Shown: positions 1-57,948 of the stretch, piece by piece
How the letters are laid out: each line of letters begins with the position of its first letter
Position numbering within the stretch: position 1 is the stretch's first letter
The notes under the pieces: generated by a model
What the model was told of the DNA's origin: nothing
The model's database searches: none
Seen by the model: only the letters and a program-made list of their open reading frames with translations
Position numbers and translations under genes: made by a program
Origin: Escherichia coli
Lineage (GTDB): Bacteria; Pseudomonadota; Gammaproteobacteria; Enterobacterales; Enterobacteriaceae
NCBI RefSeq assembly: GCF_003334315.1
Contig: NZ_QOWR01000026.1
Length of the DNA stretch: 57,948 bases
Reading direction: 5' to 3' (one strand)

Positions 1-23536: not shown

Positions 23537-26500
23537 TTAACCTATAGTCATTAAGCTGGCGTTACCGCCAGCAGCAGCGGTATTCACACTCAGCGAACGC
23601 TCGATATACAGCCGTTCCAGAAGGATATTGCTTTCGCCACGGGCAAAACCCTGCACCGAAACAATTGCGCCGTCCCGCGCGGCAACGGCTTCACACAATG
23701 CGCGAAGCTGATCCGAATCACCGTGGAAGATCACCGCATCAAAGGGTTGAGCGGTTATATTTTCCGCTTTCGCCAGTTGAATACGTTCGCTGACTGCCGA
23801 TGGCAATGCCTTTACTAGCTGACGATGCAGCGCGTCATCCGGCCACAGTACCTGGCTGCCCACCGCCAGCACGGCGGCGAGCTGAGTCAGCGCATCCTGC
23901 TCATCATCCGCGATACACAATACGCGCTCACGCGGCAGCAGCGTCCAGGTGTTGCGTTCACCCGTCGGCCCTGGCAGCAATCGTTGTGTTCCTGCCTGCG
24001 CCTGCTCGCCATATTGCGTACATAACGCCTGCAATTCTGGACGATTTGCTGCCCATTCCCGCAGTGCATTTAGCGGCTGAGTCAATGCGGCTTTCAACTG
24101 CGCATCGACCGGATACTCTGCATCCTGACGCGCGAGCGTTACTGCCAGCGCACTTTCCGGGCGATTCGCCAGCAGACGGTAGAGATAGAGCGGACCGCCT
24201 GCTTTCGGCCCGGTACCGGACAACCCTTCGCCGCCGAATGGCTGCACCCCAACCACTGCGCCCACCATATTACGGTTAACATACAGGTTACCAACATGGG
24301 CTGAGCCAGTGACCTGGGCGATGGTTTCATCAATACGCGTATGAACGCCAAGCGTCAGACCATAACCGGAAGCGTTAATCTGCTCGATCAGCTCCGGCAG
24401 CTGATTACGGTTATAACGCACCACATGCAGCACCGGACCAAAGACCTCTTTTTGCAATTCGGCAAAGTCATCCAGTTCGATCAGCGTCGGGGCGACAAAG
24501 GTGCCGCTTTGCCATTCACGGGCATCTTCGTTGTTTTTCCGTACCGCCTGGAACACCGGACGGCCTTTGCTACGCATGGTCTGAATATGGCGCTCAATAT
24601 TGACTTTCGCTTCGCTATCAATCACCGGACCGATATCGGTGGTCAGGCGACCCGGATTACCCATCCGGCATTCGGCCATTGCGCCGCGCAGCATTTTCAA
24701 CGTGTGGTCGGCAATCTCATCTTGCAGGCACAGCACGCGCAGCGCCGAACAACGCTGACCCGCACTGTCGAACGCCGAGGCCAGCACATCTATTACTACT
24801 TGTTCGGTCAGTGCTGAAGAATCGACAATCATCGCGTTCATGCCGCCGGTTTCAGCGATGAGCGGAATAGGGCGACCCTGAGCGTCCAGGCGGCTGGCGA
24901 TATTGCGCTGCAGTAACGTAGCGACTTCGGTTGAACCGGTAAACATCACCCCGCGTACGCGATCATCACCCGTCAGTTGCGCGCCCACGGTTTCCCCCTG
25001 ACCTGGCAGCAACTGCACCACGCCTGGCGGTACACCCGCTTCCAGCAAAATGGCGATCCCTTGCGCGGCAATCAGCGGCGTTTGTTCTGCCGGTTTTGCC
25101 AGCACGCTGTTACCTGCCGCCAGTGCGGCAGCAATCTGCCCGGTGAAAATAGCCAGCGGGAAGTTCCACGGACTGATGCACACCACAGGCCCTAATGGAC
25201 GGTGGGTTTCGTTAGCGAAATCATCCCGCACCTGTCCGGCATAGTAGTGGAGAAAATCGACCGCTTCGCGCACTTCGGCAATGGCGTTACTGAAGGTTTT
25301 TCCGGCTTCACGCACCAGAATACCAATCAGTTGCTGCATCTGGCTTTCCATTAGCACGGCAGCGCGATGCAAAATCGCCGCGCGTTCAACCGGAGGAGTG
25401 GCAAACCAGATTGGCGCGTTATTAACCGCACTTTCCAGCGCCTGTTCTACCTCACGCGGCGTGGCTTCACGCACAAAGCCCACAATATCTTTCGGTTCCG
25501 CAGGGTTAATAACGGGCGACATCTCACCTGCCGCTACCGGTTGTTCCAGCATTGGCAAGGCCTGCCATTTTTGCAGTGCACTATTGAGCAGGGCAGAAGA
25601 GAGCGAGGCCAGCCGGTGTTCGTTAGCGAGATCCAGCCCTGCCGAGTTGTCGCGCCCGTGACCGTAAAGATCGCGCGGCAGGGGAATTTTCGGATGCGGT
25701 AATCCAGTTTGCCCTTCCTGTTGCGCCAGTTTTTCTACAGCAGTGACCGGATCGGCGACCAGTTCATCCAGTGGCAAAGAGGTGTCGGCAATACGGTTAA
25801 CAAACGAGGTGTTAGCACCGTTTTCCAGCAGGCGACGCACCAGATACGCCAACAGCGTTTCATGGGTACCGACCGGAGCATAAATACGACACGGACGGTT
25901 AAGTTTGCCGTCGGCAACTTTCCCGGTGACCTGCTCATACAGTGGCTCGCCCATACCATGCAGGCACTGGAACTCGTACTGACCCGGATAGTAGTTTTGA
26001 CCAGCCAGTTGATAAATCGCTGCCAGCGTATGGGCGTTGTGCGTTGCGAACTGCGGGTAGATTAGATTCGGCACCGCCAGCAGCTTTTTCGCACAGGCGA
26101 GATATGAAACGTCGGTATACACCTTGCGGGTATAAACCGGATAGCCTTCAAGGCCGTCCATCTGCGCACGCTTGATTTCACTATCCCAGTACGCGCCTTT
26201 CACCAGGCGAATCATCAGACGGCGACGGCTGCGGGTGGCGAGATCAATCAGGTAATCAATCACCAGTGGGCAGCGTTTTTGATAAGCCTGAATAACAAAA
26301 CCGATACCGTTCCAGCCTGCCAGCTCAGGCTCGAAACAGAGTTTTTCCAGCAGATCGAGGGAGATCTCCAGACGATCGGCCTCTTCGGCGTCAATGTTGA
26401 TACCAATATCGTACTGACGCGCCAGAAGGGTGAGTGATTTCAGACGTGGGTAAAGCTCTTCCATTACCCGGTCATACTGGGCGCGGCTGTAACGCGGATG

Positions 26501-27499
26501 CAGCGCCGACAGCTTGATTGAAATGCCCGGACCTTCATAGATGCCACGACCATTGGACGCTTTACCAATGGCGTGAATCGCCTGCTGATAGGAAACCATA
26601 TACGCTTGTGCATCTGCGGCAGTCAGTGCAGCTTCGCCAAGCATATCGTAAGAGTAACGGAAACCTTTCTCTTCCAGCTTGCGGGCATTGGCTAACGCTT
26701 CCGCGATGGTTTCGCCAGTGACGAACTGCTCGCCCATCAGGCGCATCGCCATATCCACACCTTTGCGGATCAGCGGTTCACCGCTTTTACCGATAATGCG
26801 GTTCAGCGAGCGGGAGAGGCTGGCTTCGTTATGGGTGGAAACCAGTTTGCCAGTAAACAGCAGCCCCCAGGTGGCGGCATTAACAAACAAAGACGGGCTA
26901 CGACCAATGTGTGATTGCCAGTTACCGTTGCTGATTTTGTCGCGAATTAACGCATCACGGGTGGCTTTGTCGGGAATACGCAACAACGCTTCCGCCAGAC
27001 ACATCAGCGCCACGCCTTCCTGCGATGACAACGAAAACTCCTGCAATAACCCCTGAACCATACCTGCGCGACCACTGGCGTTTTTTTGATTACGCAGTTT
27101 ATCGGCCAGTTGATACGCCAGTTTGTGCGCCTGTTCAGCAACTGGCTGCGGCAGGCGGGCTTGTTCCAGCAGCATAGAAACCGCTTCGGTTTCCGGGCGG
27201 CGATAGGCCGCTGTGATCGCGGCGCGGGAAACCGACTGGGGCAAAATTTGCTCGGCAAAGTCGAGGAATGGTTGGTGTGGTTCCTCTGCCGGAGTCGGTG
27301 CTTCATCGCTCTCATTGGCAGCGCCAGAAAGCAGCGCAGGTAGCTCCGGCAGAGTATTGCTGTTTTCCAGTTGTTCGAGATAAGAAAAAATCGCCTGCTT
27401 AATTAACCAGTGTGGCGTGCGATCGATACGTGTCGCGGCAGACTTAATACGCTCACGCGTCGCGTCGTCCAGCTTAACCCCCATGGTGGTGGTTCCCAT
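23537..27499 (-). CDS. putA: PutA bifunctional proline dehydrogenase / P5C dehydrogenase and transcriptional repressor
   Basis: ATG at 27499 gives 1320 aa MGTTTMGVKLDDATRERIKSAATRIDRTPHWLIKQ... (ribbon-helix-helix N-terminus). Confidence 0.95.
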   Translation of the reverse strand: MGTTTMGVKLDDATRERIKSAATRIDRTPHWLIKQAIFSYLEQLENSNTLPELPALLSGAANESDEAPTPAEEPHQPFLDFAEQILPQSVSRAAITAAYRRPETEAVSMLLEQARLPQPVAEQAHKLAYQLADKLRNQKNASGRAGMVQGLLQEFSLSSQEGVALMCLAEALLRIPDKATRDALIRDKISNGNWQSHIGRSPSLFVNAATWGLLFTGKLVSTHNEASLSRSLNRIIGKSGEPLIRKGVDMAMRLMGEQFVTGETIAEALANARKLEEKGFRYSYDMLGEAALTAADAQAYMVSYQQAIHAIGKASNGRGIYEGPGISIKLSALHPRYSRAQYDRVMEELYPRLKSLTLLARQYDIGINIDAEEADRLEISLDLLEKLCFEPELAGWNGIGFVIQAYQKRCPLVIDYLIDLATRSRRRLMIRLVKGAYWDSEIKRAQMDGLEGYPVYTRKVYTDVSYLACAKKLLAVPNLIYPQFATHNAHTLAAIYQLAGQNYYPGQYEFQCLHGMGEPLYEQVTGKVADGKLNRPCRIYAPVGTHETLLAYLVRRLLENGANTSFVNRIADTSLPLDELVADPVTAVEKLAQQEGQTGLPHPKIPLPRDLYGHGRDNSAGLDLANEHRLASLSSALLNSALQKWQALPMLEQPVAAGEMSPVINPAEPKDIVGFVREATPREVEQALESAVNNAPIWFATPPVERAAILHRAAVLMESQMQQLIGILVREAGKTFSNAIAEVREAVDFLHYYAGQVRDDFANETHRPLGPVVCISPWNFPLAIFTGQIAAALAAGNSVLAKPAEQTPLIAAQGIAILLEAGVPPGVVQLLPGQGETVGAQLTGDDRVRGVMFTGSTEVATLLQRNIASRLDAQGRPIPLIAETGGMNAMIVDSSALTEQVVIDVLASAFDSAGQRCSALRVLCLQDEIADHTLKMLRGAMAECRMGNPGRLTTDIGPVIDSEAKVNIERHIQTMRSKGRPVFQAVRKNNEDAREWQSGTFVAPTLIELDDFAELQKEVFGPVLHVVRYNRNQLPELIEQINASGYGLTLGVHTRIDETIAQVTGSAHVGNLYVNRNMVGAVVGVQPFGGEGLSGTGPKAGGPLYLYRLLANRPESALAVTLARQDAEYPVDAQLKAALTQPLNALREWAANRPELQALCTQYGEQAQAGTQRLLPGPTGERNTWTLLPRERVLCIADDEQDALTQLAAVLAVGSQVLWPDDALHRQLVKALPSAVSERIQLAKAENITAQPFDAVIFHGDSDQLRALCEAVAARDGAIVSVQGFARGESNILLERLYIERSLSVNTAAAGGNASLMTIG

Positions 27500-27921
27500 G
27501 CCATTACTCCTGTTGTTCTGAAAGGTGCAACTTAACGTTATCGTGAAATATCCATGATGTTGCAACTTTGTGCAACCATGTTAAATGTGACATGCGTAGC
27601 AAGCTTAAAAATGAATGAAATGTTAATAAAAGAAATCGATATGACAGGGATTAAAAAAATAACTCAGACTTTTTCTCTGCGGCAGTTAACATTTTTGAAA
27701 GGTGCAACCGCAAAAAATGTGAGAGAGTGCAACCTGATGAAAAATAGTGTCGCTGAGCACTAAAATTTAATGTAAATGGTGTGTTAAATCGATTGTGAAT
27801 AACCAGCGCTTCCGGCAGGATACGGTCGCCCTGGTAAAACATAAACTCTGTTACCCCGTTCCGGTGGCAGATATAACGGCAAGTTTCGACATTGCCGATA
27901 ATAATTTTTTGGAGACTTTAG
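27500..27921. promoter_or_regulatory. put control region with PutA operator motifs and divergent putA/putP promoters
   Basis: Five GTTGCA/TGCAAC motifs at 27526-27531, 27559-27564, 27571-27576, 27703-27708 and 27728-27733; AT-rich 422-bp divergent intergenic region. Confidence 0.75.
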
Positions 27922-29430
<1,509 letters not shown>

Positions 29431-29524
29431 GGGACTTAGCCTGCGGCGGTTTTGTTTGGCTTCAGCAGCGGGTTGCGCTCCCTTAATGTGCCTCGCCATA
29501 TAAATTGAATGGTGCAGGGAGCGC

Positions 29525-29556
29525 GCAGGGGGCGGCCAATCGCCGCCGCCCCCTGC
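29525..29556. other. GC-rich perfect 12-bp hairpin downstream of putP
   Basis: GCAGGGGGCGGC-N8-GCCGCCCCCTGC; a second 8-bp inverted repeat GCGCTCCC/GGGAGCGC lies just upstream at 29475-29524. Confidence 0.5.
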
Positions 29557-29730
29557 TGTCCCGGCCTTCGGGGAACGCTTCAGCGATTTTGACGCCACCA
29601 ACACCCGAGCTGTTATTATGTTCCGGGCAAAAAGTTAGATTTGATAATCGCGGATGGACGAAATTGCTTGATACACCCGCTTATCAGTTTTACATGGAAG
29701 CTCTGATGCATTGAGTCTGGACAGTTTTGT

Positions 29731-29764
29731 CGGCTGGATACGGCGTTTACGCGGCATCCGGCAA
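29731..29764. repeat. REP element
   Basis: GCTGGATACGGCGTTTACGCGGCATCCGGC palindromic unit. Confidence 0.6.
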
Positions 29765-29894
29765 GAACACATGGCTCGTTGTAAACAATCCCATCTTTGT
29801 ACCTGGAATAATCGTTTATATCCCCTGGCATTACCTCTCTTTGTTTACATTTCAACATCATTTTATAAACATTCCGCTTGTATTTTTCTTTACC

Positions 29895-29913
29895 GTAATG
29901 ATAATCGCTATCA
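29895..29913. promoter_or_regulatory. Candidate Fur box upstream of efeU
   Basis: GTAATGATAATCGCTATCA, about 15/17 core match to GATAATGATAATCATTATC, ending 59 bp upstream of the efeU ATG. Confidence 0.65.
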
Positions 29914-29971
29914 CTGCGATTTACTTTTCTTTGCATAGATTGACTCAGAAAAACGTTTAAGGGTGGGTGGC

Positions 29972-30802
29972 ATGTTTGTTCCGTTTCTCATTATGTTGCG
30001 CGAAGGACTTGAAGCCGCGCTGATTGTCAGTTTGATTGCCAGCTATCTTAAGCGTACCCAGCGAGGCCGATGGATTGGTGTGATGTGGATTGGCGTGTTG
30101 CTTGCCGCTGCGTTGTGCCTGGGCTTGGGTATCTTCATTAACGAAACCACCGGCGAATTTCCGCAAAAAGAACAGGAACTGTTTGAAGGTATCGTGGCGG
30201 TGATCGCCGTGGTGATCCTTACCTGGATGGTTTTCTGGATGCGCAAAGTGTCGCGCAACGTCAAAGTGCAACTGGAACAGGCAGTCGATAGCGCATTGCA
30301 GCGTGGAAATCATCATGGCTGGGCGCTGGTGATGATGGTCTTTTTTGCCGTTGCAAGGGAAGGGCTGGAGTCGGTCTTTTTCCTGCTGGCGGCATTTCAA
30401 CAAGATGTCGGGATCTGGCCGCCGCTGGGTGCAATGCTCGGTCTTGCTACTGCCGTGGTGCTAGGCTTCCTGCTCTACTGGGGCGGTATTCGCCTCAATC
30501 TTGGTGCATTTTTTAAATGGACCAGCCTGTTTATTCTCTTCGTCGCCGCAGGGCTGGCAGCTGGTGCCATTCGCGCATTTCATGAAGCCGGATTGTGGAA
30601 CCACTTTCAGGAAATCGCCTTCGATATGAGTGCGGTGCTCTCAACTCACTCGCTGTTTGGCACGCTGATGGAAGGGATTTTTGGCTATCAGGAAGCGCCG
30701 AGCGTCAGCGAAGTCGCCGTCTGGTTTATTTATCTCATCCCGGCGCTGGTGGCATTTGCTCTGCCACCACGCGCAGGGGCGACAGCGTCTCGCTCCGCGT
30801 AA
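29972..30802 (+). CDS. efeU: EfeU ferrous iron permease (FTR1 family), intact
   Basis: Uninterrupted 276-aa ORF MFVPFLIMLREGLEAALIVSLIASYLKRT... with two REGLE motifs; in-frame GTG at 29963 is an alternative start. Confidence 0.9.
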   Translation: MFVPFLIMLREGLEAALIVSLIASYLKRTQRGRWIGVMWIGVLLAAALCLGLGIFINETTGEFPQKEQELFEGIVAVIAVVILTWMVFWMRKVSRNVKVQLEQAVDSALQRGNHHGWALVMMVFFAVAREGLESVFFLLAAFQQDVGIWPPLGAMLGLATAVVLGFLLYWGGIRLNLGAFFKWTSLFILFVAAGLAAGAIRAFHEAGLWNHFQEIAFDMSAVLSTHSLFGTLMEGIFGYQEAPSVSEVAVWFIYLIPALVAFALPPRAGATASRSA

Positions 30803-30859
30803 CAAATACGACGCAAACTCTTGCTTAGTTACAACATACTTTAAAGGGATAGTCTCGTC

Positions 30860-31987
30860 ATGACCATTAACTTCCGCCGTAACGCATTGCAGTTGAGCGT
30901 GGCTGCGCTGTTTTCTTCTGCTTTTATGGCTAACGCCGCTGATGTGCCGCAGGTCAAAGTGACCGTGACGGATAAGCAGTGCGAACCGATGACCATTACG
31001 GTTAACGCCGGGAAAACACAGTTCATTATTCAGAACCACAGCCAGAAGGCGCTGGAGTGGGAGATCCTCAAAGGCGTGATGGTGGTGGAAGAGCGGGAAA
31101 ATATCGCCCCTGGCTTTAGCCAGAAAATGACGGCGAATTTACAGCCTGGCGAATACGATATGACCTGCGGTCTGCTGACTAACCCGAAAGGGAAGTTGAT
31201 CGTCAAAGGTGAGGCAACGGCGGATGCGGCGCAAAGTGATGCGCTGTTAAGTCTTGGTGGTGCAATTACTGCATATAAAGCGTATGTCATGGCGGAAACC
31301 ACGCAGCTGGTGACCGACACCAAAGCCTTTACCGACGCGATTAAAGCAGGCGATATCGAAAAAGCGAAAGCACTGTATGCACCGACGCGCCAGCACTATG
31401 AGCGTATTGAACCGATTGCTGAACTGTTCTCCGATCTGGATGGCAGCATTGACGCCCGTGAAGATGATTACGAGCAAAAAGCCGCCGACCCAAAATTCAC
31501 TGGTTTCCACCGTCTGGAAAAAGCATTGTTTGGCGACAACACCACCAAAGGAATGGATAAGTATGCCGACCAGCTTTATATCGATGTGGTCGATTTGCAA
31601 AAACGCATCAGTGAACTGGCTTTCCCACCTTCAAAAGTGGTCGGCGGCGCAGCCGGACTGATTGAGGAAGTGGCAGCCAGCAAAATCAGCGGTGAAGAAG
31701 ATCGCTACAGCCACACCGATCTGTGGGATTTCCAGGCTAACGTTGAAGGCTCGCAGAAAATTGTCGATCTGCTGCGTCCACAACTGCAAAAAGCCAACCC
31801 GGAACTGTTGGCAAAAGTCGATGCCAACTTTAAAAAGGTCGATACCATTCTGGCGAAATACCGTACTAAAGACGGTTTTGAAACCTACGACAAATTGACC
31901 GATGCCGACCGGAATGCACTGAAAGGACCGATTACTGCGCTGGCGGAAGATCTGGCGCAACTTCGCGGTGTGCTGGGACTGGATTAA
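30860..31987 (+). CDS. efeO: EfeO periplasmic iron-uptake component
   Basis: 375-aa ORF with signal peptide, downstream of efeU. Confidence 0.95.
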
Positions 31988-31992
31988 GCGTT

Positions 31993-33264
31993 ATGCAGTA
32001 TAAAGATGAAAACGGCGTGAATGAACCGTCACGCCGACGTTTACTGAAAGGGATTGGTGCACTGGCGCTGGCGGGAAGTTGTCCGGTCGCTCATGCACAA
32101 AAAACGCAAAGTGCGCCGGGTACGCTTTCACCGGATGCACGCAATGAGAAACAGCCGTTTTATGGTGAGCATCAGGCAGGGATCCTGACGCCACAACAGG
32201 CCGCAATGATGCTGGTGGCGTTTGATGTGCTTGCCAGCGATAAAGCCGATCTTGAGCGGTTGTTTCGCTTGTTGACTCAGCGTTTTGCTTTTCTGACTCA
32301 GGGCGGAGCAGCACCAGAAACGCCAAATCCGCGCCTGCCACCACTCGATTCCGGCATTCTTGGCGGCTACATTGCGCCCGATAATCTCACCATCACGTTA
32401 TCGGTGGGTCACTCATTGTTTGATGAGCGCGTTGGCCTTGCGCCACAGATGCCAAAAAAGCTGCAGAAGATGACGCGTTTCCCCAACGACTCGCTGGATG
32501 CGGCGTTATGTCATGGTGATGTGTTGCTACAGATTTGCGCCAACACCCAGGACACGGTGATCCATGCGCTGCGCGATATCATCAAACACACGCCGGATTT
32601 GCTCAGTGTGCGCTGGAAGCGGGAAGGGTTTATTTCCGATCACGCGGCGCGTAGTAAAGGCAAAGAGACGCCGATTAATTTGCTGGGTTTCAAAGACGGC
32701 ACTGCCAATCCCGATAGCCAGAATGATAAGTTGATGCAAAAAGTGGTGTGGGTAACGGCAGATCAGCAGGAGCCTGCGTGGACAATCGGTGGCAGCTATC
32801 AGGCAGTACGCTTGATTCAGTTTCGAGTGGAATTTTGGGACAGAACGCCGCTGAAAGAACAGCAGACGATTTTTGGCCGTGATAAGCAAACCGGTGCGCC
32901 GCTGGGAATGCAGCATGAGCATGATGTGCCTGATTACGCCAGCGACCCGGAAGGGAAGGTGATCGCGCTGGACAGCCATATCCGGCTGGCGAATCCCCGC
33001 ACGGCGGAGAGTGAGTCCAGCCTGATGCTGCGTCGCGGCTACAGTTATTCGTTGGGGGTCACCAACTCCGGACAACTGGATATGGGGTTGCTGTTTGTCT
33101 GCTACCAGCACGATCTGGAAAAAGGCTTCCTGACAGTACAAAAAAGGCTCAATGGCGAAGCGCTGGAGGAATACGTTAAACCTATCGGCGGCGGTTATTT
33201 TTTTGCGCTGCCGGGGGTGAAGGACGCGAACGATTATTTCGGAAGCGCGTTATTGCGGGTTTAA
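31993..33264 (+). CDS. efeB: EfeB Dyp-type peroxidase (Tat-exported)
   Basis: 423-aa ORF with twin-arginine motif ([16 protein letters not shown]). Confidence 0.95.
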
Positions 33265-33272
33265 TGTTTTTA

Positions 33273-33395
33273 GGCGGATAAGGCATTTGTGCGCAGATGC
33301 CTGATGCGACGCTTGCGCGTCTTATCATGCCTACAATCAGTGCGGGTTTGGTAGGCTGGATAAGGCGTTCACGCCGCATCCGGCGATCGTGCACT
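33273..33395. repeat. REP/BIME cluster
   Basis: At least three REP-like palindromic units between efeB and phoH. Confidence 0.7.
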
Positions 33396-33441
33396 GATGC
33401 CTGATGCAAATCCTGCTGAAAGCACACAGCTTTTTTCATCA

Positions 33442-33460
33442 CTGTCATCACTCTGTCATC
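33442..33460 (+). promoter_or_regulatory. Pho box (PhoB-binding site) upstream of phoH
   Basis: CTGTCATCACTCTGTCATC: two direct CTGTCAT repeats spaced 11 bp, about 150 bp upstream of the phoH ATG. Confidence 0.75.
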
Positions 33461-33608
33461 TTTCCAGTAGAAACTAATGTCACTGAAATGGTGTTTTATA
33501 GTTAAATATAAGTAAATATATTGTTGCAATAAATGCGAGATCTGTTGTACTTATTAAGTAGCAGCGGAAGTTCCCGGCAGTGATAGTCAGTCACTATGGA
33601 GATCGCGG

Positions 33609-34673
33609 ATGGTAACGTCCTGTACTGGACATGTTTTAGATAATCAACGCGCCACCACTCGCGGAGTTTTCTCCTCCGGTAGTCATCTCGTCACTTTGCA
33701 TTTTCAACCTCATCCTTTCTTTTCATGTGTTACCGACGCCGTAAACGGTGCGCGTAGCCGTTTTTCGGCATTTTATCCAAAAGCAAACTATGGCTTACAA
33801 GGAAGCCAACCCTCTGATGTTCGTGCGCATAATCGCGCTGCCAACGGCGCGTGTGATGAATACAAACAACTCAAGGTGCTCTCCATGGGAAGACAAAAAG
33901 CAGTGATCAAAGCTCGTCGCGAGGCAAAACGTGTGCTGAGACGGGATTCGCGCAGCCATAAGCAGCGTGAAGAAGAATCGGTCACCTCGCTTGTGCAGAT
34001 GAGCGGCGTAGAAGCCATTGGTATGGCCCGCGACAGTCGCGATACCTCGCCCATCCTCGCGCGAAATGAAGCGCAATTGCACTATCTGAAGGCTATTGAG
34101 AGTAAGCAGCTGATATTCGCTACGGGCGAAGCCGGGTGCGGAAAAACCTGGATCAGCGCAGCAAAAGCGGCAGAGGCCCTGATACATAAGGATGTCGACA
34201 GGATTATCGTCACCCGTCCAGTTCTGCAAGCCGATGAAGATCTTGGCTTCTTACCTGGAGATATCGCAGAAAAGTTTGCTCCCTATTTTCGCCCGGTCTA
34301 CGACGTGCTGGTCCGGCGCTTAGGGGCTTCCTTTATGCAGTACTGCCTGCGACCGGAAATAGGGAAGGTGGAAATCGCGCCGTTCGCCTATATGCGTGGA
34401 CGTACCTTTGAAAATGCAGTCGTCATTCTTGACGAGGCGCAGAATGTGACTGCCGCGCAAATGAAAATGTTTTTAACCCGCCTCGGGGAGAACGTGACGG
34501 TTATCGTCAACGGTGATATCACACAATGCGATTTACCTCGCGGTGTGCGCTCCGGATTAAGTGACGCGCTGGAACGTTTCGAAGAAGATGAAATGGTCGG
34601 GATCATCCGATTCGGTAAAGAGGATTGCGTACGTTCGGCACTTTGCCAACGTACGCTGCATGCCTACAGTTAA
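33609..34673 (+). CDS. phoH: PhoH ATPase (phosphate-starvation inducible)
   Basis: 354-aa ORF with Walker A motif GEAGCGKT. Confidence 0.9.
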   Translation: MVTSCTGHVLDNQRATTRGVFSSGSHLVTLHFQPHPFFSCVTDAVNGARSRFSAFYPKANYGLQGSQPSDVRAHNRAANGACDEYKQLKVLSMGRQKAVIKARREAKRVLRRDSRSHKQREEESVTSLVQMSGVEAIGMARDSRDTSPILARNEAQLHYLKAIESKQLIFATGEAGCGKTWISAAKAAEALIHKDVDRIIVTRPVLQADEDLGFLPGDIAEKFAPYFRPVYDVLVRRLGASFMQYCLRPEIGKVEIAPFAYMRGRTFENAVVILDEAQNVTAAQMKMFLTRLGENVTVIVNGDITQCDLPRGVRSGLSDALERFEEDEMVGIIRFGKEDCVRSALCQRTLHAYS

Positions 34674-34690
34674 GTGTGTTATCGGTGCAG

Positions 34691-34720
34691 AGCCCGGGCG
34701 AACCGGGCTTTGTTTTATTT
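34691..34720 (+). terminator. Rho-independent terminator of phoH
   Basis: AGCCCGG-GCGAA-CCGGGCT hairpin followed by TTGTTTTATTT. Confidence 0.75.
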
Positions 34721-35256
34721 CAACAGATTTTCACTTCAGGTTAGCGTTCAGGGGGGCGACTTTGAGCGTGTTGATAAGCTGAACTGGAGTCTGGTTTAGA
34801 TACTCTTACCAGGCATTTTTCGTCATAGCATCAGACCAGTGTAATACTGCCAGCGCGGAGAGTTTTTCTTCCAAAAGCCAAAAAAATGAGCATCTGCCTA
34901 TCTTTTTTCGGCCATTCAACCTGTACAGGAGATCTGGTGCCAATTTTGCTTATGAGGTTTAATCAACAATGGGCCATAATTTGCCTGACTGATTAACACT
35001 GAATATATTCCTCTGATTTATTCTTTAGGGATAATATTATAAATGTAAGGTTAATCTTAATTAATTCTTTTGGCTAATATTGTGTGTTGTTATTTTTTTT
35101 GTGGAAGGCAAGCTGCAATGGCAAAATAGGGATGGTTGTAATAATCAAAACATGATACTAACTATATATTGATCGTTGCATTGTTGGCATGTAACACGCT
35201 TCAGCGAGTAACATTGGTAATGAAATATAATCAACATGGATAGGTGAAAATTAATT

Positions 35257-35943
35257 ATGAGCTTTATGGCTTTTGTAACTTGTTTGACAATTGCATTTAT
35301 CGCCGGTTTTGCTGTTGCCAGAAAATTGACACTCCGAAAAGTTGCCTCATCGGTAATCATCGCTAAATCGCAACCAGTCCCTTCATCTGCAACTTCCCCT
35401 GCCGCTAAGGCGTCGACAAGGAGCTATATACCGCAGAAAACCTATCGTGACTCTCGTTGGCAAGAGCGAGATGAGTTATTTCAGGGAATGGTTGCCGAAG
35501 GTATTTTATTGGAAAGAAAAGAGTGGTTAATCACGCGTTGTGAAAAAATGTATTTCGATAATCTGGAAAAATGGTTTGGACACTATTGTCATATCCATTG
35601 CCAGGTCTCTCTGGGGCGCTTGATCAACTTTCCAGAACAACCTGAGTTTAGCGAAGAAGAAAGAAAGCGTTTCTTTGCAATTTATAATGGCATGGCAATG
35701 GATTATGTTCTGGTTTCAAAGAAGAACAATAAAATAGTCTGTGTTATTGAGCTGGATGACCCGAGTCATGAAAGGGCGGATCGCATTATTCGTGACCGTT
35801 GGTTGGATACGATTATGACTCTTGCACGGGTGCCTTTTGTACGAGCTTCTGTCACTAAATTGGAGGAAATCCCTCCGGTCTGGGAGACTCGTGACAAAAT
35901 TCGCCCATTAGTCGCGGCGACAAAGAGTGAACCGTTGCATTAA
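35257..35943 (+). CDS. Hypothetical membrane-anchored protein, possibly with a restriction-endonuclease-like (DUF2726/NERD-like) C-terminal domain
   Basis: 228-aa ORF preceded by TATAAT at 35226-35231 and AGGTGA Shine-Dalgarno; N-terminal hydrophobic helix FMAFVTCLTIAFIAGFAVA; C-terminal segment VCVIELDDPSHERADRIIRDRWLDTIMTLARVPFVRAS; domain assignment from memory only. Confidence 0.6.
   Translation: MSFMAFVTCLTIAFIAGFAVARKLTLRKVASSVIIAKSQPVPSSATSPAAKASTRSYIPQKTYRDSRWQERDELFQGMVAEGILLERKEWLITRCEKMYFDNLEKWFGHYCHIHCQVSLGRLINFPEQPEFSEEERKRFFAIYNGMAMDYVLVSKKNNKIVCVIELDDPSHERADRIIRDRWLDTIMTLARVPFVRASVTKLEEIPPVWETRDKIRPLVAATKSEPLH

Positions 35944-57948: not shown

Follow-up and report, generated by a model that had tools for sequence, protein, structure and literature searches.

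By sequence comparison, the two GC-rich hairpins that follow putP in the window (the whole stretch of Escherichia coli DNA analysed, 57,948 nucleotides) belong to TRIP1b and form its left end. TRIP1b is a copy of TRIP1, the repeat whose full-length copies are the replication risk sequences (RRS), and carries an internal deletion; it is already known and is not a new element. We consider it very probable that the hairpins represent the left module of a core-deleted paralogue, most likely an inactive relic, with possible incidental effects in the 3' UTR of putP. Two observations are added here to the knowledge of TRIP1: the presence of full-length alleles at putP, and the covariation of the left hairpins across Enterobacteriaceae.

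Two adjacent hairpins downstream from putP

The region 29100-30000 was read directly, and an inverted-repeat search was run on the window. The putP ORF (502 codons) ends with its stop at 29430 in the ORF list, and two hairpins are located 45-126 nt downstream from this stop:

29475-29524, unstranded: hairpin 1, arms GCGCTCCCT (29475-29483) and AGGGAGCGC (29516-29524); conserved left-end stem of the TRIP1/RRS family
29525-29556, unstranded: hairpin 2, arms GCAGGGGGCGGC (29525-29536) and GCCGCCCCCTGC (29545-29556)

Both stems are 100% complementary in the inverted-repeat search. Hairpin 1 has a stem of 9 bp and a spacer of 32 nt that forms a variable loop, while hairpin 2 has a stem of 12 bp and a loop of 8 nt, CAATCGCC. 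The earlier note, made from the letters of the sequence, had described an 8-bp inverted repeat directly followed by a perfect 12-bp stem with an 8-nt loop, about 45-125 nt from the putP stop. The second stem and the distance, measured from the ORF end at 29430, were confirmed; the first repeat is present as described, but its length is 9 bp. The two hairpins had also been called nested; in the fold, however, they abut side by side.

Perfect stems of at least 12 bp with a loop of 3-40 nt occur twice in the 57.9-kb window, against 0.11 expected from first-order Markov simulations. Folded as DNA, hairpin 1 reaches -12.9 kcal/mol (z -3.8) and hairpin 2 reaches -17.5 kcal/mol (z -4.5); the RNA fold of the 176-nt region including both hairpins is at -83.5 kcal/mol (z -2.6).

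Identification of the hairpins as part of TRIP1b

The segment 29431-29640 was used as a megablast query against 5,426 complete E. coli genomes. Matches were detected in 5,402 of the 5,426 genomes at a median of three places per genome, unlike what a single-copy intergenic query should give. Query positions 42-126, which cover exactly both hairpins (29472-29556), also match the aqpZ-lysO spacer with 83-86% identity, and query positions 125-184 (29555-29614) also match the dusC-yohP spacer with 95-97% identity. The three copies at putP, aqpZ-lysO and dusC-yohP align as a single element of about 270 bp, the putP copy being without the middle. The gap is 124 bp long when a full-length allele from the putP locus is the reference, and about 125 bp with TRIP1a and TRIP1c, the copies in the aqpZ-lysO and dusC-yohP spacers. 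The parts of the putP copy are as follows:

29472-29617, unstranded: TRIP1b, the entire partial TRIP1/RRS copy, 146 bp, equal to MG1655 1080855-1081000, beginning 41 nt after the putP stop
29554-29557, unstranded: deletion junction, where the 124-bp core is missing; its position is ambiguous by a 2-nt GC microhomology (alignment with the STEC005 allele, L005, and with TRIP1a/c)
29557-29617, unstranded: right arm of TRIP1b (paralogue and 62-member alignment, fold)
29560-29572, unstranded: CCCG/CGGG small hairpin within the right arm
29584-29591, unstranded: 3' half of the long closing stem, GCGATTTT, within the right arm, its partner lost
within 29557-29617, unstranded: conserved end GACGCCACCAACACC of the right arm

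The sequence at the junction reads ...CCCCCT/GCTG.... The alignment of the window with MG1655 has an offset of 1,051,383 and places 29472 at 1080855, and the bounds 29472-29617 coincide with the ends of the similarity to the paralogues. TRIP1 was first listed by Rudd in 1999, as cited by Li et al. (2024, PMC10888264), who gave the coordinates of TRIP1b and described it as a partial form in which about 125 bp are absent compared with TRIP1a. Locus, coordinates, length of 146 bp and partial form are all equal, and the published TRIP1b is the copy in the window itself. Pham et al. (2024, PMC11194060) also mentioned TRIP1, and a "third partial repeat" besides the two RRS.

Three readings had been left side by side in the earlier note, a structured RNA element, a protein-binding palindrome and a degenerate repeat, with the reservation that they would have to be given up if a known repetitive palindrome family were identified. 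TRIP1/RRS is such a family, so that the three-way reading falls; from the alignment of paralogues and the published coordinates, the degenerate repeat was the correct option, in the form of TRIP1b as a partial member.

Three alleles at the putP locus

The alleles at putP were counted in the 5,426 complete genomes with a query consisting of the unique flanks plus the full element. The full-length TRIP1 allele was found in 946 genomes (17%), including STEC005 and APEC E956. At least 80% of the intergenic region of the window was covered in 3,564 genomes, and subtraction of the full-length group leaves about 2,618 genomes with the deleted allele, which is the commonest state at putP (about 48% of complete genomes). 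Neither allele exists at putP in about 1,860 genomes (34%); strain A24 is one of these, with a putP-efeU spacer that is shorter by 322 bp and has another sequence. From the spacer of the window (29431-29962) and three further loci (L005, L006 and L007), the full allele, the deleted allele of the window and K-12, and the element-free allele are all seen to segregate in E. coli. The segment 29431-29640 is, in addition, 100% identical in several non-K-12 strains, including a derivative of BL21(DE3).

The window and MG1655 are identical across TRIP1b, and both differ from the full-length putP allele by one clean gap of 124 bp. This gap falls inside an otherwise collinear full-length copy, a test that the deletion origin passed. 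The comparison presented here shows that the deleted copy at putP is, to judge from its alignment, derived from a full-length copy still segregating at the same locus. In other putP alleles the element decays: in APEC E956 an 11-bp deletion removes the 3' arm of hairpin 1, and STEC005 and APEC E956 carry one uncompensated change each in hairpin 2. The frequency of the deleted allele and the identity between window and MG1655 are compatible with drift, and are no proof of neutrality.

Compensatory changes in the two hairpins among enterobacterial copies

A search of species-representative genomes with the pattern of the conserved core yielded 66 loci, nearly all in Enterobacteriaceae, including the genera Escherichia, Citrobacter, Klebsiella, Enterobacter, Pluralibacter, Kluyvera, Pseudescherichia, Pseudocitrobacter and Raoultella. 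The family occupies 1-10 places per genome in E. coli and up to 13 in Klebsiella pneumoniae. The core pattern was also observed in three MAG bins of non-enterobacterial assignment, Desulfacinum (L018), Proteobacteria (L026) and Sporobacter (L057). The flank of the Sporobacter locus shows about 90% identity with Klebsiella over 1.2 kb and the Proteobacteria contig is Escherichia-like; for these two, such enterobacterial-like stretches make contamination or mis-binning likely. The comparison for Desulfacinum is limited to the element itself, which is 94% identical to a Klebsiella copy.

A total of 62 enterobacterial TRIP1/RRS copies were aligned (alignment A3). RNAalifold predicted 47 pairs on this alignment, 20 of them with compensatory changes. 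For hairpins 1 and 2 together, 97.9% of the cells are paired, and both sides are changed in 10 of the 14 pairs (160 cells). Separately, hairpin 1 (columns 21-27/64-69) has both sides changed in three of its six pairs, with 97.8% of the cells paired, and hairpin 2 in seven of its eight pairs, with 98% paired. The covariation score of the two hairpins is 0.499 against 0.205 for column shuffles, of which 0 of 500 reached 0.499, and slid partners gave at most 0.18. Hairpin 2 (columns 72-125, corresponding to 29525-29562 of the window) keeps a stem of 10-12 bp and a loop of about 8 nt across lineages, even though at least eight distinct stems are found, GCAGGGGGCGGC, GCAGGGGGAGGA, ACAGGGGGCGGC, TGTAAAGGGCGT, TGTTAAGGGTAC, TGCAAGGGAGGC, GCCAGGGTGG and TGTTAAGAGGGC. 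Conservation and covariation across Enterobacteriaceae had been proposed earlier as a check on these hairpins, and the 62 copies answer it positively, both hairpins being maintained by compensatory changes.

The G4Hunter score at the site of the RRS G-quadruplex (G4), in contrast, is about -1.0 in the copies of Citrobacter, Pseudescherichia and Pluralibacter. Compensatory change thus preserves both hairpins, but the family as a whole does not conserve G4 propensity; both are new observations. Since the stem sequences vary with pairing retained, and since G4Hunter drops, what is conserved is a folded single strand rather than a duplex site or specifically a G-quadruplex. As to the strand that folds, the helices common to the predictions for both strands contain one G-U wobble on plus and 15 on minus, the plus-only pairs contain 108 and the minus-only pairs 66, and the consensus energies are -65.0 kcal/mol (plus) and -70.1 kcal/mol (minus).

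A perfect palindrome in duplex DNA for a dimeric regulator, which was the second option of the earlier note, or a REP/BIME unit is very improbable in the light of these data. The dyad symmetry is perfect, and the site is intergenic and upstream from a regulated promoter. Against such a site, the stems differ by lineage (GCAGGGGGCGGC, TGTAAAGGGCGT and GCCAGGGTGG, for example) with complementarity kept, as for a folded single strand, and about 350 bp separate the hairpins from the efeU promoter. TRIP1b resembles REP/BIME in being GC-rich, intergenic and at a gene 3' end, with hairpins possible in the 3' UTR of the mRNA. In contrast to REP/BIME, TRIP1 has another sequence and size, 2-13 copies per genome instead of hundreds, and no match to the REP model; the REP consensus (an imperfect palindrome of about 35 bp in high copy number) does not describe the hairpins of the window. 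The earlier statement that they are not REP-like therefore stands, the REP-derived match being restricted to an ordinary unit elsewhere in the spacer:

29732-29768, plus strand: REP-like palindromic unit GGATACGGCGTTTACGCGGCATCCGGC, naRNA4 at 28 bits (threshold 59.5), separate from the hairpins

Genomic context and mobility of the family

By a crude ORF-based estimate, TRIP1/RRS elements are located almost always at gene 3' ends, 27 in convergent contexts, 12 and 13 in co-directional contexts in either orientation, and one in a divergent context. On the same estimate, no orientation preference relative to the neighbouring genes was found within the co-directional contexts (12 co-oriented versus 13 anti-oriented), which is in keeping with a role at the level of DNA and counts against an element dedicated to the mRNA.

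A phage collection searched with the full-length element gave no match, and the plasmid matches turned out to be chromosomal segments or mislabelled chromosomes; thus there is no sign of a mobile element borne by plasmids or phages. Neither terminal inverted repeats nor target-site duplications were seen at the boundaries of the TRIP1a module. In E. coli E69, the TRIP1a module of about 273 bp at aqpZ-lysO (L046 3881-4154) is turned round at its site with respect to the genes on either side, as compared with L002; the junction sequences differ, with no terminal inverted repeats or target duplication visible. Two family copies are arranged in tandem, 151 bp apart, in Raoultella terrigena (L078 141-659), and two copies in inverted orientation lie within 700 bp on the short Escherichia-like contig (L026 1-734), indicating that local duplication of the element occurs.

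Transcription context of the hairpins

The other features of the putP-efeU spacer and its downstream gene are listed below:

29903-29921, plus strand: sole terminator-like match in 29300-30000, AATCGCTATCACTGCGATT followed by a T-rich tail, within GATAATCGCTATCACTGCGATT just upstream from efeU
29963-30802, plus strand: efeU, an intact 279-codon ORF in the window; a pseudogene in the MG1655 annotation
29635-29937, minus strand: WP_001326841.1, a 100-aa "hypothetical protein" of RefSeq/PGAP in some genomes, antisense in the efeU promoter region

With its efeU frame intact, the window is not K-12. The call WP_001326841.1 looks like a spurious one over REP and promoter DNA, and does not overlap with the hairpins. 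The match at 29903-29921 in GATAATCGCTATCACTGCGATT resembles a Fur-box-like dyad of the iron-regulated efeU promoter more than a terminator. No promoter-like site was predicted on either strand of 29300-30000, and the terminator scan of the same region detected nothing at the hairpins and nothing between 29430 and 29475. Since TRIP1b starts 41 nt past the putP stop and no intrinsic terminator separates the two, both hairpins are probably transcribed into the putP 3' UTR. They share with intrinsic terminators a GC-rich stem-loop on the sense strand 3' of a stop codon, but differ in that a U-tract is absent after the stem (TGTCCCGG) and that family members lie in both orientations to genes. The bases following hairpin 2 are TGTCCCGGCC, without the T/U run that an intrinsic terminator would have within 0-2 nt of its stem; this agrees, as does the empty terminator scan, with the earlier remarks that the T-run is missing and that the hairpins are not a canonical terminator. 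A literature search on the putP 3' end or terminator gave nothing relevant, the single mention of putP in the E. coli 3'-end atlas being about the ymdG leader.

The hairpins might nevertheless have been selected as an element of the putP mRNA, either as a terminator lacking a U-tract, as a barrier to Rho entry, or as a 3'-end stabiliser, insulating putP from the efeU promoter under the control of Fur and CpxR. Their position on the sense strand 45-126 nt past the stop, the absence of other terminator-like sites and the very stable RNA fold of the 176-nt region would suit such a role. We regard it as rather unlikely: orientation to genes is unbiased within the family, TRIP1a follows an aqpZ terminator that is already complete, about one third of E. 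coli genomes are without the element at putP, and the U-tract is absent. For these four reasons any effect on the mRNA is better called incidental. For the decaying TRIP1b, such an effect could be that the hairpins in the 3' UTR hinder 3' exonucleases, by analogy with GC-rich extragenic palindromes in general.

Comparison of TRIP1b with the functional RRS

Pham, Cox, Goodman et al. (2023, PMC10287960; 2024, PMC11194060) described TRIP1a and TRIP1c as RRS, two GC-rich repeats of 222 bp located about 650 kb each from dif. With its G-rich strand as the lagging-strand template, the full RRS folds and gives rise to gaps that are about 2 kb long and covered by RecA and SSB (PMC10287960, PMC11194060), and DNA polymerases I, II and IV are stopped in vitro by RRS at a proposed G-quadruplex, GGGGGTGCAGGGGGCGGCGG, for which a third exact genomic site does not exist (Pham et al. 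2024, PMC11194060). RRS are conditionally essential and function at any insertion site as long as the orientation is kept; the inverted RRS shows no RecA/SSB peak in vivo, and two prominent peaks, at lysO and dusC only, were reported for MG1655 (Pham et al., PMC10287960, PMC11194060). With the C-rich strand of the full RRS on the lagging-strand template, gaps were formed in vitro in about two thirds of encounters (2026 preprint, PMC13308219).

The copy in the window is paralogous to these RRS. The 222-bp RRS covers hairpin 2 together with the 3' arm of hairpin 1, and the published G4 motif takes in the G-rich arm of hairpin 2. In contrast to the complete repeats of about 222 bp, however, TRIP1b retains the flanks with the central 124 bp gone, its G4 motif is broken by three mismatches and the loss of the first G-run, its G-rich strand would serve as the leading-strand template, and no gap or RecA peak at putP appears in the published reports. 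The remnant of the motif was located as follows:

29543-29562, minus strand: RRS G4 remnant GGGACAGCAGGGGGCGGCGG in place of GGGGGTGCAGGGGGCGGCGG, the first G5 run having been removed by the deletion

A search with the G4 pattern, three mismatches being allowed, gave this one match, against 0 expected. On the minus strand of the window, the motif consists of the G-rich arm of hairpin 2 and the neighbouring GGGGG, and the deletion junction cuts the motif. G4Hunter gave -1.36 for the window copy against -1.84 for TRIP1a and -2.36 for TRIP1c.

The GC skew of the window is positive throughout (cumulative +0.32), and the order and orientation of genes around putP are equal to those in MG1655. From skew and synteny we infer that the plus strand is the lagging-strand template, and that the G-rich minus strand, as the leading-strand template, would lie in the non-productive orientation. 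The same skew logic, when applied to TRIP1a, reproduces the published placement on the lagging strand. The strand that TRIP1b presents as the lagging-strand template is the C-rich one. With the core gone, the G4 broken and an orientation that is silent in vivo even for a complete RRS, TRIP1b is most likely inactive as an RRS, though a weak residual effect of its two hairpins is conceivable, given the gaps formed in vitro with the C-rich strand of the full RRS.

It is quite unlikely, in our estimate, that TRIP1b is a weak RRS still under selection, in which hairpins 1 and 2 would fold on the lagging-strand template (plus) and occasionally stall the synthesis of Okazaki fragments. Several observations speak for such a weak RRS: the two hairpins together amount to about -30 kcal/mol as DNA, no other parts of the family are so strongly preserved through compensatory change, it is the hairpins rather than G4 propensity that are conserved family-wide, the C-rich strand of RRS is active in vitro as the lagging-strand template (PMC13308219), and the deleted allele is frequent. 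In vivo, however, even the full-length RRS shows no RecA/SSB peak once inverted, and the prominent peaks reported for MG1655 are two and no more; furthermore, the core including the long closing stem is missing from TRIP1b, and other putP alleles carry uncompensated stem mutations or the 11-bp loss of a hairpin arm.

We thus return to TRIP1b as an inactive relic. The 124-bp deletion took away the whole core, with its long closing stem and its two GGAY-loop hairpins, and also the first G-run of the G4; what is left is most likely a slowly decaying relic without dedicated function. TRIP1b may also serve as a short homology for rare rearrangements with other copies; ten rearrangements involving TRIP1b were reported in 6,725 genomes (Li et al. 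2024, PMC10888264).

Similarity of the deleted core to the TwoAYGGAY motif

Scanned against Rfam at E<=10, the window copy gave a chance miRNA match over the hairpins and a sub-threshold naRNA4 match 170 bp away, and nothing else. The scan, which had been suggested earlier, thus assigns no RNA family to the hairpins of the window, and the structured RNA element of the earlier note is unsupported for this copy, the Rfam-like part of the family being deleted here. Full-length TRIP1a and TRIP1c, in contrast, match RF01731 (TwoAYGGAY) on the G-rich strand with 28-30 bits, below the curated threshold of 43 bits. TwoAYGGAY was found in gut metagenomes, Clostridia and gamma-proteobacteria, and no function was assigned (Weinberg et al. 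2010). After extension of the Rfam scan to 20 further family loci, the copy of Pluralibacter gergoviae reached 51.9 bits, above the threshold, with both loops being CAUGGAUG. Thirteen other copies from E. coli, Citrobacter and others, namely 11 of the further loci plus TRIP1a and TRIP1c, gave 26-31 bits, below the threshold and on the same strand throughout:

L041 3662-3816 (Pluralibacter), L002 2106-2245, L004 1399-1538 and 11 more loci, minus strand: TwoAYGGAY matches in full-length copies (RF01731 scan)

The region that matches is exactly the part deleted in the window; it is made up of a long closing stem, an inner stem and, next to each other, two hairpins whose loops carry GGAY. Full-length members thus have the architecture of TwoAYGGAY in their G-rich strand, with the same two stems and with (A)YGGAY loops on both hairpins, and TwoAYGGAY is multi-copy in Psychromonas, as TRIP1 is multi-copy. 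The differences are that the window copy is without any of the core and has no match at E<=10, that the copies of E. coli and Klebsiella are under the curated threshold, that the left hairpins 1 and 2 lie outside the Rfam model, and that TwoAYGGAY is annotated as RNA while the activity of RRS was demonstrated experimentally on DNA. An independent gene for a small structured RNA at the locus, for example of the TwoAYGGAY type, is exceedingly improbable, for although TwoAYGGAY matches are found on the minus strand of full-length relatives, they fall precisely in the 124 bp missing here, Rfam is empty for the window copy at E<=10, and promoter-like sites are absent from both strands of 29300-30000.

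The literature mentioning TwoAYGGAY, as searched, contained nothing on RRS, and six enterobacterial accessions looked for in part of the 2010 TwoAYGGAY alignment were not found there; the connection between RRS and TwoAYGGAY is probably unreported. We put forward, as a real but tentative possibility, that TRIP1/RRS may be the enterobacterial branch of TwoAYGGAY, and that selection may maintain its fold-back hairpins, including the two of the window, and not a G-quadruplex.

Implications for TRIP1/RRS

The identity with TRIP1b explains the odd GC-rich double hairpin after putP, a region that some pipelines may misread. For the window itself the consequence is little, this being a repeat copy already annotated in the literature. 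The TwoAYGGAY match, the covariation without G4 conservation and the three putP alleles are by-products that merit follow-up. Full-length, core-deleted and empty alleles exist naturally at putP, and could be used to find out which parts an RRS needs. The geometry of hairpin 2 (12-bp stem and 8-nt loop) is kept by compensation, but in Citrobacter, Pseudescherichia and Pluralibacter the G4 propensity has gone, and this questions a mechanism based on G4 only.

If the link with TwoAYGGAY is true, the putP copy would be a natural deletion mutant separating the flanking hairpins from the TwoAYGGAY core, with three wild alleles. One consequence would be that the TwoAYGGAY "RNAs" known from gut metagenomes, from Clostridia and from other gamma-proteobacteria are elements acting at the level of DNA and programming replication gaps; alternatively, RRS would act via a transcript, or via a loop-binding factor recognising the two GGAY loops. 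Such a link would give a motif of unknown function its first experimental handle, and would extend the concept of RRS beyond Enterobacteriaceae.

Follow-up and report, generated by a model that had tools for sequence, protein, structure and literature searches.

The stretch of Escherichia coli DNA analysed here, 57,948 nt long and referred to below as the window, carries efeU on the plus strand at positions 29972-30802. Both the ORF list and the raw sequence give one open frame of 831 nt, running from ATG to TAA and encoding 276 residues; the frame has no internal stop or frameshift and is thus the intact, continuous ORF that an earlier note had described from the letters alone. The ORF list, NCBIfam models, alignment to K-12 and motif content all identify the product as an Ftr1-family inner-membrane iron permease. 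EfeU scored 331.2 bits against the NCBIfam equivalog NF041756 (cut-off 255, residues 5-262) and 351.7 bits against TIGR00145, the EfeU/Ftr1 model (cut-off 303.8, residues 1-273). EfeU/Ftr1 proteins have seven transmembrane segments, with REXXE motifs in TM1 and TM4. In the window protein the motif occurs twice as REGLE, at residues 10-14 and 129-133, and both copies had been noticed before. A crude Kyte-Doolittle scan (19-residue window, threshold 1.6) returned six clear hydrophobic segments, at residues 1-24, 32-60, 68-94, 146-173, 177-204 and 242-266; the region around the second REGLE, approximately residues 117-142, stayed under the threshold owing to its charged residues. A PDB sequence search with EfeU gave no match. 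An in-frame GTG at 29963 offers an alternative start that would add three codons (279 aa), and the RefSeq annotation of identical DNA places the start at the ATG, not at the GTG. The purine-rich stretch AAGGGTGGG (29959-29967, plus strand), read from the sequence 5-13 nt before this ATG, resembles a Shine-Dalgarno element. Open frames in other registers or on the minus strand within efeU, such as 29957-30403 (minus strand, 148 aa), were rejected as spurious, having no support of their own and lying inside a strong family match.

The two further genes that the earlier note had placed downstream are indeed there and complete. efeO (30860-31987, plus strand, 375 aa) encodes a periplasmic cupredoxin/M75-type iron-binding component, and efeB (31993-33264, plus strand, 423 aa) a Tat-exported DyP-type haem peroxidase/deferrochelatase, each assigned from NCBIfam models, motifs and PDB matches. 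Both proteins are full-length equivalog matches far above the cut-offs: EfeO exceeded those of two NCBIfam models with 771.5 and 479.3 bits, and EfeB matched the TIGR01412 'tat_substr_1' equivalog with 615.6 bits. EfeO aligned to the solved structure of E. coli EfeO (PDB 7wgu) with E = 1.7e-228, and the EfeB matches in the PDB were 2y4f, 2y4d and 3o72, all E. coli YcdB/EfeB. In EfeO, the signal peptide contains an RR motif, and the protein retains Cys41, Cys103 and an HxxE motif (HRLE at residue 217). EfeB has a twin-arginine RRRLL at residue 14, the GXXDG motif as GFKDG at residue 232, and the residues D235, H329 and R347, which we take, following the assignments in EfeB structure papers, to be the distal Asp and Arg and the proximal His. 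The three intact genes share one orientation, with gaps of 57 nt (efeU-efeO) and 5 nt (efeO-efeB), and putP and phoH flank the operon, as they do in K-12. Where complete genomes carry identical DNA, RefSeq labels efeU, efeO and efeB at matching coordinates. A scan of 29400-33700 found no convincing plus-strand terminator after efeB, and Rfam models matched no RNA family over the putP-efeU intergenic region and the operon.

Upstream of efeU, a Fur-box-like site had also been proposed, and it is the strongest such site in the window. Both strands of the whole 57.9-kb sequence were scanned with the 19-nt Fur consensus GATAATGATAATCATTATC, and the top match on either strand was CGTAATGATAATCGCTATC at 29894-29912 (plus strand), which agrees with the consensus at 15/19 positions (14/19 on the other strand) and lies 60 nt before the efeU ATG. 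Fur binding and iron-dependent repression of efeUOB were reportedly described by Cao et al. in 2007. The 78-nt stretch before the ATG (about 29895-29971), with the Fur box, is invariant in the window, K-12, O157:H7 and strain TUM12357, and the sequence farther upstream is variable among the compared strains. A GATAAT hexamer at 29900-29905 overlaps the Fur-box-like site and could be a -10 element, though as a candidate only. A simple sigma-70 consensus scan of 29400-33700 returned no promoter at threshold upstream of efeU, its sole match in that range being 33495-33522, upstream of phoH; we therefore infer the position of the efeU promoter and assign no transcription start. Between the Fur box region and the efeU ribosome-binding site, the minus strand holds a CpxR-box-like cluster at 29879-29944, made of four overlapping GTAAA-N5-GTAAA matches with 1-2 mismatches each, phased at about 10 nt. 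CpxR-like matches number 72 across the window against roughly 50 expected, so that single matches are near chance and the predicted cluster is suggestive through its clustering alone. It fits the negative CpxR control of efeU reported in PMC9600279.

Comparison with K-12 bears out the statement in the earlier note that efeU is frameshifted and cryptic in that strain, where MG1655 efeU is the annotated pseudogene b4490 of 830 nt. A global pairwise alignment of the two genes revealed one difference in 831 nt, an extra G in the window, and all 830 bases of b4490 are found unchanged in the window gene. The extra base belongs to a GG dinucleotide at 30076-30077 (plus strand), at codons 35/36 (Ile-Gly), where K-12 has a single G. 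The K-12 product accordingly reads RGRWI followed by V and a stop: the frame is shifted after Ile35, a stop falls at codon 37, and the remainder of the gene continues in the +2 frame. Judged from this alignment, the cryptic efeU of K-12 is a deletion of one G on the same haplotype as the window allele. The statement that the strain is not K-12-like at this locus therefore holds for that single base and fails for its surroundings, since the rest of 29893-31551 is identical to K-12. Across this 1.66-kb interval, which covers all of efeU and 60% of efeO, there are zero SNPs and the indel is the sole difference. The flanks of the operon are 1-3% divergent (putA, putP and much of the left 30 kb); putA and putP, immediately upstream, show 20-34 SNPs per kb, and 29775-29892 has 9 SNPs plus one indel. 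Such mosaic identity, 1.66 kb without SNPs beside divergent flanks, looks like the product of recombination tracts. Directly beyond the identical interval, a patch of efeO at 31552-31581 has 6 SNPs in 30 nt, altering residues 234, 237 and 241; these are the three EfeO differences from K-12 (Q234K, E237D and T241I, K-12 residue first), and EfeB differs from its K-12 counterpart at two residues.

An efeU that is otherwise base-for-base that of K-12 raises the alternative that the additional G reflects an error of sequencing or assembly and that the strain truly carries the K-12 frameshift, the more so as the window resembles a draft contig with IS1 at both ends. We consider this extremely improbable. 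The GG dinucleotide is not an error-prone homopolymer, and the 25 kb around the locus match several complete genomes at a displayed identity of 100.0%; in these genomes, HS30-1 among them, the identical 3.6-kb operon is annotated with an intact 831-nt efeU. The flanks 1-3% off K-12 and the absence of the pga locus likewise show that the strain is not K-12. The narrower proposal that the window is simply K-12 DNA with a sequencing error was rejected because the flanks diverge, pga is missing and nearly identical complete genomes exist.

Several other features of the window were recorded in the course of these comparisons. Copies of the same IS1 terminus in inverted orientation, 98.5% identical to K-12 IS1D, occupy both ends (1-206 and 57745-57948), which gives the window the look of a draft contig breaking in copies of IS1. 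At the left end the element joins cspG internally and truncates its 5' part (window position ~204 corresponds to K-12 1051586, within cspG at 1051461-1051673), and at the right end it is situated between yceJ and yceO. Neither insertion is present in ET245, the closest complete genome, whose cspG is intact. At 34717-35951, the 11.4-kb K-12 block pgaDCBA-dgcT-IS3D-ymdE-ycdU (K-12 1086100-1097481) is absent, so the strain should be without the PGA biofilm polysaccharide locus. The 1.2 kb found there instead contains a 228-aa ORF (35257-35943), which the HS30-1 annotation gives as a DUF2726 domain protein and which is adjoined by tRNA-Ser serX (Rfam tRNA match at 36038-36122, minus strand). yccE, 418 aa in K-12, is split at 12653-13908 into ORFs of 302 and 116 aa by a 1-base deletion relative to K-12 at ~13534 (K-12 1064918) and is probably a pseudogene here. 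Above the Rfam gathering scores, all on the minus strand, were the antisense RNA Ysr251 over the 3' end of phoH (34475-34668, 190 bits), the sRNA ES056 (41722-41813), naRNA4 (CssrE; 11027-11105) and two copies of ES036 (CssrF; 16991-17033 and 51908-51950); the naRNA4 and ES036 families are REP-like repeat-derived RNAs.

The prediction of a functional EfeUOB system is well grounded on the identity of the window permease to that of O157:H7. EfeU of O157:H7 PV15-279 is 100% identical at the amino acid level, with five synonymous nucleotide differences, and the same RefSeq protein, WP_000497942.1, is the EfeU of both PV15-279 and HS30-1; across the operon the DNA of HS30-1 is 100% identical to the window, with efeU annotated as intact at 831 nt. 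The O157:H7 operon has the same gene order and spacing, and its 78 nt before the efeU ATG, Fur box included, are identical. EfeO differs at two residues (K234Q and I241T, window residue first) and EfeB at five, with catalytic D235, H329 and R347, the GXXDG motif and the Tat motif all kept. PV15-279 carries, between its putP and efeU, an additional hypothetical gene of 1.3 kb (minus strand, 1412-2755 of the compared locus sequence), which the window and K-12 lack, and similarity is accordingly lost upstream of about -140 from the efeU ATG. The O157:H7 EfeUOB was reported to be functional by Cao et al. 2007 (Mol Microbiol 65:857), according to PMC7549933 and PMC9600279, and the same work on EfeUOB (YcdNOB) is also cited in PMC4746246 and PMC2808357. 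PMC7549933 and PMC2808357 further state that the K-12 frameshift inactivates EfeUOB, that growth under iron restriction is restored by the in-frame operon, which is credited with Fe2+ uptake, and that EfeU (YcdN) of E. coli Nissle 1917 takes up ferrous iron (Grosse et al. 2006, Mol Microbiol 62:120). By description, the Nissle 1917 protein is an intact Ftr1-type permease of the same species and locus as the one in the window. From the 100% EfeU identity to O157:H7 together with this literature, we infer that the system in the window would be active in transport.

Intact frames might nevertheless belong to an inactive or silent system, through the EfeB substitution F147V, the EfeO substitutions Q234K/E237D/T241I or the upstream SNPs. 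Val147 of EfeB (codon at window position 32431) is Phe in K-12, O157:H7 and TUM12357; in EfeO, Lys234 and Ile241 are Gln and Thr in all three, and Asp237 is shared with O157:H7 and is Glu in K-12 and TUM12357. To these differences are added the 9 SNPs and one indel at 29775-29892 relative to K-12 and the lack of a consensus promoter upstream of efeU. Against such silencing, the EfeB and EfeO substitutions are conservative, the catalytic and motif residues are all kept, and the 78 nt before the efeU ATG are invariant. The Val147 allele of EfeB is moreover common to the many complete genomes whose operon matches the window at 100% identity, and the recurrence of the unchanged 3.6-kb sequence in over 20 independent complete genomes points to an allele that circulates and is maintained. 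A silent operon is accordingly very unlikely in our judgement. We favour, with a probability of about 0.93, the reading that the efeUOB operon in the window is the ordinary wild-type one of the species, for which Fur/CpxR control and low-pH iron uptake are to be expected.

How the window allele stands in the species was assessed in complete E. coli genomes, 5,417 of 5,426 of which contain the 3.6-kb operon at a coverage of at least 80%. Over 20 complete genomes, from human, poultry, pig, dog and frog sources, carry the identical 3.6-kb sequence, annotated as intact efeUOB. An 81-nt probe centred on the indel was searched in 5,418 complete genomes: the window allele was matched exactly in about 3,588 and the K-12 deletion allele in about 368. 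With the K-12-allele probe, each sampled match below 100% identity that spanned the indel site covered 82 nt in the record, so these genomes carry the extra base. Intact efeU is the species norm in E. coli and K-12 represents an unusual state; the frameshift is a minority state, found mostly in K-12 laboratory derivatives but not exclusive to them. In the pig isolate F2_81 (NZ_CP043542.1), the 81-nt probe aligned over its first 42-49 nt only, which suggests a different efeU disruption, by insertion or deletion, at or near the same place.

TUM12357 (NZ_CP134370.1), an isolate from imported chicken meat with a 5.03-Mb genome, has the same single-G deletion in efeU, annotated as 'frameshifted' at 3937-4766 of the compared locus sequence, and differs from K-12 at one position in the 7.5 kb around efeU. 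Laboratory derivatives of K-12 are therefore not the only carriers of the frameshift allele. We give even odds to the further idea that the window represents the exact progenitor haplotype of the K-12 pseudogene and that, taken with TUM12357, the frameshift had a natural origin and is still in circulation among wild E. coli, rather than stemming from laboratory domestication.

A working model for the operon in the window draws on the literature and general knowledge for its transport activity, its oxidase-permease mechanism and its Fur/CpxR control. Yeast Ftr1p/Fet3p and Bacillus subtilis EfeUOB (YwbLMN) each combine an Ftr1-family permease that has two REXXE motifs with an extracytoplasmic oxidising partner. 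By analogy with these systems, EfeO (cupredoxin/M75) and EfeB (Tat-exported haem DyP peroxidase) would form a periplasmic pair that probably oxidises Fe2+ and passes Fe3+ to EfeU; the window operon thus pairs a DyP haem peroxidase with a cupredoxin/M75 protein, whereas the partner in yeast is the multicopper oxidase Fet3p. EfeU would act as an Ftr1-type inner-membrane permease in which the REXXE glutamates in TM1 and TM4 relay iron across the membrane. Fe2+-Fur would repress transcription through the box, which overlaps the likely -10 region, and phosphorylated CpxR would do so at neutral or alkaline pH. Under such dual repression, the system would be expected to work at low pH and low iron, and efeUOB is accordingly envisaged as active under iron limitation, low pH and aerobic conditions.

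The operon might instead serve mainly to extract iron from haem through the deferrochelatase activity of EfeB, and not to import ferrous iron through EfeU. Létoffé et al. reportedly found such activity in 2009 in K-12, which has no EfeU. In RefSeq and the PDB, EfeB is called 'deferrochelatase/peroxidase', and efeO and efeB stay intact in both K-12 and TUM12357 despite the efeU frameshift. A haem-directed role is compatible with transport and does not exclude it; meanwhile the permease, intact and with both REXXE motifs, is conserved in the great majority of E. coli genomes, and PMC7549933 and PMC2808357 credit the in-frame operon with Fe2+ uptake. Haem iron extraction as the main role is therefore improbable, if somewhat less so than a silent allele, and all three alternatives weighed here, namely silencing, sequencing error and a haem-directed role, are unlikely or non-exclusive with respect to an ordinary, working efeUOB operon.

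Intact efeUOB in E. coli is already known and has been characterised since 2006-2007. As the intact operon is also the majority state in the species, its presence in the window brings little surprise and opens no new question. The strain should possess an acid-induced, Fur-controlled EfeUOB route for ferrous iron, which K-12 is without. The relevance of the finding lies in the use of K-12 as a physiological model for the iron metabolism of this strain, and otherwise mainly in correct annotation.

Follow-up and report, generated by a model that had tools for sequence, protein, structure and literature searches.

A DUF2726 protein with a predicted membrane anchor and Vsr-like nuclease fold at the phoH-serX locus of Escherichia coli

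A single gene lying between phoH and the tRNA gene serX in some strains of Escherichia coli raises the questions of how old it is at this site, what its product is and whether that product may act on DNA at the membrane. In the stretch of 57,948 nucleotides analysed here (the window), the gene is an ORF of 228 codons with an ATG start, flanked by efeB and phoH upstream and by ghrA, ycdX and ycdY downstream, which is the E. coli efeUOB-phoH ... serX-ghrA region. Its translation matches that of the first-pass annotation, whose placement of a 228-aa ORF next to serX was confirmed. The gene and the elements that bound it are the following:

34687..34713, + strand: intrinsic terminator of phoH, an 11-bp stem (7 GC pairs) and then a T run; bounds the unit upstream
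34714..35256, no strand assigned: AT-rich intergenic spacer upstream of the DUF2726 gene, 543 nt, 36% GC, missing from K-12
35226..35231, + strand: TATAAT, candidate -10 element, read from the sequence
35242..35247, + strand: AGGTGA, Shine-Dalgarno sequence 9 nt 5' of the ATG, read from the sequence
35257..35943, + strand: ORF of the DUF2726 domain-containing protein, 228 aa, identical to cluster P0001 (2055 member sequences)
36035..36122, - strand: serX, tRNA-Ser(GGA), found by ARAGORN and Rfam, 91 nt 3' of the DUF2726 gene; downstream boundary

The phoH terminator and the long spacer (GC 0.29-0.35 in 300-nt windows) indicate that the DUF2726 gene is its own transcription unit, and co-transcription with phoH was rejected because a strong terminator intervenes. 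A TATAAT and a Shine-Dalgarno sequence belonging to the gene had been proposed earlier; both are present, and the TGAAATATAAT block that covers the TATAAT region is also kept 5' of the Salmonella orthologue in an alignment, but the hexamer has no acceptable -35 partner and is not among the promoters listed by a consensus scan. No conserved ORF of at least 40 aa was found on the + strand from the phoH terminator to the gene, nor from its stop codon to serX. The gene is already catalogued, hence uncharacterised but not undiscovered: RefSeq labels it as a DUF2726 domain-containing protein (WP_001305896.1 and WP_000009226.1), a name also used by PGAP and UniProt for the exact protein. Its earlier description as uncharacterised is right for the family, which has no characterised member, the literature naming DUF2726 containing no nuclease activity, substrate or functional study of any of them.

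Of 5426 complete E. coli genomes, 1050 (19%) carry the gene, at a median of one copy per genome, with 1051 of 1052 matches on chromosomes and a nucleotide identity of 95.5-100%. It is dispensable in the species, since the remaining 81%, including K-12, lack it. The whole of window positions 34700-35950 is missing from K-12, where the match resumes at 35952 and the phoH-serX interval holds pgaDCBA-dgcT-IS3-ycdU and three RtT repeats. As pgaC occurs in 4382 of the 5426 genomes and the counts of the two genes sum to 5432, the DUF2726 gene and pga are almost complementary fillings of this interval. That some strains lack pga/ycdT in the phoH-serX interval was reported previously, with the DUF2726 gene unmentioned (PMC5635171). 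The DUF2726 gene is occasionally split by IS1 (H1 and H31).

The first-pass annotation had placed the gene in a tRNA-adjacent islet. serX is a known island-integration site that hosts a PAI in CFT073 (PMC3855560), its 3' end points toward the DUF2726 gene, which is the known integration side, and in O111:H11 islands are located between the DUF2726 gene and serX. The islet interpretation nevertheless had to be abandoned for the gene itself. No integrase ORF lies between phoH and serX, direct repeats do not flank the gene, and the serX 3' end does not recur in the window when up to 3 mismatches are allowed. Orthologues lie directly 3' of phoH in Salmonella enterica (71% identity), E. albertii (88%) and a genome of an Escherichia cryptic clade (95%); the Salmonella one is full length with the same TM start, though often annotated as 151 aa. 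Over the domain, the E. coli and Salmonella genes differ by a dN of 0.105 and a dS of ~2.2 (dN/dS ~0.05), against a dS of 2.04 for the adjacent phoH. The orthologues in E. albertii and Salmonella, together with this low ratio, argue that 35257-35943 is not a chance ORF, and on these comparisons it is a real and intact accessory gene of E. coli. The same alignments show purifying selection and point to vertical retention beside phoH in Escherichia and Salmonella, to which the adjacency is restricted. From the shared position in E. albertii and Salmonella, the phoH-like dS and the missing integrase and repeats, we conclude that the DUF2726 gene is, as judged from these genomes, the ancestral state of the phoH-serX locus, the pga-dgcT-ycdU block in K-12 being its alternative. 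Low GC is the sole islet-like trait (43.7% vs 50.4%; at third codon positions, 41% vs the 55% of phoH), and together with relatives carried by integrative conjugative elements (ICEs; see below) it suggests a foreign origin that would be ancient.

The Pfam search that had been proposed for the protein returned a significant match to a nuclease-fold family, DUF2726 (PF10881, PD-(D/E)xK clan; i-E 4.2e-18, 65.7 bits, residues 90-205), which is the only family matched at E<=10. The protein is a direct member, covering 114 of the 126 model positions (3-116). Of the resemblance first noted to DUF2726 and NERD, the former therefore stands, whereas NERD (PF08378) has no match at E<=10. An AlphaFold2 (AF2) model, built from an alignment of 97 sequences, has a mean pLDDT of 88.9, with residues 70-223 at 92-98 and residues 28-70 disordered. 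The domain and its most conserved positions map as follows:

35464..35925, + strand: globular domain with a Vsr-like restriction-endonuclease fold, residues 70-223 in the AF2 model (the Pfam DUF2726 match spans 90-205)
35542..35544, + strand: E96, invariant Glu of the first core helix (conservation in 97 sequences)
35701..35703, + strand: D149, the 'D' of PD, at the N-terminal end of the second core strand (at least 90% conserved; strand 147-154 in the AF2 model)
35749..35769, + strand: E165-L-D-D-P-S-H171, third core strand, with E-x-D replacing (D/E)xK (conservation; strand 160-167 and helix 169-172 in the AF2 model)

The modelled order of elements (H94-107, E111-118, (H133-144), E147-154, E160-167, H174-189, E194-198) is the alpha-beta-beta-beta-alpha-beta core of the PD-(D/E)xK, or restriction-endonuclease-like, superfamily, and the closest solved structures are Vsr, RAP domains, I-Bth0305I, TnsA and DUF559. 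The model thus shows the DUF2726 domain of the E. coli protein to belong to the Vsr/DUF559/RAP branch of the fold, reproducing the published grouping 'VSR, DUF559, DUF2726' within the PD-(D/E)xK superfamily, in which DUF2726 carries the label 'Unknown' (PMC3424549). The PD-(D/E)xK-like nuclease domain suggested at first sight is accordingly recovered in its core, though in a branch that departs from the canonical signature by the loss of the Lys. As far as the model can tell, the link to Vsr is one of fold alone and is invisible at the sequence level: the family profile has no match at E<=10 among all PDB chains, hhalign of that profile against E. coli Vsr gives a probability of 0.2%, and the Vsr family (PF03852) has no Pfam match at E<=10. 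Vsr (1cw0) is moreover soluble and has dcm as its partner, whereas the DUF2726 protein is predicted to be membrane-anchored and its gene has phoH and serX, not dcm, as neighbours. Among the other structural matches, DUF559/NGO0050 (3hrl) and the catalytic domain of I-Bth0305I (3r3p) are soluble or intron-encoded, unlike this TM-anchored protein encoded outside introns, and the RAP domains (FASTKD4 and mitoribosomal RAP proteins) are eukaryotic, organellar, RNA-associated and soluble, with 7-10% identity to it.

In the canonical active site an Asp opens core strand 2 and a (D/E)-x-K motif lies in strand 3 (PMC3424549). D149 and E165 occupy these positions, and the place of the Lys is taken by D167 (D or N in the family). 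Across the 97 family sequences, which reach down to ~20% identity, E96, E165, H171 and D180 are invariant (97/97), H171 lying in a short helix after E-L-D, and D149, L166, D167, D168, R176 and R179 are at least 90% conserved. Such conservation speaks for a site that works in catalysis or metal binding, of a Vsr/DUF559 variant type with the putative signature D...E-x-D...H, and we infer that the domain is probably an active metal-dependent endonuclease.

Ahead of the domain, the single N-terminal TM helix reported in the first-pass annotation was recovered by both hydrophobicity and structure prediction, and is joined to the domain by a linker:

35263..35337, + strand: single TM helix, residues 3-27 (hydrophobicity, charge and AF2 helix 3-27)
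35338..35463, + strand: disordered linker, residues 28-69, rich in Ser, Pro and Ala (pLDDT 58-74; fast-evolving)

Residues 3-21 form a 19-mer with a Kyte-Doolittle score of 2.32, with two uncharged residues before it and RKLTLRK after it, and helix 3-27 is modelled with a pLDDT of ~95. The linker carries a 9-aa indel relative to Salmonella and a dN of 0.53, about five times that of the domain. The E. coli protein is thereby predicted to be a bitopic protein of the inner membrane, with only two residues ahead of its single TM helix and a flexible linker of ~40 residues leading to the compact domain. A lipoprotein or a cleavable signal peptide was rejected, as a positively charged n-region is missing, the hydrophobic stretch extends over ~20 residues, Cys9 is not conserved and the basic cluster follows directly. 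The net charge is 0 before the helix and +4 in the 15 aa after it, and from this positive-inside pattern the domain is predicted to face the cytoplasm (N-out/C-in). The anchor is not particular to E. coli. Of the full-length representatives, 132 combine the core motif with an N-terminal extension, and in 117 of these (89%) a hydrophobic 19-mer (Kyte-Doolittle score of at least 1.6) comes ahead of the domain, the flank after the helix being the more positive one in 108 of the 117 and the less positive one in 7; judged by these hydrophobic segments, a TM anchor is the norm across the DUF2726 family.

The opposite orientation would make the protein a periplasm-facing nuclease that degrades extracellular or periplasmic DNA and affects the biofilm matrix or DNA uptake. 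Outward-facing membrane nucleases do exist, such as EndA and NucA, which serve competence in Gram-positive bacteria. In Avibacterium paragallinarum, biofilm formation was raised by two transposon insertions that hit a DUF2726 gene (PMC13119452), and the E. coli gene has the biofilm locus pga as its near-complement at the same site; this complementarity is, however, explained by the alternative occupancy of one locus. With the charge bias of the E. coli protein shared by most anchored members of the family, and with neither a signal-peptide n-region nor a conserved lipobox, we regard an outward-facing nuclease as very improbable.

A cytoplasmic nuclease domain held at the inner membrane recalls SNIPE, which consists of a TM segment, DUF4041 and a GIY-YIG domain in an N-out/C-in arrangement (Saxton et al., bioRxiv 10.1101/2025.11.03.685801). 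SNIPE cuts lambda DNA during its injection, and it is toxic without its TM segment, the tether blocking self-cleavage (bioRxiv 10.1101/2025.11.03.685801; review PMC12904381). Both proteins would have a short periplasmic N-terminus, one TM helix and a cytoplasmic nuclease, the topology of the DUF2726 protein being predicted from charges. They differ in that the nuclease of SNIPE is of the GIY-YIG type while that of the DUF2726 protein is a Vsr-like PD-(D/E)xK domain, and in that the latter protein is far smaller; neither DUF4041 nor GIY-YIG was found in it with Pfam. By analogy, the resemblance is thus one of possible mode of action and not of family membership. In PADLOC-DB v2.0.0 no family matches the E. 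coli protein at E<=1, nor its close relatives P0026, P0031 and P0015, and no NCBIfam model matches the E. coli protein at that threshold; in a PADLOC search with ten relatives, weak HEC-02B matches (E 3e-4 to 0.018, two distant members) and DEDDh matches were confined to distant or multidomain members. No antitoxin, immunity or sensor gene of a toxin-antitoxin or Abi module is adjacent at the locus. Going by these searches, the DUF2726 protein is not a member of Vsr, NERD or SNIPE, nor part of any catalogued defence system.

A wider picture comes from its relatives. A HMMER scan of 1.84 billion cluster representatives retrieved 1046 at E<=1e-3, and DUF2726 as a whole comprises more than 1000 representative clusters at 50% identity. 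Those 37-55% identical to the E. coli protein all share the TM-linker-domain layout and occur in three recurring settings. The first is a slot in ICEs of the PFGI-1/ICEclc type, found in 5 loci (Dickeya, two Pectobacterium species, one E. coli ICE and one metagenomic contig), with the order DUF1525-TraU-...-TraG_N-(MazEF or PIN/MazE module)-small ORF-X, where X is the DUF2726 relative. It is followed by ~1 kb of non-coding DNA, by a Phage_int_SAM_2/Integrase_1 gene and then by RadC, ArdC and DUF1281; the ~1-kb spacer is 72-85% identical at the nucleotide level and contains STAXI and EFASI RNA motifs above Rfam gathering scores. In the second setting X is embedded in T6SS clusters (TssM-TssA-X-TssF-TssG-TssJ-VgrG, with spacers of 17-27 nt) of three genera, represented by Citrobacter sp., Rahnella woolbedingensis and Candidatus Pantoea deserta. 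The third is an Erwinia gene directly 5' of a vgrG-DUF2169-PAAR-toxin/Rhs islet, among SymE toxins. A homologue in Xenorhabdus has a metabolic-looking neighbourhood, and four distant representatives (P0038, P0043, P0085 and P0098) lie on contigs of 1.4-2.9 kb, too short for their context to be informative. A C-terminal zinc ribbon of the topoisomerase-I type is added in 6 of 124 representatives, which hints at DNA as the ligand, and DUF2726 is found fused to AbiJ N-terminal domains (AbiJ-NTD3-DUF2726; PMC3710099).

The protein is essentially absent from plasmids and rare in phages. A tblastn search of plasmids gave nothing but one Vibrio plasmid with 30% identity and some mislabelled records of chromosome size, and the DUF2726 gene that papers on mcr-1 describe as adjoining mcr-1 on IncX4/IncI2 plasmids was not recovered as a relative of the E. 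coli protein at E<=1e-5. In phages, tblastn matched only seven Vibrio elements of 10-13 kb at 28-37% identity, and the corresponding PHROG 14167 is annotated as 'unknown function'. The defence or abortive-infection context on which the first-pass annotation had speculated is neither supported nor refuted by all this: the relatives do occur in ICE/TA, T6SS and vgrG/Rhs loci, but PADLOC and NCBIfam are silent and no defence gene adjoins the E. coli copy. The survey of homologue neighbourhoods that had been proposed gave ICE, T6SS and vgrG settings as well as housekeeping neighbours in E. coli and Salmonella and metabolic ones in Xenorhabdus.

The fixed slot after traG in ICEs and the tight embedding in T6SS core operons would also suit an accessory subunit of T4SS or T6SS, an inactive tether that binds nucleic acid, of which the E. 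coli copy would be a relic binding DNA or RNA at the membrane without cutting it. The Asp in place of the (D/E)xK Lys agrees with such a role, and RAP domains of the same fold serve as binding modules in mitoribosomes. Yet the Lys is also missing from Vsr and from DUF559-type enzymes, and four invariant residues (E96, E165, H171 and D180), with D149, D167 and D168 close behind, form an active-site-like pattern; most E. coli and Salmonella strains, moreover, keep the gene with no T4SS or T6SS gene adjacent. We therefore hold an inactive tether to be unlikely. The toxin-antitoxin modules adjoining the ICE slot and the published AbiJ fusions suggest instead an abortive-infection or toxin-like effector, harmless when tethered and released on infection or envelope damage, for example by linker cleavage, so as to degrade host DNA. 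The long, fast-evolving disordered linker between anchor and domain and the toxicity of SNIPE with its TM segment deleted would fit; but the 91 nt separating the stop codon from serX contain no antitoxin or immunity ORF, no protease or sensor gene lies nearby and PADLOC gives no Abi match, which makes an effector of this kind improbable.

The reading that we favour, at a probability of roughly one in three, is that the protein is a membrane-confined nuclease acting on entering foreign DNA, following by analogy the logic of SNIPE with a different fold. The tether would keep the putative nuclease from the nucleoid by holding it on the cytoplasmic side of the membrane, so that most of the nucleic acid it meets would be in transit across the membrane, for instance phage DNA under injection or conjugative and transforming single strands. 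It would thus be a constitutive one-gene barrier telling self from non-self by location, most likely domesticated from ICEs or T6SS loci, where it would have been an accessory gene. Residues at the canonical positions, the family-wide TM anchor, the zinc ribbons, the conflict and mobile contexts, the AbiJ fusions and the purifying selection all speak for an entry barrier. Against it stand the missing PADLOC and NCBIfam matches, the missing catalytic Lys (E-L-D), the lack of a DUF4041-like domain for recognising a phage or T4SS component, and the housekeeping neighbours in E. coli and Salmonella (phoH, serX and ghrA), where there is no defence island; ~100 My of positional stability under strong purifying selection is also unusual for defence genes.

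A rival is a housekeeping role, that of a membrane enzyme of nucleic acids free of any conflict with foreign DNA, either an endonuclease that nicks or repairs DNA in the manner of Vsr or a protein that binds or processes RNA as RAP proteins do. The stable site beside phoH in Escherichia and Salmonella, with a dS equal to that of phoH and the low dN/dS, accords with it, as do the top fold matches, which include the repair enzyme Vsr and the RAP domains of organellar RNA-binding proteins, and the Xenorhabdus homologue among metabolic genes. However, the gene's absence from most E. coli, K-12 among them, argues that this is not a core function, no cytosine methyltransferase gene is next to it as in vsr-dcm, a terminator splits it from phoH, whose adjacency does not extend beyond the two genera, and the nearest relatives are on ICEs and in T6SS loci. 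A housekeeping enzyme consequently appears rather unlikely.

Extended to the family, the entry-barrier reading becomes a more doubtful proposition: TM-anchored DUF2726 proteins may form a widespread minimal class of location-gated nucleases that destroy DNA on entry, be it phage DNA, a conjugative T-strand or DNA taken up by transformation. If true, this would explain their recruitment by the T4SS modules of ICEs and by T6SS clusters and the retention of the gene in 19% of E. coli and in many Salmonella, and it would give a function to a DUF of this size. What is new here is the pattern of anchor and topology across the family, the location of relatives in ICEs and T6SS clusters, and the finding that at phoH-serX the gene is ancestral and almost complementary to pga. 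The E. coli copy constitutes a natural presence/absence polymorphism at a defined locus, and the DUF2726 protein is a sensible candidate, plausible but unproven, for a second kind of membrane-gated nuclease. Were it active only at the membrane, the discrimination of self from non-self by location, as in SNIPE, would also apply to a new fold and might cover conjugative DNA. The SNIPE principle would then have been realised a second time by an unrelated structure, one that may target conjugative DNA in single-stranded form.

In E. coli, the phoH-serX interval has two near-complementary fillings, the DUF2726 gene (window 34700-35950) and the pga-dgcT-ycdU block of K-12 (positions 2576-14000 of the comparison locus). 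The DUF2726 gene was found in 1050 of 5426 E. coli genomes and pgaC in 4382 of the same 5426, for a total of 5432. Because the outgroups E. albertii and Salmonella carry the DUF2726 state of the interval, pga-dgcT-ycdU looks like a derived replacement of it. In some E. coli strains, an IS1 lies inside or beside the DUF2726 gene, which is then matched in two pieces (NZ_CP034106.1 and NZ_AP021894.1); these insertions are consistent with dispensability of the gene.

On the serX side, the 91-nt spacer following the ORF contains a 20-nt segment 85% complementary to the T-arm region of serX (window 35957-35976 and 36045-36064), and a sub-threshold match to sX4 (37 bits) covers window 35965-36133 on the minus strand. 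One to three full copies of RtT-type repeats occupy this same spot in other strains, and the spacer looks like a degenerate remnant of such repeats. On the other side, an Rfam match to Ysr251 (RF02855; 160 bits, gathering score 100) lies opposite the 3' end of phoH, in antisense orientation, at window 34500-34668 on the minus strand; it is truncated where the searched stretch ends. The phoH ORF itself (window 33609-34673, plus strand) could encode 354 aa if an upstream ATG is used; PGAP annotates related genomes with a phoH of 262 aa (789 nt), and gene callers give 262 or 284 aa in Salmonella.

The Salmonella orthologue of the DUF2726 protein is very common (3781 collection blocks list its cluster, P0009). 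Its deposited annotation misses the transmembrane anchor, since 151 aa are annotated whereas the ORF at 5797-6456 of the Salmonella locus L012 is intact over 219 aa with a conserved transmembrane start, MSFMFFVSCLAIAF.

Relatives also occur in other settings. Citrobacter sp., Rahnella and Candidatus Pantoea deserta each have a TM-DUF2726 gene embedded in a type VI secretion system (T6SS) core cluster, between tssA and tssF, with spacers of 17-27 nt:

L030 9824-10483, TM-DUF2726 gene within T6SS cluster
L027 10001-10648, TM-DUF2726 gene within T6SS cluster
L033 10007-10603, TM-DUF2726 gene within T6SS cluster

None of the eight papers naming DUF2726 presents it as a T6SS-associated gene. When L030 and L031 are compared, the hits on the "Chryseobacterium sp. 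18061" contig are identical, in both coordinates and percent identity, to those on the Citrobacter sp. 18056 contig for the two queries that matched; these co-culture assemblies were probably cross-contaminated or mislabelled. Anaerobiospirillum/Succinivibrionaceae-type relatives (clusters P0042 and P0045; L036 10001-10927) carry two tandem DUF2726 domains per protein, in proteins of 469-605 aa with long Ser/Lys/Gly low-complexity tails.

Finally, the DUF2726 genes borne by integrative conjugative elements (ICEs) are followed by a gene-free spacer of about 1 kb. Compared among five ICEs, this spacer is conserved (72-85% nucleotide identity), and it harbors STAXI (81-110 bits) and EFASI (55-71 bits) RNA motifs:

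L007 8751-8911 and 9353-9501, RNA-motif stretches of the ICE spacer
L008 8777-8930 and 9437-9594, RNA-motif stretches of the ICE spacer

These motifs are located just 5' of an integrase-like gene and of ArdC/RadC genes, and the ICE leading region may begin here.
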